A DNA stretch of 42,490 bases, taken from a virus. Taxonomy: Duplodnaviria; Caudoviricetes. The position numbers were made by a program, and so were the translations under genes. The DNA lies in the IMG/VR virus record IMGVR_UViG_3300046788_000036, positions 1-42,490 of that record, one strand, 5' to 3'. Below are positions 1-42,490 of this stretch, one piece after another. The notes beneath the pieces are model-generated. The model had not been told where the DNA came from and did no database searches. It saw nothing but the letters and a program-made list of their open reading frames with translations. Each line of letters opens with the position of its first letter. Positions within the stretch are counted from its first letter, which is position 1.

Positions 1-92
1 ATGTAGGGGCCGAAGTGAAAGAGTGCGGTCAGACCCACCGCGCCAGCCCGATCACAAGGATGATCCCCATCGTCGCCAGGACGAGGAAGAAG
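1..92. repeat. Terminal direct repeat, left copy (circular assembly overlap)
   Basis: 1-92 matches 42399-42490 with 2 mismatches (positions 24 and 27). The lysis cassette reads continuously across the junction. Confidence 0.95.
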
Positions 93-142
93 ATGAAGTT
101 CTGGTTGACCCATTGCTGGGCCTTGGAGATCCAATCCATCAT
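29..142 (-). CDS. Small single-TM membrane peptide in lysis cassette (MMDWISKAQQWVNQNFIFFLVLATMGIILVIGLARWV)
   Basis: Translated by hand, below the ORF-track cutoff. ATGA overlap with the upstream peptide. Its stop overlaps the 5' end of the i-spanin gene (GTG at 38 = 42436). Confidence 0.6.
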   Translation of the reverse strand: MMDWISKAQQWVNQNFIFFLVLATMGIILVIGLARWV

Positions 143-225
143 AGCAATGGCACCAAATGCGATCCGAGCCACAGACCGGCAACCGCCGTCAGCAGAGCAG
201 CAAGGTCAGTCAATCCTAGCGACAT
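139..225 (-). CDS. Small hydrophobic peptide, 28 aa (MSLGLTDLAALLTAVAGLWLGSHLVPLL)
   Basis: C-terminal part of track ORF 139..405. Fills the gap after the endolysin, is coupled to the next peptide, and has one TM-like segment. Confidence 0.5.
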   Translation of the reverse strand: MSLGLTDLAALLTAVAGLWLGSHLVPLL

Positions 226-646
226 ATGCCGTCCCCATGAACTGGGCCTTTTCGCCGTTCCTGCGCGAGGTGATCTCCGGGGGCTTGTGCCAGCTGTCGA
301 AATCCGCCGCAGCCGCATCGAGATTGCCCTCGTTGATGTGCCTGATGAGCGTGGCCGAGCGCGCCCATCCAGTCCCCACATTATAGAGCCAACTGACCAG
401 CGCATCGAACTGGTTCTGCCCTATCGTACCGGTGATGTTCTCGTTCAACGCCTCCTCGAACCGCTCAAGGTCCTTGGCGAAGGCTTCCTCGATCTTCACG
501 TCCGTCCAGATTTCTCCCATCACGACATCCGGGCCGGTGTGGCCATAGCCGACCGTGGGAACGCCTTGGCTGTCCAGATAGACCTCGTGGCGCTTGCCCT
601 CGCGCTGCATCAGCAGTTCAAGACCTTGGGGAGAAATATTCATCAT
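206..646 (-). CDS. Endolysin, GH24 (T4/P21-like) lysozyme
   Basis: Catalytic E-x8-D-x5-T in REGKRHEVYLDSQGVPTVGYGHT, plus QNQFDALVSWLYNVG and a C-terminal RRNGE. Confidence 0.93.
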   Translation of the reverse strand: MMNISPQGLELLMQREGKRHEVYLDSQGVPTVGYGHTGPDVVMGEIWTDVKIEEAFAKDLERFEEALNENITGTIGQNQFDALVSWLYNVGTGWARSATLIRHINEGNLDAAAADFDSWHKPPEITSRRNGEKAQFMGTAYVARID

Positions 647-990
647 TGGATCATCTTGGAGAGGACACGCTGCACCCCGTACTGAGGGTTCGGACTAGCC
701 TGCCGCCTCTCCCTGCGACATGCAAGCCAGAGTTGGATGTATAAAACGTTGTTCGCCACCAGCATCAGGGGAAGGGCAATGCAGCCCATGGCGTTGAACT
801 GCAGCGAGAACAGCATCGGGATATGCGCCATCCACGCAAACACCCGCGCGGTCCTCCCCAGCCCCGTCACGGGAGCGTTGAGGCCCGACAGGATCACCAT
901 GTTCTTGACGGCGATAACCACGCACGGTCCCCACCACCACCAGCCTGCAGTATTCACGATGTCCCACAGCCAGGTATTGAAATTGTTCAT
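643..990 (-). CDS. Multi-TM membrane protein, holin/antiholin candidate
   Basis: About 3 hydrophobic segments and a basic C-terminus; lies immediately upstream of the endolysin. Confidence 0.55.
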   Translation of the reverse strand: MNNFNTWLWDIVNTAGWWWWGPCVVIAVKNMVILSGLNAPVTGLGRTARVFAWMAHIPMLFSLQFNAMGCIALPLMLVANNVLYIQLWLACRRERRQASPNPQYGVQRVLSKMIQ

Positions 991-1337
991 GGCTTGTCCT
1001 TTCCGGGGACTAGCGAGAGGCCCTTGTTGATCAGTGAGTCTGCAATCTCAGTATCCCGCTTGCCCAGCCGATCGGCAAACGACATGGCAATCTTGAACAG
1101 AGCCACCGCGCACAACCCCGACACCACGCCGAGGCCGGGCACCACCCGCTTCCAGTCAAACCCCAAATCAGAAATCCATGGGTACGCTATCAACACAAGC
1201 GTTGCAGACGACGAACACGAAACGAACACAGCCGCCCCCGTTGACCTTCGTATGAACCCCACCAATGCGGCGACGATCACCGCCACGAACATCGTGGCCA
1301 TGAAGTCGTCCAGGTGCAGTTGCAACCAGTCGCGCAT
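987..1337 (-). CDS. Holin candidate (3 TM segments, charged C-terminal tail)
   Basis: Three hydrophobic stretches and a KRDTE...KDKP tail; first gene of the lysis cassette. Confidence 0.65.
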   Translation of the reverse strand: MRDWLQLHLDDFMATMFVAVIVAALVGFIRRSTGAAVFVSCSSSATLVLIAYPWISDLGFDWKRVVPGLGVVSGLCAVALFKIAMSFADRLGKRDTEIADSLINKGLSLVPGKDKP

Positions 1338-3220
1338 CAGGTCGAAATAATCAGTTTAACAACCGCGCCGCCAATCTCGGCATAAACCGAGCGGGTTGTA
1401 TCAACCACAACTGCACCGGAAACGATACTGCCAATCTTGAACGTAGCCTGCGACGAGCCAGCGGGAGCCGCTGTCAGGAGATTATCCATGATATGCTGGG
1501 TGTAGGCGCTATTGTCCGCCAAGACGGAGGCCAAGGCTGATCCGACGGGAGCAATAGCCGGAAAACTTGATGTCGTGCCGCCAAGCTGCAATCGTCCGAA
1601 TGCGGTTCCGGCATTGTTCAGCATAGTGAAAATGCCATCAGCCGATGCTAGAAAACTGCCCAACGCTGTCTCGAAATAAATACGGCCGCCCTCAACGATA
1701 AAGTTTAATGCTCGCATCGAAGTATAGCCGCTATTGTCGGCCAGGACCGCCGCCACATCCGCGCTGACGCGCGCCACCGCTGAAGCCGCCGAAGTCGCTC
1801 CTCCCAGTTGCAGCATGGCCGCTCCGGCATTGTTGCCGAACCGTAGAACCGGCGTATACATGGTCATCAGGCCACTGACCGGATCATGCACATCCGATAC
1901 CGTGGTCGATGCTCCGATTACTGTGTAGCCCTTCATGTTGCCGCCAACCAAAACATTGAGATCCGACGTGCCGTTCTCTAACCAACCAACACCGGGAGTC
2001 ATCGACAATGAACTGGGCGTGGCGATCACATTGACAAAGATGTTATTGGTCGAGTTGGCTAGAACAACCGAAGGAGCACCGGAATTGCCCGCATCATAGT
2101 TACCACACGCCAAGCCCGTAACCGCGATGCCGCTGCAGGTATCCAGAACCATGCTCCATTGCGAATTTTCAGCTGTAGTCGATGTGAATGTGACGTTACG
2201 CGCCGCCAAATCCTGCAGATAGATGTTCGCTGTTCCAGCCAACCCTGCCCATTGGCCGACGAACTGGATGTCACTAACGCTAGTGGCGCCGCCCTTCTTG
2301 ATAAAGATGCCATAACTAGAAGTCGAATCAGTCTGACATCCATTGAAGAACATAAACTGTAGAGTACCGGCCGAAGTGGGATCACCAATGTAGATCCCAT
2401 GTACGCCGCCGAGATACTGGCAATTTGTGAACTGTGAACCCTGTCCGTTCTCTATACGCAAGCCATAGAGCGATACGCTCATGGCATTACAGTTAAAGAA
2501 AAAATGCGTATTGTTGTAATCGGCATCTAGGCCGCCACTCAGCAGCCAATAACCTATTGCACTTTGATCCGCCCCAGTACCGTCAACCCAGCAGTCACGT
2601 GCATAGAACTCGAAAGCGTCGATCCCCTTGTAGGCCGCGTAATGGCCGAGAAACCGGACATTTATCAAGCCACAGCGATTAGTGGCGTTGGTCGAAACTC
2701 CGACAGCAGAAGTGTTGCCGAGCCCGTTTCCGCGAATAACACAGTTGGCAATGAATGCATTTAAACGTGGCGCCACCAGCGTTCCCGTCATCTCGAAGAG
2801 TGTGATGTTCGTGGTTGCGAAAAACTCGGTGCCGAGCTGTCCCATGCCCATCAAAGTGACATGGCTTGGAATGGCAACCGTTGAAGTGATCTTGTAATCG
2901 CCAATAGGCGCCAGAACGATTCCACCAGTGCCTGCGGCGGCCAACGCTGCCATGATGGCTGCCGTATCGTCCGTTGAACCATCGCCAGTTGCACCGAACC
3001 AACGCACGTCAAGGGGGCCGTTATAGACTCTGATGTAACGGCCCACCGGTCCGCTGGTGCATTGAACAACAGTTCCATCATCGGCCGTCGTCGCATCGGC
3101 GGCATACCAATTGAAGATGCCCGCTGCTATTCCGGTTAATTCCACTACGGCCGGCCGCGTCGTCAGCGCCTTGAGTTCGGCGATGGTCGGTACGGTGTAG
3201 AAGGTGGTGGTCTTGGACAT
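1337..3220 (-). CDS. Tailspike / polysaccharide depolymerase with parallel beta-helix (Pectate_lyase_3-like)
   Basis: LDVRWFGATGDGSTDDTAAIMAAL motif followed by N/G/C-rich beta-helix repeats; short N-terminal virion-binding domain. Confidence 0.85.
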   Translation of the reverse strand: MSKTTTFYTVPTIAELKALTTRPAVVELTGIAAGIFNWYAADATTADDGTVVQCTSGPVGRYIRVYNGPLDVRWFGATGDGSTDDTAAIMAALAAAGTGGIVLAPIGDYKITSTVAIPSHVTLMGMGQLGTEFFATTNITLFEMTGTLVAPRLNAFIANCVIRGNGLGNTSAVGVSTNATNRCGLINVRFLGHYAAYKGIDAFEFYARDCWVDGTGADQSAIGYWLLSGGLDADYNNTHFFFNCNAMSVSLYGLRIENGQGSQFTNCQYLGGVHGIYIGDPTSAGTLQFMFFNGCQTDSTSSYGIFIKKGGATSVSDIQFVGQWAGLAGTANIYLQDLAARNVTFTSTTAENSQWSMVLDTCSGIAVTGLACGNYDAGNSGAPSVVLANSTNNIFVNVIATPSSLSMTPGVGWLENGTSDLNVLVGGNMKGYTVIGASTTVSDVHDPVSGLMTMYTPVLRFGNNAGAAMLQLGGATSAASAVARVSADVAAVLADNSGYTSMRALNFIVEGGRIYFETALGSFLASADGIFTMLNNAGTAFGRLQLGGTTSSFPAIAPVGSALASVLADNSAYTQHIMDNLLTAAPAGSSQATFKIGSIVSGAVVVDTTRSVYAEIGGAVVKLIIST

Positions 3221-3226
3221 GGTGAC

Positions 3227-4828
3227 TCAGGGATTGAGGAGGCCGCGAGGCTTGTTTCGATCTTCGTCGGACAGCAGGCCGGCAATGCGGGCCGCTTCTG
3301 TTGCTCTGCCGATGTTCTGCTGGGTCACTCCGATGTTGCGTGCGCCCCGATTCAGTACACCAAGACCATATCTTGCTTCACCCATCAGCCGAGGACTTGC
3401 CATAGCGGCAAGAGGAATGCCCGTGGCAAGAATCCCTGGAAGTGCGGCCAATCCACCGTGAGCGACCGCCAGACCGGCGGCCCCGGTTTCAAGACCCGGA
3501 AATATCCGTGACAGACCGCGCGGCATGGCGGCTGACAGATCCTGCCCTGCCAACGCATAGCGTAGCGTCGGATCTTTGGTTGCCAGTTCATCGACCATCT
3601 TTGAGCGTGCCATAAAGCCGCTGGAAACCTGATTGCGCTGCGCACTCTGCAACTTGCGCAGAATCGTGCCTTTGCTGGCCTTTGGATTGAGCGACAGTTC
3701 GTTGCGAATGTCGTTTAATTTCTGAATGTTCGCTTGGCTACGCTCCATGGCGGCGGAGTATTCTGGAGCCACATCTGCCACGCCCTGCCTAGCCGCATCG
3801 TAGAGATTGGTAGCGTGTTCCCTTGCGGCACCCGTCTTAGCTATTGCATTGTCGCCGTACCTAAGGGCTCCGATGTTCTTCTTGATAGTGTCCATCTCAT
3901 CGGTGGTCAGCCTATTCAGGCGTACAGCACCGATACCTTCTGGCGTCAGATGTTCAGGAACGATCGAATGCGTATCGATGATTTTCTTGATCTCATTCAG
4001 CGCAAGGGCAGCTTGCGGATCGCGTGGAGCGCCCGTTGTCGGCATAGTGTTCGCAGCAACCGCATCTGCGTGCGCTTGTCTTAGGGGATTTACGTCAACC
4101 GTTCGACCCGGCACGTTCCATTTGGTTGCATCGGCAAGATAGGCGGCATTCTTGTCGGCACCCAGTTGACCGAACGCATCCAATGCCTGATAGGCCACCG
4201 GCATAGGATCTCCACCACGCATCTGCGCTAGAGCAACCGCTCCTTCTGGTCCACCAAGTTTTCCTGCCGCCAAAGCATCATTCAGGGTTTGTCGCCCAAC
4301 ACCTGCCAATGCCATTGTAGGCAGGTTGGCGACTTCGCGTGTTGCCGCTGTCACGCCCTTGAGTCCATACTGGGTGAGATTCTGTAAGGGCGCCAACTTG
4401 CCAGATGGCATGCCTGACAGAGCGACGTTCGCTAACGTCGTTGCTGGACGTTCGATAATGGCATTACGCCTTGCCTCAAGACGTGCAATAGCTTCGTCCT
4501 GTGTCTCGCCAAGATGGCCACCCGTGAGCGCGCCGACGATCTGACTGCCCTGGTTCAACAGTTCCCGACCACCCGCCTTGGCGAGATTGACAGGAGCCAT
4601 AGCAACATCCTTGGCAAACCCCACGGGATCATGGGCTGCATTGTAGGCGGCAAGCGCGCTGGCCTGACCGACCTTGCCGGGCAGGGAGGTGATCTCATCC
4701 ACCGTCTTGCCAATGTCGGACGGAATGTTGCCGATCGCCTGACTCCATGACGGGCGCGCCATAGGCTCAATCCGCGCCCCGCTCCATTCGTCAAGCGGCT
4801 CCGTTATAGCGCCGTCCCATTCGCTCAT
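3227..4828 (-). CDS. Putative internal virion / DNA ejection protein
   Basis: Ala/Gly-rich helical protein with a hydrophobic C-terminal segment (LAALPGILATGIPLAAMASPRLMGEA); position in the ejection block. Confidence 0.6.
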   Translation of the reverse strand: MSEWDGAITEPLDEWSGARIEPMARPSWSQAIGNIPSDIGKTVDEITSLPGKVGQASALAAYNAAHDPVGFAKDVAMAPVNLAKAGGRELLNQGSQIVGALTGGHLGETQDEAIARLEARRNAIIERPATTLANVALSGMPSGKLAPLQNLTQYGLKGVTAATREVANLPTMALAGVGRQTLNDALAAGKLGGPEGAVALAQMRGGDPMPVAYQALDAFGQLGADKNAAYLADATKWNVPGRTVDVNPLRQAHADAVAANTMPTTGAPRDPQAALALNEIKKIIDTHSIVPEHLTPEGIGAVRLNRLTTDEMDTIKKNIGALRYGDNAIAKTGAAREHATNLYDAARQGVADVAPEYSAAMERSQANIQKLNDIRNELSLNPKASKGTILRKLQSAQRNQVSSGFMARSKMVDELATKDPTLRYALAGQDLSAAMPRGLSRIFPGLETGAAGLAVAHGGLAALPGILATGIPLAAMASPRLMGEARYGLGVLNRGARNIGVTQQNIGRATEAARIAGLLSDEDRNKPRGLLNP

Positions 4829-6348
4829 TGGAGTCTCACGGGCTGACCATTCCTAAGCGTCCACACTTGGCCGTTCCTTGGGAACGTCGTCTTGTGTCCT
4901 TCATGAAGCATGGAAATTGGAGGCGTTGCACCCTGCGCTTGCGGTTGTCCTTGTGATGTTGACGCGCTCTGTGGGGCGCCGCCTTGGGGCGCTGCTGCGG
5001 GCATGGTTCCCGCATCTTGGGCTGCCTTGGCTGCCTGCAATGCTTTCCATCGGTCAGAATTTTTGATGGGGTTCTGCTGAATATTTGTGAATGCGTGCAT
5101 AGCCTGGGGATTATGAAGTTGCTCGGAAAGATCCTGCATTCCCTTCTTGCCGAGCGCGACTTGCCCTTGCTGCGTCAATGACTGCAGACGTGCTTCCGCC
5201 AGCCGCGCTATTCCATCGATTGCTGATTGAAGCTGCTGTGGGCTGTTGGCGTGACTGATATTTTCCCTGATTTGAGCCGTCTCACCCATCGTCGCGTGTC
5301 CGCCGGAAACAAGCGTGTCTAGTTCCTTAGTGATGAGATCGCGTGTCCGGTTGAAGTCCGTTCGCTTTGAGCCGCCCCGCTGATAGTCTATTTCATTTTT
5401 GATGGTGTTAGCGGCCGGATAATCTGTGTTGTCCAATGCCTCGACGTTACTGCGCAATTCATCGCCATGCTGAAGAAGCGTGGCAAGCGATATGATACCC
5501 TTGCCCGTGACACCACTTGGCGCATAGTCCGTGGCTGCCTTCTTGCGTTCTGGAAAAGTCGCGGCGCTAAGATTGGGATTGTAGACATTCGCCCATGCAG
5601 CGAGTTGGGCAGGCAGTCCTCCACGTCCTTGCGGCGGCAAGGGCTGGTCCCCTCGACCGATCGCGCGCACTTGATTCTGATACTGTGGAGGGACCGCTGC
5701 TTTTAGCCAAGTCTCTTGATGGCCATCTTCATCTGGTATTGCGTCCTCCGGGCGCACCGCAGCGCCGGACGCATAAGTGCCGCCGTTGACCGGCTTCATG
5801 TCCGCGCCATATTCCATGGTAATGCCAGTCATCGGATTCATGATTCTCCAGCCGCCGTTTGGCAGCTTCATGCCGACGTTGCCACCACCGAGAGGTATAG
5901 GCTGAGTTTCAGCGCGGGCTTCATGAACTGTCTTTAATGCCCCCGCCATATCATTATTCAGCATCTGGCCCTTGACGATAGCCTTGGTCGCAGGCGGAAG
6001 TGCCTCGAATGCTTGCTGAAACTCGGGCGTCTTCACATAGGTTTGAAGTTCTTTCTGTTGTTGATTCTGGCGCTCCAGTGCCTGCGTCCGCTGCGCCATG
6101 GCGTTCTGGTTGACCATCGCCGACTGCTGCTGCGCCACGTTGCCGGGGATCTGCCCGAGCGAGGCCAGCGCCCGTCCCTGCTCGCCTGAGCCCGGCATCT
6201 GTGGCGCACCGGCTGCCAGCAGAGCCGCCCCGGTCTGACCAAGGATGCCGTAGGCCAACTGGCGACGTTGGGCTTCCACCAGTCCGGTCGTGGGATCGGC
6301 GGTGCTGGGATCGCTTGATCCGGCGAGGAAGTCGAGGAGGCCTGCCAT
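4825..6348 (-). CDS. Putative internal virion / DNA ejection protein
   Basis: MAGLL start, Gln-rich coiled coil, and position between the PG hydrolase and the next ejection gene. Confidence 0.6.
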   Translation of the reverse strand: MAGLLDFLAGSSDPSTADPTTGLVEAQRRQLAYGILGQTGAALLAAGAPQMPGSGEQGRALASLGQIPGNVAQQQSAMVNQNAMAQRTQALERQNQQQKELQTYVKTPEFQQAFEALPPATKAIVKGQMLNNDMAGALKTVHEARAETQPIPLGGGNVGMKLPNGGWRIMNPMTGITMEYGADMKPVNGGTYASGAAVRPEDAIPDEDGHQETWLKAAVPPQYQNQVRAIGRGDQPLPPQGRGGLPAQLAAWANVYNPNLSAATFPERKKAATDYAPSGVTGKGIISLATLLQHGDELRSNVEALDNTDYPAANTIKNEIDYQRGGSKRTDFNRTRDLITKELDTLVSGGHATMGETAQIRENISHANSPQQLQSAIDGIARLAEARLQSLTQQGQVALGKKGMQDLSEQLHNPQAMHAFTNIQQNPIKNSDRWKALQAAKAAQDAGTMPAAAPQGGAPQSASTSQGQPQAQGATPPISMLHEGHKTTFPRNGQVWTLRNGQPVRLQ

Positions 6349-6352
6349 GTGA

Positions 6353-7159
6353 CTATCCTAGTAGCCCGCGTAAGCCGGGGAGGACGGGAGTGAAGTTCTG
6401 GGCAATCCGGGGACGGCCTGCCTGCAAGAGCGGAATCTGCTGCTGAGGTGCCATCTGTGTCGGCGCGCCCTGGGCAAGCAATCCCTGCGATGCTGTCTGG
6501 GCTTGGGCAGTGGCAGATCGTAACGCTGCGGCACGCTGGGCAGCAAGTAAGCCCTCGATGCGGCTGTCTGTGCTTCCCGGCTGCTTGGCATTGGGGTCGC
6601 CATAGCCGCCGAGGTCGGCATCGTTAGCCGTGCGAGGGTCTACCAGAGGCGGCATCTGTGCTGGAACACCCTGACCACCAGCGCCGGCTCCGTCCACATT
6701 CGTTGTCTGCACGATCGGCAGCACGGACGGCGTGACGCCTTCGGGAACCTTCAGTGTCTGGGCAGTCTGGTCTACCGTCTTGCTATAGTTGGGATCGCTG
6801 GCATAACCGCTCTTCTTGAGTGCCGCGATCTGTGCATCGTAGTCTCCCGCCGCCCCGACCCTCTGGACGACCGGAAGAGCAGCATAATGGGCAAAACTGT
6901 GGTCGGTCGATGGATAGGCGGCGAACCCGGCACTGGTCATGTACGACCTGCCATCAGGTCCGACTTCGCGCGTCTGGAGAGTTTGACCAGTTCCCTTCAC
7001 ACCAAAGAGATTGTTTCCGGGAGCCGCCGTACCCCAGCCGCTCTCGATGCCTGCCTGTGCCATGACGATGCGCGGATCAACACCGGTCTGCTTCGACACG
7101 GCGAGCGCGTGCTGCCAATTGTCGAGCTTGAACTGGGCGATCTGGTCAGGTGTTGCCAT
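6353..7159 (-). CDS. Virion-associated peptidoglycan hydrolase, GH73 glucosaminidase (FlgJ-like)
   Basis: AQAGIESGWG, NNLFGVKG and GYASDPNYS motifs of the GH73 family; low-complexity C-terminal tail. Confidence 0.88.
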   Translation of the reverse strand: MATPDQIAQFKLDNWQHALAVSKQTGVDPRIVMAQAGIESGWGTAAPGNNLFGVKGTGQTLQTREVGPDGRSYMTSAGFAAYPSTDHSFAHYAALPVVQRVGAAGDYDAQIAALKKSGYASDPNYSKTVDQTAQTLKVPEGVTPSVLPIVQTTNVDGAGAGGQGVPAQMPPLVDPRTANDADLGGYGDPNAKQPGSTDSRIEGLLAAQRAAALRSATAQAQTASQGLLAQGAPTQMAPQQQIPLLQAGRPRIAQNFTPVLPGLRGLLG

Positions 7160-8303
7160 CGGCTGCCCTTTCCATGATGCCGCTCAGGAAGTTGCTTCTC
7201 ACGGCAAGCTTTCCTCCGACCTCGACGACCTGTTCTGGATATTTCTTGCGGGCGTCCTGCGCCATGATGCCGACGACCTTGGGATAGGTCTTGGGATCTC
7301 CCTTGTAGCGGTAGGCGTAGAGTGGGAGGTCCGTTTCCTCATCCTTGCCAATCTTCTTGATGTCCGTCTTCTCGGTGCGATCAGACAGAGGTGCGAGACT
7401 TCCTGCGATGCTTGCAATAGAGGCCAAGCCACCGAGACCCGTCAGCCATGGATTGCTGGTTGGACCCTGCCCCGTGCCGGTCGTGGTCTGCGTCTGGCCA
7501 TAGGGCACCGAACCGACAGCCTGTTCCTGCATCTGCAAACGCTGCAAGGCATCCTGCCATGGCGCGTTGGATACCGCTTGCTGCTGCTGCTGCAACTGCG
7601 TCTGCCCACCAAGAGCTGCCATGAGGCCCTGCAGGTTCGCCGTCTGCCCCTGTCCGGCGAGGTTGCCCAACTGCTGATTGGCTCCAAGCTGCAAGCCCGC
7701 TCCCGCCAAACCCGCCTGCTGGTTCAATCCCTGTGCCTGCAGGCTTCTGGCAAGGTCCGCCTGTGCCGCCGCCTGCGCCTGCGAGAAGTTCGCCTGATTG
7801 AGTTGCGCGCCCAGTTGTCCAGCATATAAACCTGACTGCGCATTGTTCACGCCCTCGGACACGCCCTGTCGGCTTCCCCCGAATGCTCCCGTCTTCGCAG
7901 CGAGATCGGCCGTTTGATTGTTGGCCATCTGCCGCTGCTGATCGATCAGCGGCATCGTCTTGTCGATGACTTGTTGCGTGTAGGGATTCATATAGGGCGA
8001 CAGGTCAGTGCCCGACAGCCAGCCCGGAGTAACTTGCTGCGGTTGATAACCTGCAAGAGCCTGCGTCCCCGCCTGCGCTGAGGCATAGGCCGGATTGGTG
8101 CCTCCTACGGCATTCTGCAGGCCCTGAATGTCCTGCTGGCCAGGTTGCGTAATCGGCGCAACCTGATACTGCGGCAGTGTTGATGCGTAATAATGTGCCG
8201 CCCCGACGATGTTCTGCGAGGCATTGTTCAGCCAGTCGGGAAGCTGGACCTGGCTAGTCTGCGTCGTTTGCTGGTTGCTGTTTCCTGCGGGCTTGCTAGG
8301 CAT
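7146..8303 (-). CDS. Gln-rich ejection/pilot-like protein with C-terminal Peptidase S74-like chaperone domain
   Basis: YMNPYTQQVI and GAFGGSRQGV motifs; C-terminal SDRTEKTDI...YAYRYKGD...GIMAQD. Confidence 0.7.
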   Translation of the reverse strand: MPSKPAGNSNQQTTQTSQVQLPDWLNNASQNIVGAAHYYASTLPQYQVAPITQPGQQDIQGLQNAVGGTNPAYASAQAGTQALAGYQPQQVTPGWLSGTDLSPYMNPYTQQVIDKTMPLIDQQRQMANNQTADLAAKTGAFGGSRQGVSEGVNNAQSGLYAGQLGAQLNQANFSQAQAAAQADLARSLQAQGLNQQAGLAGAGLQLGANQQLGNLAGQGQTANLQGLMAALGGQTQLQQQQQAVSNAPWQDALQRLQMQEQAVGSVPYGQTQTTTGTGQGPTSNPWLTGLGGLASIASIAGSLAPLSDRTEKTDIKKIGKDEETDLPLYAYRYKGDPKTYPKVVGIMAQDARKKYPEQVVEVGGKLAVRSNFLSGIMERAADGNT

Positions 8304-8673
8304 TGCTCACATCCTTGGAGTAGACTACTCCGATTTTCGTCCAGCCATATTTGGGCAGCACCCTGTCCCAACCCATTCGGCCGGTCATGATCATCTGCTT
8401 GCAGCCTTCTTTGCGGGCCAGCTTCTCCATCGCCGGGACGTTCTTCATAACTCCCGGCAGACGACCACCGGCCAGCCATGCACTGTAGTACCTCCCCTTT
8501 GGAAGCTGCATGATCTCGCCGATCAGAGCGCCATCGGCATTGTCGAAGATCTGGTAACGCCCGCTTTCCAGGCCATCGACCACGTCATCCCACGTATGAT
8601 AGTCGCCGGCATAGTGCAGCGCCTTCTTGATGCGCTCTATCTTCTGGTCGGGGGTGAGGGGTTCAGATTTCAC
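8296..8673 (-). CDS. GNAT-fold-like virion assembly protein
   Basis: WLAGG...ARKEGCKQMIMTGRMGW pattern typical of the podovirus gene preceding ejection proteins. GTG start chosen at 8673. Confidence 0.6.
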   Translation of the reverse strand: MKSEPLTPDQKIERIKKALHYAGDYHTWDDVVDGLESGRYQIFDNADGALIGEIMQLPKGRYYSAWLAGGRLPGVMKNVPAMEKLARKEGCKQMIMTGRMGWDRVLPKYGWTKIGVVYSKDVSNA

Positions 8674-8872
8674 GGTCTTTACCCGATATGGCAGTCGTCG
8701 TGATAACGCCCGCATCGTCCGTCGTGATGGCATAGATCGTCCCGTTGGGAGAGCGCAGCATGACCCGCTCGCTGCCCTCGTTCTTCGACACCACGTTGCC
8801 AAACGCCTGCGAGATGGTCTGGAAGGCAATCTGCAGTTGCTGGTTGGTGAAAAAGGGCAGGTGGATGTTCAT
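8663..8872 (-). CDS. Small tail-associated protein (69 aa)
   Basis: LRSPNGTIYAITTDDAG motif; ATGA overlap with the nozzle stop. Confidence 0.65.
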   Translation of the reverse strand: MNIHLPFFTNQQLQIAFQTISQAFGNVVSKNEGSERVMLRSPNGTIYAITTDDAGVITTTAISGKDREI

Positions 8873-10392
8873 CGCTTTGCCCCCGAGCCGTTCTGCTGCG
8901 GGATGTCCACCCGTACTGTACCGATGCCCCACACTCCGTCCGAGGTCGGCTGCCAGCGAAAGCGCACGTTACGACCGGAGATGCGAGTATCACAATAACC
9001 GTCCGACCGAGGGGTATAGGGGCCGAACGTCGTCACCGTGCCCTCTGGCGTGTACTGGGCATAGGCCGTTACTTGCAGAGCCGTTGCCCCATCTCCGGTC
9101 GCCGCCTGCAACTGGTTGATGTCAACGATGCGATCACTTACTCCCAACGCGCCTGTCTCGACGAAGATGTCCTGAAAGCGCGGCTGCCCGGCGTTCGTCC
9201 ACTGGTCAGGCTCGTCATGCTCGAACATATCTCCGTCGGCATTGCCCATGAACGGCTCGGTATAGGCAACGGCAGGAGACATCGCCGAACGTGTCAGCAT
9301 CCCCCAGGCCCACCAGTTTTCGACATAGTTCCAGATCACGTAGCGATTGGCCTCGGTATTACCCCGCGTAGTATAGAACCACCACAGTTCGGGAAAGCGG
9401 CCATTCTGCGCGCCATGGATGCGGTAGGGGCCGTAACTGGGATCGAACTCGGCGAGGATGTCGTTCAGGATCGGGCAGTCGAGATTGGCAACGCCGCCGC
9501 CGCTATAAACCTGGAAGCCGTTGCGACCCAGCCATGCGGCGCGACCGTCGAATGAGATAATCGAATCGGGATGCATCATCGCAACGGTTGATAGCCATGT
9601 GAAGCCGAAGATGAAGGGCTGCCCGACGTACTGCATCAGATAGCAGTCGGACATCGAATGGATCAGGTGCCCTTCGCGTACCTCCGTCGCCGCCAGCAGA
9701 GGAGCATGGGTATCGAGATCCTGAAAGCCCGCACTGTTGGTCGTGCTGGCAAAGTTCCAATCGGTGTAGTCCTCCCGCGATGACCACGCGACCCGAAACA
9801 CCGAACCGCCGCCGCCGACCTGCCCAACAGCGATGACATGCCGTTCCTGGGAAACCGCGACAGCATTGTTCCCGGTGGGGGCCGTGGTGACGACCGCAGG
9901 AGCAACCGTCGCTGTCGCGGTGCTATAGTAGAAGATACGGCCATCGGCGCTCTCGGTCAGCACAACGTCCTGGCCCCAGTTATCAAAAGACCAGTAGGCG
10001 AAGGGCGAGAAGATGGGCGACGGACCAGGGCGAGGCGTGCCATAGGTCGACGTGCCATAGGTCAGGGTTCCATAGCCGCCTGCTGTGCCCACAGAATCGA
10101 GCGGAACGAGAGCGGCTGGCGTGATGTCAACGTAGGTGCTGCCGTTATCCTCATAGAGTTTTGAGCCTGTGCCAACGAGGACGTGGCGCTGGTCACTGTT
10201 GTCGCGATAGACGTAGATCTTCCGCACGGGGCCGGTCAGCGGAGTTGCCGTCAGTTTCGTCCAGCCGCCGATCGGAACGATTGAGCCGGATTGCCAGCGC
10301 ACGAGGTTGGCATCCCAATAGCGGTCCAGTGTCTCGTAGGGAGTGTTATTCCTTTCGAGACCCGGAGGGAGTTTGACGGGGACGAGCGGCAT
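8869..10392 (-). CDS. Tail nozzle / DNA stabilisation protein (P22 gp10 / T7 gp12-like)
   Basis: 507 aa, beta-propeller-like Trp-rich repeats (WSFDNWGQD, VAWSSRED, ELWWFY); position after the adaptor and fibre genes. Confidence 0.75.
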   Translation of the reverse strand: MPLVPVKLPPGLERNNTPYETLDRYWDANLVRWQSGSIVPIGGWTKLTATPLTGPVRKIYVYRDNSDQRHVLVGTGSKLYEDNGSTYVDITPAALVPLDSVGTAGGYGTLTYGTSTYGTPRPGPSPIFSPFAYWSFDNWGQDVVLTESADGRIFYYSTATATVAPAVVTTAPTGNNAVAVSQERHVIAVGQVGGGGSVFRVAWSSREDYTDWNFASTTNSAGFQDLDTHAPLLAATEVREGHLIHSMSDCYLMQYVGQPFIFGFTWLSTVAMMHPDSIISFDGRAAWLGRNGFQVYSGGGVANLDCPILNDILAEFDPSYGPYRIHGAQNGRFPELWWFYTTRGNTEANRYVIWNYVENWWAWGMLTRSAMSPAVAYTEPFMGNADGDMFEHDEPDQWTNAGQPRFQDIFVETGALGVSDRIVDINQLQAATGDGATALQVTAYAQYTPEGTVTTFGPYTPRSDGYCDTRISGRNVRFRWQPTSDGVWGIGTVRVDIPQQNGSGAKR

Positions 10393-11330
10393 CAGATACC
10401 AACCTCCATAATGGTGATGCTGGAGGCCATGACGCCACCCAGCAAGCGGCCCGCAAGACTGCCGTTGAAAGTAACGAGAGAGCCGCCAACACTTTGCCCA
10501 ATGCGGACCTTGAATGTGGTTGCTGAAGTCGTGCCACTTGTCATCTCATAGACGAATGACGGATTTACCATGCCTCCTGGCTGCAACAGATTGACGATGG
10601 TTGCCGCCAATGCATCAGTTCCACTGTCCTGAAACAGCGCCATGATGATGTTATCTGCCTGATTGCTGGAACAGGAAGCCACGACATTTATGACGAGCTT
10701 GCTGGTGGCGCTCTTGGGCGTGATGGAAAGCGACATATATTGGTCGCCCTCGGTACTCTGGGGAATAGTGTTATCGTAGGGGATCAGCGTCGATCCGGTG
10801 CTCACCGCGCCCGTGATCGTGGTCTGAATCTGCTGAATACCCACCCGGTCGGCATAAGCCGTCGTCGCCAGTGTCGTATTGTTGCTCGCCGCCGTCGTCG
10901 TCACGCCAGTAGAGGCCGCGAGAATGCCTGTGAGAAGCGGGGCCGTGAGTGTCTTGTTGGTGAGAGTCTGAACGGAGGTCGTATCGACCATGCCGACCGT
11001 GGAGGCGGCAATCATTGACGTGAAACCGGTTGTCGATGCGGCCACGTCTGCGATCAGGGCAACCGTGCCATCCGCGTCCTGCACCGTCAGCGTGCGGGTG
11101 GCGCCCGCGCTGATGCTGCTCATGGCCAGCATCATGGCCTTGCTGGTCGTCGTTACGTCGAGATACTTGGTGCTGGACAGGATTTGCGAGGAAATCGGCC
11201 GCGTTGTTGTTCCGGTGAAAACCGAATCGATGATGTCCAAATCAGAGTTCAGATGACCGCCCCAGAGGTTCGCATCAGCTCCGACTTCAGGCTTCTCAAG
11301 GTTCAGCCAAGTGGTAAAGCTATTAGGCAT
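10392..11330 (-). CDS. Tail fibre-like structural protein
   Basis: N-terminal LEKPEVGADANLWGGHLNSDLDIID attachment-like motif, QTLTNKTLTAP fibre motif, and a beta-rich C-terminal domain. Confidence 0.7.
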   Translation of the reverse strand: MPNSFTTWLNLEKPEVGADANLWGGHLNSDLDIIDSVFTGTTTRPISSQILSSTKYLDVTTTSKAMMLAMSSISAGATRTLTVQDADGTVALIADVAASTTGFTSMIAASTVGMVDTTSVQTLTNKTLTAPLLTGILAASTGVTTTAASNNTTLATTAYADRVGIQQIQTTITGAVSTGSTLIPYDNTIPQSTEGDQYMSLSITPKSATSKLVINVVASCSSNQADNIIMALFQDSGTDALAATIVNLLQPGGMVNPSFVYEMTSGTTSATTFKVRIGQSVGGSLVTFNGSLAGRLLGGVMASSITIMEVGI

Positions 11331-11333
11331 CGA

Positions 11334-11555
11334 TCACTCCTCAGGCGTCCAGCGCGGCTCACCAGGATCAGCGGGGTTTTCCTCGGTCCATGCTTCAAAG
11401 ACGACTTCGCCAGTGGCGGGATTGGTCGAGACCCTGCCGAACTTCGCCCCCTGCGCCTTCGCCTCGGTGGACGTGTTCGATGTCCATGCCTTCAGCATGG
11501 CAGAGGATTTATACACCCCTAAGTGGCTGCGGGCGATAAAGAAAGGTTCAGCCAA
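11334..11555 (-). CDS. Hypothetical protein ending WTEE...WTPEE
   Basis: Track ORF, tightly packed in the operon. Confidence 0.6.
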   Translation of the reverse strand: MAEPFFIARSHLGVYKSSAMLKAWTSNTSTEAKAQGAKFGRVSTNPATGEVVFEAWTEENPADPGEPRWTPEE

Positions 11556-11718
11556 GGCGGCGTCTCCATGTGTCGGTCGGTAGGGGTTCCTCGTTCCACA
11601 GGTCTCCCCGGTCGGTCACGAGGATGATGACCCCCGATTCGGTCAGTATTTCCAGCAGCGATTCCGTCAGCAACGGGATTTCCAGCAGGTTGATCGGTTC
11701 GGGGGTCCAGGTGGTCAT
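11548..11718 (-). CDS. Small structural hypothetical protein (MTTWTPEP...LLTES)
   Basis: ATGA overlap at 11715-11718; WTPE and LLTES motifs. Confidence 0.6.
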   Translation of the reverse strand: MTTWTPEPINLLEIPLLTESLLEILTESGVIILVTDRGDLWNEEPLPTDTWRRRLG

Positions 11719-12176
11719 CCGGGCGTCCATGAACCGAGCAAGAAAGTGGCTACCCAAAGGGTTGTCGAAATAGCCTTCACGGTAATGACCGAATAGGGCG
11801 AGTCGGACGATACGAAGCCACCCGCGCTGGAGGCTATCTCCCCCAGAGTGATGATGTCCGAGCCATCCACGTCTATTTCCAGCAACTGGTTGGCTGCCAC
11901 GATGAAGGTGTAAGTGAGTTGGACGATGGCAGGCGTAGGCAACGTCAGGATGACTGGCCCTGCCGCTCCAGCATTGCTGAATGTCCCTGTGGTCTGGGCT
12001 GCCGTCATGCTGTGGTTGGTCGTGTAGGCCGTATAGCCGACCTGAAGGCCACCGAGATAGGACGCCAGCAGCGCGGGATTGGCCGAACTGGTGACGCCGT
12101 TCTGGACAACGGGAAATTTCTCGTCGCCGTTGATGACGGGAACGAGGTCCAGTCTGGAAATGGGGATGCCGGTCAT
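11715..12176 (-). CDS. Structural / fibre-like protein
   Basis: ISRLDLV...EKFPVVQNGVT N-terminus and a beta-sandwich-like C-terminus ending GSWTPG; ATGA-coupled start. Confidence 0.65.
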   Translation of the reverse strand: MTGIPISRLDLVPVINGDEKFPVVQNGVTSSANPALLASYLGGLQVGYTAYTTNHSMTAAQTTGTFSNAGAAGPVILTLPTPAIVQLTYTFIVAANQLLEIDVDGSDIITLGEIASSAGGFVSSDSPYSVITVKAISTTLWVATFLLGSWTPG

Positions 12177-14008
12177 TGGGCTACTCTCGGGGTCCATGAA
12201 TCGCTGTTGACCGGCTCAGGCGTCCAGATGTCCGGCGTTACCGGATGAGTCTGCCAATAGCTTAGATCAAAGCGCGCACCATCTGCCGCCTCGCGGGCTG
12301 CCATTGTGACGTTGATAGTACCGACGCTACCTACATTGAACAGCGCAGTATCGGGCGCCTCGGTGGCTGCAAAGACGATGGGAGTGGCCGCCACGATGCC
12401 GAAGGATGCAAGGTCTGCCGACTCGCTCGCCGCCAGAGAAACGTTCGTCTTGGCTGAAACCGCGAGGCTTGCCGTGTCCGCTGCCTCAGTTGCTGCCAGA
12501 TTCACTCCGGTCTGGATCGAGGCGGTCAGGGCGGCCGTATCGGCGGCTTCCGTGGTTGCCAGATTGACGACGGCTGCGGGAGCGCCTGCGGTGAGATGCG
12601 CCGTGTCCGCTGCCTCTGTAGCAGCCAGCGTTACTCCGGTTTGGGCCGCGATGGCGATGGCTGCCGTATCCGCAGCTTCGGTCGCTGCAAGCGTTACACC
12701 TGTCTTGGCCGTGATGGCGAAAGCGCCTGTGTCTGCTGCCTCGGTGGTGATAAGTGTCACGCCCGTCTGGGCGGTAATGGCAAGAGCTGCAGTATCGGCG
12801 GCCTCGGTAGCAGCCAGAGTAACGGCGGTAGACGTGGTAAGAGAGGCTGTGAATGCCGCTGTATCGCCTGCTTCCGTGGCCGCAAGGCTGACGCCCGTTT
12901 TAGATGTGATGGCGATGGAGGCCGTGTCAGCGGCCTCTGTCGCCGCCAGGGTCGTGCCCGTCTGGGCAGTGATCGCAATCGCTGCCGTATCGGCCGCTTC
13001 CGTCGCTGCCAGTGCAACTGCGACATTGACGACGAATGCGCCCGTGTCCGCTGTTTCCGTGGCGGCCAGTGTTGCCCCGGTCTTGGCAGTGATGGCGATT
13101 GCGGCGGTATCGGCCGCTTCCGTGGTTGCCAGTGTGACGGCAAGACCAGTATTCGCCGTGTAAGTGATGACGATTAGCCCAGCGCCACCCGTGCCGGTAT
13201 GCGAGGAAGCGTTATAGGAACCACGGGCACCGCCTCGGCCACCACCCCCTCCGCCGTAGACTGCACCGTCCCCCGCCGTCGAGAGCGTTACGCCGGTATT
13301 GGTGTTGGTGCCCGAACCGCCGCCGCCCGAACTGGCACCGGCTGTCGCTCCGCCCGCTGTAGCCGTCCATAGCGTAGCGGCCGTACCGCTCGTGCCGGTC
13401 GTTGGTGTGACATCGCCCGTGCCGCCACCGCCACCAGCCGGTGAGCCACCATCGGCCGTGCCACCGCTGCCACCGGCTGTCGTCGCAGGATTACTCGGCG
13501 AGCCGCCGATCCCGGTCGTGCCCGCAGCACCCCCGCCGCCTGCCCCGCCCAATGACTTGCCGCTCGAAGCGCCGCTGCCGCCGTTGCGCGCGGTCGTCTG
13601 GGTATAGACAACGGTTGGCGATCCAAGATCGCTGACGACGAAATTAGCGCCGCCGTTGACACCTGAAGCATCTGCCGCCGCTGATCCGGGAATCGCATAA
13701 AATGCTCCCGAATTGGCGCTGCTGCTTCCCCATTGATTGCTGATAGTCGAGCCACTACCCCCCGCCCCCACACGGAACGCAACCGTCGTCGTGCTGGGCG
13801 TCAGCGTGCCTGACGAATAGGTCATCAGCCGATAGGCACCACCCGCACCACCGCCGCCGCCATTCGGCCCTGATCCCGTGGTTCCTATTGCCCCGGCGCC
13901 ACCGTGACCTACACCTTCAACTGTATGGCCAGTCGCAGGCACTGGAAAATCGGCCGGTACTGTCCACGGTGAACTTGTTGCGGCTAACAGGAAGACGATG
14001 GTAGCCAT
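12173..14008 (-). CDS. Gly-rich and repeat-rich virion fibre protein (611 aa)
   Basis: N-terminal GGGGG-rich domain, 14 copies of a ~21-aa LAATEAADTA repeat, C-terminal WTPE motifs. Confidence 0.75.
   Translation of the reverse strand: MATIVFLLAATSSPWTVPADFPVPATGHTVEGVGHGGAGAIGTTGSGPNGGGGGAGGAYRLMTYSSGTLTPSTTTVAFRVGAGGSGSTISNQWGSSSANSGAFYAIPGSAAADASGVNGGANFVVSDLGSPTVVYTQTTARNGGSGASSGKSLGGAGGGGAAGTTGIGGSPSNPATTAGGSGGTADGGSPAGGGGGTGDVTPTTGTSGTAATLWTATAGGATAGASSGGGGSGTNTNTGVTLSTAGDGAVYGGGGGGRGGARGSYNASSHTGTGGAGLIVITYTANTGLAVTLATTEAADTAAIAITAKTGATLAATETADTGAFVVNVAVALAATEAADTAAIAITAQTGTTLAATEAADTASIAITSKTGVSLAATEAGDTAAFTASLTTSTAVTLAATEAADTAALAITAQTGVTLITTEAADTGAFAITAKTGVTLAATEAADTAAIAIAAQTGVTLAATEAADTAHLTAGAPAAVVNLATTEAADTAALTASIQTGVNLAATEAADTASLAVSAKTNVSLAASESADLASFGIVAATPIVFAATEAPDTALFNVGSVGTINVTMAAREAADGARFDLSYWQTHPVTPDIWTPEPVNSDSWTPRVAQ
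12270..13140 (-). repeat. Coding tandem repeat, 14 x ~63 bp (VxLAATEAADTAxxxITAxTG)
   Basis: Units counted directly in the translation; codons diverge between units. Confidence 0.9.
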
Positions 14009-14622
14009 CAGCGGCTCTCGCCGAAGTAGTGCGTAACCGTATCGAACCGCTCGCCTTCGCTCTCACGGGCCGCGACGAACGCCTGCATCGCTGCCGACTT
14101 GGAATAACTCCGATCAATATGAATCTTGGTCGTGTCCTCCTCGTGCGTCAGCATCACACCGCAACGATCAGGGCGTAACTCCGGACTCATTGGCCGGTTA
14201 CCGCTCTGGCTCTGCAGCCACATGCATTCAAACCTGCCACACACGGCTGGTTTGCTGGCGTTGATCGAGCAGCCGGCATTGCAGAGGTTGTGGCAGGGCT
14301 TATGGCTGGGCTTGGTGAATCCGTCGCCCTCATCGGCCACAAAGGGCGTGATGCAACAGGCCCGACAGGAGCCACAGGGCTGACGCTCGGGATCGGCGTC
14401 GAGCACTGCCTGCTCGCCTTTCCAGATGATCCATTCCTTGTGGTTCCAGATGTCGGTCATCGGCTGCCATCCGGCGTTGCTCACAAAGTAGCGTTCGCCT
14501 TTGCCGAACATCGTATTGGCCGGGATAGACATCGGGTCATCGGTGAACACGACCCTGCATCCGCCACCATGGTCCTTAATACCGGCGATCAGGCCCCACT
14601 GAATGGCAGGCAGAGCACTCAT
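14008..14622 (-). CDS. YkgJ-like cysteine-cluster (Zn/Fe-chelating) protein
   Basis: CGSCRACC...PCHNLC...GCSI...RFECMW pattern. Confidence 0.7.
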   Translation of the reverse strand: MSALPAIQWGLIAGIKDHGGGCRVVFTDDPMSIPANTMFGKGERYFVSNAGWQPMTDIWNHKEWIIWKGEQAVLDADPERQPCGSCRACCITPFVADEGDGFTKPSHKPCHNLCNAGCSINASKPAVCGRFECMWLQSQSGNRPMSPELRPDRCGVMLTHEEDTTKIHIDRSYSKSAAMQAFVAARESEGERFDTVTHYFGESR

Positions 14623-14627
14623 TGACC

Positions 14628-15035
14628 TTACGAATGAGTGATCGTGCCGGAGTTGATCGAGACCGTCTGTCCGTTCGTCACGTTGACGTTGGCAATGATC
14701 ACATCTGCTCCGGTTGTCGCTACCGTGAGCCCGGTGACAATGGCCGTGCCCGCGTTGTTCCTGAGTTCGGCCTTCGATGCGGTGGCGGTCAGGATGGCCG
14801 TGGTGGTGATCGGCACTGCCAGCATGGTAATGACGCCGGCGCTGAGCGAGAACGGTGTCGAACTCAAGACCCCTGTGGCAATCACACCCGTAGATCCCGA
14901 GAGGGTGCTGGTGCCGATAACGATAGTGCCGGCCGAAAAGGCTCCAGTCGATGCGGCGGCGACCTTGCTGCCGATCAGGTCAAGGACAAGCTGCATACGA
15001 TTGTCCTTGAGTGTCGATGAATACGTAACAGCCAT
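14628..15035 (-). CDS. Structural hypothetical protein (Thr/Ala/Gly-rich, beta-rich)
   Basis: Track ORF with RBS (GAGGA); composition and position typical of virion decoration proteins. Confidence 0.65.
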   Translation of the reverse strand: MAVTYSSTLKDNRMQLVLDLIGSKVAAASTGAFSAGTIVIGTSTLSGSTGVIATGVLSSTPFSLSAGVITMLAVPITTTAILTATASKAELRNNAGTAIVTGLTVATTGADVIIANVNVTNGQTVSINSGTITHS

Positions 15036-15044
15036 GATGATCCT

Positions 15045-15671
15045 CTATCCGAAAGTGGCCATGCGGGTACGGATACGGGTCGTTGGCCGCTTGGCCCGCT
15101 CGCTTTCCAGTTTCATGTCCTCAGTGATCTTGTTGGCCGCTCCCGCCCACACCGCAATGCGCTCGTCGTCCTTCAGGAAGGGCGCCGATGCCGCGAGAGC
15201 AGAATAGAGGTAGAGATCGGGCGACTTCAGCAGCAGCCAGTTGGACGTGTTGCTGTTGGAGAGCGCGGGAATCTTGGCGTAGTAGCGGATGTCGTAGGAC
15301 ACGTCTCCCGTTGGCACCGGAAGAACCTGGAAGGCACCGTTCAGAATGGTATAGTATCGGGTCGTGTTGGTGAGGCCGCTCGCTTCCAACTGGTCGAACT
15401 CTTCCTCGCCGACATATTCTAGGATCTGCATCCCCGCCGTCGGGTCTTCCAGCCTGAGCGTGCGCGTTTCCAGCCAGTCGGAAGGCACTGCCACGAGATC
15501 GGCGCTGGAAGTGCCGTCCGAGAACACTTCCATCTGCAGGACGCGCAGGGTGCGGTTGATCTGCGCTTCTCCGATGGTGATGAAATCGGGAATCTGGCTA
15601 GTCAGATCCTGACGGTTAAGCCAGTCTGCCACCGAAGCCTTCAGGCCGGTATAGGTGCCATCAAGGGCCAT
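15045..15671 (-). CDS. Head-tail adaptor / tail tubular protein A
   Basis: YTGLKASVADWLNRQDLTSQIPDFITIGEAQINRTLR and NWLLLKSPDLYLY...APFLKDDERI, typical of podovirus adaptor proteins. Confidence 0.8.
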   Translation of the reverse strand: MALDGTYTGLKASVADWLNRQDLTSQIPDFITIGEAQINRTLRVLQMEVFSDGTSSADLVAVPSDWLETRTLRLEDPTAGMQILEYVGEEEFDQLEASGLTNTTRYYTILNGAFQVLPVPTGDVSYDIRYYAKIPALSNSNTSNWLLLKSPDLYLYSALAASAPFLKDDERIAVWAGAANKITEDMKLESERAKRPTTRIRTRMATFG

Positions 15672-16480
15672 CAGTCTGCTGCCTGCGGGCCATGGAGGGC
15701 CTCCGCGATCATGTCCTTGTGGATGCCCTCGGCGCCGACAATACTCGGTGTCTTGGCAAACGGGATCACCGGCTTGGCCTCCGGCACCTTATGAAGATCG
15801 GTTACGACCGCTGCATCGACCTCGGCGCGCATGGAAAGTGCCTGGGCATCGTCAACATGCTCATGGCCGAACTCGAAGATGCCGACATGGCGGACTTGCT
15901 TGGAAAGGTCATGGTCGATGAAGATGTCGAAGCCATAGCGTCCGGCGTTGATGCAGAAATAGATGTCCTCGCCCAGGGTGGTGTGGTTCTTGACCGAATA
16001 CTGGAACCAGAACATCGGCACGTCGGGCTTGTCGAGCTTCTTGAACACTGCCGCCGAGGTCAGCATACAGCCCATCGGCGCACCCGTGACCTTCTCAAGC
16101 CCTGTGGAAGCCGCAAGCGTCGGGACGCGCCGCCAGAGTTTGCCGTCGTCGGTAAGCTGGAATGACACCGGTTCAGGCGGAACCTGTCTGGTGACATAGT
16201 TCGCGCAGACGATGTCCTTCTGGTGGGACAGAAGACGGATCAATGTGTCCTTGGGGAAACGCATGTCCGTGTCGAGCCACAGTATGTGAGCGCAGCCCTC
16301 CGACATCGCCTCACGCACGAGATCGATACGCTGGTTGAAGATCATCGTGCCCTTGCTGACGTAGGACGCCAGTTCTATGTCGGGCCGATGGGCACAGGTG
16401 AAGCCGATCATGTTCGCCATGTCGAAGGCGAAGCCGGTATCAACGATGTCCCGTGCCGGGCTGACGACTGCTAGTTTCAT
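15671..16480 (-). CDS. GT-A fold (GT2-like) glycosyltransferase
   Basis: DxD motif in HILWLDTDMRFP, GCML...VFKKL, and the catalytic-region motif GEDIYFC...H. Confidence 0.8.
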   Translation of the reverse strand: MKLAVVSPARDIVDTGFAFDMANMIGFTCAHRPDIELASYVSKGTMIFNQRIDLVREAMSEGCAHILWLDTDMRFPKDTLIRLLSHQKDIVCANYVTRQVPPEPVSFQLTDDGKLWRRVPTLAASTGLEKVTGAPMGCMLTSAAVFKKLDKPDVPMFWFQYSVKNHTTLGEDIYFCINAGRYGFDIFIDHDLSKQVRHVGIFEFGHEHVDDAQALSMRAEVDAAVVTDLHKVPEAKPVIPFAKTPSIVGAEGIHKDMIAEALHGPQAAD

Positions 16481-16813
16481 TCAGATGCTCCCAGGGCGTG
16501 TGCGTAACTTGCGATAGTCGATGTCGTTCAGGACGGTTTTCAGCCGCTTGCGTAACTCCCCGTCATCCAGCGTGCTGCCGTCCGGTGCGACTACCCCGGA
16601 CATCACGAGATCGGCGAAGAACACCATTGGGATGGAAGCGACCTTGGTGAACTCGCCCCACCGTCCATGGTCGCCGTTGTACTCGGCCTGATTCATGTCG
16701 AGGATCGGCGCCACTTCCTGGTCGGCGCCATAGGTCGTGATGCCGGTTTCCTCGTCGGTATCAACCCAATGAGAAATGCCGCTTTCAGGGTCGTGGTCGA
16801 GATATTGTTTCAT
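16481..16813 (-). CDS. Hypothetical protein (QEVAPILDMN...KVASIP...LRTRPG)
   Basis: ATG at 16813; gene type commonly found after the capsid gene in this kind of phage. Confidence 0.7.
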   Translation of the reverse strand: MKQYLDHDPESGISHWVDTDEETGITTYGADQEVAPILDMNQAEYNGDHGRWGEFTKVASIPMVFFADLVMSGVVAPDGSTLDDGELRKRLKTVLNDIDYRKLRTRPGSI

Positions 16814-16822
16814 TGACCTTCG

Positions 16823-16865
16823 AAAAAGCCCGGTGGAGGAGGGAGAAAGCGGCTCCCCCACCGGG
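16823..16865 (-). terminator. Rho-independent terminator after capsid/HNH
   Basis: On the minus strand: CCCGGTGGGGGAG...CTCCTCCACCGGG stem followed by CTTTTT. Confidence 0.7.
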
Positions 16866-16879
16866 AAGTTGGGACACAG

Positions 16880-17338
16880 TTAGGCAATGTGCTTCCAATA
16901 ACGCCGCGACCGCGTGTGGCGAATGGTTGCTTCGCTTACGCCAAATCGCGCCATTAAGATCAATTTATTCTCACCGCTGGCGCGAATCTCACGCACCTGT
17001 TCGGGAGTAAGTTTAGTCTTTGAACACATAGCGCCAACTGCGGTTCTCTTACGAGCCTCGCGATCAGCAATATTCTGCATTTGTGTTCCGACTTCAAGAT
17101 GCGCCGGATTCACACAAGACGGCACATCACAACGATGGCGAACAATCTTTCCTTTTGGAATTTTTCCGCAATGGAGTTTGTAGGAAACGCGATGTGTACG
17201 CTCCGCTCGCTTTCCATCCCAGATCATTCCATATCCGTCGACAGTGAGATGACCCATCCATAACCAACAACCGCTGTTGGGTTCTGGACTTACCTTATCC
17301 ATGAATCGGTCAATTAATGGGGCAGGTCTTCCGGTCAT
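16880..17338 (-). CDS. HNH homing endonuclease (HNH_3-like) with C-terminal HTH
   Basis: SGCWLWMG...HRVSY...HRCDVPSCVNPAHL..GT..QN; AT-richer than its flanks. Confidence 0.9.
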   Translation of the reverse strand: MTGRPAPLIDRFMDKVSPEPNSGCWLWMGHLTVDGYGMIWDGKRAERTHRVSYKLHCGKIPKGKIVRHRCDVPSCVNPAHLEVGTQMQNIADREARKRTAVGAMCSKTKLTPEQVREIRASGENKLILMARFGVSEATIRHTRSRRYWKHIA

Positions 17339-17414
17339 TTCTTGTCTCCGAGGAGAGTGGTGGCAGGGGTTCTACCCTACCACCAACACGATAGTTAATC
17401 TACAACAACACAAC

Positions 17415-18401
17415 TTATGCGGTCGTGCAGTCGGCGATATTGGCGAACGCCCGCTGGTTGCGGACCTTCAATGCGTACTCGACGATCAGCATCGTCTTGT
17501 CGGCATCGCCGGTCTTGGCCATCGGAATGCTCTGGAACGGCCGAAGGTAACTGACCCCCGCCATGCTCTTGTCCACCAGGTAGATGTCGGTCTCGGGCTG
17601 GAAGCGGTTTGGAACGATCGAGATCGTACCGAAGTCGCTGACGTACACGTCCGCAGCGCCGATGATCTGGGCCTGCCGACCGGCTGGAACGTCACGGAAG
17701 CGCGTGGCGATGCCGGTGAAGCCGGAGATGACCGTCTTGTTGAACGGCCCGCACATGGCGAAGTCGGGCGAGCCACCCTGCGTCCACACCTTCTGGATCG
17801 CAGACTTCAGCACGGTTTCCGTCGCCGTGCGTGCAGTCGTGGCCACCGCAGCAGTAGACGGATAGCCGTCCGAAGACGAAGACATCACGGGCGCTCCACC
17901 AGCGGTGCCGTTGCCGTTGATGTAGTTGGTGATGATCCACGCCCCGAGGCCTGCCGTCTGGCGAGCCACGGTGTTGTTGCCGACCACTGCCGCCTGCAGG
18001 CCAGTCAGCGTGCTTTCAAGGTCACGCTTCAGTTCATTGGCGGCCTTGGCGAGGTTGTAGGCCTTGGCAGACCTCATACCGGCCTTGTTGGAGGCTTCGA
18101 GGGTTCCCGTCACGGCCACGATCTTGCGGCTGATCTGGGTGTAGTTGCCGACGCGATTGGTCGCCGCACGGGTGTCTGCCGTGGTGACGATATCGTCGCC
18201 TTCGAGCTGCGCGTTGGTCGTGACCGCCGCAGCAAGAGTGTCAGTCTGCCATTCCGTGAAGGTCTGTGCAGCCTTGTCGCGTCCGATGTTGCTCTGGAAA
18301 GGAACGTCTACCGGACTGATGTTGTAGATGATGTCGGAAAGATCCTCACGTACCGACTTGGTGTAGTCGTAGCGCGTGATTGTGTTGGTAACGATTGCCA
18401 T
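17415..18401 (-). CDS. Major capsid protein (DUF5309 / SU10-like)
   Basis: REDLSDIIYNISP, EWQTDTL, NYTQISRK, ELKRDLE and VYVSDFGTISIVPNRF. Start reassigned to MAIVT at 18401. Confidence 0.9.
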   Translation of the reverse strand: MAIVTNTITRYDYTKSVREDLSDIIYNISPVDVPFQSNIGRDKAAQTFTEWQTDTLAAAVTTNAQLEGDDIVTTADTRAATNRVGNYTQISRKIVAVTGTLEASNKAGMRSAKAYNLAKAANELKRDLESTLTGLQAAVVGNNTVARQTAGLGAWIITNYINGNGTAGGAPVMSSSSDGYPSTAAVATTARTATETVLKSAIQKVWTQGGSPDFAMCGPFNKTVISGFTGIATRFRDVPAGRQAQIIGAADVYVSDFGTISIVPNRFQPETDIYLVDKSMAGVSYLRPFQSIPMAKTGDADKTMLIVEYALKVRNQRAFANIADCTTA

Positions 18402-18417
18402 TTCTCGCTCCGGGGCC

Positions 18418-19398
18418 TCACTCGAAGACCCCCTGTTGCAGGAAGATATTGGCGGCGTCATCGACGCTGCCGGTTTGGGCGAGACGCTGTTTCAAGCGGG
18501 TGACTTCGGCGGGACGACCGGGCGTGGCTGATCCTGCACCAGGAGAAGCCGAACGTGGACCACGACCTGCGACCGGGCGGGGCATCTGGGTCTTGGCAAG
18601 CCTGTCGAACTGCATCGCCTTGTAGAGGGCGAGTACGGCTCGACTGTCCTTTGCGTTGTCCAGTTCCTCGTCGGTCCAGCCTTCGCCTTTCGCATAGTCG
18701 CGAAGGTCGGAGATGGCTGCCTTGGCCTTGGTCTTGTCCTTCCATGCCGGGATCTTGTCGAGGACCTTGCGGTTTTCCTCTTCAACATACCGTTGCGTGG
18801 CTTCGTCCTGTTGCTGCTTCTGAAGGCCTGCGATGCGGGCCTGCTCTGCCTTGACGGCGTTGAGCCGGTCCTGCTTCAGTTGCCAGGCCTGACGTTCAAC
18901 CACGAACTTGAACTCGTCCTCGGCGCGCAGTTTTTCCCAGTCGGGTTCCGCTTCTCCGCTTCCAAGCTGAGAGGCGAGTTTGCCCAGTACCTCGGCGTAT
19001 TGCGCGCGTTCCTGTTTCACCGCAGCCGCTTCGGCCTCAAGGGCCTTGCGCTCTGCTGCCATTGACTGGCTACGCTGACTGATCCACTTCTGGCCGGAGT
19101 AGCCGCGTTGAAGCTCCTCAAGAGTGACCTGCTGTTCCTTGCCGTCAACCTTGACGGTGTAGAGCGGTTCCTGGGTTTGCTCCTCCTCGGGTTCTGCCTC
19201 CTGCTCAGTCTCCGCTTCCTCGCCCTCGGCGGGTTCTTCAACCTTGGCCGGCGTCTCGGGCGGTTCGGCGGTCTCTTCCGCTTGCGCGGCCTCTTCCTTC
19301 TCGGGCTCGTCGTTACCCAGATTTTCATCACGGGCGAGCAAGCCTTCGAGGGCACTGCTGGCGTCTGCCAAACTCATGTCTGTGTTCGGGTCGGCCAT
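18418..19398 (-). CDS. Capsid scaffolding protein
   Basis: Acidic N-terminus, YTVKVDGKEQQVTLEELQRGY, coiled coil, and C-terminal RLAQTGSVDDAA directly before the capsid gene. Confidence 0.85.
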   Translation of the reverse strand: MADPNTDMSLADASSALEGLLARDENLGNDEPEKEEAAQAEETAEPPETPAKVEEPAEGEEAETEQEAEPEEEQTQEPLYTVKVDGKEQQVTLEELQRGYSGQKWISQRSQSMAAERKALEAEAAAVKQERAQYAEVLGKLASQLGSGEAEPDWEKLRAEDEFKFVVERQAWQLKQDRLNAVKAEQARIAGLQKQQQDEATQRYVEEENRKVLDKIPAWKDKTKAKAAISDLRDYAKGEGWTDEELDNAKDSRAVLALYKAMQFDRLAKTQMPRPVAGRGPRSASPGAGSATPGRPAEVTRLKQRLAQTGSVDDAANIFLQQGVFE

Positions 19399-19646
19399 CA
19401 GATTCTCCTTACGGCCCGCTGGCTCTGCCAGGCGCGGACCTTTTCTTCATCGGTGAGCGAAGTGATCTTCACGTTGACGAGGCGAATGGCGGTCAGAAGA
19501 TGCCAGCAGCGTTCGCGTTCATCGGTCTGGGGAGCGATCTTCCATTGCTCGATCACATCTTCTTCCAGACGCCGCAGCACTTCGGCCAGCGTGCCGTTGG
19601 TCGCCAGCGCCTTTACATTGGAGATGAACTCGATGTCTTCGGTCAT
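19398..19646 (-). CDS. Small hypothetical protein between portal and scaffold
   Basis: Helical protein with a W...ERE motif; overlapping start/stop with both neighbours. Confidence 0.7.
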   Translation of the reverse strand: MTEDIEFISNVKALATNGTLAEVLRRLEEDVIEQWKIAPQTDERERCWHLLTAIRLVNVKITSLTDEEKVRAWQSQRAVRRI

Positions 19647-21982
19647 TGCACGGTCTCGGGCTGGGCCTGTGCGGCAAGGCGGGCGGACTCAACCTGGGCC
19701 TGCGCATCCATGGCGTTACCGTGATGATCGACGGCGGACTGCATCAGATTAGCGTGGTGATCGACCATGCCCTGCATCTGCGCAGTAGTGATAGCCTCGT
19801 CGCGGCTAATGAAGGCTTCCAACTGCGCTTCATTGAAAGAGCCGGTGGCGGCGATCTGCGCGACCGCCAGTTTGCTCGCATAATCGAGGCGCATCTTCAT
19901 GGCGGCCTGCTGATGATCAAGCATCATCTGCTGATTCTTCTGCTGGGCTTCGGCCTGGTTCTTCTGGGCCTGCACCTGAACCTTCTGCTGCTCGATCTGG
20001 GCCAGCATCATGGTCGGGTCCTGCTTCTGCGGCTGCTGCTGGGCGTGCTGCTGCAACTGCTGTGGCGTCACATCGCCGAAGAACTTGGTTTCGTCCTTGA
20101 AGCCCGCCAGATGGCACATCTCGGCAAGGGTCTCTCGGTACTTGTCCACGGGAGCGAGAGGATTATCCGGCCCCAGAAGCTGGATGATCTGTTCCTGCTT
20201 GCCGGCGACCTGAGCAAGGAAGGCGAGGCTCTGCTGGTCGGTGCCACGTCCGAGGGCGACGTTGGGCACGCAATCGAGGTCGGAGTCCCAGAAACGCGGG
20301 TCCATCTCGACGAACTTGTCCCTGAGCCGGATCATGCGCGGCTTGTCCTGATGCCTCACCACCATGCGGTAGATGCCCTTCATCAGGCGTTTCATGCCGT
20401 TGTCGGCGAACAGTCTGGCAATCATCTCCTTGCGGGCCTGTCCGGCCTGCACGGCGGCATTCACCGCGGTCGGCGTCGTACTTTGCAGCGCGTCGGCGTC
20501 GAGGCCGTTGGCGCCGGCATTGATGCCCGTCCGGTTCTCTTTCACCTGGTCGAGGTACTGGATGACCGGGAGGGCATATTGACCCTGGAACGGCGTGTCG
20601 AGGCTCTGCACCATGCCGGGCTGTCTTGCCCTGATGATGTTGCCGATCTCGTTGTTCATCACGTCGTCGAGGTTGACCTGCCCCTCGACAACGACCGTTC
20701 TCGGGTTGATGGACTGCTTGAGGCTGTCAAGAGTGTCACGAACGACTGCCGACTTGATGAGCTGCAAATCCATCGTCTGGTCGGCCACCGACTGACCGAT
20801 CAGCAGGTGGGGAGTCGGATCGGGGCAGAAGACGGCAAAGGGAACCTCGTCGGCTACTTCGTCGAAGAGGATGTGCGGGCCGATGGAGCAGACCTTGCGG
20901 AGTTCAGCAATTCCGTCGCCGTCGCGGTCGATACGTATCCATGACTCGACGTATACGAAACGCTTGAGCGCGCTGTTCGGACCGGTATCACGCGAGAAGA
21001 TGTTGATAGCAGGGTTGCGCGTAATTGCCTCAAGGTTGGTGAGGTAGTAGCTGTCGTCGGAGTTGCTGATGTTCTCGACTTCATCGGCGTCATACCCCAT
21101 GTCGATCAGTTGGGAGACCGTTTTCAGGCTGCGATGACCGATATAGCGGCTGGTATCGAGGTCGCGCGTCTCGCGGTCGATCAGGAATTCCTCGGGAGGA
21201 ATGCACTCAAGAACGACACGCTGCTTCTTGCGCTTCCTTCGTATCCGCACGTCGTAGACGACCTCGGCGGGCACGATGACGTTGCCGTTCATCGATACAG
21301 CCTCGGTTTTCGTTACCGGTTCGGCCTCGATGATTTCGAGGTCTTCTTCCCTTTGCAGCAGGAGAAGCTGGTCGTGGCTGATGCCCGAGTAGTCCGCTTC
21401 AGTGACTTCGATGTCGTCTGACCAGTGCCACTTGATGACGCCGGTTTTCACCGTCAGCGCGTCCTTCAGGCAGTTGTGGAAGATCTCGAAGCCCGCGTTG
21501 TCGTTCCAGAAGATGTGATTCACATAATCGGTCGCCTGACCGGCCTGTTCCACCGTCTTTGAGTTCGAGGGAATGAACTGCACGATGGTCGTGGTCTGGG
21601 TGAAGATCCGGAGAAGATCGGGGATGATGGCCAGCACGGTATCGCGCACTTCGGTCATCACCACTTCGGAACGGCCTTCCTGCTCGTTGCCGAACAGTCT
21701 TCCAAGGTAGTAGGCCTGCGCCAGCGCACGGTCGGGAGCGATGTAGCCGTCGATGAACAGCATGGCATCGCTGATCGTGCCATGGACCTGCAGGCCGAAC
21801 TCGTAGTCGTCCATCAGGTGACGAGGACCCTTGGGAGCACTGTTTAGGACGCCGACACCCTTGGGCTTTCCTCCCGCACCGGAGTTGTCCTTGCCGGGGT
21901 CGCCCGGAAGCTCAAGGTTCTCGGCAGGCCGCATGTGGTAGCGGCCGCCGCCCATGGCTTTGGGTGTGCCTATGTCCGCCAT
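19643..21982 (-). CDS. Portal protein
   Basis: 779 aa; EGRSEVV, QATDYVNHIF, KDALTVKTGVIK, IPPEEFLID, and a Gln-rich barrel-like C-terminus. Confidence 0.9.
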   Translation of the reverse strand: MADIGTPKAMGGGRYHMRPAENLELPGDPGKDNSGAGGKPKGVGVLNSAPKGPRHLMDDYEFGLQVHGTISDAMLFIDGYIAPDRALAQAYYLGRLFGNEQEGRSEVVMTEVRDTVLAIIPDLLRIFTQTTTIVQFIPSNSKTVEQAGQATDYVNHIFWNDNAGFEIFHNCLKDALTVKTGVIKWHWSDDIEVTEADYSGISHDQLLLLQREEDLEIIEAEPVTKTEAVSMNGNVIVPAEVVYDVRIRRKRKKQRVVLECIPPEEFLIDRETRDLDTSRYIGHRSLKTVSQLIDMGYDADEVENISNSDDSYYLTNLEAITRNPAINIFSRDTGPNSALKRFVYVESWIRIDRDGDGIAELRKVCSIGPHILFDEVADEVPFAVFCPDPTPHLLIGQSVADQTMDLQLIKSAVVRDTLDSLKQSINPRTVVVEGQVNLDDVMNNEIGNIIRARQPGMVQSLDTPFQGQYALPVIQYLDQVKENRTGINAGANGLDADALQSTTPTAVNAAVQAGQARKEMIARLFADNGMKRLMKGIYRMVVRHQDKPRMIRLRDKFVEMDPRFWDSDLDCVPNVALGRGTDQQSLAFLAQVAGKQEQIIQLLGPDNPLAPVDKYRETLAEMCHLAGFKDETKFFGDVTPQQLQQHAQQQPQKQDPTMMLAQIEQQKVQVQAQKNQAEAQQKNQQMMLDHQQAAMKMRLDYASKLAVAQIAATGSFNEAQLEAFISRDEAITTAQMQGMVDHHANLMQSAVDHHGNAMDAQAQVESARLAAQAQPETVQ

Positions 21983-22131
21983 GGTTGCTCTTTCATTGTC
22001 CGGCTACGCTGGTCGATCTCGTCCCATTTGACGCGCCATTCCTGCCGGACCTCGGCCACCGCCGCGAGCAGGGCTTTCATCTCCTGCCGCTTGAGATGAC
22101 GCTTCCAGGCAAGGATGTGGCTGTCGAACAC
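21970..22131 (-). CDS. Small basic hypothetical protein
   Basis: 3' part of track ORF 21970..22311; GTG overlaps the upstream TAG. Start uncertain. Confidence 0.45.
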   Translation of the reverse strand: MFDSHILAWKRHLKRQEMKALLAAVAEVRQEWRVKWDEIDQRSRTMKEQPWRT

Positions 22132-22433
22132 TAGCTGAACACTTCGACGACGGTGGCGGTGCAGATCGCGGTGGCGACACCGTAGAGGGCACCCTGATAG
22201 ATGCCGGCCTGGCTGGGGTCTCCCGAACCCCACTGGTCGAAGGGCTGGTTGAGGACGACGGGAAAACCTCGTCCTGCTCCTGTCGTGGTCACGCCGGGGC
22301 CGCCGACCCACAGGGTTCCGGCGACCGGGAGGGCGACCATGCGGCGGGAAGCGCCGGCATTGGCGGCGAGCAGGAGCTGGGCAACCGCCGTGGCGGTCAC
22401 GATGCCCTGCGTGGTGGTCATCTGGTTGGCCAT
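22131..22433 (-). CDS. Hypothetical beta-rich protein, possible capsid decoration (MANQMTTTQG...)
   Basis: 3' 100 aa of track ORF 22131..22817; TGATG overlap at 22433. Confidence 0.65.
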   Translation of the reverse strand: MANQMTTTQGIVTATAVAQLLLAANAGASRRMVALPVAGTLWVGGPGVTTTGAGRGFPVVLNQPFDQWGSGDPSQAGIYQGALYGVATAICTATVVEVFS

Positions 22434-22720
22434 CAGATGATCTTCCTGCGCTTCATGCCCGAGGCCATTCCCGCTTTCACGGTGGCGGCGTGCTGGGCAG
22501 GAGACTGCACTGCGGTCGTCACCTTGTCGCCGAGGGCGCCCGCCATCGGAGCGCCGAAGCCGGGGCCGTTGCCCTTGGTCGAGCCCATATCGGTGGGGTT
22601 GCCTCGGGGCATGAGGGTCTTGTGATGCAGCATGGCGGCGGGGCCGTGCATGTTGCCGACGCTGTTGGGCTGCTTCTCGAACGCCGATTCGAGGCCCTTG
22701 AACTTGCTTACCCAAGCCAT
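22433..22720 (-). CDS. Small basic low-complexity protein
   Basis: Track ORF, RBS GAGG upstream, KRRKII end. Confidence 0.6.
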   Translation of the reverse strand: MAWVSKFKGLESAFEKQPNSVGNMHGPAAMLHHKTLMPRGNPTDMGSTKGNGPGFGAPMAGALGDKVTTAVQSPAQHAATVKAGMASGMKRRKII

Positions 22721-22878
22721 GATTTCTGTTTCCTCTTCTTCGACAGGATGCCGGTACCGGCGTCCGCCTGATTGAACTCCTTGGCCACCTTCTGCGGCAC
22801 GCCGACCTTCTTGGCAAACTGCGGATTATGTGCCGCCGCTGCCATCAGCCTTGCCTGTTTGGGCGACTTGCTGGGCAT
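22708..22878 (-). CDS. Small basic protein (MPSKSPKQARLMAAAAHNPQFAKKVGVPQKVAKEFNQADAGTGILSKKRKQKSWLG)
   Basis: Translated by hand (56 aa); recognisable small phage protein type; TGATG overlap. Confidence 0.8.
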   Translation of the reverse strand: MPSKSPKQARLMAAAAHNPQFAKKVGVPQKVAKEFNQADAGTGILSKKRKQKSWLG

Positions 22879-23090
22879 CAGCCGAGCCAGCTCTTCTTGC
22901 CGTCGCTCTTGCCCATGTTCGGGTACTTGCGATGAACGGCGGCGCGGACGCGACCCTCGACGGCCTTGCCCGATGCTCTCGCAAGGGCGTTGCGGGCATG
23001 GGAGGCGTCCTCGATCGGATACGAGCGATCAGGCCCAGCGAAGTTCTTGCCCGAGATCTTCTTGCGCGCCGCTGTCGTGAGCTTAGCCAC
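22878..23090 (-). CDS. Small basic protein, DUF6582-like (RSYPIEDASHARNALAR)
   Basis: GTG start after GGAGG; 70 aa ending KKSWLG. Confidence 0.75.
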   Translation of the reverse strand: MAKLTTAARKKISGKNFAGPDRSYPIEDASHARNALARASGKAVEGRVRAAVHRKYPNMGKSDGKKSWLG

Positions 23091-23277
23091 GGAAGTCCTC
23101 CTCCGAATAGGTTCCGGCATCCCATTTGGCACCGAGTTGCTGGGACTGGCTGTAATCCATCGGAGGCGCGGCCATCTGCGCCGTGGTCCGATACATCGCC
23201 AGTTCGCGCTCAAGGGCCTCGACGCGGGCCTTGAGGTCGGCCACGAGGTCGGAGAGGTGGATGACTTCTTCCATCAT
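23083..23277 (-). CDS. Hypothetical coiled-coil protein
   Basis: Track ORF, overlaps both neighbours. Confidence 0.6.
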   Translation of the reverse strand: MMEEVIHLSDLVADLKARVEALERELAMYRTTAQMAAPPMDYSQSQQLGAKWDAGTYSEEDFRG

Positions 23278-23447
23278 CCCGGCTTTCCGGTGCCGCCCTT
23301 CTTGGGCATCGCCATCTTGCCGCCCTTCGGTCCCTTGGCCTGCACGTTGTTCGGTTGCGGGGTCATCACGCGGCGGGTCTCGCCGGAGCGGCCGCCGGTC
23401 ATGCCAGATGTGTTCATCTTCTCGCTGCTGATGTTTTTGGCAGACAA
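23274..23447 (-). CDS. Small K/G/M-rich basic protein (57 aa)
   Basis: Translated by hand: AGGAG then TTG start, ...QAKGPKGGKMAMPKKGGTGKPG. Confidence 0.6.
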   Translation of the reverse strand: MSAKNISSEKMNTSGMTGGRSGETRRVMTPQPNNVQAKGPKGGKMAMPKKGGTGKPG

Positions 23448-23448
23448 T

Positions 23449-23895
23449 TTAATCTCCTATGTGAGTCCAACTTGCCTTGCGGATAATCCGGCTGGCATTT
23501 GCTTGGGTGATGCCGAAGAGCTTGCTGATCTTCTCGTGGCTCAATCTGCCTTCGGCGGCCAGTTTGCGCATCGCAATCACATCGGCGGCCGTCAGCTTCT
23601 GCGCTGCCCTGCCTTTGCGCGCCTTATCCCGGTGATTGTCGAGATCGGTTCCAAGGAATAGATGCTGCGGATTCACACAACTCGGAACATCGCATTTGTG
23701 GCAAACATGATGTCCCGCTGGAATCAGTCCGAAATGATGTTCCCAACTCAGACGATGCGTTCCAAGCATTCGCCGAACACCATTTCGTGCGCGTATGCGG
23801 CCATAACCTTCGGCACTAGCCGCGCCCATCCAGAGCCAACAACCAGAGTTAGGTTCTGGGCTGACCCTCTCCATCATGTGCTCATAGACAGTCAT
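23449..23895 (-). CDS. HNH homing endonuclease, paralog of 16880..17338
   Basis: VSPEPNSGCWLWMG...HKCDVPSCVNPQHLFLGT..DN; ATGA overlap with the terL stop. Confidence 0.9.
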   Translation of the reverse strand: MTVYEHMMERVSPEPNSGCWLWMGAASAEGYGRIRARNGVRRMLGTHRLSWEHHFGLIPAGHHVCHKCDVPSCVNPQHLFLGTDLDNHRDKARKGRAAQKLTAADVIAMRKLAAEGRLSHEKISKLFGITQANASRIIRKASWTHIGD

Positions 23896-25376
23896 ACAAT
23901 CCCCCGAAGGCCACGCTTCAAAGGAGTTCCCGGAATCCATGCCGGAGCACGGCCCCCAACAAGAGCGCCTTGGCCAGCGAACGTGAGTACCAAGGCGTCC
24001 GCCAAGTCTGGCGAGCGACGCAATCTGGATTTCATCGAATCTTTGCTTTCGATTTTATACTGACCTGTGGAATGGTAATCATAACAAGTACTTACCAGTT
24101 CCATACGCAGTTCATCGTCTTTCGGCAATCTACAGACGCGAGTATTCAACCAATCCCTGCACATAATCCAGAGTTCGTCTCGGAGCCGGTAGGCGCCGAG
24201 GTTCATCGAGGTCGTCTCGGAGACGTTGACATCGCGGACGTTGAACTTGAGTTCTCGCAAACGGTCAGCGACGCCCGAACCGAGCCCGATGGAGTCCACC
24301 ATAATCTCTGAAGGACGGTCGACGTTCGCTTCGGCGGCGACCCAGCCGGTGACTCCCATGAGATCAAGTCCGCGCTGCGACTTGACCTCCAGGACGACAT
24401 TTCCTTGTCGCTTGCAGATAGTTGAACGATCATCGCCAAAGCGCGCCACATCGACGCCATAGACGATGGGATCTCTTGGGTTGAGTACGACATCGCGGTT
24501 CATGGCTCCGTCTACGAGGTCTGCACTGATAAGCGTCCGGGCCTCGCTGACCGGGAACTCGCCGAGGACTTTCACCCGGTACTCGTTGGAGCCTTCTCCC
24601 CACCTGTGAAGCGTGTCGGCGATGAAGTCGTTGCTCACCAGGCGATTGCCCACGCAGGACTCGTGCATGGTCGTCCAGTTGGCCCGGAGACTGTTATGGG
24701 TGTCGAAGAAGAAGCCCGAGTTGCGGGTCGGGTTGCCAATGAGGATGGTGACGCAGTTGTGGCCGGACATCGAGCCAGCGGCGGCACTGTAGACTGCTTC
24801 CGGTATCCCAGAAGCCTCGTCGAAGATCAAAAGGACGAAGCCGTCTGAATGCACTCCCTGCATGGCCTCCGGTCGGTCCATAGAGGAGGTCTTCGCTGAC
24901 ACAAATGACTCTTCGATCTTCCGGTCCAGTTCCGCTTTCAGGACGATGCGATCGGTCAGGACAACGAACAGGACACGGCAGAACTCGGGGAGTCGGCTGA
25001 ACCACTTCTTGATCTCCGGGTAGAGCGCGTCGAATAACTGTCCTGCAGCAGGGGCGGTCACCACCGTCTTCTGGGGATACCTGACCGTCTGGTGCCATAC
25101 GACCAGCATCCCGCAGGCGGCGGTCTTGCCGACTCCGTGGCCCGTCCTGACACTGATCCTTCGCTTGCCTTCCGCCACCGAGCGCATGAACTCGCGCTGC
25201 CACGACAGCAACTCGACCTTCAGGACCTCCTCGGCGAAGGCCACCGGGTCGTGCCGGTACCTGTGAACAAACGCCGTGTACTGGTCGAACATGATCCGGG
25301 CCTGCTCCTGCGCCCTTAGCTGGGCAGGACGGAGCTTTGTTTCACGGGAAACATTTGGGGTGATCGCGTCAGGCAT
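23892..25376 (-). CDS. terL: Terminase large subunit
   Basis: Walker A (TGHGVGKT), Walker B (LLIFDEASG), coupling motif GNP, RNase H-like GVDVARFGDD and SPDLADAL. Confidence 0.95.
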   Translation of the reverse strand: MPDAITPNVSRETKLRPAQLRAQEQARIMFDQYTAFVHRYRHDPVAFAEEVLKVELLSWQREFMRSVAEGKRRISVRTGHGVGKTAACGMLVVWHQTVRYPQKTVVTAPAAGQLFDALYPEIKKWFSRLPEFCRVLFVVLTDRIVLKAELDRKIEESFVSAKTSSMDRPEAMQGVHSDGFVLLIFDEASGIPEAVYSAAAGSMSGHNCVTILIGNPTRNSGFFFDTHNSLRANWTTMHESCVGNRLVSNDFIADTLHRWGEGSNEYRVKVLGEFPVSEARTLISADLVDGAMNRDVVLNPRDPIVYGVDVARFGDDRSTICKRQGNVVLEVKSQRGLDLMGVTGWVAAEANVDRPSEIMVDSIGLGSGVADRLRELKFNVRDVNVSETTSMNLGAYRLRDELWIMCRDWLNTRVCRLPKDDELRMELVSTCYDYHSTGQYKIESKDSMKSRLRRSPDLADALVLTFAGQGALVGGRAPAWIPGTPLKRGLRGIV

Positions 25377-25695
25377 TGCCCTTCGCTTCCAGCATGTCGA
25401 GAATTTCCGGGTACTTGCTCGCCAAAACCCGCATGTAATCCGACTTCTTCACCTCAACCAGCCGCGACAGATAGGTCGTCGCCTTCGCATACGCCTCGGC
25501 TCGCTCCATCGGAATGTCACTATGCCCGATGAACTGCGCCGCCACCGACAGACAGGCCATTAAGCCAATGTCGGGGTCATCGTCATGGTTCAACGCCTTC
25601 CACAGCAACTCCTTCATGTCCCGCACCCGCTTGTGCCGGGCATCAAGGTCATACTCAGCCCGCTTCTCCCGCGCCTCGCGAAGCCAGTTACGCAC
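25369..25695 (-). CDS. Hypothetical protein
   Basis: GTG start (VRNWL) inside track ORF 25369..25809; helical. Confidence 0.6.
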   Translation of the reverse strand: MRNWLREAREKRAEYDLDARHKRVRDMKELLWKALNHDDDPDIGLMACLSVAAQFIGHSDIPMERAEAYAKATTYLSRLVEVKKSDYMRVLASKYPEILDMLEAKGNA

Positions 25696-25876
25696 GAGCC
25701 CGCTTCCTCTCCCGGTACGCCTTCGCCCTCGCCGCCCCGTTCTCATACTTCGGCGGACGACCACCCTTTCGTGACGGCAGGGGTTTCGTGACAGGTTTCG
25801 TGACGGCACGCAGGCTTTCGGTAACAGCCGCCCGATCAGGCCGCTTCACGAAGTAGTCGTCGTACAACTTCCCCAC
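25688..25876 (-). CDS. Small basic protein (GGRPPKY...AARAKAYRERK)
   Basis: Track ORF; basic motif typical of small DNA-binding proteins. Confidence 0.6.
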   Translation of the reverse strand: MGKLYDDYFVKRPDRAAVTESLRAVTKPVTKPLPSRKGGRPPKYENGAARAKAYRERKRARA

Positions 25877-26067
25877 TAGACCGCTTCCACCGATGGCTCA
25901 GACACAGCTTCCGACGGCTTTTCCTCAACCGGATCAACAGCTTGAGGCGCAACCGGTGCCAAAGCCGCCCTCATCTCCGCCAGTGCCGCCTTCACCCTCA
26001 ACCAGTCATGATCCGCCACCCCACGGTCAATCCAGTCCAGGTGCTGCCTAACCTCTTGATCCGTCAT
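25876..26067 (-). CDS. Hypothetical protein
   Basis: Track ORF, first gene after the terS intergenic gap. Confidence 0.55.
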   Translation of the reverse strand: MTDQEVRQHLDWIDRGVADHDWLRVKAALAEMRAALAPVAPQAVDPVEEKPSEAVSEPSVEAV

Positions 26068-26195
26068 CCATTTTCCCCATTTTTCCTACAATTTTTCTAG
26101 CCGGTGGAATGCGGGGGTGCTGCATCGGCAGCCGCCCCCTCTGGTGGTCACCGCATCCGGGGGGCTCGATCGCTGCCCCTGCCCTGCTATGCGGC

Positions 26196-26208
26196 TAAGC
26201 CATTGATA
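26196..26208 (-). promoter_or_regulatory. IHF-binding consensus
   Basis: Minus strand TATCAATGGCTTA matches WATCAANNNNTTR exactly; 26 bp from the dif-like site. Confidence 0.55.
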
Positions 26209-26234
26209 TCGCTACGTTCTTCGTTCCTCGTTGG

Positions 26235-26262
26235 TTATCGCATAACGTACATTATGACAAAT
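26235..26262 (+). other. dif-like XerC/XerD recombination site
   Basis: TTATCGCATAA-CGTACA-TTATGACAAAT has 11-6-11 architecture and 20/28 identity to E. coli dif (GGTGCGCATAATGTATATTATGTTAAAT). Confidence 0.8.
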
Positions 26263-26776
26263 CATCATGAACGTCTGGGCAACCTGACTGCTCCTCGACG
26301 TCTGTGACACTGGATTGAGGAGACGCGCTTGCCTCTCTCTGCTCTGTTCTCTTCCCTTGCACTGCCTTGCCTACCTCTTCGGTGATGCGTTGGTCAGTGT
26401 ACTGCATTAGTGCGTCTAGGTGCTGTTGAGTTACGTCTGCGTTGAGGTTCAGGCTTCTCTCTACCAGGTAGCCTTGGGCCTTTAGAATCAGCTCTGTTGC
26501 CTTTATGGCTGGTCCGTATTGCTGGTCTACTGATGCTTGCTCTGCAATATGAGCGGCGTTGTTGATCAGCGTCTCTCTGCTGATGTCGAGGCGTTCCTGG
26601 AGGCGGCGGCGATGTGCAGCGATCTCCTTTGACACTTTAGCATTGCTTATCAGCCTTGACCCTTGGACGTGAGCACTTGGCTGGGCGTAACCGGCTTTGA
26701 TTGCAGCTTGAGTGCCGTTACCTGTCTTGACGTATTCACGGGCGAATTTGTCTTGTCTGATCGACAGGTCAGACAT
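26252..26776 (-). CDS. terS: Terminase small subunit
   Basis: QDKFAREYVKTGNGTQAAIKAGY...GSRLISN (Terminase_2-type HTH). Confidence 0.88.
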   Translation of the reverse strand: MSDLSIRQDKFAREYVKTGNGTQAAIKAGYAQPSAHVQGSRLISNAKVSKEIAAHRRRLQERLDISRETLINNAAHIAEQASVDQQYGPAIKATELILKAQGYLVERSLNLNADVTQQHLDALMQYTDQRITEEVGKAVQGKRTEQREASASPQSSVTDVEEQSGCPDVHDDLS

Positions 26777-27011
26777 TTGCGGCCTTCAGGGCTCGGGCTT
26801 CTTTGGTGCGGCCGTCGATCTTCTGCAGGGCAGGCGCAATGGCTTGGATGTCGGCGTCGCTAGGGATCTGCGGCTTGGCCAACTCGTCCCTTGCGGCCAG
26901 CAAGGTTGTGCGAACCTCAAGCCAGTTTCGATAGTCTGCCTGGAATTGGGCGTGTTCTACCGATTGGTCTGCAATGCGGATAGCTGCTGTTAGGCGATCG
27001 ATGATCGTCAA
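26769..27011 (-). CDS. Hypothetical protein (ends IDGRTKEARALK)
   Basis: GGAGG 9 nt before a TTG start. Confidence 0.65.
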   Translation of the reverse strand: MTIIDRLTAAIRIADQSVEHAQFQADYRNWLEVRTTLLAARDELAKPQIPSDADIQAIAPALQKIDGRTKEARALKAANV

Positions 27012-27061
27012 GGTTCATAACCTCCGGGGGATGGATGAACCGTATGAGAATGCGCGCGAGG

Positions 27062-27090
27062 ACAATGACGAGGTAATATCTAGGCGTCAA
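27062..27090 (-). promoter_or_regulatory. Putative sigma70-type promoter of the packaging/late operon
   Basis: Minus strand TTGACG-17 bp-CATTGT, followed by a GGTTCAT/ATGAACC hairpin (27012-27041) that covers the RBS. Confidence 0.5.
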
Positions 27091-27172
27091 GTGTCGCTGC
27101 CCATACCATCGATAGGCGTTGATACCGATCTGTGACTAAGATTGTTTGGTCAGCAAACAAAACCAGTCAGCA

Positions 27173-27340
27173 TTACTGACCTTGTTCCGCGTGCTTGATG
27201 TCCTTGCGCGCCGCTCGAAGGGCAACCATCCGCAGCCATGCTGACAGGCTCAAACCGTTAAGGTTTGCCGCCTCAGTCCATTGCCCGATTTCTTCAGCTT
27301 TCGCCCTGATATTGATCTGTGGCCGCATGTCCTTCGCCAT
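27173..27340 (-). CDS. Ribbon-helix-helix DNA-binding protein (MAKDMRPQINIRAKAEEIGQWTEAANLNGLSLSAWLRMVALRAARKDIKHAEQGQ)
   Basis: Translated by hand (55 aa). Beta-strand QINIR, then helix-G-x-S-L-S-helix, as in Arc/CopG/DUF1778-like RHH proteins. Confidence 0.75.
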   Translation of the reverse strand: MAKDMRPQINIRAKAEEIGQWTEAANLNGLSLSAWLRMVALRAARKDIKHAEQGQ

Positions 27341-27346
27341 GCACTC

Positions 27347-27441
27347 TTTATAGCATGAGCGATTGTCTATTGATATGCTTAAAGTTATCCCCAGCCATGC
27401 GCCAGTGACTGCTAGACAATCGCTATAGGCTTCCCCATACT
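27347..27441. promoter_or_regulatory. Divergent promoters with 12-bp inverted operator repeat
   Basis: AGCGATTGTCTA (27358-27369) / TAGACAATCGCT (27413-27424). Rightward TAGACA-17-CATACT. Leftward extended -10 TGcTATAAA lies 6 nt before the RHH ATG. Confidence 0.65.
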
Positions 27442-27469
27442 CTCACTGTCAGCAAAGGGGAACCGCGTC

Positions 27470-27709
27470 ATGACCATCCGAGACATCACATACGGCGACA
27501 TTCTGGACGCAATTGACCATGAAACCCTAGACGAGGCTTGCAGCGTCATTCAGAGCGCGGCGGGCATCAAGACGGGCGATGTGGCTGGAGTGTTCTTCAG
27601 CGGCAATCAATTCGATCATTGGGAGCATATGCCGAAGCCTCAGAAACTCAATCATCTAATCGACTACATCAACGCGGAACTCAAATACGAGAATGACGAC
27701 CTCTGCTAA
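27470..27709 (+). CDS. Early hypothetical acidic protein
   Basis: Track ORF with AAGGGG RBS; first gene after the rightward promoter. Confidence 0.7.
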   Translation: MTIRDITYGDILDAIDHETLDEACSVIQSAAGIKTGDVAGVFFSGNQFDHWEHMPKPQKLNHLIDYINAELKYENDDLC

Positions 27710-27735
27710 CCCCTCACCCTATGGGAGACCGTACC

Positions 27736-28026
27736 ATGACAAAGCAAGCACTTAGGACTGATATCTTCAGAGCGCCCGCACATTTGGCTTGTGCACTTAT
27801 CAATGGCGACACTTCAGGACTAGAGCCGCACGAAGAGCGCGAATTGCGATGGCTCGAAGCTTGGATGCGTTGGAATTATGGCCCGCGCGTTAGCGTTGTC
27901 GATTGTGGCGAGCCCGAGTTTTGCCGCGATATGTCACCCTCAATTCGCGTTCCCATGGCTTCATTATCTGGCGTCATGTCACTGTGGCTTGCTGGCGATG
28001 CCACAGAATACACAGTCCTTTACTAG
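27736..28026 (+). CDS. Early hypothetical protein (PAHLACALINGDTSGL)
   Basis: GGAGA RBS; motif typical of phage early genes. Confidence 0.7.
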   Translation: MTKQALRTDIFRAPAHLACALINGDTSGLEPHEERELRWLEAWMRWNYGPRVSVVDCGEPEFCRDMSPSIRVPMASLSGVMSLWLAGDATEYTVLY

Positions 28027-28139
28027 CTGACCTAGCGCGCAATCCCCTGCTGCGGTGGGGGATTACCGATATGCCAGCAATCTCAAGAGTTTAGTTCGCT
28101 TTGCCTCGCGTATCACCACCACCTGAAAGGGGAAACACT

Positions 28140-28343
28140 ATGCAAACTTTTCACGCCCACGAAAGGCCTTGCGCGGCTCCCGGACTCACTTCGTATCGCA
28201 TTCGCGGAGTCTTTGGCTGGATTATGATCGGCGCGCATTCGATCGGGGGAGCATTGGACGAAGCGCGTCGCAGCACTCAATTCGTCGATCGATCTAAGCT
28301 GCAAGTATGGAGCGAAACTGCGGGAAAGTATATCGACGCATGA
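28140..28343 (+). CDS. Early hypothetical protein (SYRIRGVFGWIMIGA)
   Basis: ATG after the CACCTGAAAGGGG RBS. Confidence 0.7.
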   Translation: MQTFHAHERPCAAPGLTSYRIRGVFGWIMIGAHSIGGALDEARRSTQFVDRSKLQVWSETAGKYIDA

Positions 28344-28455
28344 CTGCAAGCGCGAAACGCTGCAAGTCTGGGATGCGGCAACGGCCAAGTACGTCAACGT
28401 CTAGCATCCCGAGGCGAAGCGAACCCTAATCCCAGCACCTGAAAGGACAAACACC

Positions 28456-28725
28456 ATGCAAGCCATTACCGTCAAATTCCTGCCCGCTACCAATTTCAAG
28501 CCCGCGCGCTACAAGGCGATTGCGCAGGCCGGCAGCGTCACCATCAGCAACGATTACACCGGCAAGGCCCATCGCGCGGCCGCTCTGGCATTATGCGCCA
28601 AGTATAACTGGGAAGGCGACCTGCTCGAAGGCGGCGACCATGACGGAAATTACGTCTATGTGTTCGTGAAGTCCGATTGCGTCGTCAATCCTACCATCCA
28701 TGCCAAGCGTCAGGAAGCCGCCTAG
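28456..28725 (+). CDS. Early hypothetical protein (MQAITVKFLPATN...)
   Basis: Recognisable phage early-gene type; CACCTGAAAGGA RBS. Confidence 0.75.
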   Translation: MQAITVKFLPATNFKPARYKAIAQAGSVTISNDYTGKAHRAAALALCAKYNWEGDLLEGGDHDGNYVYVFVKSDCVVNPTIHAKRQEAA

Positions 28726-28817
28726 CCCAGCAACCCTACCAGCCCGCCATGGCCGCAAGCTGTGGCGGGCCTAACTGCGAAAGGAAACTATTATGATAAG
28801 CCCGCGTTGTACGTCGC

Positions 28818-29018
28818 ATGGTCGAAACAGTCATCACGCTTCTGATCTACATAGCCCTGGTCGTGGGCCTGGTCTGGCTGGTGCTATGGGTTCTGGAATC
28901 CATTGGCGTGCCTCTCCCGCCCCAGGTCGCCAAGGTGCTATGGGTCGTCGCAGCTCTCGTTATACTGCTCTTGCTGTGGCGTGCGCTCTCGCCTGTCTTG
29001 CACCTGCCATTGCATTAG
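28818..29018 (+). CDS. Two-TM membrane protein (Thivi_2564-like)
   Basis: Two long hydrophobic helices separated by GVPLPPQ. Confidence 0.7.
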   Translation: MVETVITLLIYIALVVGLVWLVLWVLESIGVPLPPQVAKVLWVVAALVILLLLWRALSPVLHLPLH

Positions 29019-29230
29019 CCCAGCAATCCATCACCACCATAGACATGGGCGACGGGCTGTATATCAGCACCGACCAGAGCGGGCGCCAGGCGACAACGAT
29101 TGACCTGGGTGGCGGAATATCCACCACGACAACGAGCCCAGGTTTCGGCCAGCCCACGTTCCCCCAGCCTGCGTTGCCGCCCCTGCCGCCAATCTACGTT
29201 CCCCAACCTACGTACAATCCCTATAGGTGA
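28940..29230 (+). CDS. Putative secreted protein with Sec signal peptide and Pro-rich tail
   Basis: MGRRSSRYTALAVACALACLAPAIALA|QQ signal; two TTID(M/L)G repeats. Confidence 0.55.
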   Translation: MGRRSSRYTALAVACALACLAPAIALAQQSITTIDMGDGLYISTDQSGRQATTIDLGGGISTTTTSPGFGQPTFPQPALPPLPPIYVPQPTYNPYR

Positions 29231-29239
29231 ACCTACGTA

Positions 29240-30118
29240 CTAGAACCTGTGTTGCGCGTTCTTCGTAGGTTCAAAAGTAGGTCCGCCATGGCAACGCACG
29301 TACTCGATGGCCGCACGTTCGGCCTCTAGGTAACGCTCGTCCAGAGGCGACGGACGTTCGATCTGACGCACGATCTCCTCCGACGCAGGCAGTCCCGACT
29401 CGTCCCTCTTCTGCCAAAGGGCTATTAAATCGCCTAGGTTGGCCGGAACGGGCAGATCAAGCGTTTGCCTGATAATGTCTGCCGTATTCAGCCGCTCGCG
29501 TCTGGTGAGCCCGTAATGAGCCCACCACAGGTCCATCCTGCGTAGACGTGGGTTCCATTTGTTGCCCTTGCTGGCAAACTGGATGGGCAACATGGGTAGC
29601 CCTACCCCCGTGATGAAACTGTACGTCTCTGATATTGCAGTGTCACTGAACCAGAACGGGTAACGCTCGTCGAGCAGGTGCCCGACCATATCGAACCACC
29701 TTCGTCCAATGGCAAACAACGTGGGTTGCCCCGGATTGGCCTGATCCTGCAAGCCGGCGATCTTCAGGTCTGCGTGCGTCCAGTCGTGGTTCCTCCATGC
29801 CCAGTCCAGGCAATGGTCCCAGTTCGGCGTGGCTATGATGCCGTCGTCGGGCAGGGTCAGCATCACCTCGGCGTCCGTAAGGGCAGCGCAGCGGTTCCAG
29901 CATGCGCCTACGCCTGTCGGACGCACGTCAACGCTGATACGTGCGTTGTGCTGGATATGCGCCAGAACGCCGGTTGGCCAGCATTCTACGTCGTCCTCGT
30001 CGCATGCTACCACGAACTCAAGCATGTTCTCCCCCGTAGACAACATGCGCAGCGACTCGATGATGCCGATCACGTTGCGTGGCTTGCCTCGGGTCGCGAT
30101 AATCGCTGCAATCTTCAT
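29240..30118 (-). CDS. GT-A fold (GT2-like) glycosyltransferase
   Basis: MKIAAIIATRG, VVACDEDD, WNRCA..., LTLPDD, and FWFSDT. Confidence 0.75.
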   Translation of the reverse strand: MKIAAIIATRGKPRNVIGIIESLRMLSTGENMLEFVVACDEDDVECWPTGVLAHIQHNARISVDVRPTGVGACWNRCAALTDAEVMLTLPDDGIIATPNWDHCLDWAWRNHDWTHADLKIAGLQDQANPGQPTLFAIGRRWFDMVGHLLDERYPFWFSDTAISETYSFITGVGLPMLPIQFASKGNKWNPRLRRMDLWWAHYGLTRRERLNTADIIRQTLDLPVPANLGDLIALWQKRDESGLPASEEIVRQIERPSPLDERYLEAERAAIEYVRCHGGPTFEPTKNAQHRF

Positions 30119-30384
30119 TTGATGTTATAAAGTTGAACGGCTTCAGTGGCGGTATAGATGCGCGTGGGGTGTGGCCGTTCGCGATCTTCCGCCATCAGAT
30201 TCTGGCTCTCGACGGGTCTCGGATGCTTCCTGCCGTCCCACAGCACCATGTAATAAGCTGCTGGCTGCTGGTAGAAATCGAGGACCTTGCGGACCGTTCC
30301 AAAGCGCCGCCCCCAATGGCCAATCCGGGGATTGATTAAGGCCGCATCCGAGATCATTACGCGATCACCCTTCTTAAATACCAC
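30115..30384 (-). CDS. Small SH3/KOW-like hypothetical protein
   Basis: FKKGDRV...GTVRKV...VLWDG; GTG start after GGAGG. Confidence 0.55.
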   Translation of the reverse strand: MVFKKGDRVMISDAALINPRIGHWGRRFGTVRKVLDFYQQPAAYYMVLWDGRKHPRPVESQNLMAEDRERPHPTRIYTATEAVQLYNIK

Positions 30385-31060
30385 GGCTCTGCCCTCCATC
30401 GACAACGATATTGGCCCCGTTGACCAGACTCGCTCCCTCGCTGCACAGGAACGCCACCACGTTAGCGACCTCCTCAGGCGTGCCCATCCTGCCTAATGGC
30501 AGTTCCGCCCCGCTCGGAGGCTTGCCTACGTCGATCTCGCCGGGTGCCACTGAATTGAACGTGATGCCGTCACGCGCCAGGTAGCTCTGCGTTGCCAAGC
30601 TCTTCATCAACGCCGTCTGTGCAGCTTTCGCCATCACGAACCAGGGACGTGCGTTGCCATCCTTGCCTCCGAATATGCTGGTGATGGTGACGACGCGACC
30701 CCATTTGCGCTCACGCATGCCGGGCAATGCACGCTGCGTAAGATAAGCCGCAGCCATCGCGTTCTTCTGCATGACCTCGCGCCATGTATCGAAGGGTGTT
30801 TCCTCGATGCTATCCGATCCCCATCGGCCGCCGCCACCCGCGTTGTTGATGAGGATGTCGATTGGCGGAACCTCGTCCATCAGCCTTTCCAGCGTCCAAT
30901 GTTCCAGCATGTCGGCACCAATCCAATGATTGCCGCACTGAAGTTGCGCTGGCCGCTCGCGAGAAGACGTGATGACAAAATGCTGCTGCCTGCATAAGGC
31001 GCGGGCGATAGCCAAGCCGATACCCCTAGTGCTTCCAGTAACGAGTGCGGTTCTAGCCAC
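30374..31060 (-). CDS. Short-chain dehydrogenase/reductase (SDR)
   Basis: TGSTRGIG, ILINNAG and GRMGTPEEVA...VDGG motifs. The catalytic YxxxK position reads FVMAK. Confidence 0.9.
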   Translation of the reverse strand: MARTALVTGSTRGIGLAIARALCRQQHFVITSSRERPAQLQCGNHWIGADMLEHWTLERLMDEVPPIDILINNAGGGGRWGSDSIEETPFDTWREVMQKNAMAAAYLTQRALPGMRERKWGRVVTITSIFGGKDGNARPWFVMAKAAQTALMKSLATQSYLARDGITFNSVAPGEIDVGKPPSGAELPLGRMGTPEEVANVVAFLCSEGASLVNGANIVVDGGQSRGI

Positions 31061-31577
31061 CGAACGGAATCCCGCCGCCAAGCGGTTCGCCCGCATATTT
31101 GTCGAACCGGATGTAATGCGGCGTTCTGGCCTCATAAGCCATCTTCACGCAGTCCGCGACACATCCCCATTCAAATGGTTCGCAGACCGTCATGTTGCGA
31201 AGCGTCCTCATCAGTCCAAGGTCCTCCGTCCCGTAGTGCGTCGGACCATCGCGCCACATCGACGGACCGCCTAGTCCAAGGATCGTCACCGGAAGGTTCG
31301 GCAGGCAAATGCAGACCTTGATGAGTTCCCAGCCGCGCATCAGGTGGGCGCACTGGCCGTAGGCAAATACCTGCTTGCCCGACGATGCGAGACCGCCGGC
31401 CAGAGCCATCATGTTCTGCTCGGCCACGCCCACGTTGACGACTCGTGCAGGAAACTCCTCGCGGATGGTGTCGAGCCCCCATGCGCCATTGTCGTTGGTC
31501 AGCACGACGATGCTCGAATCGGCGCGCATCAGTTCGTGGACGACGGCGAATACGGCATCGCGGAAATCACGTTTCAT
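31053..31577 (-). CDS. Transketolase-like pyrimidine-binding subunit (C-terminal domain absent)
   Basis: NVGVAEQNMMALAGGLA, DGPTHYGTED, PHYIRF; only 174 aa. Confidence 0.9.
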   Translation of the reverse strand: MKRDFRDAVFAVVHELMRADSSIVVLTNDNGAWGLDTIREEFPARVVNVGVAEQNMMALAGGLASSGKQVFAYGQCAHLMRGWELIKVCICLPNLPVTILGLGGPSMWRDGPTHYGTEDLGLMRTLRNMTVCEPFEWGCVADCVKMAYEARTPHYIRFDKYAGEPLGGGIPFGG

Positions 31578-31786
31578 GTACCGTTCTCGCGAATATCTTT
31601 TAATTTGACCTCTTCAGAAGCGGCCCAAACCTCATGCTCCATCTCGCAAGATACGCGCATATAGGCTTCACTGTTCGGCATCGTAGGATATGTATTCACG
31701 AGGCGCGCGACGCGACGATCTCGCTCCGCCATGCGCTCGCTAATTTGCTTACATTGTTCATAAGTCATGCCACCAAATCCAAACAT
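31574..31786 (-). CDS. Hypothetical protein inserted in the metabolic operon
   Basis: TAATG overlap at 31786; helical, 70 aa. Confidence 0.5.
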   Translation of the reverse strand: MFGFGGMTYEQCKQISERMAERDRRVARLVNTYPTMPNSEAYMRVSCEMEHEVWAASEEVKLKDIRENGT

Positions 31787-32343
31787 TATGTCACCTCTGG
31801 CAATCCTTCCTCTTCGACTTCCTTGGGAATGCAGTCGGCATAACGAGCCCACATCAGCGTGCGGGGGAGCGATGGAATGAGACCGCAATGGTAGTGGGTG
31901 TTGTCGGCCAGCCAAGCCGTTCCCCGAGGGCCATAGATTGGCTCAAGCAGGTCGTCGGGTCGCATATGGAGTTGAGCTGAATCAAGCGGTACGTCCGTTC
32001 CAAAGATGAACAGCGCCACGATTTTGGAACCGCCCCGATCACGATGCAGGCCATGCAGTCCGGGGAAGTAAGGCGTGTCTTTATTCGTGTAGAAGGCATT
32101 GAGACTCCATAGGTGTGCAGGGCAATCGAAGTATTCGCTGACCTTGGGAATGAAACCCTTGGCGTAGTCGAGGAAGTGAGGGGCGGCCATCACGTCCTCC
32201 ATCGAATTGCATTCCATGCCGTTGCGTGGTCGCGCCTTGATGTGACCGGGATAGCGCGGGCATTGGTCGAGATGGTCGGTGACCTGCTTGATCCATGGCA
32301 CGATGCCGAGTCGCATGAAGCCGTTGCGCCGCAGTTCGCTCAT
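31786..32343 (-). CDS. 2OG-Fe(II) dioxygenase superfamily protein (PhyH-like)
   Basis: HxD in LHRD, distal His in HYHCG, and Arg in RTLMWARY; DSBH-like strand pattern. Confidence 0.65.
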   Translation of the reverse strand: MSELRRNGFMRLGIVPWIKQVTDHLDQCPRYPGHIKARPRNGMECNSMEDVMAAPHFLDYAKGFIPKVSEYFDCPAHLWSLNAFYTNKDTPYFPGLHGLHRDRGGSKIVALFIFGTDVPLDSAQLHMRPDDLLEPIYGPRGTAWLADNTHYHCGLIPSLPRTLMWARYADCIPKEVEEEGLPEVT

Positions 32344-33026
32344 GCCAGCGCCTTTCGTGCTTCAGCGATCTCATCGCCCTTCGGCACCTGATGGTGCCAG
32401 GCAGGGTTGCCTTCCATGAAGCAAATTCCCTTGCCCTTAACGGTGCGAGCGACAATACAGCGTGGATGATATTGTTTATCCGTCAGCCATGCCATGATTT
32501 CTGCGATCTCGTGGCCGGGCACATCGCATGCCCCCCATCCAAAAGCATAGAATCTCTCAGAGATCAGATGGACGTTCAGAACATCTCGCGTGAAGTTCGC
32601 ACACGCCTGCCGATTGTCATCAACAATGGCCACCAAGTTGGAAAGCCCGTGATGTGCGGCAAACATCACCGCTTCCCAGATCGCCCCTTCGTGTAGCTCG
32701 GCATCGCCCAGCACACAGAATACCCGTCCCGGCTTGCCGTCGAGTTTGTTGGCGAGCGCCATGCCCGCAGCCATGCCCAAGCCCATCCCGAGCGAGCCGC
32801 TGCACTTGTAGGGCCAGCCCGGCCACATCGGGTAGTCGGGGTCCTGCCACAGCGCATCCAGCGTCAGATGGCCGTGCGTCTTGCTGAGAACCAGCTTGTC
32901 CTCGGGCTTCATCACTTCATGCAGGGCAACGGCGATCTCCACCCATGACAGGGCGCTTGCCACATGGCCCTTGCCGGCTGCCAATGCGGTTTCGAGGATG
33001 TAGCGGCGAATCTCCTGCGGGGTCAT
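32340..33026 (-). CDS. Transketolase N-terminal (ThDP-binding) subunit
   Basis: GHVASALS, LSKTHGH, GSLGMGLG, GDAELHEGAIWEA...DDN, TVKGKG...WHH. Start reassigned to MTPQE. Confidence 0.92.
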   Translation of the reverse strand: MTPQEIRRYILETALAAGKGHVASALSWVEIAVALHEVMKPEDKLVLSKTHGHLTLDALWQDPDYPMWPGWPYKCSGSLGMGLGMAAGMALANKLDGKPGRVFCVLGDAELHEGAIWEAVMFAAHHGLSNLVAIVDDNRQACANFTRDVLNVHLISERFYAFGWGACDVPGHEIAEIMAWLTDKQYHPRCIVARTVKGKGICFMEGNPAWHHQVPKGDEIAEARKALA

Positions 33027-33106
33027 CGGGGCCGACTCCTGATGGCGAGGTAGAGCATGACCGCGACAATCCCAAGCATCAGCCAGTAGAACCATTCGGG
33101 GATCAT
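33023..33106 (-). CDS. Small TM peptide (MIPEWFYWLMLGIVAVMLYLAIRSRPR)
   Basis: ATGA overlaps at both ends. Confidence 0.55.
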   Translation of the reverse strand: MIPEWFYWLMLGIVAVMLYLAIRSRPR

Positions 33107-33312
33107 GGCGCACCCTCTTTGACCAATACCCAAATGCCGAGGCCAGTAATATCGACCGCAGCGCCGACAATGCGATGGCCCACCCGACCGCCACGATACA
33201 ATTCCCACAGCTTGCCACCGCCTTCCCCGACATATTCCCAACCGAGGGCCTTCATCTTCCGCTGTTCGCGACGAACAGCTAAACGGCGGCGTGTCATGTC
33301 AGAAACTCTCAC
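33103..33312 (-). CDS. Hypothetical protein
   Basis: GTGA overlap with the methyltransferase stop. Confidence 0.55.
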   Translation of the reverse strand: MRVSDMTRRRLAVRREQRKMKALGWEYVGEGGGKLWELYRGGRVGHRIVGAAVDITGLGIWVLVKEGAP

Positions 33313-34223
33313 GGGGCACCCTCCAGGGCATCGACGCGGGCTTGCTCGCTCGTTGCCTGGACGGGCGACCACTGGAGTTGCGAGTAACCTTCCAGCAAAA
33401 GGCTGCCAAAGCCGGTGCGATGCTGGCGCAGAGGCACAACTTCATTGGCAAAGCCGCGCCAGAAGCCCCGTGCCTCGTGGACCTTGATCGCCGTGTAATC
33501 GACGAGATTGGCGGGATCGTACCATTCCAGCATCGGCTCGATGTGAAAACACATCGCGGGCTGGCTGCGGCGCACGAACTCCAGGAAAGGCCGCCACCGG
33601 GTTCCGGTCTGCTCCAGCGCACCAATCGTCAGCACCGCTGAATTGGGCATAAATGGCCGGAAAGTATGAGGCTCGAAGAAATCGAATCGACCGCCGCCGA
33701 TGTTGGGGAAATGGCTGCGCAGCCGGTCGATAATCCTGAACGATGCCTCGGCCCAGTCATAGCCATGGATGTGTTTGCCGGGAAACTCCTGGGCGAGAAA
33801 TACAAGGTTGTGCCCGGAACCGCAGCCGAACTCGTAGATGTGGTCGAAGCCCGAGAGATAGCGCCTTGCGAACCAGCCCCGGAAAACCCTGTACCAGTTG
33901 GCCTCGAACATCGGGTCGGCAGGTTCGATGAATTGTCCGTCGAGCCGCAGCACCTTGGCGGGGCGCAGGTATTTAGGCTCCAGCGCCTTGAGATCGTCGG
34001 TGCGGCGGAAGTCCTCGAAATTCTCCTGCCAGCCTTTCTGCCAACGTCCGGTATTCTCGCCGGCAATCGAGAACGAGCGACCCTCCAGCCTGTGCAGCAG
34101 GTCGATCACGACGCTGTTGGATGCGTCATTGTCCAGTGTCTTGTAGCGCCAGTCGTGCGCCTTGATCTCGGCCTCGGTCTTGATGTCGAGTGGGCCGCCG
34201 AACATCTTTTCCCACTTCATCAT
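33309..34223 (-). CDS. Class I SAM-dependent methyltransferase (small-molecule/sugar type)
   Basis: Motif I IYEFGCGSGHNL, GYDW, FDFF, GALEQ. Lacks the DNA-methylase catalytic motifs DPPY/NPPY/PC. Confidence 0.85.
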   Translation of the reverse strand: MMKWEKMFGGPLDIKTEAEIKAHDWRYKTLDNDASNSVVIDLLHRLEGRSFSIAGENTGRWQKGWQENFEDFRRTDDLKALEPKYLRPAKVLRLDGQFIEPADPMFEANWYRVFRGWFARRYLSGFDHIYEFGCGSGHNLVFLAQEFPGKHIHGYDWAEASFRIIDRLRSHFPNIGGGRFDFFEPHTFRPFMPNSAVLTIGALEQTGTRWRPFLEFVRRSQPAMCFHIEPMLEWYDPANLVDYTAIKVHEARGFWRGFANEVVPLRQHRTGFGSLLLEGYSQLQWSPVQATSEQARVDALEGAP

Positions 34224-34540
34224 TGTCCCATCCTTATCTTCTCGATCGCCAGTTCCCGCGTCCAACCCTTGCGGGTCAGGCTGCGGTATCTGTTGCGTTC
34301 CCTGGTACCGTTCGGCCATGGTAACTGGTTCTCGACGTTGAACCGTGGCGGCAACCGATGCGAACGGCCAGCCTTCTGCGCCAGCTTGACGGCAGCGATG
34401 GTGGCAGCGCGGAATGTCGAGTCAGCCCATTTGGCCCGCATTGTCTCGGCGCTGACCAGCCGGCGGCGTTCCCGCTTCATCGAGCGCAGCTTTTCTTCCA
34501 GAATGGGGATCTGGAATTGCAGGGTTTCCAGTCGGCTCAT
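34220..34540 (-). CDS. Basic hypothetical protein
   Basis: ATGA-coupled start at MSRLE. Confidence 0.55.
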   Translation of the reverse strand: MSRLETLQFQIPILEEKLRSMKRERRRLVSAETMRAKWADSTFRAATIAAVKLAQKAGRSHRLPPRFNVENQLPWPNGTRERNRYRSLTRKGWTRELAIEKIRMGQ

Positions 34541-34761
34541 GGCAGCCTCGCCTTGCTGTCCGCGATGCGTTTGATACAAATGAAATCAGGCCCATATTTA
34601 TCGGCGTTGTAGGCTCGTGAAGCAGTGACGGGATCGCGCGAGTTAATGCTACACCGCTCACCACCGATGCAGCCAAGACCATCGAATGGGCATCCGCGCA
34701 GAAATTGACCCGTGCGAACATTGGCTGGCCGACACATTGGTTCAATCTGATGGTATTTCAT
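34537..34761 (-). CDS. Cys-rich hypothetical protein
   Basis: ATGA-coupled; 5 Cys in 74 aa. Confidence 0.5.
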   Translation of the reverse strand: MKYHQIEPMCRPANVRTGQFLRGCPFDGLGCIGGERCSINSRDPVTASRAYNADKYGPDFICIKRIADSKARLP

Positions 34762-34958
34762 GGCACGCGCTTCCTGCTGGCCTCGATAAACGCATACCAG
34801 TCCCTTAGGACCGGCGTGGCGTTCTGGATCTGCTTGGCCGTGCGTACCGCCTCGGTTGCCTGGGTGATCGACCCGGTGCGGTGGTAGGGGTTGCCGGTTT
34901 TGTTGCCGGGCCACTTCGTTACCGGACGGCGCTTGAAGAGGCTTTTCATGTTAGACAT
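34758..34958 (-). CDS. Hypothetical protein
   Basis: Track ORF coupled to its neighbours. Confidence 0.55.
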   Translation of the reverse strand: MSNMKSLFKRRPVTKWPGNKTGNPYHRTGSITQATEAVRTAKQIQNATPVLRDWYAFIEASRKRVP

Positions 34959-35433
34959 CGATCAATTCCTTCGGGACCATGCAGCCCGGCTCGCCCACCT
35001 TCGGCCCCCAGAAGCCATTCCAGACCTTGCTGGATAGCCTCTGCCGCCACAGGTTCAGTTCCTTGTCCTTGAGGCTTTCACGCACCAGCGGGGCTTTCTG
35101 GGCCTCTGGATGGCCCTTCCAATCACGGCACGCCTTCTCCCAGACCTTGCCCCAGTTCAGCCATTGCGTCCCCTTGGCTTCGTAATACCCCTTAAATGCT
35201 TGCAGAAAGGAATCGGGGTCTTTGCCTTGCCTTTCGCAATAGGCTCTTTGGGCTTGGGTGGGCTGCCAGTCGGGGCCAAGGCGGGAACGCCGATTCGTTC
35301 CATTTCCTTTAGCTTTTCCATCAATTCCCGACTTCTTACCGTTGAGATTATCGGTGCCCACCCCCACGGAGGCGAAGAGGTCGCCGTTGGCTTGCTCATT
35401 GTGAATCTCCTGTCCGCATTGGGTGCATTTCAT
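34951..35433 (-). CDS. Putative minimal replication protein (DnaT-like / replication-initiator C-terminal domain)
   Basis: RLGPDWQP...FKGYY...W..W...W pattern resembles the C-terminal domain of phage replication initiators; CxxC at the N-terminus. Confidence 0.5.
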   Translation of the reverse strand: MKCTQCGQEIHNEQANGDLFASVGVGTDNLNGKKSGIDGKAKGNGTNRRSRLGPDWQPTQAQRAYCERQGKDPDSFLQAFKGYYEAKGTQWLNWGKVWEKACRDWKGHPEAQKAPLVRESLKDKELNLWRQRLSSKVWNGFWGPKVGEPGCMVPKELIDV

Positions 35434-35609
35434 TTCACGTCCTCAGCCAGCATTTGAAGCTGTTCAAGGAGCCAATTGGCAAGTTCGGGAAAGTCGCCAT
35501 CAACCTCGACCATCACGCCCTTCTGCCCATCGTCGAAAGTGCATTCAATTTCGAGGTTATCCCCAATCGTCTCGCGAAAGACGGCCCGCACTAATTTTGC
35601 TTCAGCCAT
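35430..35609 (-). CDS. Hypothetical acidic protein (59 aa, MAEAKLVRAVFRE...)
   Basis: Translated by hand; ATGA overlap with 35433. Confidence 0.6.
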   Translation of the reverse strand: MAEAKLVRAVFRETIGDNLEIECTFDDGQKGVMVEVDGDFPELANWLLEQLQMLAEDVK

Positions 35610-35612
35610 AGC

Positions 35613-35831
35613 TCACCCCTCACCTCTGATCCCCGCAGGAGCATCCGCAGAAGGTACTTCCTTCGGCTCTCGCCCGTACCATTTCTCCCGCTTCTGCACG
35701 GCCAAATCCCATGCCGCCAAGCAATTGCAGAGATATTCGGCGAGGATGAAATCCGGCGTGTCGCTGCCGTTTTCCATGCTCTCGCAGTTGATGAGGTGTT
35801 CGATCTCTTTCCTGAAACCCGGTTTGGACAT
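35613..35831 (-). CDS. Conserved phage hypothetical protein (LINCESMENGSDTPDFILAEYL)
   Basis: Recognisable phage motif; GAAGGTG RBS. Confidence 0.75.
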   Translation of the reverse strand: MSKPGFRKEIEHLINCESMENGSDTPDFILAEYLCNCLAAWDLAVQKREKWYGREPKEVPSADAPAGIRGEG

Positions 35832-35839
35832 AGTTCACC

Positions 35840-36270
35840 TTCACCCCATGATTATGAGGTCTGAAATCTGAGCATGATTGATTTCCCCAGAGATAGCCCA
35901 TCCGAAAGAAATGAGGCTATCCAAGGGGTTGCGTGGCGAGCAATCATGCCTTTCCTCACCACGGTCCAATTGTTGCGAGCGTCTATTACAGGGGTCACGG
36001 TCGAACCGTACTGCCGGAGATGCCGGCACCGTCTCTCTGCCCTGTATGCACCCCCACGCAGGACTGCGCTTCGGGTGGGCCGGAAAACCGTGGGCTGCCA
36101 CGGAAAAGTCTCCCGACGCTCGCGTGACCTGGTGTTGCTAGGAGGATTGGGAGAGCCTATATTGTGGCTCTGGTCCCAAGCGCTACCACGCTTGCACCTG
36201 TTTGGCTCCCGAGAGTACCTAAACTCGGAAAGCCTGAACGGCTCTCTGGTCACTCGGAGGGCCGTTCGCT
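35840..36270 (-). ncRNA. Candidate large structured RNA or leader
   Basis: About ten stems, including two 9-bp perfect long-range helices, downstream of a TTGGCA-17-TAGCCT promoter. No credible ORF. Confidence 0.55.
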
Positions 36271-36275
36271 TTTGT

Positions 36276-36304
36276 AGGCTACGCTTCTGCATCTGCTTTG
36301 CCAA
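36276..36304 (-). promoter_or_regulatory. Putative sigma70-type promoter
   Basis: Minus strand TTGGCA (36299-36304), 17 bp, TAGCCT (36276-36281). Confidence 0.5.
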
Positions 36305-36307
36305 GCG

Positions 36308-36541
36308 TCATTGCATCGCCTTCCGGTCATAGTGCGGAGGCCGTGGATAAAACATCCAAAGTGTCGGCTTGCTCACGCCCTCGGGATCGAGACGCGCGGG
36401 AGGATCTATCGAAAGACCGACGCCATATTCCCAAAGAGAAACATCTTTCAACCATCGCCCCGCGACCACGTAATAGCCATTGGTCAGCAGGATATTGGTT
36501 CCGTCTCTAGGGGCAGTCTGAATTGGTTGCCACTCAGTCAT
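36308..36541 (-). CDS. DUF551-like protein
   Basis: MTEWQPIQTAPRDGT...PTLWM..P.PP. Confidence 0.8.
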   Translation of the reverse strand: MTEWQPIQTAPRDGTNILLTNGYYVVAGRWLKDVSLWEYGVGLSIDPPARLDPEGVSKPTLWMFYPRPPHYDRKAMQ

Positions 36542-36593
36542 GGTTGATTGCCTTCGAGGCGAAGCGCGCTATCCTCTTGTGGCGTATCCATGG

Positions 36594-37001
36594 TCAGGAC
36601 AGCCGCCAGTCGATCTCGGGATAGAGCGCCTTGGCGAGCTTCCACTTCAGCTTGAACTCGGGCGTCTGGAAGCCCTTGGCGTCCTCGACCACGCGCTTCC
36701 ATGCGGGGAATTGGGAAGATGGATCGGTCGTGATATAATGCCAGTCCCCGACGTATTTACAGACCAACGCGCCATTCACGAACAGGTTAAACGTGGGCTG
36801 GCGTTCCAGTTGCTCGATCTCCCCCCGCTTCTGCATGTCCAACAAGACGAGGTGCCTGAGCATCTCGCGCTTGCTGTCGAACTTCTCGCCCCGCCATACG
36901 CATTTGCGGTTGCCGTACTTGGCGCGCTTTTTGTTCAAACCAAATCCGGGCTTGCCGAACGCCATTGGCACCCATTGCCCCTTCACCAGCCTTTCAGCCA
37001 T
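36594..37001 (-). CDS. DUF1064 family PD-(D/E)xK nuclease-like protein
   Basis: KYGNRK...FDSKRE...LERQPTF...YVGDWHY...VVEDAKG..T..FKLK. Confidence 0.85.
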   Translation of the reverse strand: MAERLVKGQWVPMAFGKPGFGLNKKRAKYGNRKCVWRGEKFDSKREMLRHLVLLDMQKRGEIEQLERQPTFNLFVNGALVCKYVGDWHYITTDPSSQFPAWKRVVEDAKGFQTPEFKLKWKLAKALYPEIDWRLS

Positions 37002-37149
37002 GCCGAGCCTCTTTCAACTGCGCCACCATCCACTGCTGCAACTCGCGCAGCCGCCTGAGCCTGTCGCCCCCGCGAGCTGTCCAGTAGGCATCGAGAAGTT
37101 TGCGATGCTCGGGGCAGAAAGCCCGTCTTGCGCGCTGGCGTTTGTTCAT
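36994..37149 (-). CDS. Small basic hypothetical protein
   Basis: ATGA-coupled start at MNKRQR. Confidence 0.55.
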   Translation of the reverse strand: MNKRQRARRAFCPEHRKLLDAYWTARGGDRLRRLRELQQWMVAQLKEARHG

Positions 37150-37298
37150 CGAATCAACGTCCCCCTGTAATAGCGGATGGCGGCTATCAGTTGGCAAACG
37201 AGTGAAAGGCCACCACCGACCAATGCGATAATACCTTCATGCGTGCTCACCGCGGCAACCGTCAGAAAAACCAGCCACCAGTAGGTCAGTTCGGTCAT
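37146..37298 (-). CDS. Small membrane protein
   Basis: AGGAGG RBS; two hydrophobic stretches. Confidence 0.6.
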   Translation of the reverse strand: MTELTYWWLVFLTVAAVSTHEGIIALVGGGLSLVCQLIAAIRYYRGTLIR

Positions 37299-37395
37299 TT
37301 CACTTGCCTCCTGAATTAGTGGGCCGATGCCGTTGGAGGGGGAGAGTGAGAACCACACCGGCCCTGACCCGCTCCGTGTTTGGGGGCGGTGCGGA

Positions 37396-37590
37396 TCATG
37401 CTGATTTCTCTGATGCTTCCAAGATCAAGGCGTGAATAGCCGCCGCCCTGTTGCGAAGCATTCGCTTGTGCCAGATGCGGTCGATCTTATCCAAGAGATG
37501 CGGCGGCATCGGAACGGTGATCCTCGGCCAATCCTTCTGCTGGCCGTAGGTCGGATGGACGTGCCTGACGCCCTGCTTGGCTGGTTTCAT
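37396..37590 (-). CDS. Ribbon-helix-helix (CopG/NikR-like) regulator
   Basis: PRITVPMPPHLLDKIDRIW...NRAAAIHALILEA fits the RHH pattern. Start at MKPAK. Confidence 0.75.
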   Translation of the reverse strand: MKPAKQGVRHVHPTYGQQKDWPRITVPMPPHLLDKIDRIWHKRMLRNRAAAIHALILEASEKSA

Positions 37591-37595
37591 GGCGC

Positions 37596-37668
37596 ATGTT
37601 AGGCTTGCGACAAATGTTTGGTCAAGAGCAAAATAACACTTGCGCAAATGTTTTTGGCATGGGATAAA
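37596..37668. promoter_or_regulatory. Divergent promoters with direct-repeat operators
   Basis: Leftward TTGACC-18-TAACAT; rightward TTGCGC-17-GATAAA; CTTGCG(A)CAAATGTTT repeated at 37604-37619 and 37639-37653. Confidence 0.6.
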
Positions 37669-37675
37669 TGCCGCC

Positions 37676-37918
37676 ATGAACACACACAATAACTCAGGGG
37701 ACCAAGTGGCCCTTGCCGCTGACAACATTCAGAACAAGATCATGGAGGATCGGTGGGATGTTTTCTACAAGAACGCCATCGCCAGCGGCAGCATCGTTCC
37801 CCCGCACGGAGAGAGCGCAGCGGTCAGGCGCACCGACTACCTTGTCGGCCTCTGCGTTATCTGCCTGGTTGCCTGCGGGCTGGTCGGGTTTGCGGTCGCT
37901 TACTGGTGGAGGGCGTGA
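37676..37918 (+). CDS. Hypothetical protein with C-terminal TM segment
   Basis: First gene after the rightward promoter. Confidence 0.6.
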   Translation: MNTHNNSGDQVALAADNIQNKIMEDRWDVFYKNAIASGSIVPPHGESAAVRRTDYLVGLCVICLVACGLVGFAVAYWWRA

Positions 37919-38217
37919 TGCATACGCCGGGACCGTGGCATTGGGACAGTGACCCGCTGAAGGGCGATCCACGTGGCCTTGTTCGCATCCGCGTCACCGC
38001 CAAGGGGCGCACGATCACCCAACTCTATTACGGGGCCAAAGATTCACAAGCCGTTGCCGATGGGAAACTGATCGCCGCCGCTCCCGACTTGTTGCGGGCA
38101 TTGGAACGGTGGAAGCAGGCGCAAGAAGATCGCAATTCGGTGGCTATCGTCAACGCACAGTTCGACCGTGATCGCGCTATCGCCAAGGCCAAGGGAGATA
38201 ACCATGGACAACCTTGA
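37918..38217 (+). CDS. Conserved phage protein (HTPGPW...LIAAAPDLL)
   Basis: Very common phage early-gene motif. Confidence 0.8.
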   Translation: MHTPGPWHWDSDPLKGDPRGLVRIRVTAKGRTITQLYYGAKDSQAVADGKLIAAAPDLLRALERWKQAQEDRNSVAIVNAQFDRDRAIAKAKGDNHGQP

Positions 38218-38653
38218 AAGCATCATGAAGGGCCACGCCGAGATCATGCGGACCGGCCTCAAGCATGGCGGCGACATCGCGCTCGGCAAGGTGGTGGACG
38301 AGATCAACCGCCTGATCGACCTCAAGGGCCTGTCGGGTGACTGGCACGCGGGCTATCGCAAGGCGCTGATGGACGTGCGGGCCTTCATCCTGGCGAGCCT
38401 CAAGCCACCGACTGACGATGAGGAAGCCTACCACACCAGCACCAGCCCGGCCGAGGAGTACGAGCGCGTCGAGCGGATGCGGGCCGACAACGCACGCAAG
38501 CTGCAAGCAGATTTCGAGCGTGCAATGGCCCCCGACTACTCCCGCAAGGGCATCTTCCAGACTCACAACTGCGCCTATTGCCGGGATGGTGAACTGCCGT
38601 GCAGGCAGGGTGCGGTGAACCGCTGCGACAACCCGAGGGCACGCAATGATTGA
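38204..38653 (+). CDS. Hypothetical protein with C-terminal Cys cluster
   Basis: GGGAG RBS; HNCAYC...C...C. Confidence 0.65.
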   Translation: MDNLESIMKGHAEIMRTGLKHGGDIALGKVVDEINRLIDLKGLSGDWHAGYRKALMDVRAFILASLKPPTDDEEAYHTSTSPAEEYERVERMRADNARKLQADFERAMAPDYSRKGIFQTHNCAYCRDGELPCRQGAVNRCDNPRARND

Positions 38654-39368
38654 CTTCAAGGCTTTGGCCGCCCCTTTCAATCCATCGGCTGTTTCATGGC
38701 GCGTGGGGTCCGTCTCTGGCGAGCGGGGTATGGCCTTGGCCTATCTCGATGCCAGGGACGTGGCCGACCGGCTGGACGGCGTGTGCGGACCTTCCAACTG
38801 GGGATGCCGCTACAGCCACGTCGGCGCTATCACAGTCTGCGAGATCGGTATTTGCACCTTCATGTTCCATCCCGAAAACGCTGCTTTGCAGGGCAACTGG
38901 GTCTGGAAAGCAGACGGGGCCGGGCAGTCCGACATCGAGGCCGAGAAGGGCGCGCTGTCCGATGCCTTCAAGCGGGCCGCCGTCCGCTGGGGTATCGGCA
39001 GGTATCTCTACCACCTGCCAAGCCCTTGGGTCGAGATCGAGAAGCGCGGCAAGACCTCAGTCATTGCCAAGCACGAATATGCGAGGCTGGAAAAGATCCT
39101 CGCACAGGCAGGGACGCCCGCCCCCCAAGGGCCAACCCTGCCCCCTGCCGACCCCGATGTGCTGGATGCCGCTACCCGCTGGTTTCGCACTCAGAAGGAC
39201 TACCTGGAGAAGTGCCAGAGCGTGGAAGCCATCGCCCAGTGGGCCGAACGCGAGAACCGCGCCCTGGGCAAGCTGAAGCTCCAGCACCGCGACCTGTGGG
39301 AAATCTTGTCGGAAACCCAGCAGACCATGCTGGATAGCGTCGGGTCGTTCAGTAGGCCACCGGCATGA
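38646..39368 (+). CDS. Rad52/Rad22-family single-strand annealing protein (Sak-like)
   Basis: LAYLDARDVADRLD...KGALSDAFKRAAVRWGIGRYLY. Confidence 0.92.
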   Translation: MIDFKALAAPFNPSAVSWRVGSVSGERGMALAYLDARDVADRLDGVCGPSNWGCRYSHVGAITVCEIGICTFMFHPENAALQGNWVWKADGAGQSDIEAEKGALSDAFKRAAVRWGIGRYLYHLPSPWVEIEKRGKTSVIAKHEYARLEKILAQAGTPAPQGPTLPPADPDVLDAATRWFRTQKDYLEKCQSVEAIAQWAERENRALGKLKLQHRDLWEILSETQQTMLDSVGSFSRPPA

Positions 39369-39694
39369 TCCGCCTCATCCTCACCCCCGCCAAGACGCCG
39401 GGTAAGTTTATTGCGCGGATGGACGATAACGATCCGCGAGTCCCTGAGGAAGTTTGTGTCTCCCACCAGCCTATGGTTGACGGTGCGCGGGTGCTGCTAA
39501 AACACGGCTTCGACCCCGAGACGCTAGCCACATGCCGCCACGAGGGCAAAGCCTTCGATTCCTTCGTGCCGCGCCGTTTGGGCGACTGGGCGCAAGATTC
39601 TTACTCTGAGGGTGATAAGCGTGGGCTAAGGCTGGAGAAGTGGCGTCCCCGTCCAGATAGCGCATTGCCGATGCGCGGGACGATCAAGGAATGA
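39365..39694 (+). CDS. Hypothetical protein
   Basis: Track ORF with ATGA coupling. Confidence 0.65.
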   Translation: MIRLILTPAKTPGKFIARMDDNDPRVPEEVCVSHQPMVDGARVLLKHGFDPETLATCRHEGKAFDSFVPRRLGDWAQDSYSEGDKRGLRLEKWRPRPDSALPMRGTIKE

Positions 39695-40098
39695 CTTCGG
39701 CCACCTACTGGCTACGGACACCACAAGCCCGGCAAAACGCACGGGAGGCCATCCTTGTGGCTCCTGAGACGTATGTGTGCCGGATTGAGGATGAACCGCG
39801 CACCCCGGAGCAGAACGACCATGCCCATGCTGCGCTGACCGACATATCCCGTCAATTGCAGTGGCACGGCAAGAAGCTGAATGTGCTGACGTGGAAGCGG
39901 CTCACCATGGCCGCCTTCCTGCGCGAGATAGGGCACCAACCGGAACTAATTCCCGCGTTGGATGGCAATGGCTTCGATGTGATTTTCGAGCATTCATCGA
40001 AGCTCGGCAAGAAGAAGTTCTCAGCATGGCTGGAATGGATCTATGCCTTCGGGACGCAGAACAAGGTGGTGTTCAGGGACAGGCATCATGCGTCGTAG
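39691..40098 (+). CDS. ninB: NinB/Orf-like recombination protein
   Basis: RTPEQND..HA.LTDISRQLQWHG...WK...SSKL.KK.FS..LE.IYAFG. Confidence 0.88.
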   Translation: MTSATYWLRTPQARQNAREAILVAPETYVCRIEDEPRTPEQNDHAHAALTDISRQLQWHGKKLNVLTWKRLTMAAFLREIGHQPELIPALDGNGFDVIFEHSSKLGKKKFSAWLEWIYAFGTQNKVVFRDRHHAS

Positions 40099-40144
40099 CC
40101 TGTCCGCTCGCCAGCGCATGAAGATCTTCGAGGCTCGGCGATGA
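40088..40144 (+). pseudogene. Orphan 5' fragment of an HNH gene (MRRSLSARQRMKIFEARR*)
   Basis: Resembles the N-terminus of the gene type at 40563 (MRREFSTKIKAAAFQRA); ends at the ATG of the inserted endonuclease. Confidence 0.5.
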
Positions 40145-40566
40145 ACAAGTCAAAACTTCCTGAATACCGGCACTGGATCAATATGATTTCCAGATGTGAG
40201 AATCCCAATGCGCCATGGTTCGAGATTTACGGCGGCCGAGGCGTCAAGATCTGCAAGCCGTGGCGCGAGTCCTTCAGCAACTTCTATCAGGATATGGGCC
40301 CGCGCCCATCGCCAAAGCACTCAGTTGATCGGATTGATTCTGACGGCAACTACGAACCATCCAATTGCCGATGGGCGACACCCTCAGCGCAAGGTCGCAA
40401 TAAGCGGACCAATCATATTGTGATAGTGAATGGCGTAAAAATGACTCTTGCGGACGCCGCCGATCTTGCGCCCGTTGGCTATAACACTTTCCTTTATCGC
40501 CTCAAGCGTGGATGGTCATTGGACGATGCCATATCGCTGCCGAGGCAAAAGGGCATCCGGCCATGA
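40141..40566 (+). CDS. HNH-type homing endonuclease
   Basis: W.NMISRC...YGGRGVKIC..W..F..F..DMG.RP....SVDRID.DGNYEPSNCRWAT...Q..N. Confidence 0.88.
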   Translation: MNKSKLPEYRHWINMISRCENPNAPWFEIYGGRGVKICKPWRESFSNFYQDMGPRPSPKHSVDRIDSDGNYEPSNCRWATPSAQGRNKRTNHIVIVNGVKMTLADAADLAPVGYNTFLYRLKRGWSLDDAISLPRQKGIRP

Positions 40567-40913
40567 GGCGCGAGTTCTCCACCAAGATCAAAGCCGCCGC
40601 TTTCCAACGCGCCAACTTACATTGCGAGAAATGCACCGCCCCTCTCTATGCAGGCAAGTTCGCTTACGATCACGTCATTGCCGACGCTATGGGTGGCAAA
40701 CCGACGCTAGACAACTGCGAGGTGCTTTGCGTTGCGTGCCATTCGGAAAAGACGTGCGAACTTGATATTCCCCGCATCGCCAAGGCCAAGCGCCAGTCTG
40801 CCAGGCATCATGGAGCCAAGCAGTCGAAGTGGCCCAGGTTGAAATGGAAGCGGAAGGTCAGCGGCGAGACGGTGTTGCGGGCCACAAATCCCCCTTCCAA
40901 AGGTGGCACATGA
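40563..40913 (+). CDS. HNH endonuclease (Zn-binding, nin-region type)
   Basis: CEKC...YDHVIA...GG...LDNCEVLCVACH..KT. Confidence 0.88.
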   Translation: MRREFSTKIKAAAFQRANLHCEKCTAPLYAGKFAYDHVIADAMGGKPTLDNCEVLCVACHSEKTCELDIPRIAKAKRQSARHHGAKQSKWPRLKWKRKVSGETVLRATNPPSKGGT

Positions 40914-41266
40914 CCTACTCAGAGCGTGAGTTCGGTGCATCGCAGTCGGACTATGACCCAAAGGAACAGAAGATGAGCGACATCGTGGAGCGGCTGGAAG
41001 AACGCACGAAGATTCGCTGGATGGGCGACTGCAAGTGCGGCCACTGCCAGCTTGTCAACGAAGACGACCTATTCGAGGTCATCGCTGAATTGAAGCGCCT
41101 TCGTGCTGGCCGTGCCGCCGTGGTGGAGGAATGCGCGAAGGTGGCGGAGTGTGGCGCGCTCAATTTTGACGACATTCCTAGTTCTTCGAGCTTGCGATCA
41201 ATTGCTGAAGCCGTTTGCAATCTCAATGCGGCTCGTATCCGCGCTCTCAAAGGCGGTGCAGCATGA
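40910..41266 (+). CDS. Hypothetical protein (MSDIVERL...VEECAKVAE)
   Basis: Common phage modular motifs; start at 40910 or 40973. Confidence 0.65.
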   Translation: MTYSEREFGASQSDYDPKEQKMSDIVERLEERTKIRWMGDCKCGHCQLVNEDDLFEVIAELKRLRAGRAAVVEECAKVAECGALNFDDIPSSSSLRSIAEAVCNLNAARIRALKGGAA

Positions 41267-41529
41267 CCACACCAGAAGATGGGCGCGCTTCGCCTCGCGA
41301 GGAACCGATTGTGACTAGGATCGACTGCATTGATGGAATGGTCGATGACGTGGCGATCTCTCACGTCGAGATGTTTCGGCTGGAGCAGCTGGACGCTGGC
41401 AGTTGGTGGATGATGGTCTACACCGCACGGGGCAACTACCGCTTCAGTCTCTACACCCAACGCAACGCCACGATCTCCTGCACCCATGAAGTGGAACCGC
41501 CTGATACGCGAGGCGAAGCGAACACATGA
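41263..41529 (+). CDS. Hypothetical protein
   Basis: ATGA-coupled; FRLEQLDAGSWW. Confidence 0.65.
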   Translation: MTTPEDGRASPREEPIVTRIDCIDGMVDDVAISHVEMFRLEQLDAGSWWMMVYTARGNYRFSLYTQRNATISCTHEVEPPDTRGEANT

Positions 41530-41783
41530 CCACACCAGAAGAAGCCGCACGCAGGATGGTGACCGAAATCCTCGAAAACGATGGGTGGTCATTCAATGGC
41601 GACGAAGTGTTTTCCGTCGCCCGCGCCCTTCTCGCCTCCACCGCCCGCGAGGCAAAGCTCCGCGAGGCGTTGGAGAATATTGAAGATATAGCAACGACCG
41701 GACGTATCAGCGAACTGGTAGAGAAATTCAACACCATGAAGTTGATCGCCCGCGAGGCGCTGGCGGACAAGGAGACGACATGA
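41526..41783 (+). CDS. Hypothetical coiled-coil protein
   Basis: ATGA-coupled; LREALE...IAREAL. Confidence 0.65.
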   Translation: MTTPEEAARRMVTEILENDGWSFNGDEVFSVARALLASTAREAKLREALENIEDIATTGRISELVEKFNTMKLIAREALADKETT

Positions 41784-41914
41784 CCAAGGAACTAATGTGG
41801 TGGGGTGGAGTGATCGGCTTCTTCATCTACATTGCCGTCTGTGGTGCCGGAATCATCTCCAATCCCAAACGCCCGCTTTCACATTGGGACAAGGACGATG
41901 CTTCCCATCATTAG
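41780..41914 (+). CDS. Small TM protein (MTKELMWWGGVIGFFIYIAVCGAGII...)
   Basis: Translated by hand (44 aa); AGGAG RBS and ATGA overlap. Confidence 0.55.
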   Translation: MTKELMWWGGVIGFFIYIAVCGAGIISNPKRPLSHWDKDDASHH

Positions 41915-41940
41915 CCGCGCCCGCTACTGGTGGGACCGCA

Positions 41941-42234
41941 TTACCTGGCCTGTAAGAAGCCAGCCAGAGCGTCGAACCTGGCCTCTACGCACTCGGCATA
42001 GGCGTTCAGTTCGGTAATGAACACCGCGATCTGGTTATCACTTGGTTTGGGGATTGGCGACGGTATGGAGGGGAACAGGCACAGCCCCCGGCTTAGCAGG
42101 CTGGGGTCCGGCTGGGACTTTACTGCCACTGCGGTCGTCCCGCACGCGGTCAACAGCATAACCAACAGTAGGACCGCAGCCAGCAGTAACGGGTGCGGTG
42201 GTAATATACTGGATGGTAGGTTGGGTCTTGGCAT
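41941..42234 (-). CDS. o-spanin (Rz1-like lipoprotein)
   Basis: GGAGG RBS, lipobox LLTA|C, Pro-rich mature part; overlaps the i-spanin in another frame. Confidence 0.8.
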   Translation of the reverse strand: MPRPNLPSSILPPHPLLLAAVLLLVMLLTACGTTAVAVKSQPDPSLLSRGLCLFPSIPSPIPKPSDNQIAVFITELNAYAECVEARFDALAGFLQAR

Positions 42235-42436
42235 TGATGCCCTCCAATTTGCCTTGGAGGATGCCCAATTGTTTCTCGCTGTTGGCGTGGTCCTTCAAGT
42301 TCTGCTGTATGACCGCCTGATCGTTGGCGTGCTTTAGCGAGTCCGCCTTGTGTTCCTGCCACAGCCCCCAGCAGCCGACCAACGCCAAGGCGAGCGCAAT
42401 GTAGGGGCCGAAGTGAAAGAGGGCAGTCAGACCCAC
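42038..42436 (-). CDS. i-spanin (Rz-like)
   Basis: N-terminal TM segment, coiled coil and a C-terminal-region Cys; downstream of the endolysin across the circular junction. Confidence 0.78.
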   Translation of the reverse strand: MGLTALFHFGPYIALALALVGCWGLWQEHKADSLKHANDQAVIQQNLKDHANSEKQLGILQGKLEGINAKTQPTIQYITTAPVTAGCGPTVGYAVDRVRDDRSGSKVPAGPQPAKPGAVPVPLHTVANPQTK

Positions 42437-42490
42437 CGCGCCAGCCCGATCACAAGGATGATCCCCATCGTCGCCAGGACGAGGAAGAAG
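42399..42490. repeat. Terminal direct repeat, right copy
   Basis: Matches 1-92 at 90/92 positions. Confidence 0.95.

Follow-up and report, generated by a model that had tools for sequence, protein, structure and literature searches.

A dif-like XerCD site between the terminase genes of a podophage-like genome: host resolvase as a candidate for joining the genome ends

To our knowledge, the way in which genome ends are closed or processed is poorly defined for most groups of phages that have short direct terminal repeats and no recombinase. The window analyzed here (the whole stretch of DNA, 42,490 nucleotides) raises this question because a sequence resembling the XerCD site dif lies between its two terminase genes: does the phage use it to enter the host chromosome, or does host XerCD act there on phage DNA only? 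A Xer-type site is unexpected for tailed phages, and its role is directly testable in E. coli K-12. A sequence-only reading of the same DNA had offered two answers, integration at host dif or resolution of the phage's own circular multimers by host XerCD.

At 42.4 kb, with ends that share a 92-bp overlap at 97.8% identity, the window represents a complete podophage-like genome assembled as a circle (CheckV 100%), and its DNA is present in soil and rhizosphere metagenome runs (24/24 among the matches listed). The minus strand carries the genes for capsid, scaffold, portal, TerL, TerS and ejection proteins, as assigned by PHROGs. The sequence-only reading had recognized no integrase, resolvase or ParA gene, and we reached the same result: a six-frame search with PF00589, PF00239 and PF13614 (integrase, resolvase and ParA, respectively) at E<=1 matched nothing in the window, these searches having matched the control genomes in 13-14/14, and no recombinase was found among 76 ORFs by PHROGs or 54 ORFs by Pfam. 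The ORFs scanned with PHROGs and Pfam also contained no recognizable Rep, replication initiator, helicase, primase or polymerase, and ParA was absent from all six frames.

Several other genes of the window deserve mention. A minus-strand cluster at 29240-34319 encodes a glycosyltransferase, an SDR reductase (PF13561), a transketolase-like pair (PF02779, PF00456), a methyltransferase-like ORF and a 185-aa ORF without assignment; it is possibly a sugar pathway for modification of DNA or surface. PHROGs identified four HNH endonuclease genes (16880-17338, 23449-23940, 40141-40566 and 40512-40913), two of which directly follow the capsid and terL genes. The 611-aa product of 12173-14008 (minus strand) has many LAATEAADTA-type repeats and no PHROG match, and is likely a virion fibre. 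A 160-aa ORF at 34951-35433 belongs to no family.

The dif-like site and its conservation

The features on which the argument turns are as follows.

23892..25376, minus strand: terL, terminase large subunit, 494 aa (phrog_2)
25688..26067, minus strand: two small ORFs of 63 and 62 aa, between the dif-like site and terL
26107..26167, minus strand: conserved non-coding C-run/G-run block, 61 bp, with a C6...G5 core at 26164-26135
26196-26208, minus strand: IHF-consensus box TATCAATGGCTTA, an exact match, 26 bp from the dif-like site
26235..26245, plus strand: XerC-type arm TTATCGCATAA, 9-11/11 bases kept in six relatives
26246..26251, plus strand: 6-bp spacer CGTACA, predicted strand-exchange region
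26252..26262, plus strand: XerD-type arm TTATGACAAAT, overlapping the stop and last codons of terS
26252..26776, minus strand: terS, terminase small subunit, 174 aa (PF03592, E 3.5e-19; phrog_51)
38646-39368, plus strand: Erf/Rad52-like annealing protein (matches to phrog_1097, PF04098, phrog_72 and PF05772 span this gene and the next, 38646..40098)
39691-40098, plus strand: NinB/Orf, on the same four-family basis

The description of positions 26235-26262 as dif-like, with an 11-6-11 layout and a CATAA/TTATG palindrome, was upheld. The sequence TTATCGCATAA CGTACA TTATGACAAAT is identical to dif of E. coli MG1655 (NC_000913.3) at 20/28 positions (7/11 in the XerC arm, 4/6 in the spacer and 9/11 in the XerD arm), and its two 11-bp arms with an inner dyad around a 6-bp centre constitute a dif-type layout. 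A single copy of the core CATAA-N6-TTATG is present in the window; shuffled sequences contained a mean of 0.01, with a match in 1/100. Judged by its sequence, this is very likely a real XerCD-type site. As had also been pointed out, the terS stop codon TAA lies inside the XerD arm, where it forms the inner three bases (TTA). Among relatives, the distance from the terS stop to the site is 0, 4, 30, 30 or 71 bp, and because of this variation we consider the overlap incidental; its use as a switch was rejected, as it is not conserved.

A TerS search yielded nine close viral loci and seven metagenome loci, one of which ends at terS, leaving 15 informative relatives. The scan for a 28-mer at the 3' end of terS that the sequence-only reading had suggested found an intact site directly after terS in 11 of these 15, some of them near-duplicates, so that the distinct 28-mers number seven. 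In three others (L005, L006 and L384) the site is inverted, its XerD arm being good and its XerC arm decayed, while L386 lacks the site altogether. In six comparisons the arms keep 9-11/11 and 7-11/11 bases and the 28-bp flanks 3-17/28. The spacers of the close clade take six forms in seven sites (CGTACA, TGTGCA, TGTACA, CATGCA, ACTCCA and CCCACA), all six ending in CA. Inverted sites were seen at L005:2079, L006:256, L004:44, L384:842 and L194:63; that of L194 is intact, those of L004-6 and L384 have the degenerate XerC arm, and in L005 terS reads through the site.

In the wider set, an exact dif-pattern scan of IMG/VR gave at least 121 loci, 80 of them with full flanks. Among the matches listed, 35/80 have a terL of the window's TerL family 151-1277 bp away (seven TerL clusters at 90%, four at 70%), and in all 35 a reading along the late strand meets the XerD arm before the XerC arm, a polarity count that, like the contig-end count given below, comes from related contigs and is not independent; a few of the 80 loci are not tailed phages. 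The GenBank phage C72C1 has the window's order of terS, IHF box, site, C-run and terL, and no annotated integrase. When contigs were instead sampled by TerL (79, of which 27 were dropped for short flanks), the site was found in 3/52 family contigs, or 3/61 with a longer flank. The dif mimic is thus an optional addition in this TerL family. Its absence or decay in 4/15 close relatives, and likewise across most of the family at large, is what a chance sequence, or a relic of some past exchange with no present role, would leave. We regard this explanation as highly improbable: the arms are conserved where the flanks diverge, and the site recurs at an equal position in several distinct lineages, set against the chance expectation of 0.01.

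Host dif, the spacer and the search for integrated copies

The arms and the spacer of the site relate differently to bacterial chromosomes. A phage contig (L194) with arms identical to the window's is binned in a Reyranella MAG (G001), the class of which, Alphaproteobacteria, has the dif pattern in 168/301 genomes. Among the 150 class matches listed, of 181, the spacers are mostly TATATA, TGTATA or TTTATA, and CGTACA occurs in none. Within Reyranellaceae, 102/121 genomes have a dif-pattern match, and among the matches listed the spacer is TATATA in 97/105 and CGTACA in none, a few ending in ACA or GCA. The family's dif reads TTATCGTATAA TATATA TTATGACAAAT in 21/30 loci, to which the window is identical at 21/22 arm positions and 3/6 spacer positions, the mismatches to TATATA, which affect positions 1, 2 and 5, being close to the two cut sites. 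One Reyranellaceae chromosome (G338, locus L433) has both arms identical to those of the window (22/22), as does G241, a genome of the class sample for which the family is not given. An arm variant typical of Reyranellaceae, CGTATAA, is found in the relative L381. From the arm identity, the binning of L194 and the L381 variant, Reyranellaceae is a likely host of the phage. DNA similarity to Reyranellaceae (74% identity for the SDR gene and 77% for the annealing-protein gene) was not counted as evidence of host, as no control family was compared. The proposal that the CGTACA core would predict the host must be turned around, since that core is absent from the 150 and 105 chromosomal matches listed and it is the arms that are predictive.

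Were the site used as in IMEXs, host XerCD would insert the phage at host dif, which would part terS from terL and shut down the late genes. The window has no integrase, its arms match host dif, and a few Reyranellaceae spacers do end in ACA or GCA as phage spacers can. Moreover, the longer family records show an integrase in 0/8 with the site and 5/22 without it, numbers too few for significance (30 records, three others having been left out for want of a TerL match). Which dif is open to an IMEX depends on homology of the overlap, according to the portion available of 10.64898/2026.06.12.731946, and the spacer mismatch at positions 1, 2 and 5 is therefore unfavorable. On its own, the mismatch would be compatible with integration, because gokushovirus dif motifs vary in the spacer and yet integrate (PMC7062461, available in part).

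The searches for integrated copies all gave negative results, with power limited by the host being predicted rather than certain. Prophages bounded by dif copies, with terS and terL at their ends, had been proposed as a check; the 39 loci returned by a GTDB scan with a TerL alignment did not exceed 60% identity, and no dif copies bounded any of them. In Reyranellaceae, TerL matched in 84/121 genomes and capsid in 21/130, and among the matches listed these lay away from the dif positions; a search with the window DNA likewise showed no prophage where dif was listed. In none of 15 chromosomal dif regions, chosen because the spacer was odd, the site doubled or the arms phage-like, did terS or terL lie alongside, so that hybrid spacers (host TAT with phage ACA or GCA) were rejected as integration scars; DNA comparison of these 15 regions with the phage loci gave a single match, which was itself a 27-bp site. 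Contigs spanning the site continue from terS into the phage module, and the assembled contigs of eight runs contained neither phage-host joints nor ends.

Two integrase-bearing temperate enterobacterial phages bear on the same point. ZF40 and yong1 have their own integrase approximately 20 kb away and, at the same place as in the window, a similar but degenerate dif-like site:

JQ177065, 23872-23908: degenerate dif-like site of ZF40, just before terL
MT135176, 21735-21767: degenerate dif-like site of yong1, just before terL

Together with the 3/6 spacer match to the likely host family, the six spacer variants and the lack of any dif-bounded prophage or junction in the searches above, this leads us to consider integration at host dif quite improbable. 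By the criteria applied, the site is not an IMEX attachment site: the phage does have no integrase of its own, but the overlap is not compatible with the dif of the predicted host family and no integrated copy at dif was found in these searches of limited power. The suggestion that integration would itself silence the late operon is unsupported; the putative late promoter proposed at 27062-27090 failed a sigma-70 consensus scan. A dif-bearing phage, we caution, need not be temperate. Host-type arms combined with a private, drifting spacer are instead the pattern that recombination of the phage site with itself predicts.

Some dif-like sequences met during these searches fall outside the terminase module. 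Sites with non-host spacers and an IHF-like box at L364:9999-10026 (G310:C30) and L365:9999-10026 (G279:C1), second dif-pattern matches of two alphaproteobacterial genomes, were set aside because they lie in P4-type integrase islands with restriction or caspase cargo; the other dif match of G279, with spacer TATATA, is 2.6 Mb away. The alphaproteobacterial genomes G157 and G274 have four dif-pattern sites each, with varied spacers, which are possibly pdif-like modules. A search of GenBank phages with the Reyranella dif gave AT-rich matches that are likely due to chance.

Terminal repeats and the proposed role of host XerCD

The position of the site offers a different explanation. Among GenBank TerL relatives for which a host is named, phiM5 is the closest (58% TerL identity by tblastn). 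It has an annotated 357-bp direct terminal repeat that covers the 3' part of terS (phrog_2538), an IHF-like box and a C-run/G-run element (C9...G5) ending 13 bp before the end of the repeat. This phage has an integrase and no dif, and no other TerL relative with a mapped repeat was seen. The window site lies in the interval homologous to this repeat. The sequence-only reading missed this homology to a mapped terminal repeat. The C-run/G-run block is near-identical in the window, L005, L007, L013 and L014 and is followed by an A/T tract; its C6...G5 element equals that of phiM5 in length and lies 70-100 bp past the XerC arm. We predict from this sequence that the block is a terminus signal, with one end of the repeat near 26122, and that the window site is repeated at both genome ends. 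The block had no Rfam match and no structured RNA was found there, and a single-stranded DNA hairpin as in CTX attP was discarded, since 26100-26270 folds at a z of only -1.5. The X4 and X5 unitig at ~26122/26141-26256, two- to threefold deeper than the adjoining ones, was not counted, because strain variants pile up and contig depth is no measure of copy number. Among the IMG/VR matches listed, 18/80 have a contig end no more than 400 bp from the site (6.7 expected), 11 on one side and seven on the other.

Cultured phages provide a precedent. In Hena1 (MN732867), EdH4 (MK327930) and vB_PpS_SYP (OQ183418), a complete dif site lies within exact terminal repeats, which are 519, 459 and 351 bp long, respectively. 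Hena1 and EdH4 belong to the Vequintavirinae, generally regarded as strictly lytic. The sites of Hena1 and EdH4 are identical to E. coli dif at 26/28 positions, including 22/22 in the arms, so that both differences are in the spacer. The repeat is annotated as such only in Hena1, and the dif site is unannotated in the stretches examined of all three. These phages come from BLAST lists with 5, 304 and 276 records, a minority of which were examined for termini, and they are an existence proof rather than a measure of frequency. They raise the broader proposal that many tailed phages with no relation to one another, among them lytic ones, have each acquired in the terminal repeats a host dif mimic whose spacer is private, the host resolvase serving as a gene-free 'Cre' that circularizes the genome on entry and the spacer barring the chromosome. 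We put this generalization forward tentatively, its chances falling a little short of even.

For the window phage we propose that, as in phiM5, the terminase would leave a direct terminal repeat, which would span the 3' end of terS, the dif-like site and the C-run/G-run block. XerC and XerD would bind each end copy of the site, and as the two copies would share one spacer they could exchange strands with each other, with the mismatch to chromosomal dif disfavoring integration. By recombination of the end copies the linear DNA would, once injected, become a monomer circle, and the same site would also resolve circular dimers. We favor circularization because the site is conserved, combines host arms with another spacer, sits at the interval of the phiM5 repeat and has the cultured precedent, and we hold the claim that host XerCD recombines the two end copies, with XerC and XerD activity predicted, to be evenly balanced between right and wrong. 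An inverted site, as in some relatives, would be compatible with end recombination, as it would still form direct repeats when present at two ends. Against it stands the observation that TerL relatives of the window mostly have no site (3/52) and that 17/22 dif-less family records are also without integrase. That many relatives do without the site may be accounted for by the phage annealing protein, which is likely a back-up route to circularization; the Erf/Rad52-like protein and NinB/Orf could constitute a homologous-recombination route able to make the dif-like site dispensable.

Recombination at dif normally needs FtsK or accessory proteins, as described in the sections available of PMC5357621. 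In the proposed scheme XerD might be activated by FtsK, by IHF-bent DNA or by a phage factor. No XerD activator was recognized near the site by comparison of the small ORFs with Pfam, PHROG and the Atlas or by a KOPS scan. The 63- and 62-aa ORFs belong to no Pfam or PHROG family and had only unnamed or sub-threshold Atlas matches, so that these comparisons gave no lead to a Xer activator among the small ORFs beside the site. The KOPS-like octamer GGGNAGGG occurs three times on the plus strand of the window and five times on the minus; the nearest copy (26177-26184) points away from the site and was not seen in the aligned relatives, which leaves FtsK loading toward the site unsupported.

The exact match to the IHF consensus 26 bp from the site was confirmed, as claimed for this locus; alone it is not significant, one such box being found in 44/100 shuffles of the window. 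One or two IHF boxes (<=1 mismatch) are near the site in 8/9 sequences, and IHF-like boxes are also present in phiM5 and MW202496, which are dif-less. Upstream of terL an exact consensus was found in 14/52 family contigs and in 2/52 control windows, these being coding DNA and hence of different composition. Since 14/52 contigs have the box and 3/52 the site, the box goes with the packaging region, and it likely belongs to a genome-end or packaging module rather than being Xer-specific.

Such flanks nevertheless figure in a second explanation, close to the multimer resolution of the sequence-only reading: as at plasmid cer and psi, host XerCD would convert circular dimers, formed in replication or in a plasmid-like carrier state, to monomers, with IHF-bent flanks setting the direction and the end position being secondary. 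One site per genome with its own spacer and no recombinase is in keeping with this, as are the IHF-like boxes on both sides of the site in L008, L009, L380 and L381, an annealing protein that could create dimers, and the use of accessory DNA by plasmid sites (PMC5357621, in the portion available). We consider it unlikely nonetheless, as there is no ParA and no recognized Rep, IHF boxes occur without dif, and a resolution site could sit anywhere, yet this one recurs at the terS-terL interval and in terminal repeats. A search of plasmids gave no informative match. The earlier proposal is close to our preferred reading in that XerCD would act on the phage's own DNA, and differs in that we prefer joining of the ends.

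Still less probable, in our estimation, is binding without crossover, in which XerC and XerD, with IHF, would shape or protect the genome end, aid cutting by the terminase, or stall FtsK or nucleases. It would explain strong arms, a free spacer and the packaging-module position equally well, and the intact XerD arm beside a decayed XerC arm in L004-6 and L384 suits it. The 6-bp spacing and both arms are, however, kept in most sites, and the spacers are non-random, all six ending in CA, which fits a constraint on cleavage or exchange. End joining, multimer resolution and binding alone have in common that in each host Xer would act on phage DNA alone.

If recombination of the end copies were correct, Xer would be exploited in a third mode, beside plasmid resolution and integration; a near-universal bacterial enzyme would gain a new use, and xerC and xerD would become host factors for lytic phages. 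A dif mimic could then mark, at sequence level, where genomes end in metagenomic contigs, and the dif arms, not the spacer, would be the signal for host prediction.

Comparison with known systems

Use of Xer by plasmids, filamentous phages, double jelly-roll viruses and microviruses is treated in PMC5357621, PMC12715192, PMC7062461, PMC9226527, PMC8026635, 10.1101/633727 and 10.64898/2026.06.12.731946, all available in part. The portions available of these papers contained no description of a dif site in tailed-phage termini, nor did full-text searches, with most subscription journals outside their coverage, list a paper on one; the part available of PMC10783043 mentions neither XerC nor dif.

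With the alphaproteobacterial (Reyranellaceae-type) chromosomal dif the window site shares the 11-6-11 layout and 21-22/22 arm positions; it differs in its variable spacer (3/6), in having no KOPS aimed at it and in the IHF-like box beside it. The IMEXs (CTXphi, VGJphi, TLCphi, double jelly-roll viruses and gokushoviruses; PMC5357621, PMC12715192, PMC7062461 and 10.64898/2026.06.12.731946, as far as available) likewise combine the absence of an integrase with a dif-like site for host XerCD. They are, however, small non-tailed elements found integrated at dif, whereas the window is a 42-kb tailed phage for which no dif prophage was found and the spacer is not matched to the predicted host. Comparisons of the two small ORFs with Pfam, PHROG and the Atlas recognized no XafT/XafV-like gene. 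The cer site of ColE1 and psi of pSC101 resemble the phage site as predicted here in self-recombination by host XerCD, in having their own centre and in the accessory DNA beside the core. They need ~180 bp with sites for PepA and ArgR or ArcA on a circular plasmid (PMC5357621, in the text available), whereas the accessory elements scored in the window were IHF-like boxes and its predicted substrate is linear.

Hena1, EdH4 and vB_PpS_SYP share with the window host-type arms, a changed spacer and a place inside the repeat, the last being predicted for the window; they are much larger, unrelated phages of Gammaproteobacteria, and the function of the site in them, too, is putative.

In phage P1, Cre acting at loxP cyclizes the terminally redundant virion DNA. 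Packaging of P1 starts at pac, and it is a Cre+ strain that cyclizes the DNA (PMC5534112, available in part). The likeness lies in a site for a tyrosine recombinase beside the origin of packaging and in self-recombination between its two copies in the virion DNA, as we predict for the window phage. The differences are that the phage described here has no recombinase and its site mimics host dif, that a short fixed terminal repeat is predicted in place of the headful redundancy of P1, and that there is no partition system. By this analogy the window phage may work like P1, although with no recombinase of its own it is not a member of the lox/Cre type.
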